Source: a virus | Length of the DNA stretch: 64,000 bases | IMG/VR virus record: IMGVR_UViG_3300011261_000048 | Span: 29,470-93,469 of that record | Strand: one strand, 5' to 3' | Shown here: positions 1-64,000 of the stretch, piece after piece | How the letters are laid out: every line of letters starts with the position of its first letter | How positions within the stretch are numbered: position 1 is the stretch's first letter | Position numbers and translations under genes: made by a program | Notes under the pieces: model-generated | The model's database searches: none | Seen by the model: only the letters and a program-made list of their open reading frames with translations | Told to the model about the DNA's origin: nothing

Positions 1-476
1 GCTACAATAGATGTTGTACCTGTACCTAGAATTCCTCTAAGTTCCAGTACTTGTCCTGCAGTTACAGCTCCTCTCCATGTAAATGATGGAAAAGCTCTTC
101 TTGCCATAGTATCTGTATCTGTATTCCTTACTACTGTTTTAGTTTGTAACTGTACAGCATCTAAGAATAACTCTACAGTACTATCTGCAGAAGGTGTTCC
201 TGTAGATATAGCAAATTCACTAGATATGTGTACTTGGTAAGTTCCTGCTGTTGCAAAAGTTACAGTAGCTCCTGTAATTAAAGCTAATGAGCTTGTAAAG
301 GTATAATCTGAAGGTAACTCTGTAAAAGAAGAAAAAGTCATCCCACTTACGCCATCAGCACCATTTGCACCATCTGCACCTGCAGCTCCAGTAGCACCTG
401 TATCTCCTTGGGGCCCAGCAGGTCCTTGAGGTATTGTTATATTTGAAGTGTCAAAACACTCATTACATCCACACAT
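1..476 (-). CDS. Collagen-like (Gly-X-Y) fibre/decoration protein, 3' end beyond window
   Basis: Not in ORF track; translated by hand from ATG at 476: MCGCNECFDTSNITIPQGPAGPQGDTGATGAAGADGANGADG followed by a beta-rich domain, open to position 1. Confidence 0.8.
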   Translation of the reverse strand, partial: MCGCNECFDTSNITIPQGPAGPQGDTGATGAAGADGANGADGVSGMTFSSFTELPSDYTFTSSLALITGATVTFATAGTYQVHISSEFAISTGTPSADSTVELFLDAVQLQTKTVVRNTDTDTMARRAFPSFTWRGAVTAGQVLELRGILGTGTTSIV

Positions 477-477
477 A

Positions 478-1056
478 TTAATTACAATTACATTTTTCTA
501 AATTACAAACTCTTTGTAATTTTAATAGTAAAGCATCTCTAGTAGCAGTATTACTACAAGCAGCTGCTGCACAAAGTGCTTTAAAGATAGCTTCTGCATT
601 TAATGCTTTTTGTTGAAGACTAGATGAGGTACAACCACAATCTGTACTTACAGTATCTGAAGCAAAGTTACTCCAAAGAGTATCTACACAGCATCTTACA
701 TTACATAGCAAGTAGCTACAAAGATAGTAACTTCTGACCTCAACTCCAAATGTAAACGTTAGTTTAATTTCATACTCACCATCTACAGTGTAAATAGCGT
801 AGCTACCTAAGCTATCATCTCCTGATATAGTTAACGCATTTACTAATGCTGTAATATCAGTAGTAGTTACTGTTCCTGATGGGTCAGTTATCTCTAGTAT
901 AGCAGAATCTATATCTGAAGGGTTAGCTGTTGCTCCACCCCATCCATTTATATTAGTTACATCTATATAGGACCCTACCTTATCTTTTAATTCTAAAGTA
1001 CCACAACTATTAGTTACAGCTACTTCTAAGTTTAATTCTAAATCAGCTAATGCCAT
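478..1056 (-). CDS. Putative virion structural protein with Cys-rich C-terminus
   Basis: 192 aa ORF in the structural operon; beta-rich N-terminus, many Cys at the C-terminus. Confidence 0.55.
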   Translation of the reverse strand: MALADLELNLEVAVTNSCGTLELKDKVGSYIDVTNINGWGGATANPSDIDSAILEITDPSGTVTTTDITALVNALTISGDDSLGSYAIYTVDGEYEIKLTFTFGVEVRSYYLCSYLLCNVRCCVDTLWSNFASDTVSTDCGCTSSSLQQKALNAEAIFKALCAAAACSNTATRDALLLKLQRVCNLEKCNCN

Positions 1057-1075
1057 TTATTTAATTTTTTAAAAC

Positions 1076-1108
1076 AAAAAAAGGGAAAGGATTAATTCCT
1101 TCCCCTTT
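1076..1108 (-). terminator. Intrinsic terminator
   Basis: Minus strand AAGGGGAAGGA-loop-TCCTTTCCCTT followed by a T-run. Confidence 0.75.
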
Positions 1109-1130
1109 AATTTGTAGATTAGTATTACTA

Positions 1131-2357
1131 TTACAATGCTAAGTCACCTGTTGCTACTACAGCAGCAGCTAATACCTCAAGAACATCAGTGATGTCATCA
1201 GCAGTACCTGTTACAGCGTAGTTAGGAGTAGTTTCTGGAATAGCTAGTGTGTATCTTTTCTTGATAGGTCCACTTACTATTGATGTATTCATTGTATCCT
1301 CTACAATAAGGTCAATAAATTCATAATTTCCAGAAGCTTCAGTTCTTGCATCAAAGATATTAGGTTCTCCCATTCTCATGATATCACCTTCATTACCTTG
1401 ACAGAAGAATTCAAGTTCCTTAACTTGTTTCTCTGTTCCGTTACCTGCAGTAGCTGCAGTTACAACTTGATTAGGAGTTGATCCAAATCCAGCTACAGTA
1501 ACATCAAAGATTAATGGTTGTAAATCTGCATGTAATTTACCTACTCTATGTGGTAAAGCTACACCTGTCAATAGTAAACCAAAGTTAGCTGTTGCTGCAG
1601 TTGCTGCTACAATAACTTCACCTGCTACAGCTGTTGCTGAAGCATCTGTGATTCTTTGTCTTACTTTGATGTTTACACCATTTACAGAAACTACTTCATA
1701 AACTGAATCAGTTACTGCAGTTCCAATTCTAATGTAATCACCTGCAACTACTGTGTGAGTAGAAAGTGAAGCTACAATATATTGAGAACCTTCTGCATAA
1801 GATAATGTTGCTGGACCTACACCAAGTGCAGCACCTGCATCATCACAAAGCATTGTAATTTTGACTTTGTTATCTGCTTCTTTAGCGAATTCATTAATCA
1901 AGTTTTCAGCAAGATTAGATGCAATTTCAGCTTGTGTAGCAGTTAAGTCAGATTTGTAAAACCCATGTTTTACATACAAACCACCATGGTTAGAAGTTCT
2001 TCCTTCACGCATGTTGATTCTTACTTGATAATCATTGTCGTTGGTTACGTCAATAGAACCTGAAGTTCCATCAAATCCTAAAGCAGATACTTGATTAGCT
2101 GCAGCTACATAAGCAGTTGCAACAGCACCTTTAATAGAAGCCTTCTTAATGATACCAGAGTCAAAGAGTGCCGTAGCAGTCTTTTTTACGATTTTAAACT
2201 CCGTAGCTGTAGCTGCTGATGCCTCAGTAAGTCTAGTCCCTGCTGGAGTAAATAATCCAATTTCACCGTCATTTAAAGTAGATACGCCACCAGTTGTTTT
2301 AGTAGCTGCTGCTCCAATGAATAGTAGTTGGATGTCATTTTGAGAAAATGTTGCCAT
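1131..2357 (-). CDS. Putative capsid auxiliary/decoration protein
   Basis: 408 aa Ala/Thr/Gly-rich ORF downstream of the capsid gene; call rests on composition and position. Confidence 0.55.
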   Translation of the reverse strand: MATFSQNDIQLLFIGAAATKTTGGVSTLNDGEIGLFTPAGTRLTEASAATATEFKIVKKTATALFDSGIIKKASIKGAVATAYVAAANQVSALGFDGTSGSIDVTNDNDYQVRINMREGRTSNHGGLYVKHGFYKSDLTATQAEIASNLAENLINEFAKEADNKVKITMLCDDAGAALGVGPATLSYAEGSQYIVASLSTHTVVAGDYIRIGTAVTDSVYEVVSVNGVNIKVRQRITDASATAVAGEVIVAATAATANFGLLLTGVALPHRVGKLHADLQPLIFDVTVAGFGSTPNQVVTAATAGNGTEKQVKELEFFCQGNEGDIMRMGEPNIFDARTEASGNYEFIDLIVEDTMNTSIVSGPIKKRYTLAIPETTPNYAVTGTADDITDVLEVLAAAVVATGDLAL

Positions 2358-2383
2358 TTTTATTCTTTGTTTTTAATTAATAA

Positions 2384-3097
2384 TTATGATTCGCCTTCTT
2401 GTTGCTCTATACTTTTTAATTGGTATTGTTCAGGATCAGTAACACCTGTGGCTATTTTAACAGCTTCATCTACTATTCTCTTATGGAGAATAACATTTAA
2501 CTCTGAGTCCAATGGTCCTGCTACACCGTCTACTGTATTACTTCCCAGAATAATAGGTTGTAAGTTTTTGATGTAACGTAGATGATACTCACTAACTGTA
2601 GATTGCCCATCTGTAATTAGTTCATGAATTCTACCTTGGTAATCTAGTCTCCAAATAAAAGTCCTATTGTTAGGTTTCTTAAAAGGATTCTGTAAATTAA
2701 TACTATACTCATCGTGGGTAATAGGTTTTACTCTTATTCTCTTCCCGTTTATACAAGGGTCAGCTGAAGCTAAAGTAACTTCTTCTGAGATTGCATATAA
2801 ACAGTCTGCAGGTAAATCATAAAACTCTCCATTAGGTAGAGTATTAGTTTGAGTAGCAGAGGGAGAAGTAATAGTAACTCCCTTTACTAACTCTTGTATA
2901 TCTTTTCTTCTTGCTTCTGTTTCTTCAAACCCCTCACGGAATTTGTTTGCCAGAGGGTTATAGTGTGCAAAAAATACTCTTTCCTGGGCCTTAGTTAAAA
3001 AGATGCTTCTTTCTAGCTCACTGTAACCAGGAGCATCCAAATTTGCAAACTTATCATACAGGACTAAAAACTCCTGATCCATTTCAACTCCAGTCAT
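2384..3097 (-). CDS. Conserved crAss-like virion protein (head-tail ring/adaptor-like)
   Basis: 237 aa; S.FLTKAQ and H..IVDEAV patterns; position two genes after the capsid gene. Confidence 0.55.
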   Translation of the reverse strand: MTGVEMDQEFLVLYDKFANLDAPGYSELERSIFLTKAQERVFFAHYNPLANKFREGFEETEARRKDIQELVKGVTITSPSATQTNTLPNGEFYDLPADCLYAISEEVTLASADPCINGKRIRVKPITHDEYSINLQNPFKKPNNRTFIWRLDYQGRIHELITDGQSTVSEYHLRYIKNLQPIILGSNTVDGVAGPLDSELNVILHKRIVDEAVKIATGVTDPEQYQLKSIEQQEGES

Positions 3098-3103
3098 AGT
3101 ATT

Positions 3104-3985
3104 TTATTTTGCTGCTTTAACTCTTGCTTGAATACTTAATAATAAATCTTGTTGTGCAGGAGCTAATAAATACTCTACTGCTACATCTATAGAAGCTACT
3201 TCTGCTTCTCCACATAAAGGATCTCCTCCTGGTAGAGAATACTTTCTTCCTTGTTTAATTACTACTCCTGCATCAACTGCTTCAGAGATAAGTAACTTCA
3301 TATCAAAAGCTTCTTTGTTTTCAACTATCTTAAGGAAAGTATCAATATCATCAGTAATAATCTTTCTAATTTCTGCAAATAAGAAAGAACCTTTAGATGA
3401 TTCAGATACTTTTCTCCCATATACCTTAAGGAAGTTAACCATGGCTTCTTTATCATCTTTAAGTTTCCCTAAAGCCATAAATGCTTCCATTTCTTTGTCT
3501 CCTTGAGATATAATCTTGTTAGTTTCATACTCTTCTGAAACCAAAGCATATCTATATGTTTTCTTCTTTAACATTGAATCTCCATCAGGAGCAATGAATA
3601 AAGTGTTTGCTCTTAAGATAATGTATATCAAGTAGTCTTTAGGACTTCTTAGATTAAGCTTAACTGTGTCTTTACCTAGCTTAGCTTTAATCTTATGCCA
3701 TTCATTATCTTTGTTTTTGTGCCAGTTTAAGTCTAAGTCTAACTCATACTCTAACCATTCTTGTTCTGCTTTACCTTCTTCACCTGGTAAAAAAGGCTTA
3801 ATTAAATTGTTTCTGTTATCAACAGGTAAACAATATGTTATAGTGCTACTTCCAAATAAGTAATATGCCTCATGTTCTGGGTCACTTACTAGTGGATTTC
3901 TAGCTCTCATAATAGGCTTGACAATGACTATTCTGTCTTCACCTGAAAATTTCTTAGCTTTTACAGCTTTCTTTGTTTCTTCCAT
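3104..3985 (-). CDS. Conserved crAss-like protein following the capsid gene
   Basis: 293 aa ORF; synteny with the crAss-like capsid module. Confidence 0.5.
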   Translation of the reverse strand: MEETKKAVKAKKFSGEDRIVIVKPIMRARNPLVSDPEHEAYYLFGSSTITYCLPVDNRNNLIKPFLPGEEGKAEQEWLEYELDLDLNWHKNKDNEWHKIKAKLGKDTVKLNLRSPKDYLIYIILRANTLFIAPDGDSMLKKKTYRYALVSEEYETNKIISQGDKEMEAFMALGKLKDDKEAMVNFLKVYGRKVSESSKGSFLFAEIRKIITDDIDTFLKIVENKEAFDMKLLISEAVDAGVVIKQGRKYSLPGGDPLCGEAEVASIDVAVEYLLAPAQQDLLLSIQARVKAAK

Positions 3986-4010
3986 CTCTCTCTTTATGAA
4001 TTGTTTATTT

Positions 4011-4043
4011 AAAAAAGAGGGCTCTGCTTCCTACAAAGCCCTC
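4011..4043 (-). terminator. Intrinsic terminator after major capsid gene
   Basis: Minus strand GAGGGCTTTG-loop-CAGAGCCCTC-TTTTTT. Confidence 0.8.
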
Positions 4044-4060
4044 ATTATATTTATTGTTTA

Positions 4061-5554
4061 TTATGCAAATGATGAATAATAACCAGCTTGCATGTTATGG
4101 ATAAAGCTAGCAGTACGAGAAGGATCTCTTACAATAGCAGCTCCACAATAGAACTTGTGCTCTTCCCATGCATCTTCAGCAGTACCTACTGCAGAAAATT
4201 GTGCATCTGGTGCAAAAGGATTTCTCAAACCTGGGATGTACTTGTGTACAATAGGCTGTCCTTTAACTTTACACTTTTGGATGTTTGGTGCTCCTGCAGA
4301 TGTTCCGATATCCATGATATCATATCTGTAAGATTCAACAACTCCTCCAGAAGGATGAAGCATCTTGTTACGGTTTCTGTCATCATACATAGAATCTACA
4401 GAAAGGTTAACCTTAATGTTGTTAGGTCCTAGATATTCAATGAACTGTCCACCATATCCTAATCCCATTTGGAATCCTGATTGTGATACTTTATACATTC
4501 TATCTTGATTCAACAATGGAGTAAACAATTGTGAAAAGTCTTCTAAAGATTTGTGGAACTCGTAAGCACCTCTTTCTCCAGTTCTTAATACAAATTGTCT
4601 TTCATCTGTTTTCAATTTACCTTCAGATAAATCCAAAAGTCTTGAAGACAAATCATTGATATCAAATACATTATAGAAAGAGCTGTTAGCTGCTTCCATT
4701 TGTTGTCTGATTCCTGCTCCTTCAGTAATAGAATAACCTGAGTCACCTTTTATTCTGTATTGTCCATCAGCACTTCTGTTAGATGTTCCAAACATGTATA
4801 ACTTGTTGATATCCTCACGGAACTCATTGTCAAACATGAAAGACTCATAATGTTGCCAGAACTTGATTACCTTTCCAGAATCATCTTTGAAGTATGATCC
4901 CATCTTTTTATTACTCATGTTTCCAGGAGTCTTCTTTTGGATTCTAATTTGTGAGAAAGACTGTCTCATTGAGATATGAGATTTATAGTTAATCTCTCTA
5001 CCTTTTCTAGACATAGTTCTTTCTACTGGAGAGAACTCACCTGAGAATCTTTTATTTGCTTGTACTTCCTCGTAAGGAATAAACAAATCTGCATCTCCTG
5101 AGTCCATTTTACAAGTGTGAACTGTGTTTAGACCTTCAGAAGCAGTAGAGATTACCAATATAGGATAAATCTCATTTAATTCACCTACAATTCTTTGTCC
5201 ATCAGAGAACCAGTTTTTAGGGAATACTAATTCAAAAGTGTTGTAGTTTTTTCCTGGTTCGTCTGCAGGAGTAACTGGTGTTCCGTCAATTCTACATTCT
5301 ACCAACTCAATGTTGTCTAGCCCTTGTGATTGTAAGTCCCATACAAAATCTGTATCGTCTTCTAATTCCAAAGCAGGGTACATAGATAGTACACTATCAA
5401 TGTTATTCCCAAAATAGTTTTGCTGAACATTCATAATCATGTCAGATACCTTTTGTGGAGCTTGTCCCCAGATAGCACCTAAGTGATTTTCTGTAGTCAA
5501 ACCTTTCCATGTAGTAGCATCCGTCATTTGTAATGGGGATATTCTAGTTGCCAT
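4061..5554 (-). CDS. Major capsid protein (crAss-like)
   Basis: 497 aa; N-terminal WKGLTTENHLG, GAGIRQQ, TGERG motifs; TerL-portal-scaffold-capsid gene order. Confidence 0.9.
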   Translation of the reverse strand: MATRISPLQMTDATTWKGLTTENHLGAIWGQAPQKVSDMIMNVQQNYFGNNIDSVLSMYPALELEDDTDFVWDLQSQGLDNIELVECRIDGTPVTPADEPGKNYNTFELVFPKNWFSDGQRIVGELNEIYPILVISTASEGLNTVHTCKMDSGDADLFIPYEEVQANKRFSGEFSPVERTMSRKGREINYKSHISMRQSFSQIRIQKKTPGNMSNKKMGSYFKDDSGKVIKFWQHYESFMFDNEFREDINKLYMFGTSNRSADGQYRIKGDSGYSITEGAGIRQQMEAANSSFYNVFDINDLSSRLLDLSEGKLKTDERQFVLRTGERGAYEFHKSLEDFSQLFTPLLNQDRMYKVSQSGFQMGLGYGGQFIEYLGPNNIKVNLSVDSMYDDRNRNKMLHPSGGVVESYRYDIMDIGTSAGAPNIQKCKVKGQPIVHKYIPGLRNPFAPDAQFSAVGTAEDAWEEHKFYCGAAIVRDPSRTASFIHNMQAGYYSSFA

Positions 5555-5582
5555 TTATTTGTTTTTTGTTAATTAATAATTG

Positions 5583-6758
5583 TTAAAAAGTTATATTCTT
5601 TAAAGCCTCGCCTATTTCTCTACTTGTTTTACCTTGAGTCACATTGCTGATAATGGAACCTCCACTAACTCCTGATCCTTGTTGAGATAATACTTTTTCT
5701 AGGTCATTAACTGCAGCAGTCTTACCGCTAGTAGTTATTTTACTAAAATCTGTAAATCCTTTTGTAATTACATGTAAAGTATGTAGTCTTACTTTGTACT
5801 CTTCGTCATCTTTATAACTGGCCATTACTTCATTTAGTGGAGTGTCATCATCCATTCTTATTGGAGATGTCATACTACTAAAAATTTTATTCTTAGTATT
5901 GGTAGTCACTTTGATACCTTTGAGTATTTCTGATTCACCATCTAACTTTGATTTAAGAGCTGCTATTCTGTTTTGCTCTTGTTCCAATTTAGATGCTTTA
6001 TCAGCTTTTGCTAATTCTAATTCTTTTGAGAACTCAGCTTCTTCATGGGCAACAAGGGCATTTTTTGCAGAAAAAGCATCACTAAAAAAAGTATCAGACT
6101 TAGCTGCAAGAGAAGCGTAATTCTCTGCAGTGTGTTCATCAAAGCCTTTAACAATGAAACTTCTTCTGATTAACTCCTTAGCTAATGCAGGTGATTCATT
6201 TATTGTAGTATCCTCAATTTGTTTGTACTGTGCTGAGTTAGACTTAGCTTTAGCAAATGTTTCTTGAGGTACTCCGTTTCTTAGGGCTTCTAAGTATTGT
6301 TTTTGATTCTCATCTAAATCAGAGAATTCACTTTGTTTAATTTGTTTTCCTATACTTTCCAGTAAGGAATTTACATCTTTAATTTCTGTAATCTCTTCTT
6401 CAGATAAAGAAGAGAAAGCTCCTGTTTCAATTAATGCCGAGGCTAGGGAAGTAAACGTGTCTTGAGAAGAGAGAGAAGCATTTTTATCTACAGGAGCTTT
6501 CTTGTCTTTAATATCTTTATTAATCTCTTCACCACTAGCATCTATGTTTGGGTCAACTATTGGGGTTTCAGCAGAAGCTAATGCTTCAAGGTCTATACCT
6601 TCATTATCTACTACTTCAACTTCTACTTTTTTATCATCTGCGTTAGCAGCAGGAGTAGTTTCCTTTACTGGGTCAGGTGTAAAACCTTCTGTATCTACAA
6701 TTGGAGTCTCAGAGCCAGCCAGCTCCTCCAAATTAATACTGTCAAAATTAAAATCCAT
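5583..6758 (-). CDS. Acidic scaffold-like protein between portal and capsid genes
   Basis: 391 aa; acidic low-complexity N-terminus, coiled-coil middle; position. Confidence 0.6.
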   Translation of the reverse strand: MDFNFDSINLEELAGSETPIVDTEGFTPDPVKETTPAANADDKKVEVEVVDNEGIDLEALASAETPIVDPNIDASGEEINKDIKDKKAPVDKNASLSSQDTFTSLASALIETGAFSSLSEEEITEIKDVNSLLESIGKQIKQSEFSDLDENQKQYLEALRNGVPQETFAKAKSNSAQYKQIEDTTINESPALAKELIRRSFIVKGFDEHTAENYASLAAKSDTFFSDAFSAKNALVAHEEAEFSKELELAKADKASKLEQEQNRIAALKSKLDGESEILKGIKVTTNTKNKIFSSMTSPIRMDDDTPLNEVMASYKDDEEYKVRLHTLHVITKGFTDFSKITTSGKTAAVNDLEKVLSQQGSGVSGGSIISNVTQGKTSREIGEALKNITF

Positions 6759-6781
6759 GTCTCTTTCTCTCTTTATGTGTA

Positions 6782-6789
6782 CAAATATA
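6782..6789 (-). promoter_or_regulatory. Bacteroidota sigma-A type -7 element (TAnnTTTG)
   Basis: TATATTTG on the minus strand just upstream of the scaffold/capsid genes. Confidence 0.65.
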
Positions 6790-6861
6790 CGTACTATTAA
6801 TAATACAAATCACAAAAATTATGTGACATAACAAAAAATATTATCTCCGTGATGACTAAAA

Positions 6862-9303
6862 CTACTTTTTAGGTGTAGCCTTTACCTGTGCCTTCTTAGC
6901 AGCTATTTCCTTTTCTTTCATCTCTTCTGTTTTCTTATTGTGTCTTACTGTCTCTTTTTGTGCTTCCTTCTTTATGTTATAATCTTTATTTATCTTATCT
7001 GCCTGAAGCTTAATACTTTCCAATGATGAGGCATCTGCAGAATCATTTCCACCATCATAATACCTTGAGTCTTCATTATCTTGTCTCATGCTTTCTATAG
7101 TAATCTTAGTGTCTAGGTCTTTATCTTGTCTAGCATCTTCTCTATCCCACTCTTCTCTTATAAAGTCTCTAGCTTTTTCTGCTTCTTCTGCCTGAGCTTT
7201 CATAGCTTCTTGTTGCATTTTTTGCTGTCTTTCTTCATTTTCCTGATCTCTTTGCATCTTCTCATTCTCACTTCTAGTAAGTTTCTTTCTAATAGAAGAA
7301 ATAGATTCAGTAGAGAAGATATCAATAAGTTGGGTGTAGTTAAGGATACCATTCTGAATACCTGCATGTGCAAGTTGTTTCATACTTTGCATTAATTCTG
7401 CAGAACCAGCCCCATCAGTAATAAGTAATCCGTATTCAGAATCCATAAAGTCTGTACCATCTAAGTTCATCATTACTGATGCACCGTCATCTAATACATA
7501 CTGTACCTTCTTATTCTTTTTATCTTTCCATGCATACTTAGCAGTTTGAAGTAAACATTCTAATACTCTAAGTTTAACTTGGTCATGTTCCATAAACCAA
7601 TACTCAGTAATATGTGAAGACTGTGCTACTTCTCTTTCTACATTACCTACAGCTTCTCTAGTAGATATCTGACCTTGTCTTGCTGCAGATACTCCTGCAA
7701 TTTCACCAAGTTCTTGTTTGATGTATGACATCATATTCATATACAACTGGATACTGTTACCCATTTCCATATCAATAACTGGAGCTTGTGCATTCATAGC
7801 ACCTGCCATCTTACCTTGAGCAGCACCTTTGTTACCTTCTTTGAAAGCGTCATAAACAGCAATGTTCATAGAATCTGCCATAGATAACCACTTGTCTATT
7901 TGCCAACCTTCAGGAATTTCATGGATACCTAATCTCATGATTTTACCTTTATTCTTAGCAATCATTAACTCAGTGTTATAAGCTAAGATATTATATAAGT
8001 ATTGGTATGGTTTCATTCTATCCATAAGAGATACTCCTATGTTAGAATTAGTATTGTATATAGTCCCTACTATTCCTGGATGGCATTTAGAAGGGTTTTC
8101 CATAGATCTGTACTGAACCTTCTTAGGTTGCATTCTTACATAGATAGCATTTATATCATTGTCATCACCTACTCCGCCACCTATTTTATGGCCTTCCCAC
8201 CATTCTGATACCCAAAGGATAGTTTCTTCTTCTCCTTTAGTTTCATCTATAGTGTAGTTCTCATCTTGAAAACTGTAATCATATTCACCTTCTTCATTGA
8301 TAGACTTAACTTTCTTAAGCTTTCTCATAGATTTCCAGTAAGCTTTTACTACTCTAATATTACCAGAGCCGTCAAATGTAGAACCATAAGAAGTGTCATT
8401 TTCTAAAAAGGATACGTTAATGGTATCATCTAGCTTTAATGTCAAATCAGGTTTACTACCTATATCTATAGCAGATTCTCCTGAAGAGTTACCTACCATA
8501 TCATTTTCTATTCTAGTTATCTCCTGTGGAGTAAGCTCATCATGATACTCATCTATAATTTGTCCTGGGCTCATATAGCCTGATATAGTTATAATATCAG
8601 CATCTTCTATTTGATTACTTTCTCCAGACCTTACTGTATTGACATTAAGTACATTAAGTATCTTAACTACAGGTTCACCTGCTATAATATCAATAAGGTA
8701 AGCTTCTTCAGCACTAATCAGTGCATTTTTAAATCCTTTAGCAAATAAGTTATCTAACTTAAGATGCTTATATAAGTAAGTAAGTATCTGTGTACCTACT
8801 CTTTCTCTAGCAGATTGGTAATCAAAGTCTACATAATTCTGAAACTTCTTCATCTTCTCAGCCATCTCTTCTTCAGTAGATGACTCATCTTTGATGTCTT
8901 CAGTAATTATTTGAATAAGTTTTTGTTTAAGTTCTTCTTCTTTTTCAGAGATAGCATCAGCATTGATAACTCTAACTCTAAAATCAAATCTTCTTTTAAT
9001 AGATTCTCCTACAAGTAAATCAATTTTAGGATTAGCAATAGGATAGTTCTGCATCTTAGCAGGAGAAGTTAACCCCCCTAACTTATGCGGGTTACATACC
9101 CTTTCTACATCTGCCTGGTCCAAGATATCTGAATACAGGTCAAAGTTAATGCTCTTATTATAGTAAGATTGTCTTAGGGTATCACTACCCCAAATAGCTA
9201 AAGCTTCTGCCCCATTGACACATTCTTTTCTCCACTTAGGAGTTTTGCTACTAGTGGATTTCTTTTGTGAGGGGAATTGTATGTTGTTTCCGTTATTTTG
9301 CAT
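6862..9303 (-). CDS. Portal protein
   Basis: 813 aa; NYPIANPKIDLLVGE, SLMDRMKPYQYLYN, GVSAARQG motifs; adjacent to TerL. Confidence 0.9.
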   Translation of the reverse strand: MQNNGNNIQFPSQKKSTSSKTPKWRKECVNGAEALAIWGSDTLRQSYYNKSINFDLYSDILDQADVERVCNPHKLGGLTSPAKMQNYPIANPKIDLLVGESIKRRFDFRVRVINADAISEKEEELKQKLIQIITEDIKDESSTEEEMAEKMKKFQNYVDFDYQSARERVGTQILTYLYKHLKLDNLFAKGFKNALISAEEAYLIDIIAGEPVVKILNVLNVNTVRSGESNQIEDADIITISGYMSPGQIIDEYHDELTPQEITRIENDMVGNSSGESAIDIGSKPDLTLKLDDTINVSFLENDTSYGSTFDGSGNIRVVKAYWKSMRKLKKVKSINEEGEYDYSFQDENYTIDETKGEEETILWVSEWWEGHKIGGGVGDDNDINAIYVRMQPKKVQYRSMENPSKCHPGIVGTIYNTNSNIGVSLMDRMKPYQYLYNILAYNTELMIAKNKGKIMRLGIHEIPEGWQIDKWLSMADSMNIAVYDAFKEGNKGAAQGKMAGAMNAQAPVIDMEMGNSIQLYMNMMSYIKQELGEIAGVSAARQGQISTREAVGNVEREVAQSSHITEYWFMEHDQVKLRVLECLLQTAKYAWKDKKNKKVQYVLDDGASVMMNLDGTDFMDSEYGLLITDGAGSAELMQSMKQLAHAGIQNGILNYTQLIDIFSTESISSIRKKLTRSENEKMQRDQENEERQQKMQQEAMKAQAEEAEKARDFIREEWDREDARQDKDLDTKITIESMRQDNEDSRYYDGGNDSADASSLESIKLQADKINKDYNIKKEAQKETVRHNKKTEEMKEKEIAAKKAQVKATPKK

Positions 9304-9320
9304 AGGAGTAATATATCTTG

Positions 9321-9328
9321 CAAAGATA
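9321..9328 (-). promoter_or_regulatory. Bacteroidota sigma-A type -7 element
   Basis: TATCTTTG on the minus strand in the TerL-portal gap. Confidence 0.6.
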
Positions 9329-9339
9329 GTAATTTTAAA

Positions 9340-11682
9340 TTAGATATTGAAATTAAACTTATTAGTAGCTGTTTGAGAAGTTGTGAACTGGTCAAAGAAA
9401 GGGTCTGATGCTACATCATTAACTTTCTGTTTTTGGGCCCTTTCTATATACTTAACCTTCTCTTCTTTAAGTATCATTAACATTATTAACGCAGATACTC
9501 TATCAAAGTTACCTGTATTATTATAGTTTAGTAACTCTCTAAGTAAACCTACACTCTTTATTGTATGTAAATTAAGTATCTCTTCACTGTCTTTACCATA
9601 TGCAGGAGCAAGTAACCAATCTAGTATTAATCTTAATCCATAAGCATTAACAGGCTTACTTGCTGTAGTACCTTTTCTTTTGTTACCTATCTTACTTATG
9701 GTAATATCTGCAACATCTCTAAGAGATTCTGGAGTATCACATAACCAATGTGTGCTATTTTTCTGCTCATAGTAGGTGTATAATCCTTTCTTATTTTGCT
9801 CATAATTATGTTCTGCTTTATAATAGATAGTTAGTTTCCTTGTTATCTCATAGAATTCTTTAGCTCCTCTACGTCCTGTATACTCAGCTACTATTCTATC
9901 CGTCCAAGTATCCATTACCCAAGAAGACCCTAGGGATGTAGTTATGGATTCATCATCATCATATGTATCTGTTCCTACTATGTATCTACCTTTAACTATC
10001 TCGTTATTAGCATTACGCTTAGGCATCTCATAAATCTCTATTACCCCAGGTCTATTTTTATTATCCTTTATAGGCCAATCTTTCTCTACAGCATTACCAT
10101 CTATATGCGTTAACTTAAGTTCACCTTGAGCATCCCATTGTAAATCTACATAGTAGTTAGTATCAGTATACTTGTGAGGATTAGCTAATACATCAGCAAG
10201 ATGTGCTTTAATCATAGCCTGTGGGAACATACTTCCTTTGGCATTCAAGAACATCTCACTAGGAATAAGAGGGTAGTTCATCATCTCTGATGCTAGAGCA
10301 GAAGGGTCTTTAGACTTTCTTTTCTCATCTCTTCTTTCTTCATATGCTTCTATAGCCTCTTCTACTAGAGTATTCCCTTGCTTATCCTTGTAGTTACCAT
10401 CCATATAGTAGGCAGGGACAAACCACCCAGTAGGTGCAGTACCTTCCCACTCATCTTCAAAGGCTAAGAAGTTAAATCCAGTAGGATCTCTAAATATAAT
10501 CTCTGCTTCTTGAATCTTTTCTACGTTACCACCTGTACCAATGTAAACAGAAGAACCAAACTTAACAGTACCATCCTTCATCTGACATGCATCATTAGAA
10601 CCATGGACAGCTAATACATTACCTAATAGTCCAACTTCCTCTACCCCCATTACTGTGTAACGTCCACCAGCTGCTGCTTCAGGATTCTCAGTAGTGTAGA
10701 TAACATGTTTAAGTGAAGTACCTGACCCTTTAGTAACCCAGTCATGCCCTACTTTCTTATCATATTCTGCTTTATAAGGTTTCTTTACATTGTTAGGGCC
10801 CAAGCCTCCTGTAGTACGCTTACTAAAAGGAGAAGGTTTATACTGTTTAGTACCTACACCGTATTCTCCAGGTAAGTTATCTTTACCAATACTGAACTTC
10901 TCTAGAATCTCTGCAGACTTAGATGATATTGCAGCACCTAAACATATTTGAGCTCTAGGTGGATTCTTAATAGATTCTTCTGTATATCTTTTAAGCCCAT
11001 CAAATAAGAATTCATGTAGTAATACACCAATACCTACTAAATAGGATTTACCTCCACCCCTTGCACCAAGTAAGAATAAGTTTTTTGCCTCATTACCAAA
11101 TAGGGCTATACCTAAAGACTTAGGATGTAATTTACGTAAATAAGTTCTAGCAGGCTCATACTGTTTAAGTTCTCCGTCTTCCTTGTAACAGTTAGACCTC
11201 ATTCTTCTCTTAATCCTAGCAGCTTTTCTATGATTGTTCTTACTTACTGCTTTGATATACTCAGGTATCCTCCTATCACATGACACTTCATTATCATCTT
11301 CAAATCCAGAGAAACCTCTAGCCTCAATCCAGTTATAGAAGAATTCCCATTCAAAATCCCTTAAGTGAGGCCTCATCTTAATCTTAGGAGCAGTTTCATC
11401 TGCATCCTCAGTATCAGGATTGTGTTCTATAGTACCAAAGTTTACATAGAAGTATAAGTTAGATGGCATCCATCTCCAACCACCTTTTCTATCTAGTATC
11501 TTAGGATCAATTTCATTATTTATATCTACTGTAGCACTTTGGTCATCTATGGACCATAGTCCTTCAATACATCTTTTCTTATGAAGTTTCCAGTATTTTA
11601 CATACGCAATTGAGGCAGGATGTAGTTCAGGTACATCTGATATTAAAAAATTCTCTCTTTTATTTATCTTTATAAATGCCAT
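9340..11682 (-). CDS. terL: Terminase large subunit
   Basis: Walker A ARGGGKS, Walker B VMGVEEVG, coupling motif GTGG, nuclease GTD and GNFDRVSA. Confidence 0.93.
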   Translation of the reverse strand: MAFIKINKRENFLISDVPELHPASIAYVKYWKLHKKRCIEGLWSIDDQSATVDINNEIDPKILDRKGGWRWMPSNLYFYVNFGTIEHNPDTEDADETAPKIKMRPHLRDFEWEFFYNWIEARGFSGFEDDNEVSCDRRIPEYIKAVSKNNHRKAARIKRRMRSNCYKEDGELKQYEPARTYLRKLHPKSLGIALFGNEAKNLFLLGARGGGKSYLVGIGVLLHEFLFDGLKRYTEESIKNPPRAQICLGAAISSKSAEILEKFSIGKDNLPGEYGVGTKQYKPSPFSKRTTGGLGPNNVKKPYKAEYDKKVGHDWVTKGSGTSLKHVIYTTENPEAAAGGRYTVMGVEEVGLLGNVLAVHGSNDACQMKDGTVKFGSSVYIGTGGNVEKIQEAEIIFRDPTGFNFLAFEDEWEGTAPTGWFVPAYYMDGNYKDKQGNTLVEEAIEAYEERRDEKRKSKDPSALASEMMNYPLIPSEMFLNAKGSMFPQAMIKAHLADVLANPHKYTDTNYYVDLQWDAQGELKLTHIDGNAVEKDWPIKDNKNRPGVIEIYEMPKRNANNEIVKGRYIVGTDTYDDDESITTSLGSSWVMDTWTDRIVAEYTGRRGAKEFYEITRKLTIYYKAEHNYEQNKKGLYTYYEQKNSTHWLCDTPESLRDVADITISKIGNKRKGTTASKPVNAYGLRLILDWLLAPAYGKDSEEILNLHTIKSVGLLRELLNYNNTGNFDRVSALIMLMILKEEKVKYIERAQKQKVNDVASDPFFDQFTTSQTATNKFNFNI

Positions 11683-11683
11683 A

Positions 11684-12268
11684 TTATATTATACCCTCTT
11701 CTGATGCAGATTCTGTAGCACCGCCTCTTAAATGTCCTTCAGCAGACTCTTTAGATATCTTTTCTCTGATAAGATCAAAGTCACTATAGATTTTACTAGT
11801 GTTTAGTAATAGTTTATCTATCTGCTCAGCAGTTCCCTTTTGTACTCTACCTGTTTCTTCATTATACGTATCTAATGAGTACTTAGTTCCTTTAATAAAC
11901 CTTGCTCTATCTTTAACCTTATCTTCTAACTCTACTAACTCTCTCTTAGCTATAGATAAACATTTAGAATCGTATTCCTCTACTAGTTTTACTACACTGT
12001 CTTCAGTCCAGTCAAAAGCCTCATTATCTAGAAACTCTAGAGCTATAAGCCCTTTCTTATCCTCCCTGGATACATTCTTCCAAGGGTTATCCTCATGTGG
12101 GTCACAGTGTAGAGCTATAGCCCACATAAGTTTACTTGATTTAACCTTGTTCTTACTTTTATCAGCATCCTTAAGTTCCCTGAATAACTTTATACTAGTC
12201 ATTGCTGGGTTTAGTAACCAGTAATTCTCATCTACATTCCAATTCCTACTTATACTCTCCTGACTCAT
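11684..12268 (-). CDS. Hypothetical protein, terminase small subunit candidate by position
   Basis: 194 aa helical ORF abutting TerL; no diagnostic motif. Confidence 0.4.
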   Translation of the reverse strand: MSQESISRNWNVDENYWLLNPAMTSIKLFRELKDADKSKNKVKSSKLMWAIALHCDPHEDNPWKNVSREDKKGLIALEFLDNEAFDWTEDSVVKLVEEYDSKCLSIAKRELVELEDKVKDRARFIKGTKYSLDTYNEETGRVQKGTAEQIDKLLLNTSKIYSDFDLIREKISKESAEGHLRGGATESASEEGII

Positions 12269-12271
12269 AAT

Positions 12272-12559
12272 CTATTTATCTTCTATAATCTCTGATACGG
12301 GACTCATCTTACTAAGCATCTCTTCAGGTATATCCTTTTGGCCACCTTCAATAGATACTAGTTTTGTTTCTCTCTCTTTATTAATTTCTCTTAAGATTGC
12401 TATGTTCTGATTATCCATGAACTCCATTAGAGCTAACATAGTCATTCTTCCCTCAGCATTCTCACATAGGGCAATGACTCTTAAGCCATCTTTACTTACC
12501 CTTGTCATCATGTTATTAAGTACATTAGTTGCACTGTTTACTTCTCTCTCTTTACTCAT
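12272..12559 (-). CDS. Hypothetical protein
   Basis: 95 aa ORF overlapping the GroEL stop, in operon. Confidence 0.6.
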   Translation of the reverse strand: MSKEREVNSATNVLNNMMTRVSKDGLRVIALCENAEGRMTMLALMEFMDNQNIAILREINKERETKLVSIEGGQKDIPEEMLSKMSPVSEIIEDK

Positions 12560-14078
12560 TTACTTCCTTTTTAATTATTACACAGTTAGTAGTAAATAAC
12601 ATGTTTGCTGCACTAACAGCATTTGTTATAGTTGCCTTAATTACTAAAGCAGGATCTACTATTGTACTCTCTATTAACTCTGCTTTTAGTATAGCAGCTT
12701 CACCTTTAGTTAACTCTCCATTCTCACATAGTGTTACCCATAACTTTCTCATACTATCAAATACAATTGGGGCAGCTACGTTACCTTTAAACTTAGGCTC
12801 ACACTTATAGATTAGGTTCTCATAAGCCATACATCCACCTTTAACAACTCCTTGTTCTAGTGCACTCTGTACTGCTCTAATAGTATCATCTAGTCTATCT
12901 TTCTTCTCTTTAACTTCAGCCTCATTAGCTCCTCCTACGTAGATAATAGCTGCACCTGAAGTAAGTAGACCTAACCTCTTCTTGAAGTTCTTAGCTAATC
13001 CTTCCTTATCGTCCTCTATCTTATCTCTGTAGTATTGAACTCTTTCAGCAATAGCTTCAGGTACACCTTTCCTACCAATAATAGTAGTTTCCTTTAAAGT
13101 AATGTTAACTGCATCAGATAAACCTAATGCTCCTACAGTAATACTCTTAACGTCCCATCCTTTCTTCCTAGATATAAAAGCTGCTCCAGTAGCAATAGCT
13201 ATATCTTCTAGTGCCTCTGTTCTAGCATCAGCAATAAAAGGAGCTCTAATAATCTCTATTAAAGAACCATTAGTCTCGTTATTATAAGCAACTATACTAG
13301 CAGCTTGTTCAGTAATGTCCTCACATATAACAAGTAAAGGTCCACCACAACTTTCCTGTAACTTTACTATCTCTACAGCATCTGTTTGAGTAGTGATCTT
13401 CAAGTCAGTAACTAGTATCTTACACTCTAGGTGCTTAACACTAGTTCTACCTCCTACTAAAGCAGGAACAATGTGGCTTCTATCTAACTTAATACCTTCA
13501 GTAGCATCTAAACTAGTCTCGTAGTTTCTTGAATCAAATACAGACACAATACCTTCTACCCCTATTACTTTAAATGCATCACTTACTAATCCAGCAATAT
13601 AACTATCACCATTACAAGCTACCATAGCAACATCTAAAACATCGTCTATAGTAATGTGTTTAGTATTAAGTTCTAGCTCTTCTAGTAGTACCTTTACTAT
13701 CTCATCAATTGAGTTCTTTAATTGAGTAGTGTTTAAAGACTTATTACTATTAAGTACGTTAAATCCTTCCTCTACAATATACCTAGTAAGTATAGTAGTT
13801 GAAGTAGTACCATCTCCAGCAATCTCAGCAGTTTTTGCTGCAGCCTGTCTAATGATCTGGGCTGCAACATTTTCTACTGGGTCTACAAGGTTAATACTGT
13901 TAGCAACAGTTACACCATCTTTTGTAATATGAGCATCGTTAAAGATTTTAGACAACGCTACATTTCTTCCAAAAGGTCCAAAGGTTGTACTTACTGCATC
14001 AAAGATAGTTTGACTACCTTTTAATAATCTTTCTTGTACTTCCTTCCCTTTAATTACCTCACAAGTCTCTCTTACCAT
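12552..14078 (-). CDS. groEL: Chaperonin GroEL-like
   Basis: TFGPFGRNV, ITKDGVTVA, AGDGTTSTT, GGANEAEVKEKKDRLDD, GVVKGG motifs. Confidence 0.95.
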   Translation of the reverse strand: MVRETCEVIKGKEVQERLLKGSQTIFDAVSTTFGPFGRNVALSKIFNDAHITKDGVTVANSINLVDPVENVAAQIIRQAAAKTAEIAGDGTTSTTILTRYIVEEGFNVLNSNKSLNTTQLKNSIDEIVKVLLEELELNTKHITIDDVLDVAMVACNGDSYIAGLVSDAFKVIGVEGIVSVFDSRNYETSLDATEGIKLDRSHIVPALVGGRTSVKHLECKILVTDLKITTQTDAVEIVKLQESCGGPLLVICEDITEQAASIVAYNNETNGSLIEIIRAPFIADARTEALEDIAIATGAAFISRKKGWDVKSITVGALGLSDAVNITLKETTIIGRKGVPEAIAERVQYYRDKIEDDKEGLAKNFKKRLGLLTSGAAIIYVGGANEAEVKEKKDRLDDTIRAVQSALEQGVVKGGCMAYENLIYKCEPKFKGNVAAPIVFDSMRKLWVTLCENGELTKGEAAILKAELIESTIVDPALVIKATITNAVSAANMLFTTNCVIIKKEVNE

Positions 14079-14383
14079 TTTCCTACAAAATTACTTTCTC
14101 TAATCATAAGGTGCTCTCCCTTATTAATAATAATCCCTGAAGCAGACATTGCTACAGTAGTGATAGCTTTATCACCTACCTCTAATGTTACTACTCCTGG
14201 CCCTACAGCTAGTATTTCTACATCCTGCCATATATCAAACATGTTATGCTTCATATATTCTCCCTTCTCTGCAGGAGCTAACTTAGCTAAGTCTCCTTCC
14301 ATTGTTTTCTCCAGTCCGTATACTGGGTTAGCTATTAATACATAGTTAGCTAACGGTGTTGGTAAATTTTTCCCTAAATCCAT
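14072..14383 (-). CDS. groES: Co-chaperonin GroES-like
   Basis: PLANYVLI, ILAVGPG, LEVGD, GEHLMIRES motifs; overlaps the GroEL start. Confidence 0.85.
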   Translation of the reverse strand: MDLGKNLPTPLANYVLIANPVYGLEKTMEGDLAKLAPAEKGEYMKHNMFDIWQDVEILAVGPGVVTLEVGDKAITTVAMSASGIIINKGEHLMIRESNFVGKW

Positions 14384-14400
14384 TTCTCTTTATTTTAAAA

Positions 14401-14643
14401 TTATTTTTTATCCTCTGTGTACATCGCCTTTACTGCAAACATACATGCTTCTTCAAACTTTGTTTGTGCTAAAGCAATTAGCCTGTGTCTTTCCCTGTTA
14501 TCTAAATCAGGAAAAGCTGGTAGTTTTTGACCTTCAATGTAATCAATCATCTCTGCTACCTTCTGTTTCATAGTGTTAGCAGGTTCATAACTTGCTTTGT
14601 TAGGAACTCCTGTTCTCTTTTGTCCAAATGTAAATTCTCCCAT
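14401..14643 (-). CDS. Acb2/Tad1-like helical-hairpin protein (candidate cyclic-nucleotide sponge)
   Basis: 80 aa; C-terminal RLIALAQTKFEEACMFAVKA resembles the hairpin of Acb2/Tad1-type anti-defence proteins. Confidence 0.6.
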   Translation of the reverse strand: MGEFTFGQKRTGVPNKASYEPANTMKQKVAEMIDYIEGQKLPAFPDLDNRERHRLIALAQTKFEEACMFAVKAMYTEDKK

Positions 14644-14655
14644 CTCTTTTTGTTT

Positions 14656-14949
14656 TTAATTACTTTTTTTAAAAAATCCATCTCTCTTAATGGCTGCTCT
14701 CTTCTTGTTTACTTCTTTTAGGAGTGAAACTAACTCTTTCTTTACTAATAATACATCTCCAGTATATAAATGTACATTAGTTAAGTTCTTATTCCCATTC
14801 TCTACTAGTGTACCTACATATTCATCCATGTATTGTATATCTAAAGGATGGATAGCTACTTTACTGTATACAGTCTCTATTTTATCTGTTAACTCATCAG
14901 TCAGTACTTGGATTCTCTCCAGTACTAGTTCTTGTATTTCTACCATCAA
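14656..14949 (-). CDS. Hypothetical protein
   Basis: 97 aa ORF in operon. Confidence 0.6.
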   Translation of the reverse strand: MMVEIQELVLERIQVLTDELTDKIETVYSKVAIHPLDIQYMDEYVGTLVENGNKNLTNVHLYTGDVLLVKKELVSLLKEVNKKRAAIKRDGFFKKSN

Positions 14950-15160
14950 CTATCTTTTTAATTTTACTAGGTTTTGCTACTAACAGTCCTAAATGCCTGA
15001 ACCTTATATTTAAAAAGGTAGCAGGAGTATCAGCTTCTCCCTTCTTAGTGTTTTCCCTAGCACACTCAAACTGAGAATCAGTTATTGCCTTCACTACCTC
15101 CACTGATAAGTCAAACTCCTTAGCTACCTCTTTAATTATATTAGTTACTCTTTTTTGCAT
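14897..15160 (-). CDS. IHF/HU-like DNA-binding protein
   Basis: IIKEVAKEFDLS..VVKAI..SQF helices then NIRFRHLG; IHF-like genes are typical at this site in crAss-like phages. Confidence 0.7.
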   Translation of the reverse strand: MQKRVTNIIKEVAKEFDLSVEVVKAITDSQFECARENTKKGEADTPATFLNIRFRHLGLLVAKPSKIKKIVDGRNTRTSTGENPSTD

Positions 15161-15211
15161 TCTATTTTCATTGTATGAAATCCTGTTCTAGGACCTATAG
15201 TAATCTCTATC

Positions 15212-15412
15212 TTATGACTGTACTTTGGGTGTTCCTTCTCCCACTGTGCTAGTGTGATAATGTGTTTTAGATAATCTTCCAGAAGTAATGACACATTTTG
15301 ATAATGATTCATGTTTCTTAGTTTCGTTTTTAATATCTCTTTGTGCTTCTTTCTGGGCCCGCATAACATCTTCATTATCTAGTCCAGGTATTTCAAAATC
15401 AAGCTCCTCCAT
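15212..15412 (-). CDS. Hypothetical protein
   Basis: 66 aa ORF whose start overlaps the upstream gene end. Confidence 0.5.
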   Translation of the reverse strand: MEELDFEIPGLDNEDVMRAQKEAQRDIKNETKKHESLSKCVITSGRLSKTHYHTSTVGEGTPKVQS

Positions 15413-15776
15413 CTTTCTTAATATTAAATATGAAACTTAATGTAACCTTACTTTCAGGAGAAACTAAATAAACATCACTTATAGTGTTGTCATCTAATAG
15501 TAATCCTCTACTTCTAAGTCCTGTTAAAGCATTTCTAAATATTGCAGTAGAGATATTAAGCTTATCTTCTATTAATCTTCTGCAATCTGGGTCCATGATT
15601 AACTTAAACCTATCATTTTTATTTTTAATTTCTCTCTTCTTATGATTCCAGTATATAAGTTCAGCAAAAACATCTGCTTCTCTATCTCTAATCTTCTTAA
15701 GAAAAGGTTTTAACATCTCTACATAAGCTCTAAAGAACTCTCTCTCTGTAAGTGTTAATCCAAATTCCTTCTTCAT
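15399..15776 (-). CDS. Putative winged-HTH DNA-binding protein
   Basis: IEDKLNISTAIFRNALTGLRSRGLL is an HTH-like pattern; TACATTTG promoter element at 15792-15799. Confidence 0.6.
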   Translation of the reverse strand: MKKEFGLTLTEREFFRAYVEMLKPFLKKIRDREADVFAELIYWNHKKREIKNKNDRFKLIMDPDCRRLIEDKLNISTAIFRNALTGLRSRGLLLDDNTISDVYLVSPESKVTLSFIFNIKKDGGA

Positions 15777-15868
15777 CTCTCTTATTTTCTACAAATGTAA
15801 TAATAATTTCTGTTACTGCAAGTAATGTTGTGTTAAATAATTACTTTTTGGGCAAAATAAAACCCAAA

Positions 15869-16033
15869 TTAATGGGTTTCTTCATCTATTACCATAGAAT
15901 ATCTGTTTAGTTTACCATATCTGGCCCACCAAGTAACCTTAGAACTAAAACCTAACTGCAACCCAGCTAGGGTAAACCTATGTTTATACCAAGTACCTCC
16001 TCTCCATTTCCTATACCAGCTAAATCTCTTCAT
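15869..16033 (-). CDS. Small basic Trp-rich protein (54 aa)
   Basis: Below the ORF-track cutoff; MKRFSWYRKWRGGTWYKH...DEETH*, A-rich leader, followed by a hairpin and T-run. Confidence 0.6.
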   Translation of the reverse strand: MKRFSWYRKWRGGTWYKHRFTLAGLQLGFSSKVTWWARYGKLNRYSMVIDEETH

Positions 16034-16271
16034 ATCTTTTTAATTTAAATGCCTTATCTCCCCGTGCATTTTTGATTTCACCACCACAAACTGCAGAGCT
16101 GTGTCTTGCAGAACAGGAACCGTATACCTCATTTTCCATGATTTTTAACTAACATCTAAAGATGTACTACCTGATCCAAATACTGTCCATCTTTTTTAGG
16201 TAGTATAAGTAAACCCTGTTCTTATGGGAAGAGTGCTCTTATTACTAAGAGACTATAATTATTATAATTTA

Positions 16272-16706
16272 CTATCCTGTTATATTAGGATTATGTGTAA
16301 AATTCAAAATAGGTCTGTACTTCTTTATGTATTTAGCTTCTTTCTTCTTTCTTTCTGTAGCATTACCTTCAAACTTCTCATATTTAAAAGAAGTAAATTC
16401 TTTTTCAGTAGATTTAAAATGTTGAGATAATCTACTAAATATACATATGGATTCTCCTACATAAACAACTTCATTATCTCTAAATAAAAAATATATACCT
16501 GATATACCAAAAAAATCACTTACTGGAAAAGCACCGTTACTGAAATTACTATTTCTTTTTTCTCTAAGCTCCTTTTGTATTTCAATATTTGATTTACCTG
16601 CTTGCTTATTTCGTAACTTAGTAGCTTCTTCATCTAGAAGTAACTCATACTTCCTCATTTCCTCTCTACCTTTACCTTTAAATCCCATGATGCAAATATA
16701 AGCCAA
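16272..16706 (-). CDS. GIY-YIG family endonuclease (true start may be downstream of 16706)
   Basis: SGIYFL...VYVGES...RLSQH...KEAKYI...LN; lies next to the tRNA genes. Confidence 0.85.
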   Translation of the reverse strand: MAYICIMGFKGKGREEMRKYELLLDEEATKLRNKQAGKSNIEIQKELREKRNSNFSNGAFPVSDFFGISGIYFLFRDNEVVYVGESICIFSRLSQHFKSTEKEFTSFKYEKFEGNATERKKKEAKYIKKYRPILNFTHNPNITG

Positions 16707-16747
16707 ATAAATTATATATGCAAATATAAGCTATATAGCTTATAAAG

Positions 16748-16818
16748 TTTTGGGGAGAAGACTTGAACTCCTATTACCTGGACCAAAACCAGGTGTCCTG
16801 CCATTAGACGACCCCAAA
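16748..16818 (-). tRNA. tRNA-Gln(TTG)
   Basis: TTTGGGG/CCCCAAA acceptor, CCTGG-TTTTGGT-CCAGG anticodon arm, TTCAAGT T-loop. Confidence 0.9.
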
Positions 16819-16823
16819 ATATG

Positions 16824-16895
16824 TGGAGATAACAAGATTTGAACTTGTGTCCCTAGTTCTTCAGACTAGTGCTAGGCCAACTCAGCTATATCTCC
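16824..16895 (-). tRNA. tRNA-Phe(GAA)
   Basis: GGAGATA/TATCTCC acceptor, CTAGT-CTGAAGA-ACTAG anticodon arm, TTCAAAT T-loop. Confidence 0.9.
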
Positions 16896-16900
16896 ATATG

Positions 16901-16971
16901 TCTATAAGTCAAGATTCGAACTTGAGTACTCCTACGTCCAAGGTAGGCATGAAACCTGGCTTCGCTTATAG
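16901..16971 (-). tRNA. tRNA-Pro(TGG) with atypical short D-arm
   Basis: CTATAAG/CTTATAG acceptor, CCTAC-CTTGGAC-GTAGG anticodon arm, TTCGAAT T-loop. Confidence 0.8.
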
Positions 16972-16975
16972 ATAT

Positions 16976-17008
16976 AAAAAAAGCCCCTTTAAATTAATAA
17001 AGGAGCTT
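16976..17008 (-). terminator. Intrinsic terminator/attenuator immediately upstream of the tRNA genes
   Basis: Minus strand AAGCTCCTTTA-TTAATT-TAAAGGGGCTT-TTTTT. Confidence 0.85.
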
Positions 17009-17043
17009 AAAATCACGTAACAAAATGTTAAAACATCAACTTA

Positions 17044-17118
17044 TTAGGTAACAGTAAATCCTTTCCAGTAGTGAAACTGAAAAGGTAGAGGCATTGTATT
17101 TACTGTTAATGAGTTCAT
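17044..17118 (-). CDS. Putative 24-aa leader peptide of the tRNA operon
   Basis: MNSLTVNTMPLPFQFHYWKGFTVT*; lies between a promoter and a terminator; coding region is self-complementary. Confidence 0.7.
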   Translation of the reverse strand: MNSLTVNTMPLPFQFHYWKGFTVT

Positions 17119-17579
17119 TATTTTTTCTTTGTGATGCAAATATACATAATTAATATGTACCACCAAACTTTTTTGAAGAAATCTTTAAATTTATTTACTC
17201 TTCTGCCCTTATCTAATAGTAACCACTTATAAAAAGTATGAAAAGAGAAGTTCCTAACTACTAAAACTAGTATTGCTATATACCAAGTTGTTACTAATCC
17301 TATAGCTACGGCCCATAAAGTTATCTTAAGTCTCTTAAATAAATGCCAAGCATCAGTAAAAGAAACAGGCTTAGTAATCTTAAGTACTAAAATAGACCAC
17401 TTAACTCTACCTGAAGCAGGATCCCTATCCACATATTTAGATAACCATGACACATCTGGGTTCCAGAAGTAGGGGTTTGATCTTTTAAATGTACTTACAG
17501 AGAAGTGATGACTCAAAGTATCCATTATAGCATCACATATTCCTGCTAATGCTATACATATTATTACTGCTACTATCAT
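17118..17579 (-). CDS. Membrane protein
   Basis: 153 aa, several hydrophobic segments. Confidence 0.65.
   Translation of the reverse strand: MIVAVIICIALAGICDAIMDTLSHHFSVSTFKRSNPYFWNPDVSWLSKYVDRDPASGRVKWSILVLKITKPVSFTDAWHLFKRLKITLWAVAIGLVTTWYIAILVLVVRNFSFHTFYKWLLLDKGRRVNKFKDFFKKVWWYILIMYICITKKK
17137..17167 (-). promoter_or_regulatory. Bacteroidota sigma-A promoter for the leader/tRNA operon
   Basis: TTTG (17167-17164), 19-nt spacer, TATATTTG (17144-17137). Confidence 0.8.
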
Positions 17580-17875
17580 TCTCCTAAAGATTTAAGTCTT
17601 TTCCAATGCTTAATTACCTGGTAAGCAATTAGAGATAGTATACTTGTACTACCTGCTAGTAATATCCACTTCCAATGCATTTCATGGTAGGCAAATAAGT
17701 CAGGTGCTACTCCTATAAACAGGGTAATACCAATAAACAGGATAAGTAAACCTCCATTCTCTAACTGTAGTAGATGGTCCTTAAAACTGTAGCCATCCCA
17801 TATACCTCCTTTAACAGGGGATAAAAATTCCTTTAATTGCTTTTTCATATTTTCTTTTAATGTTAATACTGACAA
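17576..17875 (-). CDS. Small membrane protein, 2 TM segments (start probably at the internal MKKQLK)
   Basis: Two hydrophobic segments; TACCTTTG element at 17873-17880 upstream. Confidence 0.6.
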   Translation of the reverse strand: MSVLTLKENMKKQLKEFLSPVKGGIWDGYSFKDHLLQLENGGLLILFIGITLFIGVAPDLFAYHEMHWKWILLAGSTSILSLIAYQVIKHWKRLKSLGE

Positions 17876-17920
17876 AGGTAATAAAACCTAGGGAGTGAGT
17901 ATAATTTTTGGGAAATTTTT

Positions 17921-17969
17921 AAAATTTTTTTTTGGATTTGGGGATTTCTAAAAAATTTTTTTGGATTTG
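17921..17969. repeat. Direct repeat AAAATTTTTTT(T)GGATTTG x2 in the divergent intergenic region
   Basis: Two copies seen at about 17921-17940 and 17952-17969. Confidence 0.7.
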
Positions 17970-18242
17970 TAAGTGAGGAGTAACTATTAAAATTGCACCC
18001 CTTCACAATCTTGCGGGTAATACCCCCACCAAAGTCGTAAAAGTGACTTAGTAATTTACAAACTGTTCTTACAGTATTACTAAAGTTGCAATGATGCATA
18101 GCATATAGTGCTCAGAAAGTGTGATACATATACACATCTACACTATGCTCTTGTTGACCCTTTACTTTCTTGGTGTTCTACTGTTGTTGGGAAAATCCTG
18201 ATGACACATACAATTTATATACATAATTAAACACGTAACATT

Positions 18243-18668
18243 ATGACACATTCAGATGCAGTAGGGATACTTAAATCCAAATCAGTAATTTCACAGGCAG
18301 GTAAATACACAGTTAAGTGTACTAATGTGAATGCTTATGTTAATGGTCAAACCATTGCAATTGCTAACTTCAATGCTATGAACGCATATCAATTTGGAGA
18401 GGCTAAAGACCTTCTTAGAGAGGGTAAATTAGATGATGCTACAAACCAAGGTTTGTCTTTATCTATTAGAGGTAATGATTATATGCCTGCAAAGGGAGAA
18501 ATCGTTGATATTGAGGTTTCTGAAGTAACTCTTAAGAGTGGAGAAACAGCATTGTTGGCTACTTCTTTAGTTGCTAGACAGGCTAAAACTGCAGTAAAAG
18601 CAGACTGGTCAGAGTTTGAGATTGATGCTCCTGTAGCAGAGACTCAAGAAGAGGGAGACATCTCTTAA
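18243..18668 (+). CDS. First early gene; possible ssDNA-binding protein
   Basis: 141 aa, beta-rich with acidic C-terminal tail; has its own terminator. Confidence 0.5.
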   Translation: MTHSDAVGILKSKSVISQAGKYTVKCTNVNAYVNGQTIAIANFNAMNAYQFGEAKDLLREGKLDDATNQGLSLSIRGNDYMPAKGEIVDIEVSEVTLKSGETALLATSLVARQAKTAVKADWSEFEIDAPVAETQEEGDIS

Positions 18669-18686
18669 TCTAGGATAGAATATAAT

Positions 18687-18718
18687 AAGGGGAGCACTTA
18701 GGTGTTCCTCTTTTATTT
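18687..18718 (+). terminator. Intrinsic terminator
   Basis: AAGGGGAGCAC-TTAG-GTGTTCCTCTTTT. Confidence 0.8.
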
Positions 18719-18780
18719 GTTCTTAGCATTGTAACTTATAACTGAATCTCAGATAAATTAATCACTAAAAATAAATAAAA

Positions 18781-18954
18781 ATGAAATATTCTAATTACTT
18801 TCTAACAATGATGCTATATGCATTTGTCTTCTTAATAGTATCCTTTGTTGCTTTTTATGCAAAAGAGAGTACTACTTCAGCAATATTTGCTGTTGCTACG
18901 TTTACTACGTGGTTTGCAGGCATTATGGCTCCTAAAGAGGAGAAGTATAAATAA
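18781..18954 (+). CDS. Small membrane protein (57 aa)
   Basis: Below the cutoff; MKYSNYFLTMMLYAFVFLIVSFVAF..., A-rich leader, two hydrophobic segments. Confidence 0.65.
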   Translation: MKYSNYFLTMMLYAFVFLIVSFVAFYAKESTTSAIFAVATFTTWFAGIMAPKEEKYK

Positions 18955-19137
18955 TAACCCTAAAAAATCAATCATTATGAATTTAGTATTTGTAGATGGT
19001 GTTTATACAGTAAGAGAATGGACTGTAAACACTAACAGTTAATAAATTAAGAGTTGCGTATATATTACGTGACTCTTTCTTTTTCTTAAATGACGTAACA
19101 TACATACCAAACTAAATTCTATTAAAACTATAATACT

Positions 19138-19374
19138 ATGAACAATTTAAATAACGTAACATCTATACCAAACTCTGTTTCAAAACAGCAGGCTAGAAGA
19201 CAACAGTATGTAAATACTACTACTTTTGATGTAGTTTGGATTGTTGATGGTAGATGTAGAGAAGTAATTAGAAGAAATACTCTTAGACCTATAGCAATAT
19301 GGGAAAAGAAGAAAGCAGAGAATAGAAATTATACTACTGGGAAAGTCCTAGTTGTACCTAATGGAACTTATTAA
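19138..19374 (+). CDS. Hypothetical early protein
   Basis: 78 aa ORF with A-rich leader. Confidence 0.6.
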   Translation: MNNLNNVTSIPNSVSKQQARRQQYVNTTTFDVVWIVDGRCREVIRRNTLRPIAIWEKKKAENRNYTTGKVLVVPNGTY

Positions 19375-19508
19375 TAATAAAATGGGAAGTTTGTGAAAGT
19401 TTTTAAGATAATGTGAATGTTACCTTATAAACATCACCCCATTTTCCCCCAAATTTAACCCTATGTAAAGTACAAGGGATATAAATATTATACCTAAAAC
19501 TTAACATT

Positions 19509-19676
19509 ATGAGTACAGATAAACCATCATTAGAAGATGAGATAGCAGTAACTTATCTCTATAAAAACTTCCCTACTTTTCCTATGACTACTTATATGCC
19601 ATCAAATACTTTTAACAAAAAGAAGTTTAATGCTACTTGTACTAAGAATAGGAAGAAACGTAAGAAGAAGAAATAA
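19509..19676 (+). CDS. Small basic protein (55 aa)
   Basis: Below the cutoff; MSTDKPSLE...KNRKKRKKKK*. Confidence 0.55.
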   Translation: MSTDKPSLEDEIAVTYLYKNFPTFPMTTYMPSNTFNKKKFNATCTKNRKKRKKKK

Positions 19677-19697
19677 TTAACCTTAAAAATAACTAAA

Positions 19698-19958
19698 ATG
19701 AAAAAGAAAATAAAATACTGTGTAACTATTACACATAAGCAATTAAGAAAGTCATTAGCCTGGATTACAGGTATGGGATCATCTATATTAATAAAGGATA
19801 TGGAGGATACACATCTAATAAATACAGTTCTTTATCTTAACAAGAAAAGAGATGACTTAGAACTGTATAACCTACCAATGGTACAAGTCAATGATAAGTT
19901 GATTACAGAATGGATTGATATCTTAGACAATGAGATAACATTTAGAAAACTTAAATAA
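19698..19958 (+). CDS. Hypothetical early protein
   Basis: 86 aa; W.T..G..ILIKDMEDTHLINT pattern. Confidence 0.65.
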   Translation: MKKKIKYCVTITHKQLRKSLAWITGMGSSILIKDMEDTHLINTVLYLNKKRDDLELYNLPMVQVNDKLITEWIDILDNEITFRKLK

Positions 19959-19960
19959 TA

Positions 19961-20745
19961 TTAACTTCTATCCAATAGGAATATGTCCACTATAAATTAG
20001 CAACTGAAGGCACAAGTAATGTGGTAGCTATTAAATGTAACGTGTCCGCATTGACAGATGCCAAGGATATGAACCTTGTAGAAGTTAAACTTATTAAACT
20101 CTCATCCAATTGCAGGGATGGTCTATTCAATGGTATTATACAGAACAGTATAATGTTAGACATCAGTTAAAAGTCAAGGGCTAAGCAACCTTGTGAGGGT
20201 TTATATTTTATTAACCATAGTAAAAAAATTAAAGATAGTTGGGCAGACAACCTGCACTATGGTTATATTTTATTAAGAACCTTGCTCCAGTGAAGTAGAC
20301 GTAAAACTCTACCTGATGTGTGATGCTTGAGATGTAGACGGTGTACAACGTTGAAATCAAAGAGTAGCAGGTTCTTAACTTACTAATCACACCACTCCCA
20401 GTTAATGATGGGTCCACAAATAGTATAGTTTGGTGGTGTGTTTATTTATATCCCATCAAAGCCTCTTGTAGGTTAACCGATGCGTCAAAATAATACGACA
20501 GAGTAAGTTTAAATCTTACTGATGGAACACGTGATTGCTAATAACAATCTAGTACAACTCTGTACGATGAGAAAAGGGAGTAATTACCTTATGAGTTGCC
20601 TAGTAGTATAGGTTGTATACTACAGGATATGAATCCTAGTTTGAGAGACTGAATCTTAGTTCTAACTACAATAAAATATACGTAAGAAACCATGCAATTG
20701 AGTAGGTGGAGTATAGTAGGACAGCAGTAATGTTGAACGATTTTT
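19961..20745 (+). ncRNA. Tandem array of candidate structured ncRNAs, several with tRNA-like acceptor/T-arm ends
   Basis: About 790 nt without a credible ORF; successive units each closed by a long stem and separated by AT-rich spacers. Confidence 0.55.
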
Positions 20746-20768
20746 TTAATTAACCTTAAAACAATAAT

Positions 20769-21128
20769 ATGAAAGATAATAAAATCATAGTAGTAGGTGC
20801 AGATAATACTGGCCGTACTACATTAACAAAGAAAGAACATAATGATATTATACTTATAGGTGCAGACAACACTATAGAAGTAAATGGTGTAATATATAAA
20901 AGGAGAGCAAGCAAAGCGAGTACACCAATGTCACGAAGAGTTTCAAGTATAATGATGATGGCACAAATGTTTGGAGAAACTACTTATAGTACAAAGAAAC
21001 AAAGACAAAGACCTAATGTAATAATAGAAAAAGAGTTTGCTTTAATACAGCAAAAGAAATCTAACCTATCAAAAAGTGATAGAGATTGGGTAGAACATAT
21101 GTTTCATATGCAGTACGATAAACTATGA
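20769..21128 (+). CDS. Hypothetical early protein
   Basis: 119 aa; internal duplication IIVVGADNT / IILIGADNT. Confidence 0.65.
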   Translation: MKDNKIIVVGADNTGRTTLTKKEHNDIILIGADNTIEVNGVIYKRRASKASTPMSRRVSSIMMMAQMFGETTYSTKKQRQRPNVIIEKEFALIQQKKSNLSKSDRDWVEHMFHMQYDKL

Positions 21129-21508
21129 AAAACGTAACAGATATACCGTACAAAGTATTATATGTAGAACAATGTAAATTAGCAGGTTATCCTATAGGTA
21201 TGTCATTATATAAAGATATAATTAATGAGTATCCAGAGTATTTTCCTATAGAAGCAGAACATAGTAGGAAATGGGCGTTAATACCTGAAGAAGTACATAA
21301 ACAGTACAATAAAGAGTATTTAGAAGTATATAATAACTATATGAGTAATTTACCACATGAAGGTAAAGGTATAATGTATTTTATACGAAATCCGAAAGAC
21401 TATACTGAATGGAGTAAAGCATATAATGATGCAATAGAGAAATCAAAACCTCATTTAGATGCTATATATAAAAAACATTATAGTAAATATAATATTACAC
21501 TAACATAA
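21125..21508 (+). CDS. Hypothetical early protein
   Basis: 127 aa, ATGA overlap with the previous gene. Confidence 0.65.
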   Translation: MKNVTDIPYKVLYVEQCKLAGYPIGMSLYKDIINEYPEYFPIEAEHSRKWALIPEEVHKQYNKEYLEVYNNYMSNLPHEGKGIMYFIRNPKDYTEWSKAYNDAIEKSKPHLDAIYKKHYSKYNITLT

Positions 21509-21523
21509 CTAAAACTAAATAAT

Positions 21524-21721
21524 ATGGAAATATGGGATAGTAAACAAGGGAAGTTTATTCCTAGACCTAAAGAAATAGATGACTTCTTAAAGGATATAGA
21601 TGAAGTATGTAAGAAACATAATTTATCTATAAGCCATGAAGATGGTCATGGTGCTTTTGAAATAGAAAAATATGATAAGCAGAATATAATTTGGTTAAAT
21701 AACGCACTTAAAAGATATTGA
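21524..21721 (+). CDS. Hypothetical early protein
   Basis: 65 aa; CKKHNLSISHEDGHGAF motif. Confidence 0.65.
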   Translation: MEIWDSKQGKFIPRPKEIDDFLKDIDEVCKKHNLSISHEDGHGAFEIEKYDKQNIIWLNNALKRY

Positions 21722-21722
21722 C

Positions 21723-22094
21723 ATGAAAGAGCAACTAATAACAATTGAAACAGCTAAGTTAGCTAAAGAGAAAGGGTTTGATATACCACTACGTAGTCAA
21801 TACTATGAAAAAGGAAAAATAACTCAAGATATAACTGATGGTCAAAAATTAAGAGGAGGTAATTTTTATGCTGTAAACACTCAATCACTACTACAAAAAT
21901 GGTTACGGGAAAAATATAGTTTTGAAATAAATATCCATAGTTTTGAAACATGTGGTTGGTGGTACTATATTGGTTACATTGGCAACAATGCTAGTGAGAT
22001 AGACTCTTCAGAACATGAATGGTGGTTTGCAGATTATGAAGAAGCCCTAGAAGAAGGATTACAAGAAGCGTTAAAATTAATTAGTAATGAGTAG
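21723..22094 (+). CDS. Hypothetical protein, paralogue of 25649-26029
   Basis: Shared A..xKExGFD, W.R and YEEA pattern. Confidence 0.7.
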   Translation: MKEQLITIETAKLAKEKGFDIPLRSQYYEKGKITQDITDGQKLRGGNFYAVNTQSLLQKWLREKYSFEINIHSFETCGWWYYIGYIGNNASEIDSSEHEWWFADYEEALEEGLQEALKLISNE

Positions 22095-22335
22095 ACAGTT
22101 AGTAATGTACACAGGTGCAGGAGGTATTAAAATGTATATTAAATCATTTTTAATTGAAATGGGTAGTGTGGATGTTACTGATAAAATGGTAAATACTATT
22201 TATAATCAAATTAAGTACTACCCTGAAACAGCCGCTTTCTTTGGTGTTACTGTATCTAGGACTTTTAAACTACCTAGAAAGAAGAAAAAGAAGTATAAAC
22301 AATTAAAACTAAACGAAAATGAAAGAAGGAGATAA
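22087..22335 (+). CDS. Hypothetical protein
   Basis: 82 aa, overlapping operon. Confidence 0.55.
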   Translation: MSRQLVMYTGAGGIKMYIKSFLIEMGSVDVTDKMVNTIYNQIKYYPETAAFFGVTVSRTFKLPRKKKKKYKQLKLNENERRR

Positions 22336-22561
22336 AATAATATGGAATTCTGGATTTGGATATGAACTAGGTACATATATTTCAGATAAAGGAGTAATGT
22401 ATGATACAGTACTAATTAATTTAGAAACAGGTGTAGCACAAGGGAAATTAAGTGTACCTATACATCAGATAATACCTAGAAGTAAGAAAGCATTAGAGAT
22501 AATGCTACGTGAGTATCCTAGAGTACAAGTAAGTAAAACAATAACAACATTAACACATTAA
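22319..22561 (+). CDS. Hypothetical protein
   Basis: 80 aa, overlapping operon. Confidence 0.6.
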   Translation: MKEGDKIIWNSGFGYELGTYISDKGVMYDTVLINLETGVAQGKLSVPIHQIIPRSKKALEIMLREYPRVQVSKTITTLTH

Positions 22562-22583
22562 CAAACACTTAAAAATTAAAATT

Positions 22584-22817
22584 ATGAAATTATTACTATC
22601 AATACTATTAAGTATCTTATTGAGCAGCTGTCTTAAAAGTAATGAATATATGGATGCTGCAGAATTTTATAAAGTTTCTAAAGGGTGTATTGTTACAGGA
22701 GACTCTCCAGAAACTACTTTTATGCATCGAAGAATAACAGTAAAAACTACTACAGATGAATTTTTAACCTATATAGGTGAAGAATTATATTATGAAGTAG
22801 GAGATACTATAAAATAA
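22584..22817 (+). CDS. Putative lipoprotein
   Basis: MKLLLSILLSILLSSC signal peptide with lipobox Cys. Confidence 0.7.
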   Translation: MKLLLSILLSILLSSCLKSNEYMDAAEFYKVSKGCIVTGDSPETTFMHRRITVKTTTDEFLTYIGEELYYEVGDTIK

Positions 22818-22822
22818 TTACT

Positions 22823-23059
22823 ATGGGGAAATTAATGGATAGGTTAGAAAAACAACTAACTACAGAAAATAAGAAAGATGCAGAAGAATGTATAGAGATA
22901 TATAATTGGATTAAATCTACTGATAAAGATGGAAGAGTTTGGTCTAGTAGATGGGAGCCTTTAACAAATGTTAGATTTATTGGAACATACCCTAGTACAA
23001 GAATTTATAACCTTAATATTACTGGTAAAGCACTTCTAAAAGAACTAAGAACAGATTAA
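22823..23059 (+). CDS. Hypothetical protein
   Basis: 78 aa ORF in operon. Confidence 0.6.
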   Translation: MGKLMDRLEKQLTTENKKDAEECIEIYNWIKSTDKDGRVWSSRWEPLTNVRFIGTYPSTRIYNLNITGKALLKELRTD

Positions 23060-23063
23060 TAAT

Positions 23064-23410
23064 TTAAAAGTATAGGTTAAACCCTCATTAGGAGGGGGAC
23101 AGCAAATTAATTGAAAGAAAATAATATAATATTACCTATTGGGCCGATACTAAGGCTATAGTATGTTGAGATCATAACTACTGTTCTAAAAAGTGGTAAG
23201 TGTAGGAACTTATCAACTGACATGTGACTCTTAACTGAGAGCATGAGTGCAAGGCACACTAATATAATAAGCCTCTGAACAGGTACTTAAACAAGAAGTA
23301 ATAATATAGTATTTTTGGTGTGTGTATTCCACTACTAATTAAGGGATTTGTTTTACCGCCTGGAGCAATATGCTCAGTAGAAGGGTGTGAATAAGTGCTT
23401 ATACTTTTAA
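23064..23410 (+). ncRNA. Candidate large structured ncRNA (~350 nt)
   Basis: Ends pair: TTAAAAGTATAGG / CTTATACTTTTAA; no ORF; internal hairpins. Confidence 0.55.
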
Positions 23411-23452
23411 GTTATTATATTTAAATAATTATAAACCCAAAAAATCAAAACA

Positions 23453-23842
23453 ATGAAAAATCTAATTTTAACAGTAATATGTATTCTAGTGAGTACAGTT
23501 ACATTTGCAGGAGAACCAAAAAAAGATAAAGACAATACCTTTGAAATATCAGGGTACTTCTTAAAGAATAGTAATATCTCTTATGAAGTATATGAAGTAA
23601 CTAGTGACTCTTGGGAGTTGATAGAAAGTGGTAAAGGTATGAAACACTACAAGGTAGAGTTGGAGACTAACCATACATATGTAGTAATATTTAAGAAAGA
23701 TGAGAAACAGAAGCTATTATTTGTTGATGTTCAAGTTCCTTCTTATATTGATATAGATGTAGACTTTAAATATTTACAGGATGCTACTTTAAAATACACT
23801 ACTGATATGGAGGAGTATAAAGTAGCATTAATAAAGAAATAG
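23453..23842 (+). CDS. Secreted/periplasmic protein
   Basis: Signal peptide MKNLILTVICILVSTVTFA then a beta-rich domain. Confidence 0.7.
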   Translation: MKNLILTVICILVSTVTFAGEPKKDKDNTFEISGYFLKNSNISYEVYEVTSDSWELIESGKGMKHYKVELETNHTYVVIFKKDEKQKLLFVDVQVPSYIDIDVDFKYLQDATLKYTTDMEEYKVALIKK

Positions 23843-24017
23843 TAATATTATTTATGTTTTTACACGGAGGCCTTGTGTAATGTAATTAGCTTAAGCCTTA
23901 GGTACCATAAATTAGAATTAAATAGTGCCACGCTTCCCATGGTTTAAAGTACAAGGATAATGAAGGAAATAATACGTTCCCTAAGCACTATTTATTTATT
24001 AACTAAAATTAAAAAAT

Positions 24018-24170
24018 ATGCCAGATATAACAATGTGTAGGAATACTAAATGTATTCTAAAAGAGAAATGCTATAGATTTAAAGCAAAACCCAATCCACA
24101 TAGACAATCTTATAGTAGTTTTACTCCTGATAAAAGGGATAGATGTGATGGATTTGTAAAGATTGAATAA
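24018..24170 (+). CDS. Small Cys-containing protein (50 aa)
   Basis: Below the cutoff; MPDITMCRNTKCILKEKCYRFKA...C. Confidence 0.7.
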   Translation: MPDITMCRNTKCILKEKCYRFKAKPNPHRQSYSSFTPDKRDRCDGFVKIE

Positions 24171-24173
24171 ATT

Positions 24174-24387
24174 AAGACTCTCTGATTAAAGATAAACGTA
24201 TCATAACACACCTCTCATTGTGAAGTACGCCAGTAGTAGTATAAACTGTATCAGCAGTTGTGTTTATTGTAGATGTAATAGGTAAAGGTGTAGATATAAC
24301 ACCCCACTTAAAGTGATGCAGGTTCCCATATAAGTGAACTCGACTACAAGAAACTATTACCCCACTGAAATTTGGGCAGAGAGTTTT
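24174..24387 (+). ncRNA. Candidate structured ncRNA
   Basis: Closing stem AAGACTCTCTG / CAGAGAGTTTT; no ORF. Confidence 0.5.
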
Positions 24388-24400
24388 ATTATTAAAAGAA

Positions 24401-24640
24401 AAGACTAAACATTGAATCTTTGTGAATGAGAGAAGTCATAAAAATAGGAAAGATACCAAGACTTTTGATGGTAGATGCTTATTCACATAAAGATACTAGC
24501 AGTAATGTTAGATGTGTTGTCACCTTGAGAAAGTGATGCGAGCCATAAGTATATAGAAGCAAGTTAAAGGGATTCGACACTTAATCTTTGAACTTATGAG
24601 CTGGCTTTCCACAACACAAATGAGTTCTCAGCTAGTAGTT
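24401..24640 (+). ncRNA. Candidate pseudoknotted ncRNA
   Basis: Stems TGTGAATGAG/CTTATTCACA and GTGTTGT/ACAACAC; loop TGAGAA complementary to distal TTCTCA. Confidence 0.5.
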
Positions 24641-24822
24641 AAGGGGCTGGACACAGCATTTAGGCTGGTATAAACCTATCTAAAATGTGCATTAACAAGG
24701 TGATTAACTACGTGGACCCTACTCTTATTAGTCAAGTAGACTTGTTAAATATCTTAACATGTACCTGCGGGTATAGGATGAGCTAATAAGAAAGAGGGTA
24801 CTAATGGGTATAATACCTGAAA

Positions 24823-24895
24823 TGGACAGAAGTAGAAATAGAGAATACGTCTACATTGTAGAAAGGTGTGAGGTTGGAATCCTCACCTGTCCACA
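24823..24895 (+). ncRNA. tRNA-like RNA lacking an anticodon loop
   Basis: TGGACAG/CTGTCCA acceptor, D-arm, TCTAC-ATT-GTAGA, GTGAGG-TTGGAAT-CCTCAC. Confidence 0.75.
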
Positions 24896-24919
24896 ATTTA
24901 TTAAATAAAATTAAAGAAA

Positions 24920-25294
24920 ATGAGTTATAAATCAACAAGTACTAAAGGTTATATACCTTATGATTTTATTGAGCCAAATTTAGTAAGAGAACATAAAGAA
25001 GTAGATAGGTATATAAAATTATTGAATATAACTCTACCACAAGAGGAATTTATTCTTAAATGTTTGTTATCTCAGAAATGGGGTAATAAAATAATAATAG
25101 GGGAAATAAAAGAAATATCAAGAGAAAAAACTTTAGGTATGACCAAATATAAATTTTCATTAGTAGCTCCTTCAATGAATGTATCTTATTGTGATTCTAA
25201 CCCTTTTGAAAAAGAAGGTTGGTCATTAGATAATTTTGAAGATAGAGCTAGTTCTGTATATCATACTTTTATTAAAAGATTAATAAAATATTAA
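24920..25294 (+). CDS. Hypothetical protein
   Basis: 124 aa ORF with A-rich leader. Confidence 0.6.
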   Translation: MSYKSTSTKGYIPYDFIEPNLVREHKEVDRYIKLLNITLPQEEFILKCLLSQKWGNKIIIGEIKEISREKTLGMTKYKFSLVAPSMNVSYCDSNPFEKEGWSLDNFEDRASSVYHTFIKRLIKY

Positions 25295-25299
25295 AATAT

Positions 25300-25477
25300 A
25301 GAGTTCAGAGTACTGAAGATATTCAGTGATGAAGTAGACGTTGAAAAATTACGTAGCAATCACAGCATGCTAAGATGCGTTGTTTATTGTAAGCTACTAT
25401 TAACTCAGGGTATCCGAGACTATTGTGACTCAAGGGACTGAGATGTATTCCACTTAGAAATGGATGCTCTGAACTTT
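25300..25477 (+). ncRNA. Candidate structured ncRNA
   Basis: Closing stem AGAGTTCAGAG / CTCTGAACTTT; shares words with 20272-20378 and 24174-24387. Confidence 0.5.
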
Positions 25478-25507
25478 TATTTATTAACTAAAACTAAAAC
25501 TAAAATT

Positions 25508-25633
25508 ATGTATAAAGTTGTAACAACAGATGATAAAAATACTGCATTGTTTTATGGTACTTATGATGAGTGTGAGGAGTGGGCAAGAAATAACCATCAT
25601 ACTTACGGCCCTATGAATATATTACCATATTAA
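25508..25633 (+). CDS. Small protein (41 aa)
   Basis: Below the cutoff; MYKVVTTDD...FYGTYDECEEW. Confidence 0.55.
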   Translation: MYKVVTTDDKNTALFYGTYDECEEWARNNHHTYGPMNILPY

Positions 25634-25648
25634 CTAAAACTAACTAAG

Positions 25649-26029
25649 ATGAAAAAAGAATTTATACCATATGAAGAAGCATTAGTCTTAAAAGAATTAG
25701 GTTTTGATTATTGTTGTTTTTGTTCTTATCCTGAAAAAGATAAATTATCTGATTCTTTTGGAACTTTTTACAGAATAACACCTAGTAAAGTTGTGTTAGC
25801 ACCTTTATACCAACAAGTATTTAGATGGTTTAGAGACATACATAATATGCCTCACTCAATAATTGTAGGCACAAATCCTACAACAAATATTGCTTATGCT
25901 AACAACATACCAGCAGTTATTGAGGGCAAAACAGATAGTGTATATACTACCTACGAAGAAGCAGAACTCGCTTGTCTTAGAAAATTAATTGAAATTGTAA
26001 AACAAGAACAAGATGAAAAAAGAATGTAA
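25649..26029 (+). CDS. Hypothetical protein, paralogue of 21723-22094
   Basis: ALVLKELGFD...APLYQQVFRWFR...TYEEAE. Confidence 0.7.
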   Translation: MKKEFIPYEEALVLKELGFDYCCFCSYPEKDKLSDSFGTFYRITPSKVVLAPLYQQVFRWFRDIHNMPHSIIVGTNPTTNIAYANNIPAVIEGKTDSVYTTYEEAELACLRKLIEIVKQEQDEKRM

Positions 26030-26726
26030 AACACACATGTTACCTACTAAAGGTGAAAGTCAGATACACGAAATTGATAAAAACTATTTATATTTTTCAA
26101 TATCTCAAGCAGTGCCAGCAGATAGAAGATACCACCTATACATAACAGATGACTCTAAGATTGAGGAAGGTGATTGGGTTTATAACCATGCCACCAACAA
26201 AATTTTTCAACCAAAGGGTCTAGCTGTTAATTTAGTAGGGCTTAGAAAAATAATAGCCTCTACCGATAAGTCATTAACAGTAAAAGAAACTATCAAAGTT
26301 GGAGACATAGTTAACAGCAGTAAAGAAGACTTTAATATTCAGCAAGTTCACACGCAAGAGAGTGCTAACCTTTACAATAAGTCAGACCACTACTTTAAGT
26401 GTTTACCACAAATCCCACAAGACTTCATCAAACAATACTGTGAGAATCCAGTTGAGAGTGTTTTGGTGGAGTATGAATTTAATGGAGGTGCTTGTAGTTT
26501 GGAAGAAGGGTGTACAGAACCCACAGAAGAATGTACTTGTGAACCCATTATATATTATAAGCCAACACTAAAAGACAACTGTATAATCATATCTCCTATT
26601 GAAGAGAAGAAGAAACACCCAACACCATTTAGTTTGATTAGAAAGTTCACGCAAGACCATCCCCTTGAAAGAGGTTTGCAAATTCTTGATAGTGATATTG
26701 AAAAATGGATTAAAGAAAACTTATGA
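26013..26726 (+). CDS. Hypothetical protein
   Basis: 237 aa; HLYITDD.KI.EGDW, KIIASTD, LPQIPQ.FI motifs. Confidence 0.7.
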   Translation: MKKECKTHMLPTKGESQIHEIDKNYLYFSISQAVPADRRYHLYITDDSKIEEGDWVYNHATNKIFQPKGLAVNLVGLRKIIASTDKSLTVKETIKVGDIVNSSKEDFNIQQVHTQESANLYNKSDHYFKCLPQIPQDFIKQYCENPVESVLVEYEFNGGACSLEEGCTEPTEECTCEPIIYYKPTLKDNCIIISPIEEKKKHPTPFSLIRKFTQDHPLERGLQILDSDIEKWIKENL

Positions 26727-26779
26727 TTATGGCTTCGAGGGTTTAAAGAATGAATTACTAAACCAGTTAACTTTTTAAA

Positions 26780-27137
26780 TAACGATTGCAATATGTTTAG
26801 TTACGGATTAATAATAACTTAAAATTTTATAAAATGGAAAATACGATAAACAAATACACAGAGAAACTTGCGATATTAAAAGAGAATAGAGAAAAAACAG
26901 TAGATACTAATACTGATGCAGAAAATGAACTATACGACCAACTAATTAAGCAAGTTGCGGAGTTTGTTAGAGACTTGAAGCAATTAAATATATTATGTGT
27001 TAGCAACTGCAGGGAACTGTTACTTGCTTTCGCTGAATATTGGAATGGATGTAATAACTCTTTAATTGAAGAAACAAACATTGATGAGTTTCTTAAAAGC
27101 AAGTAATTGTTGCTAACGGACAAGAATATGAAGCGTT
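26780..27137 (+). mobile_element. attC-like inverted-repeat/cassette relic overlapping ORF 26834-27106
   Basis: TAAC..AATATGTTTAGTTAC / GCAATTAAATATATT..GTTAG arms; GTTAGCAAC...GTTGCTAAC perfect inverted repeat. Confidence 0.45.
26834..27106 (+). CDS. Hypothetical protein spanning the attC-like junction
   Basis: 90 aa; junction peptide LCVSNCRELLLAF. Confidence 0.65.
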   Translation: MENTINKYTEKLAILKENREKTVDTNTDAENELYDQLIKQVAEFVRDLKQLNILCVSNCRELLLAFAEYWNGCNNSLIEETNIDEFLKSK

Positions 27138-27176
27138 TTAATGCTTTGCAAATAATTAATAAATAACTTTACAAAA

Positions 27177-28142
27177 ATGAGAAAAGTAACAAAAGATGAA
27201 GTAATAGAAAAATATAAAGATGCATTACGAATAAAAAGTACATTTGGACACCCTTTTACACTTGACTTAAGTACTTTACATGGCAATGGTAGTTCTTGGT
27301 ATGTAAAAGATGGTGTGGATATGGTTAGAAACATATATACGGCTACTGAAAATGAGCCGTGGGGAGAAATAATAACATTTAAAGCTAAATCTAATGTAGT
27401 AACAGATGAACATTTAAAGCACTTTAACTACGAGTACCCAAAAGAAGTATTAGAATTATGGTGTAAAGAGCAAGTATTACAAGGTAATAAATTTGACCCT
27501 ACTAAACTTAAAAAGGATAAAGGCTCAGGTGGGGTGCTTTGGCGTACATCTACTCAAGGACATAGTTTCTGGCAACGGATAATAGAGGATAAAATGTTTG
27601 ATAGTGCACGTATACCTGCACCTAGGCCTACTGAATATGCCTATAAACATAACTACCCTCCTAAAGTTAATGAAACAAAGAAAGTAGTTTGGTACAGAAT
27701 AGTAAAGCCTTTACATTATGACGGGGAGCCAAGGGTATTAGTTAAGTCTTCTAAACCTCTTCCTGAAGTAGGTGATATTTCTTGGGAAATTACCCCTATT
27801 ACAGGGAAAAGTATAGACTGTATACATTTAGAGCGTAATAAATTCAGTGCTAATATAGATAAAAGCTGTGTAGTAGAAATAGATAATCCTTATGATTCTA
27901 AACCAACAGTACATGGTGGAAGTTGGATGGGATTAACTAGTGAAAACCATTTAGGTAAATCATTTGTAATTAATAGTGATAATGCAGGAAGTATACAGTT
28001 ACCATGGGAAACACATACGTATAGTAGTAAAACAGAACTAGTACCTAAAAAAGAATCTAGCTCTATGCTTAAAAAAATAGGGGAACCTATTATCTTTAAA
28101 AAGAAGAAAGAAAGAAAACGTAATTTAATAATAACCAAATAA
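27177..28142 (+). CDS. Mosaic hypothetical protein containing a capsid-like motif
   Basis: 321 aa; residues 250-260 WMGLTSENHLG. Confidence 0.7.
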   Translation: MRKVTKDEVIEKYKDALRIKSTFGHPFTLDLSTLHGNGSSWYVKDGVDMVRNIYTATENEPWGEIITFKAKSNVVTDEHLKHFNYEYPKEVLELWCKEQVLQGNKFDPTKLKKDKGSGGVLWRTSTQGHSFWQRIIEDKMFDSARIPAPRPTEYAYKHNYPPKVNETKKVVWYRIVKPLHYDGEPRVLVKSSKPLPEVGDISWEITPITGKSIDCIHLERNKFSANIDKSCVVEIDNPYDSKPTVHGGSWMGLTSENHLGKSFVINSDNAGSIQLPWETHTYSSKTELVPKKESSSMLKKIGEPIIFKKKKERKRNLIITK

Positions 28143-28151
28143 AAAGTAAAC

Positions 28152-28514
28152 ATGAGTTTAACAGAAGGAGTAACAGAAGGAGTATCGTATTTTGTAAAGC
28201 AAACTATTGCCTTGATGAAAGGAGATACAGATGAAGCATTAGCTTTAAAGAACAGAAAAAGAGCAATTGCTGGTATCAAAGCAGAATTAACTCAATTAGA
28301 GTTATTGAAAATGGATGCAGAGCAAGAAGTAGAAGATGCTGAAGCATTAGTGAAAGCTGCAAAGTTTCCAGTAGAATTAATTACTGACACTAAGAGCTAC
28401 ATCTTTAATCTTAAAGAATATTTAGGATTACTAGAGACTAGACAGGATGCTTTAGATGATGTAAATCATTCTATAGAATTTCAAACTGGTTTACTAGCTG
28501 AAATCTCTAAGTAA
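28152..28514 (+). CDS. Coiled-coil hypothetical protein
   Basis: 120 aa, heptad-like; terminator hairpin at 28521-28549. Confidence 0.7.
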   Translation: MSLTEGVTEGVSYFVKQTIALMKGDTDEALALKNRKRAIAGIKAELTQLELLKMDAEQEVEDAEALVKAAKFPVELITDTKSYIFNLKEYLGLLETRQDALDDVNHSIEFQTGLLAEISK

Positions 28515-28572
28515 AATTAAAACCCTCTCTTGAAATATAGGGAGGGTTATTATTAACCTAAAAAATCACAAT

Positions 28573-28782
28573 ATGATCACATTACCAATAATAATTACTT
28601 TAGTAGTTATACTATGGAATTATATAACCTACAGAAAATGTAGAAAAGTTAAAGCAAAATTTAACTTATTTGAAGCATGTGTATATGAGAAATGGAAAAC
28701 CACTAGGTATTTTATAAACACTTCTTACATTTGCTTACTTATAACAGCAATAGGACTATTAATAATATATTATTGTCCTTAG
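28573..28782 (+). CDS. Small membrane protein
   Basis: 69 aa, two hydrophobic segments. Confidence 0.6.
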   Translation: MITLPIIITLVVILWNYITYRKCRKVKAKFNLFEACVYEKWKTTRYFINTSYICLLITAIGLLIIYYCP

Positions 28783-28805
28783 TATTAATCTAAAAAATTA
28801 AAGAT

Positions 28806-29078
28806 ATGTTTGAATCAGAATGTAAAATATTATACCAAGATTATGATAAAAAGCATCTTAAGAGGTGTTTGAAAGTCCTAAAGAAAAGGCAACAGATGGA
28901 TCCAGATGATGAATTAGCATATCATATAAACTATCTTGAAGATAGAATTTACTTTTTAGCAATTACTAACAGTAGACTAGAAAGGCTTAGAAATTGGCTT
29001 GTAGAGTCAGCTGATTTATTCATAGTATTTTTTGGAATCTTAATGGCTATGCTATTATTATATATACTGATTAAATAG
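28806..29078 (+). CDS. Hypothetical protein with C-terminal TM segment
   Basis: 90 aa, hydrophobic C-terminus. Confidence 0.6.
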   Translation: MFESECKILYQDYDKKHLKRCLKVLKKRQQMDPDDELAYHINYLEDRIYFLAITNSRLERLRNWLVESADLFIVFFGILMAMLLLYILIK

Positions 29079-29079
29079 T

Positions 29080-29385
29080 ATGAAAGTAACAGCTAAGCAA
29101 GAAAAGAAGAAAGATTTAATATGGCATATGTGGAGTGTAAAGAAAATGACTTTTAGGGCTATTGCTAAAGAAGTAAAATTACCTTTAACCCATGTATACA
29201 ATACTGTTAATGCTAAAAAAGTACAACATAACTATAAGGAGAGTTATGCTATACCTATTGGCCTGGGTAATGCTAAAAATAAAGTAAACCTAAAAGTAAA
29301 TGATGAAATGGAGTATGGTACTCCTGTTTTTAAATGTACTTGGGATGATTTATCTAAAGCAGAACAACAGTTAGCAACAAATTAA
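29080..29385 (+). CDS. Putative HTH DNA-binding protein
   Basis: KMTFRAIAKEVKLPLTHVYNTV is HTH-like. Confidence 0.65.
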   Translation: MKVTAKQEKKKDLIWHMWSVKKMTFRAIAKEVKLPLTHVYNTVNAKKVQHNYKESYAIPIGLGNAKNKVNLKVNDEMEYGTPVFKCTWDDLSKAEQQLATN

Positions 29386-29497
29386 AGAAGTATACCCGAC
29401 AAGGAATACGTAGTCTATAGCCCTTTGAGGTTCACTGTAAATATAGTCTAGCCCTGATGAGTGTGAAGGGGCTTATTTAACAACTTAAAAATTAACA

Positions 29498-29812
29498 ATG
29501 AGTAAGAGAAAACCAAGACATCATTATGCTACCGCTAAGTACCCTACTAAAGTAATAATATTACCTAGGTTTGATGCTGAAGAAGATAATTATATGCAAT
29601 TTCAAAAAGAAACTGTATTAGTTACTCCTAACAAAGTGATAGATAAGGATACCGAAACAGAAAGATGGGAATACCCACATGAAGCATTAGCTAGAATAGA
29701 GAAACTAGCAGAGGCAAGAGTGGCCCAATTGAATATAGAGTATAAAACTAGTAATGGTTTTTATATTCTTAAGAAAGGAATACGTACTTCACGTAAAGTG
29801 AAGAATTATTAA
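29498..29812 (+). CDS. Hypothetical protein
   Basis: 104 aa ORF with A-rich leader. Confidence 0.6.
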   Translation: MSKRKPRHHYATAKYPTKVIILPRFDAEEDNYMQFQKETVLVTPNKVIDKDTETERWEYPHEALARIEKLAEARVAQLNIEYKTSNGFYILKKGIRTSRKVKNY

Positions 29813-29826
29813 CTAAACTAAATACA

Positions 29827-30261
29827 ATGGAAAAATCTACAAGAAAAGATATTATACTGAATATAATATTCTGGGCAATAGTAGTACTAGCTTTCCTATT
29901 TATGATAGGAGGCAGTTTACATGCACAGACTAAGAGTGAAGTATATAAGGAGATAATTAAACAGGGTATAAAACATCCTGATATAGTTATGGCCCAAGCT
30001 AGATTAGAAACAGGTAACTTTACTTCTGGTATTTGTAAGCGTAATAACAATTTGTTTGGTATGAAACTACCTAAACAAAGAAGAACTACAGCAATAGGAG
30101 AAAGTAAAGGGCATGCTAGGTATAATAACTGGAAGAAATCAGTAGAAGATTATAAAATTTGGCAAGATACCTTTTATAAAGAAGGAGATTATTATATTTT
30201 CTTAGAATCTCATGGTTATGCTACAAGTAATACCTATATTAGCAAACTAAAACAATTTTAA
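29827..30261 (+). CDS. Glucosaminidase-domain (GH73-like) peptidoglycan hydrolase with N-terminal TM/signal
   Basis: AQARLETG, NNLFGMK, W..SVEDY, GYAT...Y..KL motifs. Confidence 0.85.
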   Translation: MEKSTRKDIILNIIFWAIVVLAFLFMIGGSLHAQTKSEVYKEIIKQGIKHPDIVMAQARLETGNFTSGICKRNNNLFGMKLPKQRRTTAIGESKGHARYNNWKKSVEDYKIWQDTFYKEGDYYIFLESHGYATSNTYISKLKQF

Positions 30262-30263
30262 TA

Positions 30264-30437
30264 ATGGGAGATGAAAGTATAATGCCTTGGGGTATTCATC
30301 AAGGTAAACAAATGCAGGAAGTACCTGCTACCTATCTTATATTTCTATTAACAGAAAATAAGGCTAATGGAGAAGTACTAGAGTACATTCAAGAAAATGA
30401 AGAGACTTTAAGACTTGAGATAAAACAAGGACTATGA
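30264..30437 (+). CDS. DUF3820-like small protein (57 aa)
   Basis: Below the cutoff; MPWGIHQGKQMQEVPATYL resembles the MPFGKxKG...VPxxYL motif. Confidence 0.7.
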   Translation: MGDESIMPWGIHQGKQMQEVPATYLIFLLTENKANGEVLEYIQENEETLRLEIKQGL

Positions 30438-30751
30438 GTGAAATAGGGGACAGAAGTAATGAAGGTAAATTAAAATGGTCTTTAGTATCTTGGAAAGCAT
30501 TAGCTCCTATGGTAAAAGTACTAATGTTTGGAGCAACTAAATACTCTGCATGGAATTGGACTAAAGGACTTAAGTATACAGAAATCTGTGAAAGCCTTTT
30601 ACGGCACACACATGCCTTTTTAGAAGGAGAAGATGATGATCCAGAAAGTAAATTAGAACATGTAGGGCATATACTATGTAATGCAATGTTCTTATCATAT
30701 ATGTTTCTTTTTAAGAAAGATATGGATGATAGAGAAAAATTAAATAATTAA
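30434..30751 (+). CDS. dATP/dGTP diphosphohydrolase-domain protein (DUF5664-like)
   Basis: K..WSLV, FGATKYSAWNW.KG, SLLRH, GEDDDPES.L.H..H..CN motifs. Confidence 0.85.
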   Translation: MSEIGDRSNEGKLKWSLVSWKALAPMVKVLMFGATKYSAWNWTKGLKYTEICESLLRHTHAFLEGEDDDPESKLEHVGHILCNAMFLSYMFLFKKDMDDREKLNN

Positions 30752-30775
30752 AATAATATAAAAATATAGACACAT

Positions 30776-31135
30776 ATGGGAAATTTTAGCAGGAGATTAG
30801 ATTTTGTAGTAGGATTAATTACTGGGAGAACTAAGAAAGTAAAAGATAGTGAAGGTAGAGTAAGAGAAGAATTTGTTCCTAATCAATGGAATAAGCATCC
30901 TCTAATCTCTGTATTAGAGAAAGGTAGTCCAGATAAGACTAGGATGGAAATCTTAGAAAAGGAAGGATTAGTGCTACCAGCCTTAAATATCAATAGAGAT
31001 GTTTTTGGTAAAACACCAAGAGAGAAGAGATATCTTAAGAAACTTAAAGCTGAACATAAAAAGGCTTTAATTAATGCAGGATTTAATCCTAAGAAGAGAC
31101 TAAATGTGTCTGAACCTATGACCTTACATGCGTAA
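30776..31135 (+). CDS. Hypothetical basic protein
   Basis: 119 aa ORF. Confidence 0.6.
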   Translation: MGNFSRRLDFVVGLITGRTKKVKDSEGRVREEFVPNQWNKHPLISVLEKGSPDKTRMEILEKEGLVLPALNINRDVFGKTPREKRYLKKLKAEHKKALINAGFNPKKRLNVSEPMTLHA

Positions 31136-31198
31136 GGTTATTATAGTTTAGATAAACAATACTGAGGGCTACTACTATAGAAGTAGTCCTCTTTATAT

Positions 31199-31586
31199 GG
31201 GCCTGTTCTGGAATTGCTTTATGTAGGAAAATTATAATATCAGCAGTCAGTGGTGACTTTAAATACTGTAGGTGAATTTCAATAAACGGAAATACAATCA
31301 AAAATGAAGTTGGCTCTAGAGCTGACGTAGAAGCTCCAATGATTAAGTTCTTTGGAGGTGACGTAACAGAAGGTTCTGTTATTGCTCCAGCAATGGAGAT
31401 GGCTATTGCAGCCTAAACCCAAAATAGTTTCTTAGTTCTATAAAAACTAAGTGGTGGAGGTTAACATCTAATGTTGACCCTAGACTAATTCTGAAGTTAG
31501 TCTTTAAATAAGTATCAGAGTAAGCTGTATAAATATTATATTTAGAATATGTGAATACAAGGGTTCGACTCCCTTCAGGTCCACTA
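31199..31586 (+). ncRNA. ssrA: tmRNA
   Basis: GGGCCTG/CAGGTCC acceptor with G3.U wobble, AAGGG-TTCGACT-CCCTT T-arm, internal tag frame 31288-31416 ending MAIAA*. Confidence 0.92.
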
Positions 31587-31587
31587 C

Positions 31588-31687
31588 AATAGTTAAAAGC
31601 GAAAATCTTTGGATAAGTAGAGTAGGTAAGAGTTAGATCTGAGATTTACCTTCTCCCTTTGAATAACGTGAGTAACTTTTAACTATT
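31588..31687 (+). ncRNA. Candidate structured RNA directly after tmRNA
   Basis: Perfect 12-bp closing stem AATAGTTAAAAG / CTTTTAACTATT; inner AGGTAA/TTACCT. Confidence 0.45.
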
Positions 31688-31710
31688 TTTATTAACTTTA
31701 AAAACAAGCA

Positions 31711-32454
31711 ATGAAATATAAATTAATTAAAGAATATCCAGGAAGTCCTAAAAAGGGGTTTATTTCTAATAATGAAGGAGGAGTAAGTCATTATCATAAA
31801 GACCATCCTGACTTCTGGGAGGAAGTAGTTGAAAAAGATTATGAGATACTGTCAATTATATCCACTAAGTACAATAGTATATATGGTAGAGGAGAAATAC
31901 AAAATATTCATAGAAAAAATTATACACATAGTAATAATTTGGCAGATGATTCTCCTTGGAATATCCATTCAGTCAAAAGATTACATGATGGTGAAGTATT
32001 TAATGTTGGTGATAGTATCAATGTAATGCATCATCCTCATCACCCTAAAGGAGTTAAGATAAGATCTTTGACAGTAGATAAGGATTATATTTGTGTAAGT
32101 ACCACTGATGATATAGATAGTGCTTTTTCAGGTGGAGCAGGGTTTAACTTCTTAATAGCGGAACATAATATCAAACCATTATTCACAACAGAAGATGGTG
32201 TTGATATATTTAAGAATGACACTTATTATGTTGTTTGGAAAGATTTTACTTTTGCCTTAACAAACCAAGAACCTGGGAGTGAGGCAGTAAAAAGAGTTTT
32301 AACTAGATACTCAACACAAGAAAAAGCTGAAGAATATATTCTAATGAATAAACCTTGTTTATCTATTAAGGAAGTACAAGAAGCATACTATCTTAGTGCT
32401 AGAGAACATACTCATATAGATAAATTAATAACAATAGCAAAAAGTAAATTATGA
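31711..32454 (+). CDS. Hypothetical protein
   Basis: 247 aa; YKLIKEYPGSP, HSVKRL.DGEVF.VGD, LFTTEDGVDIF motifs. Confidence 0.7.
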   Translation: MKYKLIKEYPGSPKKGFISNNEGGVSHYHKDHPDFWEEVVEKDYEILSIISTKYNSIYGRGEIQNIHRKNYTHSNNLADDSPWNIHSVKRLHDGEVFNVGDSINVMHHPHHPKGVKIRSLTVDKDYICVSTTDDIDSAFSGGAGFNFLIAEHNIKPLFTTEDGVDIFKNDTYYVVWKDFTFALTNQEPGSEAVKRVLTRYSTQEKAEEYILMNKPCLSIKEVQEAYYLSAREHTHIDKLITIAKSKL

Positions 32455-32786
32455 AAAAATACATAGCAATAATGTTAGTAGTAATACTAACAAGTATTAG
32501 TTGTACAAAGATGACAACTAATAACAGAATAGAAGGAACATGGACTGCCAATGATATTGGTGTTGAACATGTAGAAACTTATTCTGATGGGTATATAATG
32601 AATGAAAATGGAGATACTACTTATATTTATGAAGTAATGTCTAAAGGTATAATTCATTATAATCAAGTGTTTCCTAATGATTCATTAGGTGCTTTAGAAG
32701 AATACACAATTATTTCTATAAGTAAAAAGGAAATGATTATAGAATATGGAGTTTTAGGTCAGAAAACCTGGAGTAAGAGAGATTAG
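32451..32786 (+). CDS. Putative lipoprotein (lipocalin-like)
   Basis: Signal peptide ending SISC, then IEGTW. Confidence 0.7.
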   Translation: MKKYIAIMLVVILTSISCTKMTTNNRIEGTWTANDIGVEHVETYSDGYIMNENGDTTYIYEVMSKGIIHYNQVFPNDSLGALEEYTIISISKKEMIIEYGVLGQKTWSKRD

Positions 32787-32833
32787 TGGGTTATGGTTTT
32801 CTACACTTAAACAAGAAATCCGTGGGTTAATAC

Positions 32834-32862
32834 GGTCCAGGTGTGATTACCTGGACCTTTTT
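32834..32862 (+). terminator. Intrinsic terminator
   Basis: GGTCCAGGT-GTGATT-ACCTGGACC-TTTTT. Confidence 0.8.
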
Positions 32863-32886
32863 ACATTAAAAATTAAAACAACTATA

Positions 32887-33108
32887 ATGAATAAAGAATT
32901 TACCGTAGAATATGCATGTGACTTTGAAGGAGATTACACTGCAAGTATAGTTAACTGTACTGAAACAAAAGAAAAAACTTTCAAGTGTTGGGAAACCGCA
33001 CTAAATTTTATAAATAAATGTACAATGGTACATAACTTAGACCAATTATTAAATGTAGTACCTATAGAGCTCGTCCCTGATGCTGTATATGAACCTACAT
33101 TTTATTAG
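32887..33108 (+). CDS. Hypothetical protein
   Basis: 73 aa ORF. Confidence 0.6.
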   Translation: MNKEFTVEYACDFEGDYTASIVNCTETKEKTFKCWETALNFINKCTMVHNLDQLLNVVPIELVPDAVYEPTFY

Positions 33109-33137
33109 GTAATTATTAATTAATTAAAAATAGACAT

Positions 33138-33431
33138 ATGTTAGACATAGGTACTAAATTTGAAGGCGCAGAACAATATGAAATGTGTGAATTACAAGTA
33201 GTTGATAATTCTCAATTTGAAGAGTCAGATATATATGAATGTATTATAACAAGTTCTCCAGAAGAAGATGAGATAGGAGACACTTGCTTTTTAGATTCGT
33301 ATGAAGTAGGAGATTTACTACGTCAAAGTTCTACAGGGACAATTGGAGTAGTAGTAATGAACTTTTCTTCTGCCCCATTATTTCAAACTTCAGAAATGAA
33401 CACAGCCATTATCTTAGGCTTAGTAAAGTAA
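33138..33431 (+). CDS. Acidic hypothetical protein
   Basis: 97 aa, strongly Asp/Glu-rich. Confidence 0.6.
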   Translation: MLDIGTKFEGAEQYEMCELQVVDNSQFEESDIYECIITSSPEEDEIGDTCFLDSYEVGDLLRQSSTGTIGVVVMNFSSAPLFQTSEMNTAIILGLVK

Positions 33432-33505
33432 GATAAATTAAATTACAATTTCAAGTAAACTACACGAAGTAGTTTGCAATTATTAATGTCACAAAAAATA
33501 TAAAC

Positions 33506-33796
33506 ATGGCAGCAACAAAAAAAGATGTATTGAGCTTAGCATTAGCTAACGTAAAGAAAACTGATATTGAAAGAGAATCAGAAGGAATCAGAAGAGCAGT
33601 AGCAGATAATGCTCATTCTTGGGGAAATGAATTACATAATGCAAAGAAAGCAGTTCAAACTGCAGGAGACAAGATTGCAGCATTAGCCTCTAATGTTAAC
33701 GCTACAGCAGCACAATGTCTACAAGCAAGTAGAGATTTGGCATTGGCGGAAGCTAATGTTAAAGCTATTGAAGAATTAATGGCAGTAAGATTTTAA
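33506..33796 (+). CDS. Ala-rich coiled-coil protein
   Basis: 96 aa; terminator hairpin at 33816-33844. Confidence 0.7.
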   Translation: MAATKKDVLSLALANVKKTDIERESEGIRRAVADNAHSWGNELHNAKKAVQTAGDKIAALASNVNATAAQCLQASRDLALAEANVKAIEELMAVRF

Positions 33797-33840
33797 TTAA
33801 TCTTATGATTATTATGCCCTCTACTTAATTGTAGGGGGCT

Positions 33841-34008
33841 TTTTATTAAATACTAGATTTGAGTTCGAATCTTGATAAGACTACGATAATCGCAGTTTTT
33901 CTTATCCTCTCTTCAACGATTAGAAATATTGAAAGACGGGATAAAGCAGCTATGCTTTGAAATAGCATTTAGTCTTATGGTATAAGGTATTACGAGTATT
34001 TAATAAAA
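33841..34008 (+). ncRNA. Circularly permuted tRNA-like RNA (YrlA-like topology)
   Basis: T-arm and 3' acceptor strand precede the 5' acceptor strand and D-arm; 14-bp terminal helix in place of the anticodon arm. Confidence 0.7.
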
Positions 34009-34022
34009 AATAATTAATTTAA

Positions 34023-36997
34023 ATGATATATTTAATAACTAATCAAACATCAATAGGTTTAGAAAAAGGTATCAAACAGGCTTCTTTACAGGAGTGTATT
34101 AGTTACCTTTCAGGTATACCTACGCTAGGATTAGATATAGAAACTACTAGGAAGTATAATAAGTATTTTGATTTTGAGGGTTTAGATCCTCACACATCTA
34201 AAATAGTAATGTTACAGATAGGAGATTTACATAATCAATATGTTATTGATACTAGAAATGTAGACATTAGTCCTTTAGTTCCTATGTTTGGTAATAAAGA
34301 TATCACCTTTGTAGGACACAATATAGCCTTTGAGTATAAACATATACTTAAGAACTATGGAGTAAGACTTGCAAAAGTATATGACACTATGATTTCAGAG
34401 CAGTTGCTTAACAATGATGGTGTACAGAAATCCTACTCTTTAAATGCTTTAAATGAGAAGTATTTAGATATTACAGTAGATAAAAGTATTAGGTTAGGTT
34501 TCCTTACTATAGGAGACAGGCCATTTAGTACACATGAAATAATTTATGGTGCTGATGATATTATTAATCCTTTAAGGATAAAGGCTTATCAAGAAGTACA
34601 GATGAGTGCAGAGCATAAGGATATAGAACCTGTGTTTAAATTAGAGATGCGTTTCCTATTAGGTAAGGCAGAGATGGAATATGTTGGAGTACCTTTTAAT
34701 AGGCACATATGGGAAAGTACTTATAATGAAAATTTAAAATTGTTTAATGAAAAAACAGTTGGGCTAAATGAATTTATTATTGCTAACTTCCCTAATAGCC
34801 CATTTATAGAAAGACAATTAGACTTATTTGATGAGTCTACTAAATGTTCTATACAATGGACTTCTTCTAAACAAGTTATAGAATTCTTAAACTTCTTAGG
34901 TATATGTCCTAGAGCAAAATCTAAAACTACTAAAAAGGTTAGAGATACAGCAGAGGCAAAAGAAGTAAGAGCTATACTATTAAGAGATGACCTTAGTGAT
35001 CTAATTAAGGACTTTGTTAAAAGCTACTTAAGTATGAAAGAGTTAGAGCAAAGAGTAACAACTTTTGGTATTAAATTCTTAAAGCATATTAATCCTATTA
35101 CAGGTAGAATACATAGTCATTATAAACAGATACTAAATACAGGAAGAATTTCTAGTAGTGGGCCCAATAACCAAAACATACCTGCTCAACATGAGTTTAG
35201 GAGTGCGTTTTGTGCTGATGAAGGCTCTTACTTAGTTAATGCAGATTACAGTGGTTTGACAATTCAACATATTTTACTAACTTTGTAGTAAAATAATACG
35301 TTATGAATCCAATTAATAAATTTACAGAAGAAAAAAATCAAGAAATACTTAGGTTATATGAAGAAGGTATGTCTCAAAAAGACATTGCTATACTTTACAA
35401 CACATATAATACGTCTATACGTAGAGTATTACTAAGAAATAATATAGCTATTAGAAGCAATAAAGAAATACAAAGTTACATTTCAACTAATCCGTTTAGG
35501 TTAGGAGAGGATGAATCTGATTACTTCTTTGGTTTACTAGTAGCTGATGGATGTATAAGTGCTAATAGACTTACATTAGGACTAAAAAAAGATGATATTT
35601 ATATGTTATATAGGTATGCTAACTTTTTAGGGACTAAAGTAAACGTAAATAGTTATTTTCATAAAAATCACAATAAATTTCAATATGAAGTTAAAGTTAG
35701 AAATGAAGAGATTACCATATTTTTACAAAAGCAAGCACAATTTATTAATAAAAGTGAAAAATTACAGTTATTTATACCGTTAACATGGGCTATACTTAGA
35801 GGTATAACTGATGGGGATGGGGGTTTTATAAAATTAGGCAAGACTAAAAATCAGTTAAGATGGTTTGTAGTAAGTAAGTCTAAGAAGTTTATTGTACAAA
35901 TTTATGAATTTCTAGTAAAAGAAGGGTATCACCCTACTATTACAGGTAATTATGAAAGTTGTTATTATGTAAACTTATATCGTAAAACAGAATTATGTAA
36001 TTTTTTTAAAGATTTATATCAAGATACAGATGTTTACTTAAAACGTAAATATTCTATTTTGGCCACCTTCTATGAGAAATCACTGAAGTAAAACAACCTA
36101 AATTCAGGGAAAGAGAGTATCTTCCAACCCTGAGCAAAATCTATACACCCTAGTGGTAAATTTAAGTATATAGAGATGTGCAGAGACTATAATGGTTGCA
36201 CCTAAACGAGAAAGTTAGACGTAGGTGAAGGGATAGTCCATCCAAGTTGAAGGACGCAAGAGTCAGTGATCTTAGTTAATAATTCTTTAGATGATGATTT
36301 ACTAGAGTTTTATGATAATGGAGGAGGAGATTTGCATAGTTTTGTTGCAAAGAAGATATGGCCAGATTTATTAGGAGGATTATCTCTAGATGAAGTCAAG
36401 GCAGAACATAAAGAAAAGAGACAAATTGCTAAGTCAGCAAACTTTGCCTTAGCCTATGGAGGTAATGGTTTTACTATTGCATCTAATTTAGGTATATCTG
36501 CTGCAGAAGGAGATAGAGTTTATGAGGATTATTTTAAGGCCTTTCCAGGATTAAAGACTTACTTTGAAAGTGTAGTTAAGCAATCATTGGCACAAGGGTA
36601 CATACTTATTGATCCTCATACAAAAAGAAAGTTTTTCTTTCCTTATATTAATGAATACTATAAGTATCAATATCAAGGTAATAAAAGAAAGGCTGATGAA
36701 TTAGAAGGTAAAATGTCTAGGGCAGCTATGAATTATTGTATTCAAGGTGCTGCAGGAAGTATGACAAAATATGCCATTGTATTAATTTATGAATGGTTAC
36801 TAGGTAATAAAGAATTACTAGAAAATATAAAATTAGTATTAACAGTCCATGATGAAATAATTCTAGAAGCTAAAGAAGGCTACCAAGACATTGCAAAAGA
36901 AAAACTATCTCACTATATGGTAGAGGCAGGAAGTGTGTGGTGTAAAAGAGTACCTATTAAGGCTGATGCTGTGATTTCAACAATATGGGAACATTAA
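34023..36997 (+). CDS. polA: Family A DNA polymerase, exons 34023-35255 and 36257-36997
   Basis: Exonuclease DIET; splicing restores motif A DYSG|QE; motif B RQIAKSANFALAYG; motif C TVHDE. Confidence 0.93.
35256..36256 (+). mobile_element. Group I intron in polA
   Basis: Exon ends in U, intron ends in G; guide GGCCAC near 36061; core words GCAGAGACTA and GGGATAGTCC. Confidence 0.9.
35303..36091 (+). CDS. Intron-encoded LAGLIDADG homing endonuclease with N-terminal HTH
   Basis: FFGLLVADG and ILRGITDGDG motifs. Confidence 0.9.
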   Translation: MNPINKFTEEKNQEILRLYEEGMSQKDIAILYNTYNTSIRRVLLRNNIAIRSNKEIQSYISTNPFRLGEDESDYFFGLLVADGCISANRLTLGLKKDDIYMLYRYANFLGTKVNVNSYFHKNHNKFQYEVKVRNEEITIFLQKQAQFINKSEKLQLFIPLTWAILRGITDGDGGFIKLGKTKNQLRWFVVSKSKKFIVQIYEFLVKEGYHPTITGNYESCYYVNLYRKTELCNFFKDLYQDTDVYLKRKYSILATFYEKSLK

Positions 36998-37010
36998 AAA
37001 TTAAAAAATT

Positions 37011-37217
37011 ATGACTATAGAATCAAGACACATAGGCTCTTTTGGAGGTAATGTTGCTGCATGCATTCAGGTAACAGTTACAGATTGGGGTGGAGGCTCT
37101 GCCATTACTGAAGATGTAACAGATTTACATGGGTTTGTAGATATAGAGTTAATTCAGCAGTTAAGAAATTTAGCTGATGAATTAGAAGAACAAAATAACT
37201 TATTAAAAGGAAAATGA
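37011..37217 (+). CDS. Hypothetical protein
   Basis: 68 aa ORF in operon. Confidence 0.6.
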   Translation: MTIESRHIGSFGGNVAACIQVTVTDWGGGSAITEDVTDLHGFVDIELIQQLRNLADELEEQNNLLKGK

Positions 37218-37399
37218 AATGTCCAAAATGTAAAAGTAAACACTATTGTGGATGTAAGTCATGTAAGCCTAGGAAAGGCATGCATAGATTAAGGTCTAAT
37301 AAAATGAAAGGAGATTTTATAACTTGTGCATATTGCAGAACTAAGTCTCATTTTGATGCCTGGTTAGATGCAGAAGCAGCAACAATAATTAAATTATAA
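37214..37399 (+). CDS. Small zinc-finger protein
   Basis: CPKC, CGCKSC, CAYC. Confidence 0.65.
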   Translation: MKCPKCKSKHYCGCKSCKPRKGMHRLRSNKMKGDFITCAYCRTKSHFDAWLDAEAATIIKL

Positions 37400-37403
37400 T
37401 AAA

Positions 37404-38597
37404 ATGAATAGAAGAGAAGAACTTATAAGAAAGGGACTCAACAGGTGGGTTAAAAATGACTTTAAAGGGATTCTCAATTATGCGACTGGAGTTGGAAAAA
37501 CCTTTGCACTAGTTTTAGCAGTAGAACATGCTGTTAAAGTTGACCCTAGGAGAGCTATATTAATAGTAGCACCTACAAATGTTGTATTAGATGGTATACA
37601 GGAGAATTTCAGAAAATTTAAGAGAGGAAAACTCATTAAATATTGTGATTTCATCTGTTATGCCAGTTTAGTTAACCAATCAGGAGACTATGGATTAGTA
37701 GTCTTTGATGAGATACATCATTTAGTAACAGAAAAGAAGCTAGAATTCTTTAATAATTGTACTTACTCCTATATATTAGGACTAACTGCATCATTAACTA
37801 CAGATCAAGAAGATGAATTACGTTTTTATTGCCCTATAGTTGATAAACTCTCATTGGAAGATGTAGAGGATGAAGGATTTATAGCCAATTTTACTGTTAT
37901 TAATTTTCCAGTAGATTTTACTAAAATGGAAAAGGACCTGTATGATGAGTGTACTAAGAAAATGGAGTGGACTTACGCCACTTATGGTACTCAAGCATGG
38001 TCAGCTATAGGTACTAGGTCTAATCTAGTGTATAATGCTAGTAATAAACTAAAGGTAGTACAATCATTAGTAGATTTATTCCCTGAAGAGTACGGAATTG
38101 TATTCTCATTAAAAAATGAGTATGCACAGAAAGTAGCTGATATATTAGGAACTAACTGTACCTGTATTACAAGTAAAGATAAGGCTAAAAGTCAGACAGC
38201 TAAGTTGAAGTCATTCTTAGATGGTAGACGTAAAGTTAACATAATATCAGCAGTTAAAATGTTTGATGAAGGTGTAACTTTACCTAGGCTATCTTTTGGG
38301 ATAGCATTAGCTAGATATTCTAAAGAGAGGCAGTCTATACAGACTATAGGAAGACTTCTAAGAGCAGATATGGAAGATAAGCACTCTATATTAATTAGAA
38401 CTTATGTTAAGGGCTCAGTAGAAGAGAAATGGGTAAGAGAAAGTCAAAAGAATTTTAATGTTAAATATGTAAATAGTTATGATGAACTTAAAGAAACAAT
38501 TGAAGAAGCCAGAAGTGGCATTAAGCGAACTAGGACTAAAACTGAGATTAATCCAGTTGGAGTATCCAAACTTGGTTACGGCAGAAGAACTATCTGA
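37404..38597 (+). CDS. Superfamily 2 helicase
   Basis: ATGVGKT, DEIHH, GLTAS, DEGV, QTIGRLLR motifs. Confidence 0.92.
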   Translation: MNRREELIRKGLNRWVKNDFKGILNYATGVGKTFALVLAVEHAVKVDPRRAILIVAPTNVVLDGIQENFRKFKRGKLIKYCDFICYASLVNQSGDYGLVVFDEIHHLVTEKKLEFFNNCTYSYILGLTASLTTDQEDELRFYCPIVDKLSLEDVEDEGFIANFTVINFPVDFTKMEKDLYDECTKKMEWTYATYGTQAWSAIGTRSNLVYNASNKLKVVQSLVDLFPEEYGIVFSLKNEYAQKVADILGTNCTCITSKDKAKSQTAKLKSFLDGRRKVNIISAVKMFDEGVTLPRLSFGIALARYSKERQSIQTIGRLLRADMEDKHSILIRTYVKGSVEEKWVRESQKNFNVKYVNSYDELKETIEEARSGIKRTRTKTEINPVGVSKLGYGRRTI

Positions 38598-38724
38598 TAA
38601 AATAGCAGAAGAATTTGAAGTAAACTGTACTCCCCAATTAGTAGAAGACTATTGGAGGCTACATATTCATTTTGGAGATGTAGAAAAACAAAGTAGGGAG
38701 GTGGAATATGGAGTTAGTTATTGA
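38479..38724 (+). CDS. Hypothetical protein
   Basis: 81 aa; bridges the helicase and the next gene. Confidence 0.5.
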   Translation: MMNLKKQLKKPEVALSELGLKLRLIQLEYPNLVTAEELSDKIAEEFEVNCTPQLVEDYWRLHIHFGDVEKQSREVEYGVSY

Positions 38725-39283
38725 TTTTAAGTTGTTAAGAGAAAATAACTTAACACCTGATACCTACTGCCTACTTATGTCTATCTTACTTAAAGAGCCT
38801 TATGAATTTATATCAGGAGACTCTTTAAGAATTACTCTTAATTATTTAGAAAGAGAAGGTTGGTGTAAAGTTACTGAGGAAGAAGTGATACTAAGGCAGA
38901 AGTTCTTGAAACTTGTAGATGCAACTGATACTTCTCCAGGTAATGTAGAATCTTGGATTGATGAATGGCGGGAATTATTCCCTAAAGGAGTTAAGTCAGG
39001 TGGAAGACCTGTTAGAGGAGATAAACAGGGAGTATTGAAAAAGATGAAAGGATTCTGTAAAAAGTATCCTAATTATAAGAAAAAAGATATAATAGATGCT
39101 ACAAAGCTGTATGTTTTTGAAAAGAGTAGAGATAGGTATAACTATATGCAATGTGCAGACTACTTTATTGACAAGAACAATACTTCTTTATTAGCATCTT
39201 TTATTGAAGACTTGGAAGGGAAAGAAAACCCGTTAGAATTAATAACCAAAGGAGGCGGAAGTGCTTTCCATAAAGAGATATAA
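38708..39283 (+). CDS. Putative replication initiator/helicase-loader-like protein
   Basis: N-terminal wHTH-like region; WRELFP and YMQCADYFI; upstream of DnaB. Confidence 0.5.
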   Translation: MELVIDFKLLRENNLTPDTYCLLMSILLKEPYEFISGDSLRITLNYLEREGWCKVTEEEVILRQKFLKLVDATDTSPGNVESWIDEWRELFPKGVKSGGRPVRGDKQGVLKKMKGFCKKYPNYKKKDIIDATKLYVFEKSRDRYNYMQCADYFIDKNNTSLLASFIEDLEGKENPLELITKGGGSAFHKEI

Positions 39284-39712
39284 ATGAAAAAAACAAAATC
39301 AATTGCTAGTACAGTACAGAGAAACTTAGAAAGGTTACATACAATAAGGGAAAGTGTAGAAAATAATCTATACCCAAGTATGGCTACTATTAGAAAAGAT
39401 GTTGGAGGGTCTTCTAGATTCTACCACCACTTAAAGCATAGTAATATACTTATTAAAGTTAATGGTAACTATATATGGAATGATAAAATCCCTGTATCAA
39501 ATACATTAGCAACTACTTTAAGTAAGCAAGTTAGAGCAGATCATGATAAGCGTTTAGAAGCAAATAAGGAACCTATAGTTAAGACACTTAAGGAAGATCC
39601 TACTAGACGTACTTCTCATGTAGTAAGAACTGCTACCAAATCAGATAAGCCTACTAAAGAATCTCGTAGAGAGTTTTCTTTAATGTGGGGATTAATTAAA
39701 TTTAATTATTAA
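39284..39712 (+). CDS. Hypothetical basic protein
   Basis: 142 aa ORF in operon. Confidence 0.6.
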   Translation: MKKTKSIASTVQRNLERLHTIRESVENNLYPSMATIRKDVGGSSRFYHHLKHSNILIKVNGNYIWNDKIPVSNTLATTLSKQVRADHDKRLEANKEPIVKTLKEDPTRRTSHVVRTATKSDKPTKESRREFSLMWGLIKFNY

Positions 39713-39714
39713 AC

Positions 39715-40065
39715 ATGACTAAATTAAATAAAGCAGAAATAGATGCACTTACAGCTAGATTACATCTACTAATTTCAACACAATTACGTGATGAGGATAA
39801 GGCAGTATACGCAAAATTTACATCATTATTTTATAAAACTAAAGAAGGTAAAGTGCTTAAAAAGGCACGTACTCTTTTCCCTGATTTACCAGTAAATAGT
39901 ATACTATTAAAGGAGACTAAGGCAATGGGGTATGTACCTCTTAAACTTAGTATCTACCAGAGGGAAATTAGAAATGAAATAGTATTACTTAATTCTGAGA
40001 AAATAGGTATGACTCAAATCATTAATTTAGTAGCTAAGAAGTATAAAGTAATTATAAAAGAATAG
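39715..40065 (+). CDS. Hypothetical protein
   Basis: 116 aa ORF in operon. Confidence 0.6.
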   Translation: MTKLNKAEIDALTARLHLLISTQLRDEDKAVYAKFTSLFYKTKEGKVLKKARTLFPDLPVNSILLKETKAMGYVPLKLSIYQREIRNEIVLLNSEKIGMTQIINLVAKKYKVIIKE

Positions 40066-41199
40066 ATGAGTACATTTGAAAGAGCCTTAGCTCAAGTAGA
40101 AAGAGGTAGAAATGGAGACAATGTCGGAATTCCTATCCCTTTTGATAGGCTAAGGAGGTATTTACCTAATATTCAGCAATCTACCTATTATCTAATAGGT
40201 GCTGGTACTAAGGTGGGTAAAACTTCTCTTGCAGATGATATATTCTTTTATGGTGCTTATGACCACTATAAGACTCTTAAAGATAAAGATGAATTGGATG
40301 GATTTGAGTTAGATATAGACTATTTCTCTTATGAAATAGATAAACAAACTAAAATCATTAAAGGTATAGGTAGGAAACTGTGGCATGACTACGGTATTAT
40401 TGCAGATGCTAATACAATTTTATCAAGAGGAGAGAATTATTGTGAGGATGAATTATATAGATTAGTAGTAGGATATAGAGAGTATTTTGATGAGATGGAG
40501 GACGTAGTCACTATCCATGACATGCCTGATAATCCTACAGGAATCTTTAAATATATTAACAGTAAAGCAGCACAACATGGTACTATTCATACCAAGAATA
40601 TAAATAAAGACCCTGAAGGTACACCTGTCATGAGATTTGACAGATATGAAATCAATAATCCTAAAAGATATTGGTTAGGCATGGTGGACCATATTGCTTT
40701 GGCAATGGAAGAAAGGAGTTTTAGTACTAAACAAACTATTGATAAGTTATCTCAGTATATGGTAGGCTTCCGTAATAACTACGGGATGAGTCCTGTAATT
40801 ATACAGCAGTTAGCTTTTGATAGTGAATCTGATGAAAGACATAAAACAGGTAGGTTAACTCCTACACTTAAAGATTTTGGAGATAGTAAGTATACTACCA
40901 GGGATGCTAATGTTATTATGACATTATTTAGTCCTTATAGATACAAACTAGAGCAATTTCAAGGGTATAATGTTGCAGCATTAGGTAACAGTTTTAGAAG
41001 CTTAGAAATTCTTGAGAATAGAGATGGAGAACCTAATGTAAATTTAGGTTTAAATTTTATTGGGCCTTGTGGTACTTTTAGAGAACTACCAATGTCCAGT
41101 GAAATGAATACAGCAAGAAATGAGTATGCAGCAAGGCTGGAAAATATAAAATCTAAATACAAGAAAGATGATTCTGGTAATTGGATAATAAGAGCATAA
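40066..41199 (+). CDS. dnaB: DnaB-like replicative helicase
   Basis: GAGTKVGKT, FSYEI, VDHI, IQQL, DFGDS...RDAN, NRDG motifs. Confidence 0.88.
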   Translation: MSTFERALAQVERGRNGDNVGIPIPFDRLRRYLPNIQQSTYYLIGAGTKVGKTSLADDIFFYGAYDHYKTLKDKDELDGFELDIDYFSYEIDKQTKIIKGIGRKLWHDYGIIADANTILSRGENYCEDELYRLVVGYREYFDEMEDVVTIHDMPDNPTGIFKYINSKAAQHGTIHTKNINKDPEGTPVMRFDRYEINNPKRYWLGMVDHIALAMEERSFSTKQTIDKLSQYMVGFRNNYGMSPVIIQQLAFDSESDERHKTGRLTPTLKDFGDSKYTTRDANVIMTLFSPYRYKLEQFQGYNVAALGNSFRSLEILENRDGEPNVNLGLNFIGPCGTFRELPMSSEMNTARNEYAARLENIKSKYKKDDSGNWIIRA

Positions 41200-41200
41200 C

Positions 41201-41297
41201 CCTTAAAGGGACTACGGTGATTGTCTTGGAGAAGACTACTTAAGGTAAACAGTTTATCTAAACTATAAACAACTAAGCTGTAGTCCCTGCCTTAAGG
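41201..41297 (+). ncRNA. Candidate structured intergenic RNA
   Basis: AGGGACTACGG / CTGTAGTCCCT stem enclosing two hairpins. Confidence 0.45.
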
Positions 41298-41323
41298 AAA
41301 TAGAAATTATTAAATATATATAT

Positions 41324-42157
41324 ATGAGCAAAGGAGTGGTATTACCAACAGGTAAACACAAAGTGACAAGGGAAGACCCCAAAGTGATGGTTATTTATGG
41401 ACCACCAAAAGTTGGGAAGACAACATTATTAAGTTTATTACCAAATAACTTAATATTGGATTTAGAGAGAGGATCAGAATATGTAGAAGCAATGTCTATG
41501 TGTATTATAGGATGGATGCCTCCAGTAGGAGAAACCAAAGCCTCTATAGATGCTAGAATGGCTACTGTAGATAGTAATGGAGATGAAAAACCTTCAGAAT
41601 ACTATATTACAGAAGTTGGACAAGGTATTATGAAAGCAGGTAGACCTTATGATTTTATTACTGTAGATACAGTAACAGAATTAGAAGACATGGTAATGCC
41701 TATGGCAGTAGCAATGTATAAATCTTCTCCTATGGGAGGAAATTATGATGGTACTAATGTTAAAGAATTACCTAGAGGTGCAGGTTATTATTATTTAAGA
41801 GAAGCATTTAAAGAAGCAATTGAGAAATTGAAGAAACTTGCTAATAATATAATTTTAGTAGGTCATGTAAAAGATACTTTCATAGATAAGAAAGGAAAAG
41901 AAGTAGCAGCTAAAGATTTAGATCTTACAGGTAAAATTAAATTTACTGTATGTGCTAATGCAGATGCTATAGGTTTCTTACATAGAGGGCCAGATTCAGA
42001 AATTCTGATAAACTTTAAAAGCAATGATGAAATAATGTGTGGAGCTAGATGCAAACACTTAAAAGGTGCTGAAATTAAAGTAGCAGAATACGATGAAGAA
42101 ACAGAAGAATTAGTTAACGTAAAATGGGAATTAATATACCCATCATTAAAAAAGTAA
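41324..42157 (+). CDS. AAA ATPase (AAA_24/Sak4-like)
   Basis: YGPPKVGKT, ILDLERG, ITVDT, LVGH motifs. Confidence 0.85.
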   Translation: MSKGVVLPTGKHKVTREDPKVMVIYGPPKVGKTTLLSLLPNNLILDLERGSEYVEAMSMCIIGWMPPVGETKASIDARMATVDSNGDEKPSEYYITEVGQGIMKAGRPYDFITVDTVTELEDMVMPMAVAMYKSSPMGGNYDGTNVKELPRGAGYYYLREAFKEAIEKLKKLANNIILVGHVKDTFIDKKGKEVAAKDLDLTGKIKFTVCANADAIGFLHRGPDSEILINFKSNDEIMCGARCKHLKGAEIKVAEYDEETEELVNVKWELIYPSLKK

Positions 42158-42160
42158 AAT

Positions 42161-42601
42161 ATGTCAGAAGAGAGAACAGGGCCTGTAACAATTAGTTTGT
42201 CAGGTGTATTAGCAGATTTAGAGAATGGTATTACTAGAAAAGAAGGAGATAAAGGGTATAATCCTGAATTAGGCTCTATTCAAGAAAAGTATAGTATTAC
42301 TAAATCAGATGTAGATGAATTATTTAAACATCCTGCATTAAAAGGTAAGAAAGTAAAAACACCTAAAAAGGTATCATTTGTCATTGTAGATGATAGAGAA
42401 GTTGCCTATGGTTCACCAAGTAAAGCTGGAGAAGCTAGACTTGCAAAGAATATTGCTGAAACACCTGAAGCAGAAGTAGAAACAGATGGTGAGATGCTTA
42501 ATGCAGATGAATCACCTGTTATTAATACAGAAGAAAATAATGATAGTATTGAGGCTACTATCCAACAAGTAGAAGAATCAACAGTTGATTCTCAATTTTA
42601 A
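42161..42601 (+). CDS. Hypothetical protein with acidic tail
   Basis: 146 aa ORF in the replication operon. Confidence 0.65.
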   Translation: MSEERTGPVTISLSGVLADLENGITRKEGDKGYNPELGSIQEKYSITKSDVDELFKHPALKGKKVKTPKKVSFVIVDDREVAYGSPSKAGEARLAKNIAETPEAEVETDGEMLNADESPVINTEENNDSIEATIQQVEESTVDSQF

Positions 42602-42618
42602 TAAATAAAAAAGTAAAT

Positions 42619-43206
42619 ATGAGTTACGGATCAAAAACAGACAGTGAAGGAAATGCTTTAAGAGCAGAAGGAAACATCCCAGTAATAACTGGAGAAAGAG
42701 TAGAAGGGAATGAGTTTGTTTCTTTGGAAATGGCCAAAGATAAGGACGGTAATCTAATGGAGAATAGATCAGTATTAACTATTAAGCAGTCAAATGGGGC
42801 TACTTTTAGAGTTATGTTCTTTGATTCAGAAGAAGATTGGGCTATTAAAAGTACTAATGAGGCTATGCTTCATATTTGTACTAGAATTATGCCTGAAGCA
42901 GATTACTATGCAGCAATTGCAGGTAGTACTACTTTCCAAGCATTTATGACAGCTATTGGAACTAAAGTAATTCCACAGGCAGCAGGTAAGAAGTTTACTA
43001 TGAAGATTATATTGAAACACAATAAATCTTCTGATGCATGGTTTCCAAACTTTCCAAAGTTTCCAAATTATGTTGAATTGGATGGTACTAATCCAACTAC
43101 AATTGGTAAGACTAATCCTAAGTATGACATCTATGCTGTACCAGCTAAAACAGCGATGGCAGCTACACCAGTAGCAGCAGATTCTACTGAAGGAGAGTTA
43201 TTTTAA
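42619..43206 (+). CDS. Putative single-stranded DNA-binding protein
   Basis: Between the AAA ATPase and primase; acidic-aromatic C-terminus DSTEGELF. Confidence 0.55.
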   Translation: MSYGSKTDSEGNALRAEGNIPVITGERVEGNEFVSLEMAKDKDGNLMENRSVLTIKQSNGATFRVMFFDSEEDWAIKSTNEAMLHICTRIMPEADYYAAIAGSTTFQAFMTAIGTKVIPQAAGKKFTMKIILKHNKSSDAWFPNFPKFPNYVELDGTNPTTIGKTNPKYDIYAVPAKTAMAATPVAADSTEGELF

Positions 43207-43229
43207 TAAATAATTAGTACTTTTACTGT

Positions 43230-44219
43230 ATGTACGGTAAAAAAGTAGTTAGTCAGGATAATATTCTTGCATTAATAAATTCCTACGATATATTTAAGAA
43301 GTATATCGTAGGGTTTGTTGATGTAGGTAAGGCATTTAAAAGTGAGTTAAGACCAGATAAATCCCCTACTTGTGTAGTGTTTAAAGGAAATACAGATTTA
43401 CTATATAAAGATTATGCAGTAACAGGAGCATTAAGTTGCTTTGGTTACATTATGCAGAAATATAGTTGTAATTACTTTCAAGCATTAGATATAGTAAACA
43501 GGGATTTTAATCTAGGTTTTGAGTCATCAGTGTCAGACTATGAATATACTCCTACAGCTTCTATTGTCTATAATGTAGATGTATCTAAGATAGAATCAAC
43601 ACCAGCTGATATTAGAGTTAGTGTACGTAATTGGAATGAGAATGATAAATTGTATTGGCATGACCAGTATGAATTTACAGTTAAAGAGTTAGAAATAGGT
43701 AAAGTATACCCTTTAGAGGGGTTTTGGCTTAATGATTCTTACTTTAAAGCACATTCTACAGCATATGGTTACTACTTTGGTTTCAAAGAAGGTAGAGAAC
43801 TATGGAAGATATATCAACCTTATAGCAAGAAAGCTAAATTTTTTACAAATACAGGTCCAGATGATTATCAAGGATTTGATTTACTCCCTGAAACTGGAGA
43901 TAGGTTAATAATTACTAAATCATATAAAGATGTACTAGTCTTAAGGAAACTTGGCATACATGCTATAGCTCCTCAAAGTGAGTCATCTATTATAGATAAA
44001 GATTTTTATGATTACCTACTTACACGTTTCAAAGAAATCAGATTATTATTTGATAATGATAAGCCTGGAATAACAGCAGCTAATAAGTTACAAGAACTAA
44101 TTGGCATACAACACTTTATATTGCCTCAAGATACTAAAGATTGTGCTGACTTTGTACATAAATATAACTACGCTAAGTTATTAGAATATATTAACCGATG
44201 TTGGGAAGTTATGAAGTAG
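43230..44219 (+). CDS. dnaG: DNA primase (TOPRIM)
   Basis: SELR.DKSPT, ITKSYKDV, LFDNDKPG, KDCAD motifs. Confidence 0.88.
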   Translation: MYGKKVVSQDNILALINSYDIFKKYIVGFVDVGKAFKSELRPDKSPTCVVFKGNTDLLYKDYAVTGALSCFGYIMQKYSCNYFQALDIVNRDFNLGFESSVSDYEYTPTASIVYNVDVSKIESTPADIRVSVRNWNENDKLYWHDQYEFTVKELEIGKVYPLEGFWLNDSYFKAHSTAYGYYFGFKEGRELWKIYQPYSKKAKFFTNTGPDDYQGFDLLPETGDRLIITKSYKDVLVLRKLGIHAIAPQSESSIIDKDFYDYLLTRFKEIRLLFDNDKPGITAANKLQELIGIQHFILPQDTKDCADFVHKYNYAKLLEYINRCWEVMK

Positions 44220-45724
44220 TGATTCCTGAATGGGAAAGCAGCTACCAGAAATCTGCAAAAAGAATGCCTAAGTATTGGCTATGGACAGAAAGAGAAAAAT
44301 TACCAATAAAGCATACAGAAAACTTAAGACGCACCCCTCTAATTATAGGAGGTAAAGCGTATTGCTGTAATGATTTAGAGGAAAGGTTTCTTAAAAATAC
44401 CAAAACTGCAGGAAAACCTAATCTTTGGGTAATGAACGGTCAGGATTAAACACAAATAGTTTGAAAGTATACAGATTTTAACTATATTTGTATATGGAAA
44501 AATTAGAACAACTTATAATAGGATCAATGTTAGGAGATGGATATTTAGATAAAATATCACATACATTGAAAAATTCAAGATTATCTATAGCTCACAGTGC
44601 TAAACAAAAAGAGTATTGTGAATATAAACATAGTATATTAGCTGAAAAAGAATTAGCTGGTAAACTTTGTTACAATAAGATAGTTAATGATAGGTATAAA
44701 GAGGGATTTATTGAAGAGTATAGGTTTCGGAGTAAGACGAATCCTATATTTACTGAATATAGAGAACTTTTTTACAAAAACAAGAAAAAGATTGTACATA
44801 GAAGTACTATACAGAAAATGAATGCTTTAGGATTAGCCATATGGTTTATGGATGATGGAGCTAAAACAATTTCTGGATATCTGTTATGTACTCAATCTTT
44901 TACTAGGAAAGAAAATAATTTCTTAAGAAAATTACTTAAAGATAAATTTAATATTGAAACAACTTTGCAACCGCAAAGTAATATGATATATATCCGAAGT
45001 AAATCTAAAGAATTATTTACTTCTACTATTAGTCCTTATGTTATAGAATCTATGAGATATAAGTTATTTATATAGGTCCTGAATAAACTATGTGAATTGC
45101 TGGAACACTAAGTGAAATAATAAGTGACAGATGCTGGGAATGGTTACGCTCTGTTTATGCTAACCTGGAAAGAACAGCTTATTATTTTGTATGTCAATCA
45201 GCAGCCAAGGCTCTCAGAAATGAGTTCAAGGTTCAACGACTAGTACATGGAGTCTCAGCATTAAGTTGGAGATAGTAAAGTACCAAGAGCGCATAGCACC
45301 TCATGTGGAGGTGATGATATAGTCTGAACTATATGGAAACATATAGAAGTGCAGGATAAAGAGCCAGCACGATAACAAAATGTTATATAATGCTACTTTA
45401 AATTGGCGTTTACGTAAAACCGTGGCTAAATATTACCATACTTATTTTTCTAAATACATCAAAGCACAACTTAAGAAACCTATTATTATACCTGAAGGTA
45501 AGTATCTATCTATTTCATGTGATATATATGAAATAAGACGTAGAACTATGCCTGATGTGTCTAATATGTGGCTACTAGAGAAGTTCTTTGAGGATTCTTT
45601 GCAAGAGTGTAAAGTAATTCCAGGGGATGACCCTGATTATGTATTAGAAAGTGGTAGAAAAAGATATCACTGGGTTGAAAATGAAGAAGATAGAAAACTG
45701 GTGTTTACTATCAAAATAATTTAA
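44198..45724 (+). CDS. RusA-like Holliday junction resolvase, exons 44198-44446 and 45383-45724
   Basis: Splicing gives NGQD|LYNA; C-terminal DVSN...KFFEDSL...IPGDD..YV is RusA-like. Confidence 0.75.
44447..45382 (+). mobile_element. Group I intron in the RusA-like gene
   Basis: Exon ends in U, terminal G; guide GGTCCTG near 45075; core GAATTGCTGGAA, AATCAGCAGCCAAG, TTCAACGACTA, GATATAGTCT. Confidence 0.92.
44494..45075 (+). CDS. Intron-encoded LAGLIDADG homing endonuclease
   Basis: IIGSMLGDG and LAIWFMDDG motifs; ATG at 44494. Confidence 0.9.
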   Translation: MEKLEQLIIGSMLGDGYLDKISHTLKNSRLSIAHSAKQKEYCEYKHSILAEKELAGKLCYNKIVNDRYKEGFIEEYRFRSKTNPIFTEYRELFYKNKKKIVHRSTIQKMNALGLAIWFMDDGAKTISGYLLCTQSFTRKENNFLRKLLKDKFNIETTLQPQSNMIYIRSKSKELFTSTISPYVIESMRYKLFI

Positions 45725-45833
45725 GCAGTAATAACTGTAAGTAAGGGACGACTTAAAGTTATGTAATTGTAATATTTATAAAATTAAATGAAAGTTAATT
45801 AAATATTACTGCTTGAATTTTTAATATCTATAT

Positions 45834-46055
45834 ATGGAAGATGAAGAATTAAAAACAAAAATAGAAAGCATAATAGGATACAAGCCTAAAGTATTACTGG
45901 CAGATAAAATCAGATATGCTTTGGAAGACGCTTATGATAAAGCTAAAAAATCACTAGAAAGATCCTCTTCAGGAGAAGAGTTTATTACAAACAAAAATAA
46001 GTTTGACGAGGCTGTTAAAACTTATTCATTATTTATGTTAAAAATCACAAATTAA
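45834..46055 (+). CDS. Hypothetical protein
   Basis: 73 aa; first gene before the Ubl operon. Confidence 0.6.
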   Translation: MEDEELKTKIESIIGYKPKVLLADKIRYALEDAYDKAKKSLERSSSGEEFITNKNKFDEAVKTYSLFMLKITN

Positions 46056-46056
46056 G

Positions 46057-46353
46057 ATGAGAAAAATTACAATTGTATCAACTAAGATTGACGGGAAAAA
46101 AGAATTAAATTCAAGTGCAACTACATGGGGAGAGTTAAAACCTGAATTAGAAAATAACGGTATCAGTATTTCTGATATGAAAGTTATGGAGAAGGTTTCA
46201 AAGATGACACTTGATAGTGATGCAGCAATGCTACCTACAGGAGATGTTATTCTTTTCCTTACACCTGGTAAGGTGAAAAGTGGTAGTGATGAAATTACTG
46301 CCCACCAAGAAGCAATGGTTGCAAAACTACGTGCTCTTAGAGATAGCATTTAA
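46057..46353 (+). CDS. Ubiquitin-like (beta-grasp) protein
   Basis: Beta-beta-alpha-beta pattern ending ILFLTPGKVKSG (Gly76) plus a 22-aa tail; next to E2/JAB/E1. Confidence 0.65.
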   Translation: MRKITIVSTKIDGKKELNSSATTWGELKPELENNGISISDMKVMEKVSKMTLDSDAAMLPTGDVILFLTPGKVKSGSDEITAHQEAMVAKLRALRDSI

Positions 46354-46405
46354 ATATATAAGGGGGGCTTATGCTCCCCTTTTTTATTAACTTAAAAATT
46401 ATAAT

Positions 46406-47575
46406 ATGTCAGAACAAGATGACTTTGCATTATTAGAAGCCAGATTAGCTGATGATAGTAATGTAACAGTAATAGAAAATACTTCAGTACCTAGTGTACC
46501 AGAAGTAGTGGAGGAAGTAGTTGTAGACAGTATACCTGAACCTATTATTACACCTATTGTAGTAGAGAAGACAAAACCTAAAGAGACTAGATTAGAAATG
46601 AGAATAAGACTAGTTAAAGAGGTAGCAGAGGAAATACATGGAGGAAATTGGGATTTTATTGCCCTTAAAGATTACCCTTTAGATTATGATTCTAAATATC
46701 TTACTACTGCTAGATTTGCATTAACTATACATTTTCCAGAGTTTGTAATAACTAATAGTAGAGGACATATACATACTATAAGAGATTTATATGTTAGAAT
46801 GTACTTTAATAGTAGTATGAGTCATTTACAAGGATGGTTTGGTACTAGAAGTACGTATAGTTATCCAGAATTTAAAAGTAAATATGGTCATTCCCATTTA
46901 CCAACTATTACCAGTAATGATGGCACTAGAATAAGTTCTTTTGGTAGATTTTGTTTAGGAGGAGATAGTGATACAGGAAGTATAGTATCAACCCTAACTG
47001 TAGAGGAATGGAATATAGAAGAATTTAAGAATGCACTATTAATACTACATTCTTATGTAGTATGGGAATCTATAGAAGGAGGTCCTTATAGGAGAATGGA
47101 AAATATCACTATGAAAGGGGGAAGTAGTGGGGCATATAGTCCTGGTACTACTGCTATAGAGCAAACATTTAAGAGGTATTGTATGGAATCTGAAATTTAT
47201 CCTGTATTTACTGTAGATACGTCATATGATGTACCTTCAATTAAAGTACAAAATGAAGCAGAGTTAGAAGTAGCATTAGCTGTAGGACTTAGCCCAAATT
47301 ATATAAGATATAGAGATAGTAATGGTGATATCCATACTATTGATGCTTCTACAAACATAAGTACTATTAACAGATCTATCAGTAATATAAATAGTAAACA
47401 AATACCTTTCTTTACTTTTAAAGGAGTAGGTGTTAAAGCAAAAGTATTAGAAATGGATAATACAGAGGATACTAATGAAGCCATAGTGCATATAGCCCAT
47501 CCCTATGTTACTAAGTTTGCTATAGCACAATTAGAAAAAGAGGCTAATATATATTTATTAAAAATTAAAAAGTAA
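46406..47575 (+). CDS. Prokaryotic E2-like conjugating enzyme
   Basis: YGHSHLP...FCLG active-site-like motif; operon context. Confidence 0.65.
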   Translation: MSEQDDFALLEARLADDSNVTVIENTSVPSVPEVVEEVVVDSIPEPIITPIVVEKTKPKETRLEMRIRLVKEVAEEIHGGNWDFIALKDYPLDYDSKYLTTARFALTIHFPEFVITNSRGHIHTIRDLYVRMYFNSSMSHLQGWFGTRSTYSYPEFKSKYGHSHLPTITSNDGTRISSFGRFCLGGDSDTGSIVSTLTVEEWNIEEFKNALLILHSYVVWESIEGGPYRRMENITMKGGSSGAYSPGTTAIEQTFKRYCMESEIYPVFTVDTSYDVPSIKVQNEAELEVALAVGLSPNYIRYRDSNGDIHTIDASTNISTINRSISNINSKQIPFFTFKGVGVKAKVLEMDNTEDTNEAIVHIAHPYVTKFAIAQLEKEANIYLLKIKK

Positions 47576-47578
47576 AAT

Positions 47579-48805
47579 ATGAGTTTAAAAGATGATGGTA
47601 AAGTTCATAGTAGAACTGTAGTACCTATAAAAGATAAAGCTAAGTTAATTCTTAGTAAAGAAGTAGTAATGAAAATTCATTATTTACATACTAGAGTAAA
47701 GAATAATACAGAATGGAGTGGTATTTTAGTATTTAATACCAAAGAAGGGAGTATAGATAACCCTGCTAATTGGGTATTAGAAGCAGAAGATTTTATCTTT
47801 ATGGATGTAGGTACAGGAGCATATACAGAATATGATTTTGATACAGATGATACGTACTCTTTTGATAAGTATACTGATGCTATGGCAGAAGGTAAGAGAT
47901 TAGGTCATATCCATACTCACCATAATATGAAGACTTTCTTCTCAGGTACTGATATGTCAGAGTTACATGAAAATGCACCAAATCATAGTTACTATGTAAG
48001 TTTAATTGTAAACTACAAGGAACCTGATGAGTGGTGTGCTAAAGTAGCATTTGTAGGAGAAGAAAAAGTATCTGGTACTATAACTAGAACTAAGAATTCT
48101 CTATTTAACCTGTTAGGATTTGGTAGTGAAGTAACTGAAACTATTGAGAAAGTAGTTCCTATTCTGTATACTATAGATTTAGATTTAGAGTTAGCAGAGG
48201 AAATTAAACCTTTCTATGATAGAGTTACTGAAATATGTACTCCTAAAGTTGTTAAAAGAGCTGTAGGAAGAGCTGTAGGAGCATCTACTCACCATGCTGG
48301 ATGGCATGGAGGATTTAGGGATTGGGATTTACCTACTTTAGGTACTTTAAAAAGTAAAACACCTACTTTATTTGACAAAAAAGAGCCAGAGATTCAAAGA
48401 AGACCTGCAGGATTATATAGTAAACCTTCAGTTATGGATTTTTTACCTAAACTAGCTTATGCAGATTTACAATCTAAAGCTAGAATAGGGGAAGTGTTTA
48501 AAACTGCTACAGCGTTACCTGATGTACATATAGAAATATTAGTGGAACAAATGGAGGAGAATTTTGAAGATTATATAGCAGATTTCTTTGCTATAAATAA
48601 ACTGACAGATTTAGATACTTTCTGTGTGGCTTTACAAATAATAGACACATGTACGATATATGATGACACTTATTTATATAATTGTCTATCTGAAGTACTA
48701 GCAGTTTATTTAGATGTAGATAGAGATGCAGAATTTGATAAAAAAGTAATGCTATTAACTAATTTAAAAGATACAACAAAATGGGCAGCAATGACAGCAA
48801 TATAG
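47579..48805 (+). CDS. JAB/MPN+ metalloprotease
   Basis: EWSG and HTHHNMKTFFSGTD (HxH-x7-SxxD). Confidence 0.9.
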   Translation: MSLKDDGKVHSRTVVPIKDKAKLILSKEVVMKIHYLHTRVKNNTEWSGILVFNTKEGSIDNPANWVLEAEDFIFMDVGTGAYTEYDFDTDDTYSFDKYTDAMAEGKRLGHIHTHHNMKTFFSGTDMSELHENAPNHSYYVSLIVNYKEPDEWCAKVAFVGEEKVSGTITRTKNSLFNLLGFGSEVTETIEKVVPILYTIDLDLELAEEIKPFYDRVTEICTPKVVKRAVGRAVGASTHHAGWHGGFRDWDLPTLGTLKSKTPTLFDKKEPEIQRRPAGLYSKPSVMDFLPKLAYADLQSKARIGEVFKTATALPDVHIEILVEQMEENFEDYIADFFAINKLTDLDTFCVALQIIDTCTIYDDTYLYNCLSEVLAVYLDVDRDAEFDKKVMLLTNLKDTTKWAAMTAI

Positions 48806-50030
48806 ACAATAAAAAAGTAAGATTCAGTGATGCAGATTGGTATAAATCTGGTCCTGAAGATATTATTGTAGGTGGAGTTGGAGGTATTGGTTCCTGGGTA
48901 GCATTATTGCTGTCCAGGATTGGCCATGAACTCCATATCTACGATGATGATACAATAGATGAAACAAACATGGCAGGACAACTTTACCCTATTTCAGCAA
49001 TAGGTAAAAGTAAAGAAGTAGCTGTTATGGAGATGATTAGAGATTTCTCAGGAACACGTTGTTCTTCAAATGGTAGATACACAAAGGATTCTTTATATTC
49101 TCCTATAGTGTTTAGTTGCTTTGATAACATGGAAGCTAGAAAAGTAATGTTTGAGAAGTGGGCAGCTGAAGAGGATAGAGAATTATTTGTAGATGGTAGA
49201 GCATAATATGAAATTTTTTCGTATATTATACAATCTGCCCCTGTTAGTAGTAATATTAACAGTGGAGAGGATGAATTGCTGGAAAGCTAAGTAGAAATAA
49301 AATATTGCGTTGAAAAATAACTCGCTTAATTGTTGGTGAAAGATATATACGCATATAGGAACCCCCGTTTGGAAGTAGTAGGTTAAAAACTTCCCCTAGA
49401 TGATTAGCAAAGGGTTAGGAGCTAATTATTCGGAATAAAGCAAGAAGACTCCCTTAGCTCCGTCTTAAGAGTTGACAGGTTATACGGGTAAGCCGTGAGA
49501 TACTTCAAATAGAAAGAATCTAAAAACTAGAAAGGGTTTAACTAGCCCTTTTGTATTTTTATATGCCAATCAGCAGCCAAGCCATAGACACATCTATGGA
49601 AGGTTCAGAGACTACCTGAGCACTAAAGTGTGCTTAATAACAGGAAGTAGATAGGGTTAGTAACCTATTGAAAAAGCGTCCTCCACCCTAATAGGGTGAT
49701 GATATAGTCCGTGCCTATATGAAAATATAGGAGAGCACGAGAATGCTTGCAGAAACAGGTATGGTGTTTCTAGTTCAAAAAGGACAAGAGGACCAATATA
49801 GAGCAGAGATTTTTGCTGATTCAGAAGTTGAAGATGCACCTTGCTCTTTTAAAGCTACAAGTCATTGTGGTTCATTTATAGCTTCCTTAATGGTAGCAGG
49901 ATTAAATAATTACCTAGCTAATAGGTATATTAATGCAGATATTAGAAGTATGGATTTCAGAATTGATTTTGAATTACCTCTATTAAATGTACAAGCTACT
50001 AACGTAGTAGCTGAAGAAGTAATAATTTAA
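48781..50030 (+). CDS. ThiF/E1-like activating enzyme, exons 48781-49197 and 49740-50030
   Basis: GVGGIGS, DDD...NMAGQ, DNMEAR; splicing restores DG|RMLAE; APC candidate catalytic Cys. Confidence 0.9.
49198..49739 (+). mobile_element. ORF-less group I intron in the E1 gene
   Basis: P1 GGT|AGA pairs with TCTGCC (U.G at splice site); core GAATTGCTGGAA, AATCAGCAGCCAAG, TTCAGAGACTA, GATATAGTCC; terminal G. Confidence 0.92.
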
Positions 50031-50040
50031 AATAGTAAAT

Positions 50041-51096
50041 ATGACAGATATACGTGAAGTATTTGATAGCCAAATAATACAGAACCATTCTAGTAAAAAT
50101 TATGAGTATGCTCCTAGTATTGGTAGAAATACTTCAACTATCCCTTTACTTAATAACAGTAAGCAGGCAGAGTATGTACCCTTACATGGTATAAATGCTA
50201 TAATGGCTATAGAAATGAGGAGGACTTATACATCTGGAAGTAATTATGGACATTTTGATAGGACTACTTTAATGTCACATGATATAGGCAAAAAACTAGT
50301 ACGTGTAATGGTAAAGTGTATAGAAAGACTTCCAGATTATACTGAGTTACTGAAGTATAATAGGGGATTAAATGTACACATAGCTAGTATAGTAGATAGC
50401 TTATTTAAAAAAAATCAAGCAGTTATCTTAGCAAATTTTGATGATGCTAGTACCCAATCCCTAGAAAAGTTAGCTAAAGACTTACTGAGGCAGAGTATAA
50501 ATATCATTATTGATAAAGTCATTTATGGTACTATAGAATATGGATTACCTGATATGTCTTTTAATCATTATGGTAGTAGTTACGCTGAATTAATAAGATC
50601 TAATAAGCATGCATATAGATGGCATCATATTAATTTACGTACTCAAGCTTTTATGGTTAACAGGGGAAGTATATACAATATACAGCGTACTTACCATAAT
50701 AGGGAATTACGTATACTTAGACCTTTAATGGAGACTGTACTACATAAGGACTTTGTACCTTATGTTTACTTATGTATGATTATGAAGGAAAACCCTTTAC
50801 CTGAAGTTTATGAGGTATGGGTAGATCCTGAATTTGATGTAGTAAGGTCAGAGTTTAAGAACTTAAGACCTCATTATAGAAAGCATATTAAGGCTCCTTT
50901 AGTAGCAGCAGGTATAGATATTATACCTACTGATAGTATTTTAACTTCATTATATAATACTGTAAGCATTCCTAATGAAGTAAAAAGTATTAAGGAGAAA
51001 AAGGTGTGGCTAAGTGATTTAGCATTAGAGGTTAAAGAGCATATTAGTTTCAGACAGCAGTTAAATATGGAACGTCAATTAACATTAGTACCATGA
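50041..51096 (+). CDS. Hypothetical protein following E1
   Basis: 351 aa ORF in operon. Confidence 0.65.
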   Translation: MTDIREVFDSQIIQNHSSKNYEYAPSIGRNTSTIPLLNNSKQAEYVPLHGINAIMAIEMRRTYTSGSNYGHFDRTTLMSHDIGKKLVRVMVKCIERLPDYTELLKYNRGLNVHIASIVDSLFKKNQAVILANFDDASTQSLEKLAKDLLRQSINIIIDKVIYGTIEYGLPDMSFNHYGSSYAELIRSNKHAYRWHHINLRTQAFMVNRGSIYNIQRTYHNRELRILRPLMETVLHKDFVPYVYLCMIMKENPLPEVYEVWVDPEFDVVRSEFKNLRPHYRKHIKAPLVAAGIDIIPTDSILTSLYNTVSIPNEVKSIKEKKVWLSDLALEVKEHISFRQQLNMERQLTLVP

Positions 51097-51842
51097 TTAA
51101 GGTAGGTGTTATAGATGCAGACCCTATAGCTTATATATGTAGTAAAGATACCTTACAGGAGAGTTTAGATAACGTAGATGATTTAATAAGTAATGCATTA
51201 AATGCAGTACATTGTTCTCATTATTATATGTTTTTATCTGACTCTCCTTATTTTAGGCATCAAGTTAATACAGAGTATAAAGGGAAAAGGCCAACTTCAG
51301 AGTTGAAGTATTTAGAAGAAATAAAGCAGTATTTAAGAGATAAATATGGAGGGGTAAGTTATGAGGGGTTAGAAGCAGATGACTTAAGTGCATATGTAAT
51401 GACCACAGTATCAATAGCTTCTCCACAATTCTCTTTTATAAATATGTCAATAGATAAAGATGTGTTGCAATCTGTTTGGGGACCATGGTTTAACTTTAAA
51501 AAGTTTGAATCAGGTAAAACCACCAAAAAAGATGCAGCAGTATTTATATTTTTGCAGACATTAATGGGAGATGTTACAGATAATATCAAAGGAATCCCAG
51601 GAGTAGGAGAAGTAAAGGCTAATAATATCTTAGCAACTTGTAAGACACTAGATGAGATGAGAGGTACAGTTTTAAATGAATACTGTAAGAAATTTAAATC
51701 AACCTCAGTAGGAATTTATGAGTTTCAAAAGAATTTTAGACAAGTTTACTTATTAAGAAACACAGAGGACTTCAAGAATGAGGTAGGATATATTCCTAAG
51801 TTACCGAAACTTAGGATAACAGAGAGATGGGAAGAAGTATAG
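51093..51842 (+). CDS. 5'-3' exonuclease (FEN/T7 gp6-like)
   Basis: IDAD, YKGKR, EADD, DKD, GDVTDNIKGIPGVG motifs. Confidence 0.92.
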   Translation: MIKVGVIDADPIAYICSKDTLQESLDNVDDLISNALNAVHCSHYYMFLSDSPYFRHQVNTEYKGKRPTSELKYLEEIKQYLRDKYGGVSYEGLEADDLSAYVMTTVSIASPQFSFINMSIDKDVLQSVWGPWFNFKKFESGKTTKKDAAVFIFLQTLMGDVTDNIKGIPGVGEVKANNILATCKTLDEMRGTVLNEYCKKFKSTSVGIYEFQKNFRQVYLLRNTEDFKNEVGYIPKLPKLRITERWEEV

Positions 51843-52651
51843 TTTTAACAACAGAGAAAAATGTTTCTGTAATTATTACAGAAGAGAACCCCAGAACAAT
51901 ACATGTTAGTCCAGCACATGCTGACTACGAAGTATTAGATTCTGAAGGTAATATAGAAAGCATAAATTATGGCGGAGAGTACAAGATACACAAAAATAAA
52001 ACAATAAACCTAAATAAAACAAAATATAAACTAACTAATATAAAGAAAATAAAGGCTACCGCAAATAAGCCAGCATATTACAAACTTATAACAAATAACG
52101 GTTTAACAAAAACGTTTAACTTTATTATGCCCTTATTAGGGGATAATAGGGCGTTTTTTAAATTTTCTACACAATTTGTCAATGCATTTATAGGGTATGA
52201 GCCCTATGGAGATTACGGAGATAGTATATATTTACTTTACCGTTTTAGTGGGCAATTAGATTATATAAAATTTGAAGAACAACTAATGGAGCATCCTTGG
52301 TACAAAGAAACAGTAGATGTGGATAAATACCAAGTATTATATCAATTTGATATTCCAGAAGAACATAAAAAAGACGTAAATTTATTAATTAAAGGTAAGT
52401 ATTCTAGTGTTAGTGTAAGCACTAAAGAAAGGATACTAAGATTCCATAATTCTAGGGAAACTAGCACATTAGGACAGATTTTAAGTAAATCACCTATACG
52501 TAAGGAGTCCCTAGAAAAGGATTTACTACTAGATACCCCTATACCTGAAGATGTAGACTTATATAGTGTATTTTATCATGGAGATGAGATATTTAGAAAT
52601 CATTTAAGACTTGATAATAGTAAATTAGACAATAATAAGTTAGATGAATAA
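51827..52651 (+). CDS. Hypothetical protein
   Basis: 274 aa ORF in operon. Confidence 0.65.
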   Translation: MGRSIVLTTEKNVSVIITEENPRTIHVSPAHADYEVLDSEGNIESINYGGEYKIHKNKTINLNKTKYKLTNIKKIKATANKPAYYKLITNNGLTKTFNFIMPLLGDNRAFFKFSTQFVNAFIGYEPYGDYGDSIYLLYRFSGQLDYIKFEEQLMEHPWYKETVDVDKYQVLYQFDIPEEHKKDVNLLIKGKYSSVSVSTKERILRFHNSRETSTLGQILSKSPIRKESLEKDLLLDTPIPEDVDLYSVFYHGDEIFRNHLRLDNSKLDNNKLDE

Positions 52652-53342
52652 ATTAACAGAATGGTATCTAAAGGAATTAGGAGAGGGGTGGTACAATGTA
52701 CTACGGCCTTTTCTGGTTTCTGAAGATATGGAGACAATAAGAAAAACAGTACTAGAAAGGAGGAAAAGTTCCGTAGTTATGCCTAAAAGTACTGAAATGT
52801 TTGAAGCATTTAAACTATGTAAATGGGAAGATGTGAGGGTAGTAATAGTTGGGATAGAACCTTATCATATAGCAGGACATGCTACAGGATTAGCGTTTAA
52901 ATCTAAGAAACTATACCCTTTACATCCTGTAGTAAAAGAGATATTTGAAGAAGTAGAAAGAGATGTGTATTTTAAGGAGCAAGATTTACATCTAGGTCAA
53001 ATAAATGATGTATCTTTGTGGGCTTCTCAAGGAGTACTTTTACTAAACAGAGCCCTTACAGTTCAGAAAGATAAACAACACTCTCATATTAAATTATGGG
53101 AGCCGTTTACGTCTAATATATTTAAAGTTTTACGAGAAAAAACAGGATTAATTTATTTACTTTGGGGTAATTTTGCTCAAAGTTGTAAACCTTTAATAGA
53201 TAGTAAATCAAATTACATATTAGAAGCAGGTTTTCCTGCAACTGGAGCATTTACTAGAGGGTTTAAAAATTGTAACCACTTCTCACAAGTAAATGATATC
53301 ATAACTAAACAAAATGGAGAGGAATTTAAAATAAATTGGTAA
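52644..53342 (+). CDS. ung: Family 1 uracil-DNA glycosylase homologue with altered catalytic motifs
   Basis: VRVVIVGIEPYH, ATGLAF, WASQGVLLLN, LLWG, CNHFSQVN. Confidence 0.85.
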   Translation: MNKLTEWYLKELGEGWYNVLRPFLVSEDMETIRKTVLERRKSSVVMPKSTEMFEAFKLCKWEDVRVVIVGIEPYHIAGHATGLAFKSKKLYPLHPVVKEIFEEVERDVYFKEQDLHLGQINDVSLWASQGVLLLNRALTVQKDKQHSHIKLWEPFTSNIFKVLREKTGLIYLLWGNFAQSCKPLIDSKSNYILEAGFPATGAFTRGFKNCNHFSQVNDIITKQNGEEFKINW

Positions 53343-53749
53343 TGGGAGAAGTACAGTTTTTACAAGAAATAACCCAGCTTAATGGGAAGCAAGATGAATT
53401 TAGGATAAAGGGGGCTATAACAATAGAAATAGACGCAATTATTGACTCTAATACCTTAAACCAAGCTATTAAAAATAGAAATACAAGGGATTTTAATGTA
53501 TCCATTCTCAATATAGTAACAAGACATAAAATACATAGTACAGATAATAGTGATCTTAAGGGGGATGTAACAATACAATATCTTAATAATGACCAACCTA
53601 TTATAAATGTAATAGAGAGGAAAGGTGGTGAAGTCAATGTTATTGCTCCTACGCAATTAGATACTATTATAGCAGCTAAAGAGTTATTTATAGTTGAAAA
53701 AGAGAAATTTTTATTTAAAGCACTTGACTTAGAATTAGAAATAAATTAA
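53336..53749 (+). CDS. Hypothetical protein
   Basis: 137 aa ORF in operon. Confidence 0.55.
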   Translation: MVMGEVQFLQEITQLNGKQDEFRIKGAITIEIDAIIDSNTLNQAIKNRNTRDFNVSILNIVTRHKIHSTDNSDLKGDVTIQYLNNDQPIINVIERKGGEVNVIAPTQLDTIIAAKELFIVEKEKFLFKALDLELEIN

Positions 53750-53758
53750 ATTTATAAA

Positions 53759-56464
53759 ATGGAGGGAAAAGATAAAGACACTAGGCTACTTGATTACTTT
53801 AAAGGTGATGAGTTAGCTGCTAGTGTATGGAAAGGAAAATATGCATTAGATAGTGAGGTAACTCCTGATGATATGCATAGAAGAATGGCAAAAGAATTTG
53901 CTAGGGTAGAGGATAAATATGAGTTTCAAAAGACTTATACTGAGGAGCAAACAAGTAATTTATCTGACTATGGTAAAATCCGTAAGGAGTTATTAGAAAA
54001 AGATATATATAACTTATTCAAAGATTTTAAATATATCATACCTCAAGGCTCAGTAATGAGTCAATTAGGGGCAGATTCTATTGGAAGTTTAAGTAATTGC
54101 TTTGTAGTGGGTCAACCTACTGATTCTTATGGAGGTATATTCCAGAAGGATCAGGAAATGGCTCAACTAATGAAACGTAGAGGTGGAGTAGGAATTGATA
54201 TTTCTCCACTTAGACCTGAAGGAGTAGCTACTAGTAATGCAGCTAAATCTAGTACTGGAGCTATAAGCTTTATGCATAGGTTTAGTAATACTACTAGAGA
54301 AGTTGCACAGAATGGTAGAAGAGGAGCATTGATGATATCTATTGATATTAATCATCCTGATGTAATGGAATTTATTAAAATTAAAAGAGATTTAAGTCAG
54401 GTAACTGGTGCTAATATTTCTATTAAACTTAATGATGAGTTTATGAAAGCTGTAGAAGCTGATGAAGATTATATTCTTAGATGGCCTTGTACTTTTGAAG
54501 AAAAGAATATACTTAAATACTTTCCTGAAGGGATGGAGTATAATAAATTAGCAAAACTTAATTTTGTAGACGCAGATGTTTACATTAAAAAGATTAAAGC
54601 TAAAGAGTACTATGATGAGATTATTAAGTCTGCTCATAATGTAGCTGAGCCTGGACTAATGTTCTGGAATAGAATGGTAAATTATTCTCCTGATGGAGTA
54701 TATCCTCAATTTAAACAGATAACTACTAATCCTTGTAGTGAAATAGGGATGCAACCTTATGATGCATGTAGATTAATTGCACATAACTTGTTCCACTATG
54801 TAACTAATGCTTTTACTAAGGAGGCTAAGTTTGACTTTAACCTATTCTATACTCATAATTATGAGGCAATGAGATTATCTGATGATTTAATTGACTTAGA
54901 AGTAGAGCATATAGATAGAATTCTAGCTAAACTTGCTAAAGACATTGAAGAAGATGTAGCTACAGGGGAGCTTTCTAGAGAAGAAGTAGAGCAAAACTAC
55001 TCAGTAGAAGTTAAACTATGGAATAAAGTTAAGAAAACAGCTCTTGCAAGTAGAAGAACTGGACTAGGAATTACTGGTTTAGGAGATACACTTGCAGCTT
55101 TAGGATTAAAGTATGATTCTGATGAAGGTTTAGAGATGATTAAGACTATTATGCATACTAAAATGGAATCTGAATTAGACTGTACTATTGATATGGGTAT
55201 CTTAAGAGGTACTTTTGATGGATGGGATAGTTCTTTGGAATACTTAGGAGTTACAGATGGTCATACATCAGGTGCTTATGAAGGTACTAATCCGTTTTAT
55301 CAGTTTTTATTGAACACGTTTCCAGAACAAGTTCAAAAAATGTATAAATATGGGCGTAGAAATGTGTCTTGGAGCACAGTAGCACCAACAGGTAGTTTAT
55401 CTATTATGGCTAAGGCTATTGTACATTGTAACTTATCTTCAGGATTAGAACCTGTATTTGCACCTTATTATATGCGTAGAAAGAAAGTTAATCCTGGCCA
55501 AGAAGGTTCTAGAGTTGATTTTACTGACCAGAATGGAGATACTTGGCAAGAGTATCCTGTAATGATGGGAGCTTTTAAGGATTGGTTAATAGTAAACGGT
55601 AAAGCAGGAGTTACTGAAGCAGGTAATTTTGATTATCAAGAAGGAGTAGATAATTGGCAACTTTGTATTAATGATAAAGTTATTACTAATCCTACTATAG
55701 AAGAATGCTATGAATTATCTCCTTGGTTTGGAGCTACTGCACCAGATATAGATTGGGTAAGAAGAGTTGAAATACAAAGTGTTATACAACAGTATATTAC
55801 GCATAGTATATCCTCAACTATTAATTTACCTGAAGATGTAACTGAAGCAGAGGTAGCTGAAATCTACTTAGAGTCCTGGAAAATGGGACTTAAAGGTATT
55901 ACTGTTTATAGAGATGGTTCAAGGTCTGGAGTGTTAGTTTCTAATGATGCTAAATCTACTGATAGTTTTGATTATGTAGATGCTGTGAAAAGGCCTACAG
56001 AATTAATAGGCCATGTACATAATAGTACTACTAAAGATGTAGCATACAAAATCATTGTAGGTTTAATGGATGATAAGCCATATGAAATCTTTATTGATGA
56101 ATCTGATAATCAAATGTCAGGAGTAGGAGTTATTCTAAAGAAAGCTAGAGGTGACTATTACTTTAAGAAAGGAGATGTTACTGTGGATATTAGTAGTAAT
56201 ATGACTGATGAACAGGCAGCTATTACTAGATTAGTGAGTACTAGTTTAAGACACAGAGCTGATATCAAGTTTATTGTAGAACAACTACGTAAAGCTGATG
56301 GTGATATGTTTAGTTTTACTAAATCTTTAGCAAGAGTACTTAAGAAGTATATTCCTGAAGGGGCAAAATCAACAGTAAGCTGTAATGATTGTGGTTCAGA
56401 AAATGTAATATTTCAAGAAGGATGTAATCTATGTTTGGAATGCGGAAGCTCTAAATGTGGGTAG
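53759..56464 (+). CDS. nrdJ: Class II (adenosylcobalamin) ribonucleotide reductase
   Basis: SNCFV, RRGALM, TNPCSE, VAPTG, KGITVYRDGSR; C-terminal EGC..C..CG.SKC; no small subunit nearby. Confidence 0.92.
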   Translation: MEGKDKDTRLLDYFKGDELAASVWKGKYALDSEVTPDDMHRRMAKEFARVEDKYEFQKTYTEEQTSNLSDYGKIRKELLEKDIYNLFKDFKYIIPQGSVMSQLGADSIGSLSNCFVVGQPTDSYGGIFQKDQEMAQLMKRRGGVGIDISPLRPEGVATSNAAKSSTGAISFMHRFSNTTREVAQNGRRGALMISIDINHPDVMEFIKIKRDLSQVTGANISIKLNDEFMKAVEADEDYILRWPCTFEEKNILKYFPEGMEYNKLAKLNFVDADVYIKKIKAKEYYDEIIKSAHNVAEPGLMFWNRMVNYSPDGVYPQFKQITTNPCSEIGMQPYDACRLIAHNLFHYVTNAFTKEAKFDFNLFYTHNYEAMRLSDDLIDLEVEHIDRILAKLAKDIEEDVATGELSREEVEQNYSVEVKLWNKVKKTALASRRTGLGITGLGDTLAALGLKYDSDEGLEMIKTIMHTKMESELDCTIDMGILRGTFDGWDSSLEYLGVTDGHTSGAYEGTNPFYQFLLNTFPEQVQKMYKYGRRNVSWSTVAPTGSLSIMAKAIVHCNLSSGLEPVFAPYYMRRKKVNPGQEGSRVDFTDQNGDTWQEYPVMMGAFKDWLIVNGKAGVTEAGNFDYQEGVDNWQLCINDKVITNPTIEECYELSPWFGATAPDIDWVRRVEIQSVIQQYITHSISSTINLPEDVTEAEVAEIYLESWKMGLKGITVYRDGSRSGVLVSNDAKSTDSFDYVDAVKRPTELIGHVHNSTTKDVAYKIIVGLMDDKPYEIFIDESDNQMSGVGVILKKARGDYYFKKGDVTVDISSNMTDEQAAITRLVSTSLRHRADIKFIVEQLRKADGDMFSFTKSLARVLKKYIPEGAKSTVSCNDCGSENVIFQEGCNLCLECGSSKCG

Positions 56465-56675
56465 TATGCCAGAAAAGAAGTATAGATACTTTTTTCATTG
56501 GGTAAGACAGACAGATAAATGGTCTGTACATTTTAGGAATCAGTGCATTCATGCTACTGACCTAGAATGTAACTTACCTTGTGAAAGTAAGAAGAATAAA
56601 AGACAACCCTACAGAGTAATGCAAGGTTTCGCAACTTCTGTAGAAGTAATTAATGATAAAATAGTTATAAAATGA
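56457..56675 (+). CDS. Hypothetical protein
   Basis: 72 aa; overlaps the RNR stop. Confidence 0.65.
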   Translation: MGSMPEKKYRYFFHWVRQTDKWSVHFRNQCIHATDLECNLPCESKKNKRQPYRVMQGFATSVEVINDKIVIK

Positions 56676-56746
56676 CTTATACATATTTAGGCACTGCGTG
56701 CTGGATATACACGGAATATTTACGGAACATTAACGAAACTAAAAAG

Positions 56747-56774
56747 AAAAAGGGGAATTAACTTCCCCTTTTTT
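56747..56774. terminator. Bidirectional terminator at the convergence of the replication and RNAP modules
   Basis: AAAAAGGGGAA-TTAAC-TTCCCCTTTTTT. Confidence 0.85.
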
Positions 56775-56799
56775 GACTTTTCTAAATTTTTTGACTTTT

Positions 56800-59700
56800 C
56801 TACTGTAGTAAGAAATCTAATGATTCTTTAGCAGTTCTGTCTAGTTGTTTCCATACAGGTACTAACTTAGTTAATCTTCTTTTAATTTTAAGCTCATCTT
56901 TACGTCTACCTGATTTGTATCTTTCTGCATCTCCACCTGTAATTACAGCAAAAGAATCACTTCCAGCTTGCATAATTAACTCTAGTCCTGCCTCTACAGT
57001 ACTTAAGCCTACTGCAGGACTTCTTAATGTTCTTACTCCTTCAATAGGATTAGCAAATGTTGTAAGTTCAGAGTATAAACGTCTAGCGTATAATGCTACA
57101 TATACATCTTCAGGGTCATCTCCATCTGCAGCTAAGTTGTAAACTAATAATGCTAATACAGCAAACCCTACTTCAGCTATAGCAGTTTTAATTCTACCTC
57201 TTTCCGCATCAGTAAGATTATTCCAATTTTCAGGAACAGTCTGAATCTTCATAGTTTTCAAATCACCCTTAAGATGCCATAGAAATCTCATAGTAGTAGT
57301 ATAAGTACCTTCTTCAAATTGACCTGTTTCCAAGTTAAAGGACTTTCTATCTATATCTTCTTCTCCTAATTTAGTGTTTATATTTCCAAATCCTCTCCAT
57401 CTTTTTTGAATACCTGGAATTAACCATCCTCTCATCTTAAGCATTTGATTTCCTACTACGTGTCTTTGGATAGCAGCTTTATTAGAAGCATCGTAGTTAC
57501 CATAGTAGTCTCTATTAGATCTTCTAATCAACTTACTTATCTTTCTCATATCTTCCATACCTACACCAGGAGTTCTATCCGTACTAGTTACGGAAGGGTG
57601 TAAATCTAATTCACCTTTTTCATTAATTACATAAGCAGTATCTAATGAAATAGCTTCATCTCTATTATCTGTAGGTGTAAAATCCTTAGTTAAGTATTTA
57701 CCGTTAGCATTTCTTACTTTAATGTTATCTAAAATAGAGTACATAACTACACTTTGAACATAGTGTTCCCCCATAGCCTGCATACCCATTAGAGTACCTG
57801 TATTAGCCATCCTTTTAGCGGTGTTATTATCTACAAATCTTTTATCTAAAGCGTGGTACTCAGAAAAGGCATTGAATAGTTCAACTAGTTTATTAGTCTT
57901 ACTTTTAGGTACTCTTTGCCCTATATCTCCTATAATACCAACATCGTCTAAATGGTACTTAGCTATAGCATTAGCTTTATTTTTAATACCAAATAAGCCA
58001 GTAGAATTACCCATAGCTTCTATAGTAGACATAGTAGTACCTTGTAAAACATTGGTTACTGCTGAAATATGGTTAACTGCCATTCCTATTATAGAAGAGT
58101 AGTTCCCAAGAGAACCTACTACCTTAGCTACACCAGGATCACCTTCTATATTAATACCATATACTCTATGTCTAATTAAGTGGTCCAAGGTTTTAACTAT
58201 ATTACTGCCTTCTGCAGATTCAGTTACTTCTCTACCTAATGTACCTTTTATTGTTTTAGTAATCTTAGTAAAATTAGCCTTCTTTTTTATGTCTGCAGCA
58301 GATACTACTTCTTTAAGTACATCTAATACTACAGCAGATTCTGTTTTTAATTTATAGTTTAAAGAGTTATGGTAATCTAGTAGTATAGAGGATACTACAT
58401 CTTTACTTAAATCTTTACTATCTATTTTCTGTCTGTAGAAAATAGGTATAGTTTCTCTTTCTTTACCTGATTCACTAACAACTACTTCTTTTACTTTTTT
58501 ACCGTCTACTTCCTCTACAGTACTTAAATCTATATTTCCAAACTCAGTATCCTCTGCCCTTACTTTGAAATGGTCAATAGTACCTTGCTTTAAAGTCTCT
58601 AACACACCATTAGAATAGGCTCTTTCTATATTACTTTTATTAATAGAAGGTAAACCATACCCAAGTTTAGCTCTTTTAGGTACTAATGCCTCTTTTTCTT
58701 CTATTAGCTCACTTAATATAGAATGTAACTCCCATACTGCAGTACCTTCATACTCTTTTTTAAATTCTACCCATCCTTTAACCTTTTTATTAATAATCTG
58801 GTTATCAGATGTAAGTAATACACTATATTGGTTTGCAGGATTACCAGATTTACCTACTTGCTTAATAAAAGCTTGGTTAGCAAATTCTAATCTGTCTCTA
58901 GCGGATATAGTTTTCTTTTGTATTTCCCAGTCTGCTTTATCTAATTGGTCTACAGCTAAAGATATAATATCATTATTCATATCTTTAGGGTTGACAGCAT
59001 ATGAAATAATACTATTAACATCTACAGTTTTTAGAAGCATATCATTAAGATAATCCTCAGTAGCATATTGGATACGTACTGCATTATCCATCATATAGTT
59101 GTCTATATACTCCTTCTTGGCTTCAGCTAACTGTTTACCACTAAGTCCTTGCTCCTTATATCTGTCTTTTTCCTCAGCAGTAAATTTTCTTTCTGCTTTA
59201 ACTCTCTCTTCTGCCTCTATTTTGGCAAAATGCGGAGCAAATTGAGAAGCTAATGATTCTCTAGCTAGTACTATAAAGTCATTTTTAATTCCCTTTCTTA
59301 TAGTAGATATGTCATTTACTATGGCGTAATCTTTTTTATGCTTAGGATCATTGAAAAACTCTTCTTTGATATCATCAATAATAGAAAAACTCTGAATAAA
59401 TTCATTAATCTGCTTTAGTTTATCTAAAGAAGGTGTATCTTCTTTCTTAAGTTCCGCCATCCACTTCTTAGCTGAAGATGACATTCTATTACCTGCTAAG
59501 ATAAATCTGTGTAAAGCTATATCAGCACTATTACTATTCATTTCTGCTAGTAATTCTCTGAATTCCTTTTCAGCATCAGTTAAAGTTTCATTTCCTTGCA
59601 TTATATTACCTAACTTCTTAATCTTAAGCTCTATAATAGTTTTACTTTTCTGTAAGATAATATCTCTTTCCCTTAGATATTCAGTAGTACCTGGAGTGTA

Positions 59701-59880
59701 AGATTCTTCTTTAGGTGCTATACCTTCTTCTTGTTCTACTTTAGTAAGAATATCAGTAGGATAGGCTCCGTCTAAACTATCCCATTCTATAAAAGCTTTT
59801 TCTGTAACTCCGTTATGTTTCTCTACTAAGAGTTGCCATTCTCTAGTTTTTTTATTAGGGCATCTTGTTTTATTACTCAT
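56800..59880 (-). CDS. Large virion (cargo/ejection) protein
   Basis: 1026 aa helical ORF downstream of the virion RNAP, as in crAss-like phages. Confidence 0.7.
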   Translation of the reverse strand: MSNKTRCPNKKTREWQLLVEKHNGVTEKAFIEWDSLDGAYPTDILTKVEQEEGIAPKEESYTPGTTEYLRERDIILQKSKTIIELKIKKLGNIMQGNETLTDAEKEFRELLAEMNSNSADIALHRFILAGNRMSSSAKKWMAELKKEDTPSLDKLKQINEFIQSFSIIDDIKEEFFNDPKHKKDYAIVNDISTIRKGIKNDFIVLARESLASQFAPHFAKIEAEERVKAERKFTAEEKDRYKEQGLSGKQLAEAKKEYIDNYMMDNAVRIQYATEDYLNDMLLKTVDVNSIISYAVNPKDMNNDIISLAVDQLDKADWEIQKKTISARDRLEFANQAFIKQVGKSGNPANQYSVLLTSDNQIINKKVKGWVEFKKEYEGTAVWELHSILSELIEEKEALVPKRAKLGYGLPSINKSNIERAYSNGVLETLKQGTIDHFKVRAEDTEFGNIDLSTVEEVDGKKVKEVVVSESGKERETIPIFYRQKIDSKDLSKDVVSSILLDYHNSLNYKLKTESAVVLDVLKEVVSAADIKKKANFTKITKTIKGTLGREVTESAEGSNIVKTLDHLIRHRVYGINIEGDPGVAKVVGSLGNYSSIIGMAVNHISAVTNVLQGTTMSTIEAMGNSTGLFGIKNKANAIAKYHLDDVGIIGDIGQRVPKSKTNKLVELFNAFSEYHALDKRFVDNNTAKRMANTGTLMGMQAMGEHYVQSVVMYSILDNIKVRNANGKYLTKDFTPTDNRDEAISLDTAYVINEKGELDLHPSVTSTDRTPGVGMEDMRKISKLIRRSNRDYYGNYDASNKAAIQRHVVGNQMLKMRGWLIPGIQKRWRGFGNINTKLGEEDIDRKSFNLETGQFEEGTYTTTMRFLWHLKGDLKTMKIQTVPENWNNLTDAERGRIKTAIAEVGFAVLALLVYNLAADGDDPEDVYVALYARRLYSELTTFANPIEGVRTLRSPAVGLSTVEAGLELIMQAGSDSFAVITGGDAERYKSGRRKDELKIKRRLTKLVPVWKQLDRTAKESLDFLLQ

Positions 59881-59881
59881 A

Positions 59882-62800
59882 TTATACGTTTATACAGAAT
59901 TTTAAATTATCTACTGCTTCTGATTTACTCATTTCCTTTTTCTTAGCTTTACTTGCTGTATCATCATACTCAGATACTGGTACATTCACAGGCATAGTAG
60001 CATTTAAATAAGGCATAATCTCTGCAGGTAAAGTTACATTATTTTCTTTGAATAACGAAACCTTATCTGTTTTACCCATGTATTCTTTAATAACTACACC
60101 TTTATTATTGTATCCTAACTTATTAGTCCTAACATATACAGCGTTACCTTTTTCAGTAGTACCTGCATTTTGAAATAAGTCACCATTCTTAGTTTTTACA
60201 AATCTCTTGAACACATATTTACCATTAGCATCTAGTCCAGCAACATAGTTAGTCCCTTTTTCAGGAGTAAGTATAAATCCTACTGAAGTAGGTATTTCTA
60301 CTTTGTTATCTACTGTCTTCATTCTGAAGTAAACTTTATCACTAACTGTAGGTACTAGTTGGTCATTACTAGATAAATGTTTGTATATACTATCCATTTT
60401 ACCTTCTAGAAATTTAGGATTAGAATATTCACCTATTTTATGTTTAATCTGATCTGAGAAGTGTTTATCAGATAAGAATTGCATAGGGATATGCTCATAG
60501 AAACTGCCTATTGCTTTAGACATACCAGAAGCGTAGAAAGAGTATAACATTAAGTCATCTGCCAAGTAATGATTTTCAGACTTAAGTTCTTCCCAAGCTA
60601 GGTATAAATCATCTTTAGCCTCTTTTAATGCTTCTCCTTTTGGTAAAAATATAGCACTAGGCTTATTTTTATCTCCTGCTCTAACTTCTAAAGCATTTAT
60701 TAATGCATTATCTTTATGTACACCATACTTAGCTTCAAGTAGTCTTTCAGCTAAAGATGCTTCTTCTGAATTACCAAATAGTAATCTATGAAGTCCTATT
60801 TGTCCTTCACTATACTTAGACCCTTCTTTAACATCTGCAGCTATATCAAATGCTGAAGTATCAGTAGCAGTCATAGCATAAGCTTCATTCTTAATGGCAC
60901 TATCTACTTCTTCACTTTGAGCTCCAGGAGTTAAATATACATACCCAGACATTGAAGCCATAAGGTCAGTTAAGTTTTCTACTGCAGGTGAATTAGATAC
61001 AAACATACCTTCATACATTATTCTAGCAGCTCTAACTGAGTTAGCAAAATAAGTACCTGTCATTCTAGAACCATTAAATACTGCTTCACCATTAACTACA
61101 TCATAGCCCATTAACTTATCTACATTACCTACTGCATCATCAGCAATAACTTTTCTTAGTAAGTTCTCAGTAAGCTTAGCAGTACCTTGATTCTTAGTAG
61201 CACCGTCAGTATCTGATTTAGATATCTTAACTACTTCATTAAGTTGCTTAGCTTTCTTTTGCCATTCTAGGAATTGCCCTAATATTTTAATCTGCTCTGC
61301 TTTATTTACTTCTCCTACAGTTAAATTAGCTTGTAACTCTTCAGTAGTAGTAGAAATCTCATCCATATACTTCATATTTATATCATGGATATTACCTTTA
61401 AAATCATAATCTGCTAATAGTACATCTAAAGGCTTGATAATCTCACCTTTAGCGTTTCTGCCCTTTTTAGCAAATTTACCTTCAGCATCAGCAGTATAAG
61501 CCACTAGTTCTTTAAGTATAGGTTGTCCCATAAAAGATACAATCCATTCTCTACTAATTCCTGCTCTAGCCATCATAAAAGCTGTGTTAGCAGTAAACTG
61601 GTTAATATTAGCTCTAGTAATATAAGGGTCTTTAGCAGCATCAACAATAGCATTCATAAATGCTCCTAAAGTATTAGCTACATTATTATCATTTTCATCT
61701 ACTTTATTAGAAAGCGATGTATTATTTCCTACTTTAACTCCTTTACCTAAGTAGTAGTCATTAAAATACAGACCTTCAGATAAAGCTAAAGAGTGGTGAG
61801 TCATGTGATTAGCAATTGTACCTACTAATGACTTAGCACTATCAAATGTAGCTTTAGTTTTCATCTGATTATTACCAGTGAAGAATTGCAAGTTTTTAAG
61901 TTTCTCCTTAACAGGGAAAATCTTAGTAGCTAACTTCTCTAACCATGGATCATCTAATGGAGCCATAACAGCAGCATAAGCTGAAGGATGCATAAGCATA
62001 TCTCGCATCATTTCTAATCTCTGGTTTTCTAATCCTTTAGGACTATTATCTTTTACATAGAATACTCTACCTTCTTTATCAATACTAAAGTTAGGTAAAA
62101 TAACAAATGCCTTATCAATATCAAAATCGGAACCTGTTTTAGTAGTAATAGCAGAGTAAGCTACCATAGTATCTCCAGCTTCTTCTGGTAATATACCTAC
62201 AATTTCAAAAGCATCATTAGATGATGGGCCTTGATTAGGAATACGGTAAGAGAAACCTTCTAATACTTCTTTAGGTATTAACTTCATAATTTCACTATGA
62301 GTCATACCTTTAATATCTATATTTTGTTTCTTTAACTCTTTAGCTAAATAACTATGAGGCATTAAGATTTGTGCAGGATGTACTACACCTTCTTCATCTA
62401 TTCTCATAGGTTGAAGTCTTTCTTTAGGGTCTTTAAGCCAAACAATACCATCTTTAACTTTAGAATCCATATCTACTTCAGTACCTACAAATCCAAAATC
62501 AGATAACTGTACCATTGCTCCACCTAATTGCTTAAGTTTTACAGACTTTTTAGTTAACATTGCGTGTAACTTATTCTGTATCTTCTTAGAAATAGGTAAT
62601 GCATCTAAATTAATACCTCCTAAAATAGCGTCAATGTGGTTATCAGAAATCTCTCCTGCAAATTCATTAGCAAGTAGCTGTCTAAGAGCCTTATCATTTA
62701 TACCAGTTTCTTCAGAATAACCAATTGTCTTTTTATAAGAGTTAAGTCCTATGTCAGATAATTGGGAAATTACTTCATGGTATTTATCTATTAAATCTCT

Positions 62801-64000
62801 ACCATTAATTTCTCCATACATTTCATTTGGATTAACTACAGATAGTACATTCTTTACACCTTGAGAGCCTACTACAGTTTGTTTAGTACCTTTAGTAGAT
62901 AAATCTTGCTGTAGGAATAGTCTTCTATAAGATAACTTAGTAGAATTAAAAGTAGGATTGGCTACAATATTACCATTTCCATCAGAAATATCTGTAATAC
63001 CAACTCCACCTGCTTTCTTACCATCTAGTACAATAACGTGGTCTGGGCCACCTTTAGATATTAACTTACCATTACTATCAAATTTATCTTCTGCTTCCAT
63101 TGCTAATCTTAGGTTCTCTAACTGAGTACCTTTAGTCATAATAGGAAGTAAAACTGCTTCAGATTGTTTATTATAATGTAACGACATTACATCATTATTA
63201 GTCTTAACTAACTCATTATGAACAGTCTTTAGAGGCATAGCTAATAATTTAACTTGCTCTGGAGTAGGTGTTTCATCTGTAGCATACATAGCAGCATATG
63301 CATCTTCATGTGCTGGGGACCATTTTCCTAATCCTAGTAATCTTTCTTTATAGACAGGTAAAGTAATCCAAGCTTGTGCATCAGTTACATTTACTCCTAG
63401 ATAAGGTTTAAATAACTTCTCAAGTTCACTAACTGGTAGATTAGTAGCTTTACTAATTCTTTCTAAATTACCTTTATTGAATTTACCATCTTCTCCAGCA
63501 AAAAACTCAGAACCAATACCATCAATATTAGCTACTGTAGCTGAATTGTAGAAAGACCTAACTGCAGGAGTACCATTAGAATGGTTATATATTCTAAAGT
63601 CTTTACCTGAAGCACTAGTAGAAGGAATTCTTTTTCTAAAGTCTCCAAACATATCTACGTCTGCCCATTGAACTGTATTCTCTGGAGTAGATGGTTTACT
63701 AGCATCTATAAGTGTACCTACTTCTTTAATTTCTTTTACTTTAAACAATGCAGGGTCACCATTAAACATCTTAGTTTGTTCAACATTCCCTATTAAAGAG
63801 TTAAGTACATAATCACCCATCACAGCAAATACATCTCCACCTTTTTCATTTAATTGGTTTAAATCTATTAATCTATTAGTTAACTTACCATTATCAAAGT
63901 TTAATAAACCTGCTTCTATAGCAGTACCTATCTCAGCTCTAACTAAGTCTATAAAAGAAGTACCTAAGAAGTCTTTAACTTCAGGATTATTATCTAAGTA
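59882..64000 (-). CDS. Virion RNA polymerase (crAss-like), 5' end beyond window
   Basis: YRIPNQ and catalytic GSDFDIDK motif; frame checked open from 63823 to 64000. Confidence 0.92.
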   Translation of the reverse strand, partial: YLDNNPEVKDFLGTSFIDLVRAEIGTAIEAGLLNFDNGKLTNRLIDLNQLNEKGGDVFAVMGDYVLNSLIGNVEQTKMFNGDPALFKVKEIKEVGTLIDASKPSTPENTVQWADVDMFGDFRKRIPSTSASGKDFRIYNHSNGTPAVRSFYNSATVANIDGIGSEFFAGEDGKFNKGNLERISKATNLPVSELEKLFKPYLGVNVTDAQAWITLPVYKERLLGLGKWSPAHEDAYAAMYATDETPTPEQVKLLAMPLKTVHNELVKTNNDVMSLHYNKQSEAVLLPIMTKGTQLENLRLAMEAEDKFDSNGKLISKGGPDHVIVLDGKKAGGVGITDISDGNGNIVANPTFNSTKLSYRRLFLQQDLSTKGTKQTVVGSQGVKNVLSVVNPNEMYGEINGRDLIDKYHEVISQLSDIGLNSYKKTIGYSEETGINDKALRQLLANEFAGEISDNHIDAILGGINLDALPISKKIQNKLHAMLTKKSVKLKQLGGAMVQLSDFGFVGTEVDMDSKVKDGIVWLKDPKERLQPMRIDEEGVVHPAQILMPHSYLAKELKKQNIDIKGMTHSEIMKLIPKEVLEGFSYRIPNQGPSSNDAFEIVGILPEEAGDTMVAYSAITTKTGSDFDIDKAFVILPNFSIDKEGRVFYVKDNSPKGLENQRLEMMRDMLMHPSAYAAVMAPLDDPWLEKLATKIFPVKEKLKNLQFFTGNNQMKTKATFDSAKSLVGTIANHMTHHSLALSEGLYFNDYYLGKGVKVGNNTSLSNKVDENDNNVANTLGAFMNAIVDAAKDPYITRANINQFTANTAFMMARAGISREWIVSFMGQPILKELVAYTADAEGKFAKKGRNAKGEIIKPLDVLLADYDFKGNIHDINMKYMDEISTTTEELQANLTVGEVNKAEQIKILGQFLEWQKKAKQLNEVVKISKSDTDGATKNQGTAKLTENLLRKVIADDAVGNVDKLMGYDVVNGEAVFNGSRMTGTYFANSVRAARIMYEGMFVSNSPAVENLTDLMASMSGYVYLTPGAQSEEVDSAIKNEAYAMTATDTSAFDIAADVKEGSKYSEGQIGLHRLLFGNSEEASLAERLLEAKYGVHKDNALINALEVRAGDKNKPSAIFLPKGEALKEAKDDLYLAWEELKSENHYLADDLMLYSFYASGMSKAIGSFYEHIPMQFLSDKHFSDQIKHKIGEYSNPKFLEGKMDSIYKHLSSNDQLVPTVSDKVYFRMKTVDNKVEIPTSVGFILTPEKGTNYVAGLDANGKYVFKRFVKTKNGDLFQNAGTTEKGNAVYVRTNKLGYNNKGVVIKEYMGKTDKVSLFKENNVTLPAEIMPYLNATMPVNVPVSEYDDTASKAKKKEMSKSEAVDNLKFCINV

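Follow-up and report, generated by a model that had tools for sequence, protein, structure and literature searches.

A likely leader-peptide attenuator preceding the tRNA genes of an apparent crAss-like phage of marine Bacteroidota

The window, a stretch of 64,000 nts, corresponds to positions 29470-93469 of an IMG/VR virus record of 93.5 kb that is rated 98% complete. The source virus appears to be a crAss-like phage that infects marine Bacteroidota. The large terminase matches PHROG 6681 and the portal protein PHROG 6547, a GroEL is also encoded, the GC content is about 32% and the nearest relatives were recovered from TARA and other marine metagenomes. Near the head of a minus-strand block of structural genes lies a module ending in tRNA-Pro, tRNA-Phe and tRNA-Gln, the sole tRNAs of the genome, whose three amino acids combined account for 10.5% of the phage's codons. 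The protein encoded upstream of the leader has few close relatives. The module is also neighboured by a gene for a GIY-YIG endonuclease, a protein for which no relatives were found in IMG/VR.

The original prediction had placed a promoter, a 24-codon open reading frame, a terminator and the three tRNA genes on the minus strand, and each of these parts is present exactly where it had been put (Table 1). The promoter motif TTTG-N17-21-TAnnTTTG occurs nine times in the window, where 2.7 occurrences are expected, and none of 100 shuffled sequences contained nine or more. The promoter sits within the 3′ end of an upstream ORF for a 153-aa membrane protein, the last codons of which double as promoter. 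The leader ORF starts 18 nts past the -7 box, and its ATG overlaps the TAA of the upstream ORF (TAATG), a point absent from the original prediction. A 12-nt bulge with the conserved sequence CCTC(A/T)A precedes the 5′ arm of the inner helix. At the other end of the module, the terminator stops only 5 nts short of tRNA-Pro, which leaves no space for another promoter and makes the leader promoter the nearest source of tRNA transcripts.

Table 1. Features of the tRNA module in the window.
Feature	Position	Strand	Details
Bacteroidota-type promoter	17137..17167	-	-33 TTTG 17167-17164, 19-nt spacer, -7 TATATTTG 17144-17137
Leader ORF	17044..17118	-	24 codons + stop; second stop 17043-17041
Outer helix 5′ arm (region 1a)	17098..17108	-	2 pairs altered on both sides between versions
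Sensor run, codons 10-15	17074..17091	-	Pro-Leu-Pro-Phe-Gln-Phe in the window
Inner helix 5′ arm (region 1b)	17076..17085	-	Overlaps the Pro-Phe-Gln codons
Region 2 (3′ arms)	17049..17069	-	Inner helix 17069-17060, outer helix 17059-17049
Spacer hairpin	17012..17052	-	Enclosed by the predicted antiterminator helix
Predicted antiterminator	16999..17064	-	17064-17055 (AAAGGA + TTTA) : 17009-16999 (TAAG + TCCTTT, terminator 5′ arm)
Intrinsic terminator	16974..17008	-	11-bp stem 17008-16981 + T7 run; -13.8 kcal/mol
tRNA-Pro (anticodon TGG)	16901..16971	-	Rfam 33.2 bits, gathering score 29; atypical D arm
tRNA-Phe (anticodon GAA)	16824..16895	-	ARAGORN and Rfam, 66.9 bits
tRNA-Gln (anticodon TTG)	16748..16818	-	ARAGORN and Rfam, 56 bits

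Within the module, ARAGORN calls only tRNA-Phe and tRNA-Gln and misses tRNA-Pro. The identification of the latter can nevertheless be maintained, its Rfam score being above the gathering score and its stems being kept by compensatory change in a homologous version (X3, described below), where an A-T pair is replaced by C-G in the anticodon stem and another by G-C in the T stem. The Pro codons CCT and CCC of the leaders require wobble reading by its UGG anticodon.

An Rfam search of the module at E≤1 returned only the three tRNAs, a sub-threshold PyrR element and a spurious snoRNA, and no leader family. A T-box was rejected, none being found in this search. The PyrR hit (29.5 bits for a gathering score of 54, E=0.15) bears on the possibility that the hairpins are signals for the processing or stability of the tRNA precursor, or else a PyrR-type attenuator that acts by binding a protein, without any sensing by ribosomes. 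A weak likeness to the three-hairpin PyrR site is all that Rfam offers in its favour; the match lies far under threshold, the PyrR loop motif is missing, hence identity with a PyrR-type attenuator was rejected, and both the conserved open frame and the co-variation of codons with tRNAs reported below would be left unexplained. Such a role can hardly be upheld.

Four versions of the module were compared. Besides that of the window, two were obtained from IMG/VR and metagenomes (L001, which is identical to L003, L004 and L006, and L005) and one from a contig of a public run (X3). Among public sequencing runs, the sequence was listed for three DNA runs, with small shares, and for no RNA run. L001 has a leader of 22 codons and the same three tRNAs as the window. 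The X3 contig, 766 nts long, matches the window only at positions 16744-17174, with 28 differences, and its flanks are unlike those of the window on both sides, hence the module is conserved as a block. Searches for further versions were of little help: a blastn search of 3 kb against GenBank phages returned only a 53-nt match to tRNA-Gln in the Microbacterium phage Eden, a scan with a tRNA-Pro pattern found the L001 contig again and nothing further, and a scan with a leader motif gave chance matches only, confined to the length of the pattern.

Promoter, two-part hairpin, spacer hairpin and terminator are present in all four versions, as is an open frame 22-24 codons long, and the four share a common fold consisting of an outer helix, the 12-nt bulge, an inner helix, the spacer hairpin and the terminator. 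In the RNAalifold consensus, 4 of the 19 pairs of the leader hairpin and 3 of the 12 pairs of the terminator are changed on both sides with pairing intact. The promoter is kept in L001, in a coding context, in L005, in a non-coding context, and in X3, where the sole change falls on an "nn" position of TAnnTTTG. The frame remains open despite indels. Codons 10-15 read P-Q-P-F-Q-F in L001 and X3 and P-Q-P-F-H-S in L005. The phage tRNAs also differ among versions, at positions 32, 37 and 38 of the anticodon loop.

In L005 and in L007, both from TARA, the three tRNA genes have been deleted while promoter, leader and terminator are intact. The scar consists of the first 15 nts of tRNA-Pro, a few unmatched bases and the last 15 nts of tRNA-Gln. 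The upstream ORF stops earlier in these two contigs, so that the promoter is non-coding there and yet conserved. The alteration of two of the six sensor codons in the tRNA-less L005 would fit a relaxed constraint, as judged from a single lineage.

The survival of promoter, hairpin and terminator without tRNAs in L005 and L007 can be read in another way, namely that the leader belongs to an independent small RNA or peptide gene, that the terminator ends an upstream operon, that the tRNAs are expressed by constitutive leak-through and that the codon match is coincidental. The C-terminal part of the peptide is indeed not conserved, the 3′ part of the leader frame being shifted relative to the nucleotide alignment. 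However, X3 tolerates a synonymous change from CCT to CCC at the cost of a base pair, and CCTC (the Pro codon and the next base) is invariant in all four versions although it lies in the unpaired bulge, with CAA (Gln) as the following codon in three of the four. The reading of the leader as a gene of its own must also account for the distribution of codons among relatives with other tRNA sets.

The original prediction held that the central codons of the leader call for the amino acids of the three tRNAs, and proposed that codon content be compared with array content in related phages. The match was evaluated by enumerating all amino-acid sets of equal size and counting those that fit the leader as well as the true set. 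For the window peptide, 6 of the 1140 three-amino-acid sets do so, and for the P-Q-P-F-Q-F leaders of L001 and X3 only 1 of 1140. The Pro-Phe-Gln codons occupy the pyrimidine-rich arm of a helix, therefore codon choice is partly constrained by structure, and this could favour a coincidental match, as an independent gene would require.

Relatives with larger arrays were located through the terminase, at about 60% TerL identity. Their arrays share the strand of TerL and precede it by 4-5 kb, like that of the window, and consist of Pro-Thr-Asn-Phe-Gln in L168 and Pro-Thr-His-Asn-Phe-Gln in L169 and L170. Because the first and the last two tRNAs are common to the window and L168-L170, and the 5′ halves of tRNA-Phe are nearly identical, the arrays are homologous, that of the window being without the internal genes. 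It is plausible, and not demonstrated, that the other codons of the window leader are relics of lost tRNAs, as its relatives hold Thr, His and Asn between Pro and Phe. Ahead of each of the three larger arrays stand a TAnnTTTG promoter, an ORF of 23 codons, a long hairpin containing this ORF and a terminator. The ATG of the leader is located 4 nts past the -7 box in L168 and L169, whose leaders appear to be leaderless mRNAs.

The leaders of L168 and L169 cannot be aligned with that of the window, and their codons still follow their own arrays. Codons 3-12 of L168 read F-N-T-Q-P-N-N-T-F-N, in which all ten residues belong to the five-amino-acid set of its array and His is absent; a single one of the 15,504 possible sets fits as well. 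In L169, codons 3-15 read N-I-T-H-T-S-Q-F-S-N-Q-F-P, in which 10 of the 13 residues belong to the six-amino-acid set, His included (261 of 38,760 sets fit equally well). The leader is the top-scoring small ORF within each contig. The proposed comparison thus found the expected co-variation. In eight of eight more distant relatives without tRNAs, neither leader nor terminator is present at the corresponding site; the gene found ahead of the module in L168 and L169 has a GroES-like gene as its immediate downstream neighbour there. Therefore, the module travels with the tRNAs. A solitary tRNA-Thr in L173 directly follows a coding gene and has no leader. If the leader were an independent gene, the same coincidence must be assumed for L168 and again for L169, with different tRNA sets, and the absence of the module from eight of eight tRNA-less relatives would not be expected. 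Hence this explanation is regarded as very unlikely.

A wider sample was drawn with a scan for the D-arm motif of tRNA-Gln, which yielded 120 unrelated IMG/VR contigs with 295 arrays. In an unconditioned survey of 129 arrays, codon-matched small ORFs upstream were no more frequent than expected by chance. When the sample was restricted to units in which a small ORF ends just before a strong terminator adjoining the array (n=18), five matched at p≤0.05, where 0.9 were expected, and three at p≤0.01, where 0.2 were expected. Six of these units were folded, the five matching at p≤0.05 and L273 (p=0.175), and in all six the last ribosome position permitting the antiterminator falls within 1-3 codons of where the matched run finishes.

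For the folding computation, a ribosome footprint was masked with the A site on each codon in turn, base pairs spanning the ribosome were forbidden and the transcript was truncated ahead of the 3′ arm of the terminator. The E. coli loci thrL, trpL, hisL and pheL served for calibration. These controls reproduced what textbooks describe: with the A site on the regulatory codons, the 5′ arm of the terminator is sequestered, and a ribosome at the stop codon, or none at all, leaves it free. The same masking behaviour is obtained with the phage leaders, in agreement with the 1:2 / 2:3 / 3:4 layout of classical attenuators that had been proposed. In the window and in X3, sequestration is predicted with the A site at codons 9-15 only, with a ddG of -6 to -8 kcal/mol. 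The corresponding values are codons 10-14 and about -5.5 to -7 kcal/mol for L001, codons 9-15 and about -5 to -8 kcal/mol for L005, codons 3-13 and down to -11.4 kcal/mol for L168, and codons 5-14 and down to -11.8 kcal/mol for L169. These ranges coincide with the matched codon runs of the phage leaders. Both helices within the leader that the original prediction had quoted are found in the minimum-energy fold, and the alternative pairing of AAAGGA with TCCTTT, also quoted there, appears in the constrained folds, lengthened by four pairs.

In full-length transcripts, the terminator is favoured at every ribosome position (P 0.78-0.95). The switch would therefore have to be kinetic, as in classical attenuators; the outcome of attenuation is settled before the 3′ arm is synthesized, hence the full-length fold was not used as a criterion. 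When the terminator arm was replaced or permuted, the native complementarity proved only moderately specific, the altered arms doing as well in 7 of 200 cases for the window, 47 of 200 for L001, 36 of 200 for L005, 4 of 150 for L168 and 11 of 150 for L169. The four E. coli controls gave 0/100, 0/100, 6/100 and 18/100, and as established attenuators themselves reach 18/100 the test has little power. The antiterminator modelled for the family of the window is short (6+4 bp) and not clearly better than permuted arms, hence its support is weak, which is a further point that an independent gene would accommodate.

The folding result requires only that a ribosome be present on codons 9-15, whatever the cause. 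It is thus conceivable that the attenuator reports the general status of translation, such as the availability of ribosomes or their coupling to RNA polymerase, the codon match being of little weight. That each tRNA is sampled in the window by just one or two leader codons is in line with such a function. However, the composition of the leader tracks the array across unrelated leaders, down to the presence or absence of His, which would be needless in a general sensor. Although the report of general translation status is a more serious contender than a gene unrelated to the tRNAs, it is unlikely.

Given the observed anatomy, the conservation and covariation of its structures, the match of codons with tRNAs and its co-variation with the arrays, and the alternative pairing that calibrated folding predicts for particular ribosome positions, the module is considered likely to be a codon-specific, ribosome-mediated transcription attenuator that gates the only tRNA genes of the phage and exerts feedback on the supply of tRNAs. 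The phage would then probably restrict the production of its tRNAs to times when they are in short supply for the ribosomes. In the absence of RNA or other expression data, it is inferred that the leader is translated and that readthrough is conditional, as is the cause of a depletion of host tRNAs.

According to this model, transcription would start from the host-type promoter and the 24-codon leader would be translated at once. With fast decoding of codons 10-15, the ribosome would reach the stop codon, where the leader hairpin ends; both this hairpin (1:2) and the terminator (3:4) would form and RNA polymerase would halt 5 nts before tRNA-Pro. If usable tRNA-Pro, tRNA-Phe or tRNA-Gln is scarce, decoding would be slow and the stalled ribosome would cover the 5′ arm of the hairpin. 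The freed 3′ arm could then pair with the 5′ arm of the terminator around the spacer hairpin (2:3), blocking termination. Readthrough into tRNA-Pro, tRNA-Phe and tRNA-Gln would follow, the products of which would relieve the stall, in a negative feedback on tRNA supply. Candidate triggers are an anticodon nuclease, the decay of host RNA and the demand imposed by late genes.

A broader reading, which taken as a whole is tentative and rather doubtful, is that the unit forms a self-contained "sense and replace" cassette, which can be exchanged and which detects the loss of particular host tRNAs through anticodon nucleases, other tRNA-targeting defence or host RNA decay induced by the phage. In this joint and speculative scheme, the reply would consist of phage copies of the tRNAs with differing flanks in the anticodon loop, the leader would be rewritten whenever the array gains or loses a tRNA, and spread of the cassette between co-infecting phages may be aided by the gene for the GIY-YIG endonuclease nearby.

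The purpose of phage tRNAs and the time of their use have long been debated, the main proposals being codon compensation, the replacement of tRNAs after decay of host RNA and escape from defence systems that cleave tRNAs. If the attenuator model is true, a phage gauges the decoding speed for exactly its own tRNAs and expresses them on demand, and this debate becomes directly testable by determining which treatment turns the switch on, such as a particular nuclease, starvation or the load of late genes. Leader-peptide attenuation, known from amino-acid and synthetase genes, would be extended to tRNA genes and to Bacteroidota viruses, and the leader would constitute a readable annotation of the tRNAs that an array should supply. 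It could also offer synthetic biology a compact and programmable codon-specific sensor.

As the original prediction had supposed for phage tRNA operons, full-text literature searches returned no paper describing leader-peptide attenuation of tRNA genes, whether phage or cellular. In the available portions of three papers, phage tRNAs are presented as a counter-defence against tRNA-cleaving systems, and demand-sensing control of tRNA genes is not mentioned in those portions (PMC10264068, PMC11464382, PMC11555353). To the extent that these portions allow a comparison, they provide a rationale for the replacement of specific tRNAs, and the flanks of the anticodon loop vary in the present module as well; however, no link to a defence system has been shown for the latter.

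In Anabaena sp. PCC 7120, the trn operon, an array of 26 tRNAs, is induced by translational stress and controlled at the level of the promoter by direct repeats and the repressor TrcR; neither "leader" nor "attenuation" occurs in the two papers describing it (PMC8421152, PMC10272220). In both systems, accessory tRNA genes form an array that normally stays silent (in the phage, according to the model) and is turned on when translation is impaired, but control is exerted at the promoter in Anabaena and through a proposed leader attenuation in the phage.

T-box elements, which are typical of Firmicutes and carry a conserved T-box sequence, bind uncharged tRNA directly and do not need translation. 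Like the phage module, they couple the status of tRNAs to readthrough by a choice between terminator and antiterminator. They differ from it in this direct binding of tRNA, whereas the phage module is proposed to need a translating ribosome.

Leader-peptide attenuation is also found on the genes of aminoacyl-tRNA synthetases, as in pheST of E. coli. In Streptomyces, the synthetase genes alaS, thrS and trpS are under leader-peptide attenuators, some of them with leaderless mRNAs (PMC8079986); these were the nearest counterpart returned by the literature searches. As in the phage module, a component of the decoding machinery is controlled in this manner; however, the targets are proteins that charge tRNAs, and these attenuators are monovalent and cellular.

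The multivalent leader-peptide attenuators of enterobacteria sense several amino acids, Thr and Ile in the case of thr, and Ile, Val and Leu in that of ilvGMEDA. The phage module resembles enterobacterial attenuators in having a short ORF, rich in sensed codons, near the start of the transcript and a 1:2, 2:3, 3:4 layout, of which the 2:3 pairing is predicted only, and its profile of position-specific masking is of the same kind as those of thrL, trpL, hisL and pheL. It differs from them in being viral, in its Bacteroidota-type promoter and in offering only one or two codons per tRNA. The enterobacterial attenuators regulate biosynthetic enzymes, whereas the phage module would regulate tRNAs, the sensed quantity being the product itself.

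A 766-nt contig assembled from a viral metagenome (X3) matches the window only at 16744-17174, that is, over the promoter-to-tRNA-Gln block of the predicted attenuator module (93% identity), while the flanks on either side of this block differ from those of the window. This confinement of the match suggests, at the level of sequence comparison, that the block moves as an exchangeable cassette.

The tRNA content of the module can also be lost. In two TARA contigs, L005 and L007, all three tRNAs are deleted and the remnant consists of the first 15 nts of tRNA-Pro and the last 15 nts of tRNA-Gln, with a few unmatched bases in between. An extra hairpin is inserted 3′ of the terminator in these contigs. 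The leader structure is kept, with codons 14-15 changed from Gln-Phe to His-Ser and compensating changes in the stem.

Among versions of the module that carry tRNAs, the anticodons are constant and the flanking positions of the anticodon loop vary. The tRNA-Pro has C or A at position 32, A or T at position 37 and C or A at position 38; position 37 of the tRNA-Phe is G in the window versus A in L001, a related contig with the same three tRNAs, and the tRNA-Gln has G37. Such variable flanks are in line with published ideas on nuclease evasion, for which there is no functional evidence here.

Features of the module, its surroundings and related phages
Feature	Location	Strand	Remarks
Phage GroEL gene	window 12552-14078	-	
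GIY-YIG endonuclease-like gene	window 16272-16688	-	Pfam PF01541, E=8e-6
Two tandem TTATATTTG promoters of the GIY-YIG gene	window 16693-16728	-	
Perfect palindrome	window 16728-16745	-	core AAGCTATATAGCTT
Anticodon-loop regions	window 16932-16947, 16850-16870, 16775-16795	-	compared with L001:2205-2225
Small membrane-protein gene	window 17118-17579	-	153 aa
Second small membrane-protein gene	window 17576-17875	-	
Site of tRNA deletion	L005:1934-2003		also in L007
Suppressor-type tRNA	L015:1225-1299		anticodon TTA
tRNA called SeC	L192:5897-5992		anticodon TCA

Two small membrane-protein genes precede the module upstream. The 153-aa protein had no match in Pfam or PHROG, has relatives encoded in 113 IMG/VR stretches that all retain an unchanged core (ICD..MD and DAWH), and could possibly act in lysis or a membrane process, no function being assigned.

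Distant relatives carry a suppressor-type tRNA and a tRNA called as SeC, a hint that some members of the wider group may have reassigned stop codons. A GroES-like co-chaperonin is encoded downstream of a Cys-rich gene by the relatives L189, L235 and others, and phages of this group seem typically to encode both chaperonin partners, GroEL and GroES-like.

On its 3′ side, tRNA-Gln is abutted by the palindrome, which overlaps the first downstream promoter and might serve as an operator or form a hairpin for 3′ processing. The tRNA-Gln lies directly 5′ of the GIY-YIG endonuclease-like gene and its promoters, and the tRNA-less L005 has a GIY-YIG homolog in the equivalent position. The tRNA region of T4 harbors Seg homing endonucleases, of which the gene adjoining the window tRNAs is reminiscent, and its product might be an agent of the movement or deletion of the tRNA cassette.

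Follow-up and report, generated by a model that had tools for sequence, protein, structure and literature searches.

A mosaic early gene of a crAss-like marine phage is joined at hairpin-forming boundary sequences, probably those of an integron-like cassette system

A small gene of an uncultured crAss-like marine phage is a mosaic of two coding pieces, each of which moves among phages without the other. The boundary sequences where they join can form hairpins and are related to cassette boundaries in gene arrays of Bacteroidota. The phage genome has 93,469 nt and is rated 98% complete, and the stretch analyzed here, which we call the window, comprises 64,000 nt of it. We observe a mosaic gene, sharp ends of shared DNA blocks at short boxes, covariation between hairpin arms, and membership of the flanking sites in a wider hairpin family. 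We think it probable that the three sites involved, E1, E2 and E3, are translated joints of a non-canonical, integron-like cassette system, and our findings suggest that portions of phage proteins can be shuffled when cassettes are swapped by such a system.

Results

Two modules with separate histories

The gene, P0001 (26834..27106, plus strand, 90 aa), encodes a two-module small early protein, as judged from the open reading frame list and a comparison of homologues. The N-module (aa 1 to about 52, 26834..26989, plus strand) is a widespread phage domain of about 50 aa that occurs alone or fused to other proteins at either of their ends, the C-module spans aa ~55-90, and each circulates without the other. 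An exhaustive search yielded 46 representative homologues, 40 with the N-module only, 4 with the C-module only and 2 with both; those with the N-module only, 52-214 aa long, match query residues 1 to about 52. A reading of the DNA made from the sequence alone, hereafter the original prediction, had held that the gene fuses separate N- and C-terminal halves, and this is borne out, as the halves circulate separately and 44 of the 46 representatives are not colinear with P0001. Among the 20 matches of a word search with P0001, the C-module stands behind at least 9 unalignable N-parts in 14 proteins, and the N-module has a different C-end or none in 5. The linker [AQ]LN[IL]xxV[ST] has unrelated N-parts before it and unrelated C-parts after it, and the junction falls at the V-S codons (GTT AGC), as had been proposed. 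Differences among N-module homologues are conservative substitutions. Pfam and PHROG hold no family for P0001 or its homologues, and a sub-threshold match of these proteins to Zw10_middle was taken as noise. The ESM Atlas gave nothing at or above 0.9 for P0001 and no structural match naming a family. No relatives were found in viral_contigs with alignments of the C-module or the N-module or with the downstream 321-aa protein, and the cultured-phage collection contained no match to window positions 26000-29000 (blastn) or to P0001 (tblastn). Elsewhere in the phage genome there was no second copy of a module or of the LN[IL]xxV[ST] linker.

Three sites in and around the gene

A decayed short boundary hairpin (26709..26777, plus strand) lies directly 3' of the stop of the upstream gene (26013-26726); it scores weakly with R1, a covariance model of the hairpin family described below (15.9 bits; E is 0.44 over the whole window and 0.0058 when 1.1 kb is searched without a filter). 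Next comes the left arm of E1 (26777..26804, plus strand), which is non-coding and lies 5' of the P0001 start codon. It consists of the box AAATAAC (26777-26783, with TAAC at 26780-26783), a 6-nt spacer (26784-26789) and the inner arm AATATGTTTAGTTAC (26790-26804), and its partner is 26980-27003. The E1 right arm (26980..27005, plus strand) consists of the inner arm GCAATTAAATATATT (26980-26994), the 4-nt spacer ATGT (26995-26998) and the box GTTAGCA (GTTAG at 26999-27003), and it is translated as the in-frame linker QLNILCVS. Over the inner 14 nt the long-range pair has 11 Watson-Crick pairs, 2 G.T pairs and 1 mismatch. E1 measures 229 nt (26777-27005), and its arms enclose a 190-nt loop that carries the P0001 start codon and the N-module. 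E2 (26999..27117, plus strand) is a 119-nt hairpin-forming block that is also the C-module: it codes for aa 56-90 and the stop and runs 11 nt further. Its outer stem joins GTTAGCAAC (26999-27007) to the perfect inverse GTTGCTAAC (27109-27117), and its inner stem joins 27020-27030 to 27096-27106. E3 (27106..27179, plus strand) is a decayed short boundary hairpin with its left box and apical loop intact and its right arm lost, scoring 12 bits with R1 (E 0.05 in a local 1.1-kb search; absent from the whole-window listing). Every string in the original prediction was recovered at its place, including the second arm TAAC..AATATGAAGCGTT from 27114, and the truncation seen in that arm is the lost right arm of E3.

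Both long-range stems are present in the minimum-energy and centroid folds, with a fold z-score of -1.44 for the window stretch and -3.60 for its counterpart on the metagenome contig L002. Compared with the attC consensus RYYYAAC/GTTRRRY, the E1 boxes AAATAAC and GTTAGCA each agree at 5 of 7 positions, their complementarity being confined to TAAC/GTTA; the E2 boxes TAGCAAC and GTTGCTA agree at 4 of 7 each and are mutually complementary over 9 of 9 nt; and the E3 box TGCTAAC agrees at 5 of 7, the right box being lost. E3 is identical to the attC1 region of phage P12002L over ATTGTTGCTAACGG (14/14 nt) and CGTTTTAATGC (11/11 nt), and 27106-27147 holds the left box ATTGTTGCTAACGG and the apical loop CGTTTTAATG(C) of the hairpin family.

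Shared DNA ends at the boxes

The DNA of the C-module (26989-27118) recurs with 92-98% identity, between unrelated flanks, in two metagenome contigs (L001 and L002, 92-94%) and three Logan contigs (X1, X5 and X7, 97-98%). From L002 the window differs at 9 of 111 nt of the C-module, 7 of them at codon position 3, and from L001 at 7 of 111, 6 of them at codon position 3; the flanks of both are unalignable with the window on both sides. The Logan contigs come from 4 runs belonging to 4 studies; what they share with the window is 27014-27117, 27014-27119 and 26989-27118, at 2-3 differences, and the sequence downstream is different in each. In all 5 contexts (L001, L002, X1, X5 and X7) the shared block ends at 27117-27119, immediately past GTTGCTAAC. 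For the N-module, the Logan contig X4 (record 8) matches 26908-27006 at 97% identity and diverges beyond that point; the E2 outer stem is preserved in it, enclosing 20 nt, and a C-G pair of the stem has become T-A by a compensatory change. Phage records covering the L002 ORF 1463-1693 end at L002 1704 in 12 of 12 cases among the matches listed. Each of these ends (27117-27119, 27006 and L002 1704) lies directly after an ...AAC box, and since an end can be placed only to the shared box, site-specific and short-homology recombination are not separated by them. Both inverted-repeat pairs are kept, with compensatory changes, in every related DNA found, so the expectation that the repeats would be conserved held as well.

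This comparison covers three loci and three contig pieces for C-module DNA and one contig piece for N-module DNA, and only three different upstream contexts. Five of the 12 Logan contig pieces were used (records 2, 8, 9, 10 and 11); records 1, 3, 4, 5, 6, 7 and 12, which are 34-40 nt long with 3-8 differences, were left out as too short. The sequencing runs with matching words (n = 20) had small shares, at most 0.14 of the words each. A MITE with 9-nt terminal repeats was considered and set aside as a reading in its own right, being at most a possible part of the mechanism; no target-site duplication is visible at the three junction sets.

A covarying hairpin family in phages

The flanking sites belong to a family that ends in the boxes ...GCTAAC and GTTAGC..., has inner arms that pair but vary in sequence, and includes a short form of 60-76 nt; the family consensus has three helices and an internal loop. 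In L002, 12 TAAC...GTTA pairs score at least 9/10 against 0.3 expected (maximum 2 in 20 resamples). Cognate arms of 15 elements pair at 12.0 of 14 positions, against 5.4 +/- 2.5 for non-cognate arms, and for 14 of the 15 left arms the best partner is their own right arm; window E1 reaches 12.0/14 with its own right arm, a value that none of 14 foreign ones equals. The training set of R1 was 5 phage elements that lie at other loci, and the model finds 8 further elements in L001, L002 and L004; in the window it does not detect E1 and E2. Across 13 sequences the paired share of cells is 90.4%, compared with 74.6% in shuffles (reached by 0 of 500); 13 of the 22 pairs in the alignment show a compensatory change; slid controls give 24-52%. 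These are figures to be read with the reservation that alignment A5 was fitted to the model and therefore favors its own structure. Spacers are asymmetric in 14 of 15 elements, the left one measuring 4-6 nt and the right one 1-4 nt. G.T exceeds A.C in the arms by 44 to 9, a modest excess over the 2.2 to 1 seen for non-cognate arms (p = 0.014); for the E1 arms of the window the numbers are 2 and 2.

In marine Flavobacteriia phages the family bounds small early or accessory genes. At the equivalent place in L002, compensated arms enclose the unrelated N-half of P0007, and further ORFs start in such loops (L002 3686, 6806 and 8388; phi19:3 gp030 and gp033). Other ORFs of L002 and phi19:3 read through the equivalent right arm, which in L002 ORF 6806 is translated in another frame (YTLYTLLV), and the same hairpins also sit between genes with no ORF through them. 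P12002L_attC1 of Qi et al. 2023, which was outside the training set, is a family member (R1 34.4 bits, E 5e-6); P12002L attC2 (L003 6264-6330) has no R1 match. Rfam 15 gave no match on 26000-28000 at E <= 1 and none on 7 bacterial loci. We found no description of the hairpin family or of translated cassette joints in the literature outside subscription journals, and the main text of Cury et al. 2016 contains no occurrence of Bacteroidetes (PMC4889954). The family, large in Bacteroidota chromosomes, is apparently undescribed.

Chance levels in the window

The E1 pair ranks at the top of 455 TAAC...GTTA pairs in the 64 kb, with a score of 9.5/10. A resampled window should hold about 0.2 pairs that score like E1 (at most 2 were seen in 8 resamples), which makes the E1 pair marginal when taken alone, and an inverted-repeat search of the window with a 6-nt seed did not list it. 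Pairs scoring at least 8/10 are not enriched in the window (15 observed, 19.4 expected). The perfect 9-nt inverted repeat of E2 is not special by itself: 150 such pairs with gaps up to 150 nt occur in the window, against 106 +/- 13 expected. GTTGCTAAC with up to one mismatch occurs 19 times against 14.9 expected, and TAACG-N4-10-ATATG occurs 3 times against 0.42 expected, a count reached in 0 of 100 shuffles. A repeat family within the window was rejected, as its motifs are not enriched. We found no further member of the hairpin family in this phage; without another member or an enrichment of pairs, the case within the window rests on one locus, and both pairs rise above chance because they are kept, with compensatory changes, in all related DNA found.

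Arrays in Bacteroidota chromosomes

A pattern of the left box ATTGTTGCTAACGG and the apical loop CGTTTTAATG(C) recovers family members in Bacteroidota genomes. Of 80 bacterial loci fetched, 57 have titles naming Bacteroidota taxa, and R1 matches at 45 places in 35 of the 80. In Bacteroidota chromosomes the family members stand between accessory genes arrayed in one direction; the stop of the preceding gene overlaps the box, the next start is close behind, and both neighboring ORFs lie on the strand opposite to the element in 30 of the 45 places. In phages the polarity of the element, including the invariant G.T pairs (13/13 and 12/12), agrees with that of the genes, whereas in bacteria it is antisense to them, and it is therefore a property of the DNA element and not of a transcript. 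Whole-genome R1 searches scored 150 of 630-2767 candidates and are unusable as counts.

In two genomes of different orders, the arrays, at about 173-176 kb on C10 of G001 and about 1.504-1.538 Mb on C1 of G004, are headed by orthologous tyrosine recombinases that are 49% identical. These score 219.5 and 200.5 bits on the IntI model, below its 265-bit cut-off, match it in two stretches with positions 182-239 skipped, and point the same way as the array instead of away from it. Of the 4 best IntI-like loci examined, only 2 have elements next to the recombinase, and one of the remaining two is uninformative, as its contig breaks off at the gene; no R1 match adjoins the IntI-like genes of G003, G005 and G002. 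The array-adjacent recombinases do not stand out with the model NF040815: its cut-off is exceeded in 92 of 151 Bacteroidia genomes (a tally that includes the unpublished G099), among others by proteins of ~300 aa, probably XerC/D.

Recombination genes of the phages

No tyrosine recombinase, serine recombinase or IntI was found in the phage genome, where TIGR02249 had no match at E <= 0.001 and PF00589 none at E <= 0.1. The absence of an integrase from the window, already remarked upon in the original prediction, thus extends to a genome that is 98% complete. The phage does encode an AAA_24 protein (41324-42154), which we take to be of the Sak4 class of single-strand annealing proteins. We found no recombinase in P12002L or phage JQ. 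phi19:3 and Danklef_1 have tyrosine recombinases, which resemble ordinary lysogeny integrases; phi19:3 gp036 scores 27.6 bits on XerD. Integrases of Polaribacter phages have been read as signs of a temperate lifestyle (PMC8776804).

Discussion

We propose that the strings seen at this locus are probably the arms of three back-to-back hairpin-forming cassette-boundary sites, with one gene built across them. The E1 loop would supply the start codon and the N-module, the E1 right arm would become the linker LNIxxVS, E2 would be translated whole as the C-module, and E3 would have decayed. Phages have probably exchanged the contents of each slot independently of the other, the boxes serving as joints, so that the protein would be an in-frame fusion made by cassette-type exchange. 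We infer from the mosaic structure that this exchange would be recombination at the boxes. It may have been site-specific, performed in trans by a Xer/IntI-like tyrosine recombinase of the host, an option that we favor slightly; or it may have run through the short shared boxes by means of general or phage recombination functions.

It is also possible, although we consider it rather unlikely, that the arms are RNA-level hairpins of early transcripts, with a role in processing, stability or translation control, and that ordinary homologous or illegitimate recombination made the mosaic. This would be a PeSL-like situation without a dedicated recombination system, in which recombination ends at the motifs because they are the only sequence common to otherwise unrelated phages. 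In all phage loci the elements do lie on the gene strand just 3' of stop codons, and that strand shows three near-invariant G.U-type pairs and more G.T than A.C (44 to 9); in one contig an A>G variant at 27022 leaves the inner E2 stem with G.T in place of an A-T pair; the phage has no recombinase and encodes the AAA_24 protein at 41324-42154; and PeSLs are a precedent for shuffling through regulatory motifs (PMC2839356). But the G.T excess is only modestly significant, no Rfam family matches, and promoter- and terminator-like sites are not enriched. The shared boxes, of about 10-16 nt, are short for homologous exchange, and in 30 of 45 bacterial places the elements are antisense to both neighbors, so the better-pairing strand there is not mRNA. 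We find it very improbable that the explanation lies at the protein level only, with two small domains joined by a conserved linker LNIxxVS and the nucleotide repeats a by-product of coding or chance. Both modules are under purifying selection, as seen in the third-position differences and conservative substitutions, 9-nt inverted repeats are common in this AT-rich DNA, and the window pair alone is only marginally above chance; however, the non-coding E1 left arm and E2 right arm are conserved and co-vary with their coding partners, the right arm in L002 ORF 6806 is read in another frame, and the same hairpins lie between genes with no ORF through them.

Highly improbable, in our view, is a canonical integron, in which the sites would be true attC sites recombined by IntI at G/TT. 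attC sites range in length from about 57 to 141 nt, a range that includes E2 and the short form of the family but not the 229 nt of E1. Paired inner (L) boxes and unpaired spacers are present in E1, the whole running box, spacer and inner arm, then inner arm, spacer and box, with TAAC and GTTA ends, and stop codons fall within the ...TAAC box. CALINs, attC clusters that lack an integrase, are documented in virulent phages, where IntI1 recombined 5 of 6 sites, and a member of our family, P12002L_attC1, was called attC, by HattCI alone (PMC9892861, section 3.4 and Figure 2 legend). That member is, however, the only one of the six phage sites without a verified attI1 junction with IntI1 (PMC9892861, section 3.4, Figure 2 legend), and attC2, which did work, is unmatched by R1. 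Moreover, TIGR02249 and PF00589 are unmatched in the 98%-complete genome, the boxes fit the consensus at 4-5 of 7 positions, the spacers are asymmetric, and the array-adjacent recombinases fall below the IntI cut-off and skip positions 182-239 of the model. The original prediction of integron attC sites therefore fails in its canonical form, with no integrase, boxes at 4-5 of 7 and an E1 of 229 nt. Kinship with attC stands insofar as the sites are related to a published Polaribacter-phage attC and to sites at cassette boundaries in Bacteroidota, and is weakened by the failure of the related member with IntI1. The proposed shuffling of cassettes at GTT finds support in the separate circulation of the halves; sharp block ends lie not only near GTT but also after ...AAC boxes.

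The system that we consider probable, a non-canonical cassette system with translated joints, shares a good deal with integron attC sites and CALINs (PMC9892861; PMC4889954): imperfect inverted repeats with ...AAC/GTT... boxes, unpaired spacers and paired inner arms, a length of about 60-120 nt for the short form and E2, a single site at each boundary in arrays of unrelated accessory genes that all point one way, a stop codon often inside the box, a phage without an integrase, and a member, P12002L_attC1, predicted as attC. Unlike attC, the family has boxes that misfit RYYYAAC/GTTRRRY, and P12002L_attC1 was not recombined by IntI1; the genes lie on the best-pairing strand in phages, the reverse of the bacterial arrays; phage sites are translated, one holding a gene start and 50 codons in its loop; and the associated bacterial recombinase is Xer-like, sub-threshold for IntI with the central part of the model unmatched, and co-directional. 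VCR arrays of Vibrio are sedentary chromosomal integrons with homogeneous attC repeats. The arrays of G001 and G004 resemble them as long same-direction series of unrelated cassettes with one repeat family and an adjoining tyrosine recombinase, and differ in their phylum, Bacteroidota, in the repeat family, in a recombinase that is sub-cut-off and co-directional, and in lying outside the window.

PeSLs offer another comparison, and those of T4-type phages were reportedly the subject of work by Comeau et al. in 2014. According to Arbiol et al. 2010 (PMC2839356), PeSLs (promoter-early stem-loops) are short conserved structured motifs between small non-essential early genes of T4-type phages, which mark the ends of inserted, deleted or replaced modules and are thought to mediate modular shuffling. 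The window sites are likewise short structured motifs between small early genes that mark module ends. PeSLs, however, are units of a sigma-70 promoter and a terminator, neither of which the window sites show above chance: over 25500-28600 there are 17 promoter-like sites against 14.1 +/- 4.0 in shuffles, and 1 terminator-like site, not at the E1-E3 locus, against 1.1 expected. The window sites also differ in carrying attC-like boxes at their ends, in belonging to a hairpin family common to chromosomes of the host phylum, and in having joints inside a reading frame that yield in-frame protein fusions.

More tentatively, we speculate that Bacteroidota phages may take part in a non-canonical, integron-like cassette economy that is run by Xer/IntI-like recombinases of their hosts, without the IntI insert, and that shuffles modules in frame; as phage-borne sites lie inside reading frames and are translated, recombination at the boxes would shuffle protein modules in frame. 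Integron-type cassettes move whole genes. With joints inside a reading frame, the same kind of exchange would assemble novel proteins out of halves, in lytic phages that lack a recombinase gene. If this is true, it would be a site-specific generator of chimeric early proteins, acting beyond gene order. The sites link published 'attC-like' calls in phages to a large repeat family of Bacteroidota chromosomes, and they raise the questions of whether Bacteroidota own an integron-like platform, whether their phages draw on it, and how the hypervariable early regions of crAss-like and other flavophages gain and recombine small genes.

Results

All the strings named in the original prediction of attC-like sites at ORF 26834-27106 (+, 90 aa) are where it placed them, and its long-range pair ranks best among the 455 TAAC...GTTA pairs of the window, with ~0.2 equally good pairs expected per resampled window. 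Perfect 9-nt inverted repeats are common in the window, which has 150 with gaps no longer than 150 nt, and a scan of the whole window found no enrichment in such motifs. Window-internal evidence for the pairs is thin, and the case therefore depends on comparison with other DNA.

Genes for a crAss-type portal, terminase and major head protein, for a ribonucleotide reductase and a family-A DNA polymerase, and for giant virion proteins are present in the window (~32% G+C; bases 29470-93469 of a 93.5-kb record rated 98% complete), and the ORF sits within a run of small + strand ORFs at ~18-34 kb. The polymerase is in two ORFs (34023-35288 and 36266-36997) with an ORF carrying LAGLIDADG_3 and HTH_7 domains between them (35303-36091), an arrangement that points to an intron or to the insertion of a free-standing homing endonuclease; a further LAGLIDADG_2 endonuclease lies at 44488-45075. 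A 508-aa GroEL-type chaperonin (phrog_5725, E 3.6e-94; 12552-14078, - strand) is found beside the terminase and portal genes. A 105-aa ORF (30434-30751) matches PF18909, the dATP/dGTP diphosphohydrolase N-terminal domain (E 2.7e-31), a type of enzyme that we take to be a companion of base-replacement (2-aminoadenine) pathways in some phages, and neighbouring ORFs at 47579-49206, with a prokaryotic JAB domain (weak, 24.1 bits) and a ThiF-family domain, form a pair that is reminiscent of ubiquitin-like conjugation modules.

Neither Pfam nor PHROG has a family that matches the 90-aa product. A word-based search across 5.8 billion proteins yielded 20 matches, 14 of which have its last 36 residues (the C-module, VSNxRELLLAFAEYWNGCxNSLIEETNIDEFLKSK) preceded by N-terminal parts of at least nine kinds that cannot be aligned, while five have the first ~50 residues in common and then either end or run into another tail. 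An exhaustive search of 1.84 billion cluster representatives matched 46 proteins: 40 with query residues 1 to ~52 (the N-module) alone, four with residues ~45-90 alone, and two spanning both, P0003 with a diverged C-part and the doubtful P0022. The N-module is found as a protein of its own (52-60 aa) and at either terminus of proteins of up to 214 aa, and in several proteins it is followed by QLN[IL]xxV[ST] and then unrelated sequence. Since the homologues match the modules separately, they are not colinear across the junction, in keeping with the original prediction, and the gene is a mosaic.

The C-module DNA was compared in two metagenome contigs, L001 and L002, both of which match window 26989-27118 with no likeness on either flank. 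In the coding part nine of 111 positions differ from L002 (seven at codon position 3) and seven of 111 from L001 (six at codon position 3), which makes the C-module a recently moved coding sequence under selection. Past the stop, 11 non-coding bases that include GTTGCTAAC are the same in all three, and similarity stops 1-2 bases beyond GTTGCTAAC. The few DNA contexts available for module comparison also include independent ones from Logan contigs (four runs, four studies; seven more pieces of 34-40 nt were left out as too short). X1-2 and X5-10 carry window 27014-27117/27119 with two differences and a different N-part in front, X7-11 carries 26989-27118 with three differences, and the downstream sequence differs in all three. 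X4-8 has the N-module (26908-27006, three differences) and continues as ...GTTAGCAA|T, ~20 other bases and ATTGCTAAT, such that the stem of window 26999-27007/27109-27117 here encloses a short interior and has T-A in place of a C-G pair.

L002 consists of 8.7 kb of small + strand ORFs, and one plan recurs in its intergenic regions: a stop codon, (ACA)TAAC-G, a 4-6 nt spacer and an arm such as GTATATGAAA on the left, then a 20-150 nt loop, the complementary arm, a 1-4 nt spacer and GTTA(TGT) on the right. A scan with 10-nt inner pairing finds 12 TAAC...GTTA pairs of at least 9/10 in this contig vs 0.3 expected, and among 15 elements from L001, L002, Polaribacter phage P12002L and the window, pairing reaches 12.0/14 between cognate arms vs 5.4 +/- 2.5 between foreign ones. 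A covariance model built from five short elements (R1, ~75 nt) picks up eight more members from L001, L002 and P12002L (E <= 0.0074). In these 13 sequences, under a model-fitted alignment that favours structure, paired cells make up 90.4% vs 74.6% in shuffles (0/500 reach it), and 13 of 22 pairs have a compensatory change, with slid controls at 24-52%. In the window R1 matches the two intergenic flanks of the ORF only, and weakly (26709-26777, 15.9 bits; 27106-27179, 12 bits); the large pair originally predicted is not detected by it there.

Read with this hairpin family in mind, the locus consists of three successive sites. In E1 (26777-27005) the left box has diverged, the inner arms are good, and a loop of 190 nt contains the ribosome-binding region, start codon and N-module; translation of the right arm gives QLNILCVS. 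E2 (26999-27117), a hairpin of 119 nt, encodes the C-module, the stop codon and 11 bases beyond; the predicted perfect 9-nt repeat forms its outer stem and a perfect repeat of 11 bp its inner stem. In E3 (27106-27179) the left box and the apical loop remain and the right arm is lost. The right box of E1 overlaps the left box of E2 as GTTAGCAAC, and that of E2 overlaps the left box of E3 as GTTGCTAAC.

The L002 element 4900-5022 encloses the N-half of another protein, P0007, unrelated to the window's N-module, and its arms occupy the same positions as in the window and pair via different letters. At least four further cases have an ORF start within the loop and a right arm that is read through (L002 3686, 6806 and 8388; phi19:3 gp030 and gp033), one of these ORFs using another reading frame through the arm. 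It is thus the nucleic-acid motif that yields the peptide LNIxxVS on translation, and not the reverse. After the translated right arm, a short peptide, ..VV(S/G)GRSEQ(F/L).., occurs in ORFs of two different phages, L002 (8388-8615) and phi19:3 (L006 1882-2106), and is possibly a further module in circulation.

Segments of L002 have matches in cultured phages of Polaribacter, Cellulophaga, Nonlabens, Tenacibaculum and Maribacter, and among the matches listed all 12 records covering L002 ORF 1463-1693 stop at L002 1704, the final base of a ...TTACAAC box. Qi et al. 2023 (PMC9892861) described an attC cluster in P12002L. Its attC1 (L004 501-565, - strand) is a family member by R1 (34.4 bits, outside the training set) and has ATTGTTGCTAACGG and CGTTTTAATGC in common with window 27106-27147. 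In that study, HattCI is the sole predictor of attC1, which alone among six phage sites lacks a verified IntI1 junction, and attC2 recombined; attC2 (L003 6264-6330) gave no R1 match. DNA methyltransferase genes recur between family hairpins, with one downstream of the C-module in L001 (294-700), three in P12002L (L004 579-2627) and one in Danklef_1 (L005 1910-2467), which fits the remark of Qi et al. that phage cassettes often carry orphan methyltransferases.

A search of one-per-species genomes with the left box and loop as pattern found at least 120 places, and 57 of the 80 loci examined among these bear Bacteroidota names by record title. R1, trained on phage copies only, finds 45 places in 35 of the 80 loci; at 30 of the 45 both adjacent ORFs are opposite in strand to the element, and the four same-strand cases are small-ORF, phage-like contigs. 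In the opposite-strand arrangement the box is overlapped by the stop codon of the upstream gene, with the next start close behind. The genes beside the elements are unrelated accessory genes. Two arrays were inspected, in Rufibacter (three elements; G001:C10:160000-178500, L138 13400-17343) and in a Flavobacteriales genome (five to six; G004:C1:1520000-1539999, L137 6479-18760), each headed by a co-directional tyrosine recombinase and having genes on one strand and hairpins on the other. The recombinases (383-481 aa, from two Bacteroidota orders, 49% identical) score 219.5 and 200.5 bits with the IntI model, below its cut-off of 265 bits, and both match it in two stretches, skipping positions 182-239, presumably the location of the IntI-specific insert. 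Their top family, NF040815, is not discriminating. No element was found next to the top IntI-like genes in two further genomes, in one of which the contig ends at the gene.

Discussion

The original prediction held that recombination of cassettes at GTT fuses different N- and C-terminal halves. Independent circulation of the halves is borne out; how they are exchanged is inferred. We slightly favour a site-specific process over short-homology recombination or RNA structure. The shared boxes are just ~10-16 nt, and all resolvable block ends directly follow ...AAC, which matches the canonical crossover position (AA|C) provided that the phage + strand is the one that recombines. The polarity of the element, which has invariant G.T pairs, does not follow the direction of transcription, being sense in phages and antisense in bacteria, although the G.T excess is modest (p = 0.014) and E1 itself stands at 2 to 2. 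A dedicated recombinase adjoins related arrays in two bacterial orders, but no recombinase was found in P12002L, JQ or the window phage, and the array-adjoining tyrosine recombinases of phi19:3 and Danklef_1 resemble lysogeny integrases. That attC1 failed to recombine with IntI1 (PMC9892861) also weighs against a site-specific process, as does the fact that block ends are not resolvable inside the box, and membership in canonical integrons, as first proposed, is unlikely.

A general route is also at hand, in that the replication block of the phage has an AAA_24 (PF13479) protein (window 41324-42154), which we take to be a Sak4-class phage single-strand annealing protein and a candidate agent of short-homology recombination. 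Regulatory motifs that mediate modular shuffling have a known case in the PeSLs of T4-type phages (PMC2839356).

In the literature searched we found no earlier description of the hairpin family or of translated cassette joints, nor any paper on a bacterial platform of this kind; the Rufibacter and Flavobacteriales arrays look like an integron-like platform. In the phage, shared blocks end at boxes and arms are under selection for pairing, and the gene has two slots whose contents circulate independently.

Follow-up and report, generated by a model that had tools for sequence, protein, structure and literature searches.

The Gol peptide of the T4 major capsid protein (MCP) gp23 triggers Lit together with EF-Tu, and the capsid protein of phage SECPhi27 triggers CapRel. 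A short peptide can also act as a signal on a non-capsid protein: the T4 capsid-targeting sequence (CTS) of IPI-III and Alt lies at the N-terminus, binds to the scaffold core, is cleaved off by the gp21 protease, and is not a copy of the MCP. The Gol/Lit and SECPhi27/CapRel cases resemble the locus described here, in which a short conserved capsid piece may likewise serve as a signal apart from its structural role. They differ from it in that the triggers belong to the capsid protein itself and are recognized by host proteins, whereas the peptide considered here lies in a separate gene. We know of no description of a separate phage gene that copies a capsid-derived trigger piece.

The window analyzed here (64,000 nucleotides) forms the right-hand part of an IMG/VR record of 93,469 bp that is 98% complete. 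The source record is an uncultured crAss-like phage. A preliminary description of the window had noted that an accessory ORF carries a near copy of an N-terminal peptide of the capsid protein and had interpreted it as a capsid mimic. The features that bear on this proposal are collected in Table 1.

Table 1. Positions in the window of the capsid protein, the accessory protein P0001, and related features
Feature	Position	Strand	Basis
Major capsid protein P0002 (MCP), 497 aa, HK97 fold, crAss type	4061..5554	-	Pfam, PHROG, PDB
Original N-arm signature, MCP W16-G26, WKGLTTENHLG	5477..5509	-	densest invariant block
P0051, putative scaffolding protein, 391 aa	5583..6758	-	directly upstream of MCP, acidic, coiled-coil-like
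P0001, accessory protein, 321 aa	27177..28142	+	AF2, HMMER
Widespread phage module, P0001 residues 71-155, FPxEV..QGN..D...GGFxW..T.EG..FW	27387..27641	+	HMMER, pLDDT 85-93
Copy of the MCP N-arm signature, P0001 W250-G260, WMGLTSENHLG, with the conserved aromatic at +3 (F263)	27924..27965	+	hhalign, HMM
Lys/Arg-rich C-terminal end, P0001 residues ~296-321	28065..28139	+	composition

The capsid protein and its N-terminal signature

The capsid identity of P0002 is firm. The protein matches the Pfam family Crass_capsid (PF23898; 1.7e-132) and phrog_11589, is ~41% identical to PhicrAss001 gp32, and agrees with gp32 in PDB 7QOF both in sequence (3e-109) and in fold (VIA Z 23.1 to 7qof_A). The portal and large terminase genes adjoin its gene. 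In the AF2 monomer, MCP residues 1-30 have pLDDT values below 50, yet they contain the best-conserved block of the protein. In the crAss001 virion, the 7qoi_CD chain is aligned from residue 7, and 7qof_A models 472 of 504 residues, which fits an N-terminal arm (N-arm) that is ordered only in some environments. The accessible part of the crAss001 structure paper says nothing on the N-arm, its contacts, the scaffold, or MCP processing.

P0051, whose gene lies directly upstream of the MCP gene, has a pI of 4.6 and a coiled-coil-like sequence. A gene of ~380-435 aa occupies the same place in Fpv3, ProJPt-Bp1, cr52_1, and crAssphage ZA. Family searches with P0051 gave no match, and a literature search for Crassvirales scaffolds was without result. 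By its position, P0051 is a scaffold candidate, and it could also be the partner of the N-arm.

The degenerate pattern W-x-G-L-T-x-E-N-H-L-G was found in at least 120 IMG/VR contigs. All 120 matches listed are MCP N-termini, with the motif starting between residues 7 and 18, mostly at 14-17. In the MCP alignments, whose members are 32-94% identical and whose rows were mostly picked by the motif, invariant columns are packed most densely at W16, G18, L19, T20, E22, N23, H24, and G26. Fifteen relatives that were found independently of the motif also keep the signature, apart from an L/I exchange at one position. The signature is fixed in the crAss001 group, where E is replaced by D, and in environmental relatives of this phage. 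Flavobacterium phage Fpv3 has it in part, and Azobacteroides phage ProJPt-Bp1 shows a faint trace at most. The signature is absent from p-crAssphage, cr1_1, and cr52_1; of the three Suoliviridae looked at, two lack it. At position 17 of the MCP, family members have K, S, T, G, or M, and this position is therefore not a conserved lysine acceptor.

As judged from these alignments, the signature is the most strongly fixed MCP stretch across a large crAss-like clade. The fixation of this stretch, which lies in a flexible N-arm, points to a conserved intermolecular contact in capsid assembly, and the signature would represent a binding site.

Several further features of the capsid genes and their surroundings were observed. 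In IMGVR_UViG_3300033120_000148 (~6661-6780), the MCP N-terminus contains two in-frame TAG codons at positions where relatives have Gln, which fits TAG-to-Gln recoding. In NC_055880.1 (cr111_1) and MT774389.1 (cr116_1), the annotation places a homing endonuclease or hypothetical gene between two separate parts of the MCP match, and the capsid genes of these two phages appear to be interrupted. In the present window, a gene for a Cpn60/TCP-1 family chaperonin of 508 aa (12552-14078, minus strand; Pfam 1.5e-38) heads the packaging and capsid block. Family searches gave no match for the adjacent small ORFs (12272-12559 and 14072-14383), and no GroES-like partner was identified among them.

The second occurrence of the signature

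Both peptides named in the preliminary description are present. WMGLTSENHLG occupies residues 250-260 of P0001 (27924-27956), and WKGLTTENHLG, identical to it at 9 of 11 positions, corresponds to MCP residues 16-26 (5477-5509). The MCP copy is on the minus strand, and a plus-strand reading of 5477-5509 gives nonsense. P0001 keeps all nine of the nine family-fixed residues, and both mismatches (K to M and T to S) fall on the two variable positions, which is one of the 55 possible placements of two mismatches. The next conserved aromatic, three residues beyond the signature, also matches in P0001 (F263). The sequence of P0001 agrees exactly with the N-arm signature written as W-x-G-L-T-x-[ED]-N-H-[LI]-G. 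Alignment with hhalign pairs P0001 residues 247-267 with MCP residues 14-34 (E 8.5e-5), with only 21 columns covered. Compared with the full-length Crass_capsid profile in a Pfam scan, P0001 was assigned to no family even at E up to 1. A match on exactly those residues that are fixed in the MCP family is what a functional mimic predicts.

The strength of the match differs between the bare peptide and the family signature. As a bare peptide match, it is weak and mildly unusual. When all 114 ORFs are compared with one another, its ungapped score of 56 shares third rank. Shuffling yields a 9/11 window in 3 of 40 proteomes (~7%), and Karlin-Altschul statistics predict about one such match per proteome. 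As a match to the family signature, it is strong. Two occurrences of the degenerate DNA pattern are present in the window, compared with none in 100 shuffles, even with 3 mismatches allowed. An HMM of the N-arm scores P0001 at 20.8 bits (E 1.5e-6) and the next protein at 2.9 bits, while a six-frame search of the whole genome with the N-arm profile gives 24.1 bits for P0001 (E 4.1e-6). With an HMM built from the relatives found independently of the motif, P0001 reaches 17.1 bits (E 2.1e-5), compared with 9.4 bits for the best of 300 shuffled proteomes. The nine fixed residues are expected by chance at 1.5e-12 per position and 3.8e-8 per proteome. The shared stretch comprises only ~14 residues, and the match was picked from a very large scan, in which look-elsewhere effects are real.

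Further copies outside capsid proteins were sought in several collections. Pattern scans of 2.9 million viral contigs (IMG/VR), which may leave out the record of this genome itself, returned only MCP N-termini among the matches listed and no non-capsid copy. A Gln seven residues upstream of the Trp is near-invariant in MCPs, and two IMG/VR scans that excluded it gave 11 matches, all of them MCP N-termini, including one from a TAG-recoded phage. The narrower form W-M-G-L-T had one match in 241 million JGI metagenome records, again an MCP N-terminus and not a non-capsid copy. Of 40 related crAss-like records, 21 of which are at least 90% complete, 39 gave the MCP as the sole match to the N-arm profile and the remaining one, a fragment, gave none, with matches accepted at E up to 1. 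The same profile search on the present genome does find P0001.

A fast-evolving orphan tail could happen to spell the signature without any biological meaning. The match is short and ranks as described above among bare peptides; it was picked from a scan of very many windows, and there are no homologues to show its conservation. Against such an accident, the match lies on the most conserved 11-mer of the MCP, which is one of ~487 windows, and the mismatches are restricted to its free positions. The profile E-values are 1e-5 to 1e-6 per genome, and the per-proteome expectation for the exact signature is lower still. In addition, the searches at E up to 1 in the 40 related genomes gave no second match, and those in IMG/VR gave MCP N-termini only among the matches listed. 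We regard a chance origin as unlikely but far from negligible.

The preliminary description had also placed the similarity at the protein level rather than in a recent DNA copy, and the codons bear this out. Four shared residues show the synonymous differences that it listed (GGT/GGA, TTG/TTA, AAT/AAC, and CAC/CAT). Five of the nine codons are the same, compared with 4.8 expected from codon usage. Since the codon identity is at the level of independent back-translation, the peptide is not a recent DNA copy. No similarity between P0001 and the MCP extends beyond ~21 residues (hhalign), and no DNA homology is left. If the copy arose by duplication, the peptide was held while the synonymous sites became saturated; convergence is an equally possible origin. 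If the copy is old, nothing but the family-fixed residues has been preserved; this would favor selection acting on those residues that are also fixed in the MCP, and the motif copy would then itself be under selection.

An old illegitimate recombination event could instead have placed a 5' piece of the MCP gene into the ORF, leaving a functionless remnant. Phage accessory regions are mosaic, and P0001 itself is chimeric, as described below. Nevertheless, no similarity is seen outside residues 247-267 and no DNA homology remains, and neutral decay would not spare precisely the nine fixed residues while erasing neighbors of moderate conservation, among them Q9 and P33-Q-K of the MCP. Such a relic appears improbable to us.

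P0001 and the possible role of its tail

P0001 consists of an N-terminal part (residues 1-70), a helical module (71-155), a beta-rich middle (~186-236), and a low-confidence basic tail (241-321). The whole tail has a pI of 10.0, and its last part, residues 296-321, has 10 K/R compared with 2 D/E and a pI of 10.8. In the AF2 model the module is predicted with pLDDT 85-93 and residues 152-321 with 27-45. The 160-codon C-terminal half, at 33% GC, would be open by chance with a probability of ~4e-6 (stop-codon frequency ~0.075). When the P0001 model was used for fold searches, PDB representatives reached at most Z 4.4, and BFVD gave no match at E <=0.001; the C-terminal half of the model is too poor for fold inference.

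An exhaustive HMMER search of 1.84 billion representatives returned 48 other proteins, nearly all matching only residues 73-155; a single one also covers residues 1-97. The best phmmer E-value for the module is 3.5e-17, over residues 73-155. The module relatives match phrog_16354, 25460, 10949, and 20568, all annotated as 'unknown function'. P0001 itself falls below the PHROG threshold and shares the ~70-aa helical module of the family around phrog_16354 / phrog_25460. In the metagenomic proteins P0003-P0006, P0014, and P0015 (330-520 aa), the module is present as 2-5 tandem repeats with the pattern FPxEV..QGN..D..GGFxW..T.EG..FW..FF..YPK. None of the 48 module proteins matches the MCP or N-arm profile of this particular clade (best E 0.07).

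Conversely, no homologue of residues 160-321 was found by tblastn against a phage collection or in IMG/VR, JGI metagenome contigs, HMMER searches, or the ESM Atlas. A word search of 5.8 billion proteins returned P0001 itself only, on 4 contigs. As judged from these comparisons, P0001 is chimeric, with a widespread module joined to an orphan half. Its gene is absent from five near-complete relatives whose MCPs are 60-81% identical to that of this phage, and the neighboring genes are mostly absent from them as well. The gene sits among small ORFs in a hypervariable accessory block of the non-structural plus-strand arm, and it may plausibly be an early gene. A search of sequencing runs gave three DNA runs with small word shares (0.07-0.15) and no RNA run. 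The small accessory ORFs of the window also include one (29827-30261, plus strand) whose 144-aa product has a mannosyl-glycoprotein endo-beta-N-acetylglucosaminidase domain (Pfam 6.3e-17); the C-terminal part of this product has weak phmmer matches to two proteins of the module family.

The copy in the tail looks like molecular mimicry. The reading as a capsid mimic gains from the statistics and the residue pattern and loses from the fact that the copy is unique to this phage. The preliminary description had pointed to homologues of the ORF and to other non-capsid proteins as places where further copies would be expected. The proteins that share the module lack the motif and no other non-capsid copy turned up in the 40 related genomes or in IMG/VR, which formally speaks against a recurrent mimic. 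Since the motif-bearing half of P0001 has no homologues, this outcome shows uniqueness and not loss. A one-off copy in a block of fast gene turnover could be an accident. The motif site is without a confident fold in both proteins (pLDDT below 50 in MCP residues 1-30 and ~30 in a coil of P0001), and disorder in both, as predicted by these models, is the context of a linear motif.

We tentatively propose that the tail copy acts as a short linear mimic and binds the partner of the N-arm in capsid assembly, a reading that we hold to be possible but doubtful. P0001 would be a lineage-specific accessory protein that presents a functional copy of the N-arm signature, W-x-G-L-T-x-E-N-H-L-G-x-x-aromatic, on its disordered basic C-terminal tail. 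In the MCP, the N-arm would contact either a neighboring capsid subunit or the acidic scaffold-like protein encoded just upstream, and the P0001 copy would occupy the binding site of the arm. We infer both the identity of this partner and the outcome of P0001 binding, which could be of two kinds. P0001 may be tethered to assembling procapsids, with its Lys/Arg-rich end placed on the acidic scaffold or on DNA. Alternatively, it may compete with capsid subunits and thereby modulate assembly. A complex prediction for MCP residues 27-497 with P0001 residues 236-295 gave a score of 0.00, which speaks neither for nor against binding.

The tail copy might instead mimic newly made capsid protein towards a host sensor of the MCP N-arm, which it would bind without firing or would titrate. 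The statistical case for mimicry is the same as for docking. Counter-defence genes usually lie in hypervariable accessory blocks. The P0001 gene is located in a hypervariable, lineage-specific block, and its neighbors are also not conserved in relatives. Moreover, a segment that is fixed across a clade is the kind of target that a sensor would evolve to read. However, a copy that retains every recognized residue would be expected to trigger a sensor of the Lit or CapRel type and not to block it, and our literature search found no capsid-mimic decoy. We consider a decoy function unlikely.

Besides docking on the partner of the N-arm, a further possibility is that the two proteins share a site of cleavage, modification, or chaperone docking, recognized by a prohead protease, an Ubl-E2-E1 system, or Cpn60. 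The sequence T-x-E followed by N in the signature resembles Glu-specific prohead-protease sites. The phage encodes a Cpn60-family protein, and T4 gp61.1, discussed below, copies the cleavage region of gp23. On the other side, the prohead protease families Peptidase_S77 (PF03420) and Peptidase_S78 (PF04586), of the T4 and HK97 types, have no match in the genome. The accessible part of the crAss001 structure paper does not mention MCP processing, and the variable position 17 offers no conserved lysine acceptor. Since crAss001 has the signature too, whatever reads it should be clade-wide, and a phage-specific chaperonin or Ubl alone would not explain its fixation. A shared site of this kind seems to us quite improbable.

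Comparison with known systems

The closest relative of the motif is the N-arm of the crAss MCP (PF23898; PhicrAss001 gp32, 7QOF/7QOH/7QOI), in which every fixed position is reproduced by P0001 residues 250-263. P0001 differs from these capsid proteins in lacking the HK97 fold and in carrying the motif near the C-terminus of a non-structural, multi-part protein and not at the N-terminus. By analogy, the T4 CTS resembles our proposal for P0001, since a short peptide on a non-capsid protein would direct it to the assembling prohead. In contrast to the CTS, the P0001 peptide is C-terminal (residues 250-260 of 321) and copies the MCP, and no protease was found; P0001 thus does not carry a CTS in the T4 sense.

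If the copy works, the 11-residue capsid stretch that is fixed across the clade is an interaction site and provides a handle on crAss capsid assembly; this stretch is not discussed in the accessible part of the crAss001 structure paper. A decoy would represent a new type of counter-defence. A chance match would still leave a lasting result, namely the N-arm signature as defined here and its distribution.

A separate observation concerns a 274-aa protein of no known family (51827-52651, plus strand), whose gene is flanked by one for a 5'-3' exonuclease and by a UDG-like gene. Over a stretch of 33 residues, it resembles residues 551-583 of the muzzle protein (G000:C1:12770-17242, minus strand; 1490 aa; Pfam crAss_MUZ 5.4e-151), with 14 identities and a pairwise E of 5e-4, and this pair ranks first in the all-against-all comparison. 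The non-structural gene for the 274-aa protein may hold a second virion-protein excerpt.

A parallel to P0001 is found in T4. The protein gp61.1 (54 aa, annotated as hypothetical) copies gp23 residues 58-95 at the protein level, with E 1.4e-5 in the T4 genome (NC_000866; 18966-19130 and 105116-105229). The copied part of gp23 includes both the Glu65 maturation site and the first residues of the mature N-arm. In gp61.1, the capsid copy is followed by a lysine-rich tail, KKKKEESKEKEE. Gene 61.1 lies next to the primase gene, among replication genes. In our literature search, gp61.1 was named in just two genome papers, and no study of it was found. The T4 parallel raises the prior that such copies are functional. 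If the P0001 copy works, it adds a case to an apparently undescribed phage habit, in which separate genes excerpt the virion proteins of their own phage.

It is possible, although still a tentative generalization, that P0001 represents, in the crAss lineage, a general and unstudied class of phage proteins. Each of these would present a copy of its own phage's capsid N-arm, usually followed by a basic tail, with gp61.1 as the member in a model phage. Proteins of this class would dock on the site of the arm or compete for it, or they would bait sensors of nascent capsid protein, and the crAss signature would be a portable interaction motif. The two proteins are alike in that each contains a copy of the N-arm of its own MCP followed by a basic tail, and in that each gene is located outside the structural block. 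They show no sequence similarity to each other (BLASTP E 3.1). They also differ in build: gp61.1 is a free-standing mini-protein with a 38-residue copy that spans the protease site, whereas P0001 has 321 aa, its copy covers 14 residues, and no prohead protease was found in its phage. T4 gp61.1 offers a tractable model for the excerpting of a phage's own virion proteins.

Follow-up and report, generated by a model that had tools for sequence, protein, structure and literature searches.

RNAs that are shaped like a tRNA without being one are rare and informative; tmRNA, the YrlA RNAs, and viral tRNA-like ends are examples. YrlA RNAs are bound by Ro60/Rsr and modified by TruB and DusA. They carry T, acceptor-like, and D stem-loops, in that order, on a helix made of the RNA ends, with a GNCGAAN0-1G motif near the 5' end that is a likely Ro60/Rsr contact and with a Ro60 gene as neighbor (PMC4201824). 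RNase P cuts the M. smegmatis member, whose acceptor has 7 bp, in vitro, and in vivo this RNA is cleaved and gains CCA; YrlA RNAs with shorter stems are not cut by RNase P (Chen et al. 2014, PMC4201824). Permuted tRNA genes occur in Cyanidioschyzon merolae, green algae, and Thermofilum pendens (PMC3978253), and two-piece tmRNA genes are reported from Alphaproteobacteria, some Betaproteobacteria, and cyanobacteria, as PMC3978253 cites Keiler et al. 2000. Non-tRNA substrates of RNase P include the C4 RNA of P1/P7, the M3 RNA of phi80, tmRNA precursors, and the his, tna, and rbs operon mRNAs (PMC11143913). A literature search for permuted tRNA mimics in crAss-like phages found no paper.

The DNA analyzed here, which we call the window, is a 64,000-nucleotide stretch of a 93.5-kb IMG/VR virus record that is 98% complete. 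The family A DNA polymerase gene (polA) of the window is closest to those of crAss-like phages of Bacteroidota, and near relatives of the phage are marine metagenome sequences; the host presumably belongs to the phylum Bacteroidota. Based on skew and open reading frames, a long plus-strand gene row extends from ~18 kb to ~56 kb. Within it, between the terminator hairpin of an upstream gene and polA, lies a conserved plus-strand RNA structure of roughly 170 nt (33840-34009), which is very probably a real, conserved, circularly permuted tRNA mimic. Its parts follow one another as closing helix (P1), variable region, T arm, acceptor 3' strand, insert, acceptor 5' strand, D arm, and P1 again:

33816-33847 (+): terminator-like hairpin of the upstream gene for a 96-aa protein, with its T tract; the hairpin itself is 33816-33839 and the T tract starts at 33840
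33840-33854 (+): P1 closing helix, 5' strand, which pairs with 33995-34009 and stands where an anticodon stem would be
33855-33858 (+): variable-region equivalent AGAT (positions 44-48), whose U48 can form a Levitt pair with A15
33859-33875 (+): T arm TTGAG-TTCGAAT-CTTGA, a 5-bp stem with two G-U pairs and a canonical T loop, TTCGAAT
33876-33883 (+): acceptor 3' strand TAAGACT and discriminator-like A73, with C74 next
33884-33970 (+): structured insert of 87 nt that closes the acceptor tip; 81-88 nt across lineages
33971-33977 (+): acceptor 5' strand AGTCTTA; the nucleotide before it, 33970, is U(-1), a potential partner of A73
33978-33994 (+): U8-G9 (TG, from 33978), D arm (33980-33993), and G26 (33994)
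33995-34009 (+): P1 closing helix, 3' strand, partner of 33840-33854 (15 bp)
34023-35288 (+): first part of the family A DNA polymerase gene (3'-5' exonuclease and N-terminal polymerase part)

Reading the sequence from 33600 to 34200, we recovered each piece that a sequence-only reading had listed, in the place it had given. Two lengths needed correction. The closing helix has the strands proposed (33841-33854/33995-34008) but gains the 33840/34009 pair and is 15 bp rather than 14 bp long, and the insert does lie between the two halves but measures 87 nt rather than 86 nt. The helix is uninterrupted, and the anticodon arm is absent, as that reading had held. The acceptor stem is 7 bp long and, with the T arm, gives a stack of 7 + 5 = 12 bp. 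The D arm of the window is GTA(T)/(T)TAC around the loop A14 A15 G18 G19 U A. The fold has a z-score of -3.6 to -4.6 by RNAfold. RNAfold on the window sequence alone favors a 7-bp hairpin, AGAUUUG/CGAAUCU, over the 5-bp T arm; we read a T arm here because comparison with relatives supports it, while the single-sequence fold does not.

Both ends of the element abut other signals, also as first described. At the 5' end, the terminator hairpin has a 9-bp stem with six G-C pairs followed by TTTTTATT, and its T tract doubles as the outer part of the P1 5' strand; the hairpin is kept in the relatives L001 and L006, with one compensatory change. At the 3' end, position 34008 lies 14 nt from the polA start at 34023. 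The gap between P1 and polA is 12-15 nt and A/U rich in three lineages, and no terminator was found in it. Beyond this gap, the polymerase gene is split over 34023-36997 (+), with a C-terminal polymerase part (36266-36997) separated from the first part by a LAGLIDADG/HTH homing-endonuclease-like open reading frame (35303-36091). This arrangement suggests an intron or a similar insertion; group I intron models had no match.

Other tRNA-related genes are present in the phage. A one-piece tmRNA gene lies in the same gene row at 31199-31586 (+) and scores 53.1 bits with RF00023, whose gathering score is 47. The gene, which ARAGORN overlooked, has a canonical T arm, the G3-U70 pair, and the 3' end ACUA and lies in a region conserved in the relative L009 (1164-1982). 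A tRNA array at 16748-16971 (-) encodes tRNA-Pro(UGG), tRNA-Phe(GAA), and tRNA-Gln(UUG) with identical 5-nt CATAT spacers; ARAGORN does not call tRNA-Pro, whose Rfam score is only 33 bits. No CCA-adding enzyme, RNase Z-like enzyme, or SmpB was found in the phage.

The same architecture occurs in the same place in two further lineages, L001 and L006/L007, whose polA products are 80% and 71% identical to that of the window. L001 is the same contig as L005, L009, and L026, and the count of three lineages leaves out the contigs of the polA homologues P0002 (75%) and P0004 (65%). Homologues that keep both halves with covariation, whose absence the sequence-only reading had named as grounds against itself, are therefore at hand, and its central claim of a circularly permuted tRNA mimic holds up. 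The helices compare as follows:

Acceptor: AGTCTTA/TAAGACT in the window, AATCTCT/AGGGATT in L001, AGTCTTT/GAAGACT in L006
T stem: TTGAG/CTTGA in the window, TTGAG/CTCAA in L001, (A)TAGG/CCTA(G) in L006
Whole T arm of the relatives: TTGAG-GTCGAGA-CTCAA in L001, (A)TAGG-TTCAAAT-CCTA(G) in L006
D stem: GTA(T)/(T)TAC in the window, GTAT/ATAC in L001, GTGC/GCAC in L006
Closing helix: 15 bp in the window, 13 bp in L001, 15 + 5 bp with one T-T mismatch in L006

Stem sequences differ between the lineages, yet pairing persists. P1 is 13-21 bp long in the relatives and differs in sequence, with 5 of 13 pairs changed on both sides; the acceptor is constant at 7 bp, with four pairs changed on both sides; and the T arm covaries among the relatives. 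The D arm of L001 has a canonical 4-bp stem and a 9-nt loop, that of L006 has the loop AAATGGT, and the GG is kept in all. The variable region is AGTT in L001 and differs in L006. All four sequences (window, L001, L006, and L007) retain U(-1), A73, and C74.

RNAalifold recovered all of the tRNA-like helices and two insert helices, with compensatory changes in 17 of 49 pairs. In an alignment fitted to the model, 97.4% of cells in paired columns can pair, compared with 39-54% when the partners are slid. Observed values were reached by none of 500 shuffles on four of five measures and by 1 of 500 on the fifth, further pair types. The pattern is far beyond chance. Because the alignment was fitted to the model and holds only three independent lineages, these figures lean towards structure; the slid-partner controls preserve relatedness, and the contrast is still clear. 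There are ~17 G-U cells against at most 5 unpaired cells, which places the structure on the plus (coding) strand and argues for RNA rather than a DNA cruciform. We rejected coding on the minus strand (a 40-aa open reading frame, 33846-33968), as the frame is not kept and indels are not multiples of three.

The element has a narrow distribution in the sequences searched. A strict descriptor (T arm, 7-bp acceptor, GG-containing D arm, closing helix, and permuted order) run over 758 kb on both strands matched only this element and its L001 homologue. A blastn search against 50,697 phage records gave no match, and the element was absent upstream of polA at all 15 loci inspected in more distant relatives. 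A covariance model of the element (R1) matched nothing beyond the window and the three known homologue loci in a search of 92 further loci, three whole relatives, and Cellulophaga phage phi14:2, and wider pattern scans found no additional lineage.

To gauge how tRNA-like the element is, we joined its halves in normal order and kept 5 bp of the closing helix, closed off by an arbitrary 7-nt loop. With default settings, ARAGORN called the depermuted window and L001 constructs tRNAs and called 0 of 500 controls of each construct with shuffled D and T regions. The depermuted L006 construct was called only at relaxed settings after manual choice. In native order, the element received no tRNA or permuted tmRNA call from ARAGORN and no RF00005 match, and a permissive Rfam scan of the region returned only terminator-driven noise. 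The window and L001 permit the tertiary contacts U8-A14, A15-U48, G18G19 with U55C56, and a 26-44 purine pair. L001 has G54, and L006 has C8 instead of U8 and a variable region that can pair with the opposite strand. An RNase P substrate is marked by a 12-bp acceptor/T-arm stack, a T/D-loop elbow, an unpaired leader, and cleavage 5' of position +1. Sequence features of this kind are present, namely, the 7 + 5-bp acceptor/T stack, G18G19, the T loop, and U(-1). The RNA may be a two-piece anticodon-less tRNA decoy and may regulate polA, as the sequence-only reading proposed. Having no anticodon loop, it cannot decoy anticodon nucleases.

YrlA (RF02553; bacteria and mycobacteriophages) is the family to which the element was first likened. 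The T-acceptor-D order on a terminal helix is identical, as the published structure bears out (PMC4201824), the tRNA tertiary pairs are possible (U8-A14, A15-U48, and G18G19 with the T loop), and the acceptor has the 7-bp length of the M. smegmatis member. Membership in the family, which had been offered as one reading, is not borne out. The RF02553 covariance model had no match in the region or the whole genome at E values up to 10, and a GNCGAAN0-1G search of the element and its flanks (60-65 nt upstream, 19-30 nt downstream) found none in the three lineages. YrlA genes have a Ro60/TROVE gene within ~4 kb on the same strand, whereas the phage has none anywhere; the absence of Ro60 noted earlier for the window extends to the whole 93-kb, 98% complete genome (TROVE, PF05731, E values up to 1), in which neither DUF2828 (PF11443) nor an RtcB gene was found. 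YrlA is a free-standing small RNA gene with a small loop where the element has an 81-88-nt structured insert and forms an mRNA leader directly before polA, in a phage whose host phylum is presumably Bacteroidota. We therefore rejected YrlA membership on the absence of an RF02553 match, the GNCGAA motif, and Ro60/TROVE/DUF2828/RtcB genes and on the long insert.

Permuted tRNA genes likewise place the 3' half before the 5' half and carry intervening sequence at the acceptor end, removable by RNase P and tRNase Z. They are cut at a bulge-helix-bulge and ligated, which restores a full tRNA with an anticodon, whereas the junction here is a plain 13-21-bp helix with no anticodon loop, in a phage of bacteria, which do not have that splicing endonuclease. 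The insert is 81-88 nt here and 1-74 bp there (Soma 2014, PMC3978253). Without an anticodon, a bulge-helix-bulge, or a phage RtcB, the element was rejected as a permuted tRNA gene.

Two-piece tmRNA genes also place the T arm and the acceptor 3' strand first and replace the anticodon stem with a long helix, so that the products would remain paired as two pieces. Pair 3-70 of the element is U-A in all three lineages rather than G3-U70; it has no tag reading frame or pseudoknot series, and it has a true D stem. RF01849-RF01851 and RF00023 had no match to the element. The missing G3-U70, tag frame, and model match, together with the separate one-piece tmRNA of the phage, led us to reject this family too. 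The non-tRNA substrates of RNase P resemble the element in having an acceptor/T-arm-like stack within a longer transcript as a processing signal, but they are minimal mimics with no canonical T loop, D arm, or elbow, and none is circularly permuted. We conclude that the element is a new variant of YrlA-like tRNA mimic and a member of none of the compared families.

The insert is not a free spacer; it has covarying helices and an invariant block. Its first stem, of 6 bp (33887-33892/33917-33922), surrounds a pyrimidine-rich loop of 21-24 nt and is present in every lineage with a different sequence. A pyrimidine/purine helix, 33902-33915/33931-33944, has four compensatory pairs and could form a predicted pseudoknot with the 6-bp stem. 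A hairpin, SL-II, spans 33949-33966. In the count by helix, helix 4 has four compensatory pairs and helix 5 has one. Indels within the insert have lengths not divisible by three, and it is therefore noncoding; the mini-ORF AUG-CUU-UGA in SL-II is lost from one of the two copies of the block in another viral contig, L014.

The invariant block covers 22 nt (33944-33965, +) and reads AAGCA(G/A)CTATGCTTTGAAATAG. The SL-II loop GCTTTGAA lies within it, and 5 nt separate the end of the block from the acceptor 5' strand. The phage genome has a single copy. The block (AAGCARCTATGCTTTGAAATAG) recurs, with extended identity, in unrelated viral contigs, at 2727-2750 of L012, 3830-3853 of L016, and 8270-8304 and 8503-8537 (-) of L014. 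In the HK97-like phage (L012/L016) it lies between the protease and major head genes, 25 nt before the head gene; in L014 it occurs twice, in a ~245-nt tandem repeat, each copy just before a small terminator hairpin. A search of bacterial genomes gave only two matches, apparently by chance. Pairing of the SL-II loop with the T loop is possible in the window and L006 but impossible in L001, and the idea was dropped.

Distant relatives point to how the element arose. The upstream 96-aa protein also precedes polA in L054/L055, and in L054 (2433-2500) the interval between that gene and the polA ATG holds nothing besides a terminator hairpin with its T tract and another 18 nt. Compared with such a spacer, the element is an insertion into a T-rich spacer, and the L054 arrangement likely represents the state before the insertion. 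The L054 spacer is too short for a promoter, which implies that polA of this group is transcribed through the hairpin. Based on this sequence comparison, the element is likely cotranscribed with polA by read-through. All phage tRNAs and the tmRNA carry A73-C74 and U(-1), as the element does; CATTT precedes the acceptor 5' strand in the window, comparable to the CATAT spacers of the tRNA array, and the element T arm shares 14 nt with that of tRNA-Pro. The element probably descends from a tandem tRNA pair, since the phage has a CATAT-spaced tRNA array and the insert is bordered by the A73-C74 and U(-1) that the phage tRNAs also have.

The element most likely serves as a docking or cutting site for host tRNA-processing enzymes. 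By analogy with published substrates, we tentatively favor a processing module, in which RNase P and 3' enzymes would cut the element, split the polA message from the upstream RNA, and free the insert. Transcription would read through the hairpin and make the element together with polA. The 12-bp acceptor/T stack and the D/T-loop elbow would present a substrate to host RNase P, which would cut between U33970 and A33971, and 3' tRNA processing would follow A33883, with CCA addition possible. With the two cuts made, the polA message would no longer be joined to the early RNA upstream, its 5' end would be held in a tRNA-like duplex of two pieces, and the conserved insert RNA would be set free. 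We favor processing because the published RNase P determinant is a 7-bp acceptor and the element keeps the 7 bp, the elbow, U(-1), and A73-C74. The tmRNA lies in the same plus-strand gene row, so RNase P must act on that RNA anyway. Several points weigh against processing. It would be odd for a spacer that is discarded to be conserved and structured like this insert, which suits a sealed RNA. A stem begins at C74 itself in L001 and L006, and U(-1) pairs with A73; these two features could hinder 3' and 5' cutting. Most transcripts may already end at the hairpin and T tract and never reach the element. Neither an RNase Z-like nor a CCA-adding enzyme is encoded by the phage, and the L006 lineage does not have U8 and has a variable region that can pair away.

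The same insert conservation raises the possibility, which we consider real but doubtful, that the RNA stays uncut as a sealed, Y-RNA-like mimic, whose elbow and SL-II block would dock a host tRNA-elbow-binding factor and another protein. Its partner could be host Ro60/Rsr or some other protein, on the model of Y RNAs that tether Ro60 to PNPase. A sealed RNA would match the YrlA topology exactly (PMC4201824) and would account for an insert that is conserved and structured rather than drifting; the first stem of the insert could stack straight onto the acceptor in L001 and L006, and TROVE proteins do occur in Bacteroidota, as the control of our profile search showed. Set against this are the missing GNCGAAN0-1G motif and RF02553 match, the absence of TROVE and DUF2828 genes from the phage, and a closing helix that is a plain A-U duplex of unconserved sequence and hence a poor Ro site. 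The element also has no terminator of its own and continues straight into polA, and processing enzymes need just such an acceptor of exactly 7 bp with U(-1), A73, and C74. That continuity, with no terminator in the interval, and the constant position 12-15 nt of A/U-rich sequence from the AUG in three lineages would suit a cis-acting polA leader, whose fold sets translation or mRNA stability as a 5' stabilizer or as an operator for a tRNA-binding protein or the polymerase. The T4 gene 43 operator and the tRNA-like thrS operator are precedents. We consider a leader function unlikely, as relatives with the same gene pair do without the element, a tRNA elbow, 7-bp acceptor, and 87-nt insert far exceed the needs of a stabilizer or operator, and nothing links family A polymerases to tRNA-shaped operators.

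A signal in the DNA is a quite improbable alternative to these RNA functions: either a polA promoter in the block/D-arm region or inverted repeats that mark a mobile element or replication origin. A sigma-70-like match (TTGAAA-N16-TATGCT) lies at 33929-33956, and TTGAAA-N18-TATAAG/TATAAC is found in the window and L001; the 22-nt block has copies in phages that are unrelated, one of them 25 nt upstream of a major head gene, and the element is an insertion relative to L054. Yet L006 has TGCAAA in place of the -10-like hexamer, while compensatory change preserves its D-arm pairing, the -35 of the N16 candidate is unconserved, and a block present once in the genome is no reused promoter. The many G-U pairs on one strand favor RNA over a cruciform, the terminal repeats differ between lineages, unlike transposon ends, and no GC-skew turning point is present near 33.8 kb. 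An origin of replication was rejected because there is no skew extremum. A Bacteroidota-type promoter, TAGATTTG at 33854-33861, was likewise rejected, as it is unconserved in L001 and L006. The processed halves might also act, once CCA tailed, as a two-piece adaptor, an aminoacylatable tRNA- or tmRNA-like molecule with no anticodon. Two-piece tmRNA and permuted tRNA genes have the same permuted order (PMC3978253), A73, A15-U48, and G18G19 are present, and M. smegmatis YrlA gains CCA in vivo (PMC4201824). An adaptor is hardly plausible given an acceptor without G3-U70 that varies between lineages, and so provides no stable identity set, the lack of a tag reading frame or of any tmRNA/tRNA model match, and a phage that has no SmpB and already has a standard tmRNA.

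The early arm of the phage holds other structured noncoding RNA candidates. About ten further modules, at 19961-25477 and 31588-31687 (+), are each closed by a helix of 10-20 bp. Their z-scores range from -1.2 to -5.1, and none matches Rfam at E values up to 1. Two of them share a closing stem, TCCAAT, and a CAAGG/CCTTG hairpin beside the 3' strand. Blocks of 24240-24735 (+) are conserved in phi14:2 (L106) at 1362-1388 and 3119-3297. An intergenic region of phi14:2 is reported to yield abundant, stable early noncoding RNA (Drobysheva et al., bioRxiv 10.1101/2020.03.07.982082), and the matches fall inside this highly transcribed region. The 38-nt stretch 24240-24277 is identical in L032 (92-129), just upstream of the L032 polA. 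A second tRNA-like body, in normal order, lies at 24824-24893 (+), with a 6-bp acceptor (GGACAG/CTGTCC, then A), a 6-bp T stem with the loop TTGGAAT, and an "anticodon" hairpin loop of only 3 nt; neither ARAGORN nor Rfam called it.

A broader proposal is that Crassvirales carry an undescribed class of Ro60-independent permuted tRNA mimics. Here, the mimic would serve as punctuation in an early polycistronic RNA, with RNase P and 3' cuts and CCA addition leaving the polA message capped by a two-piece tRNA-like structure and freeing an 87-nt RNA with the 22-nt block. This proposal is unlikely to hold in full; if it does, one module couples mRNA maturation, small-RNA release, and tRNA mimicry. 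At this locus, the YrlA topology is found without Ro60, in a crAss-like phage, joined to the leader of a replication polymerase and with a conserved structured insert. If the element is processed, the phage matures its mRNA by tRNA punctuation in a bacterial host. If it stays sealed, this would indicate that Y-like RNAs have a Ro60-independent partner. With about eleven stem-closed modules in the early arm, the element offers a tractable way into the noncoding RNA content of Crassvirales.
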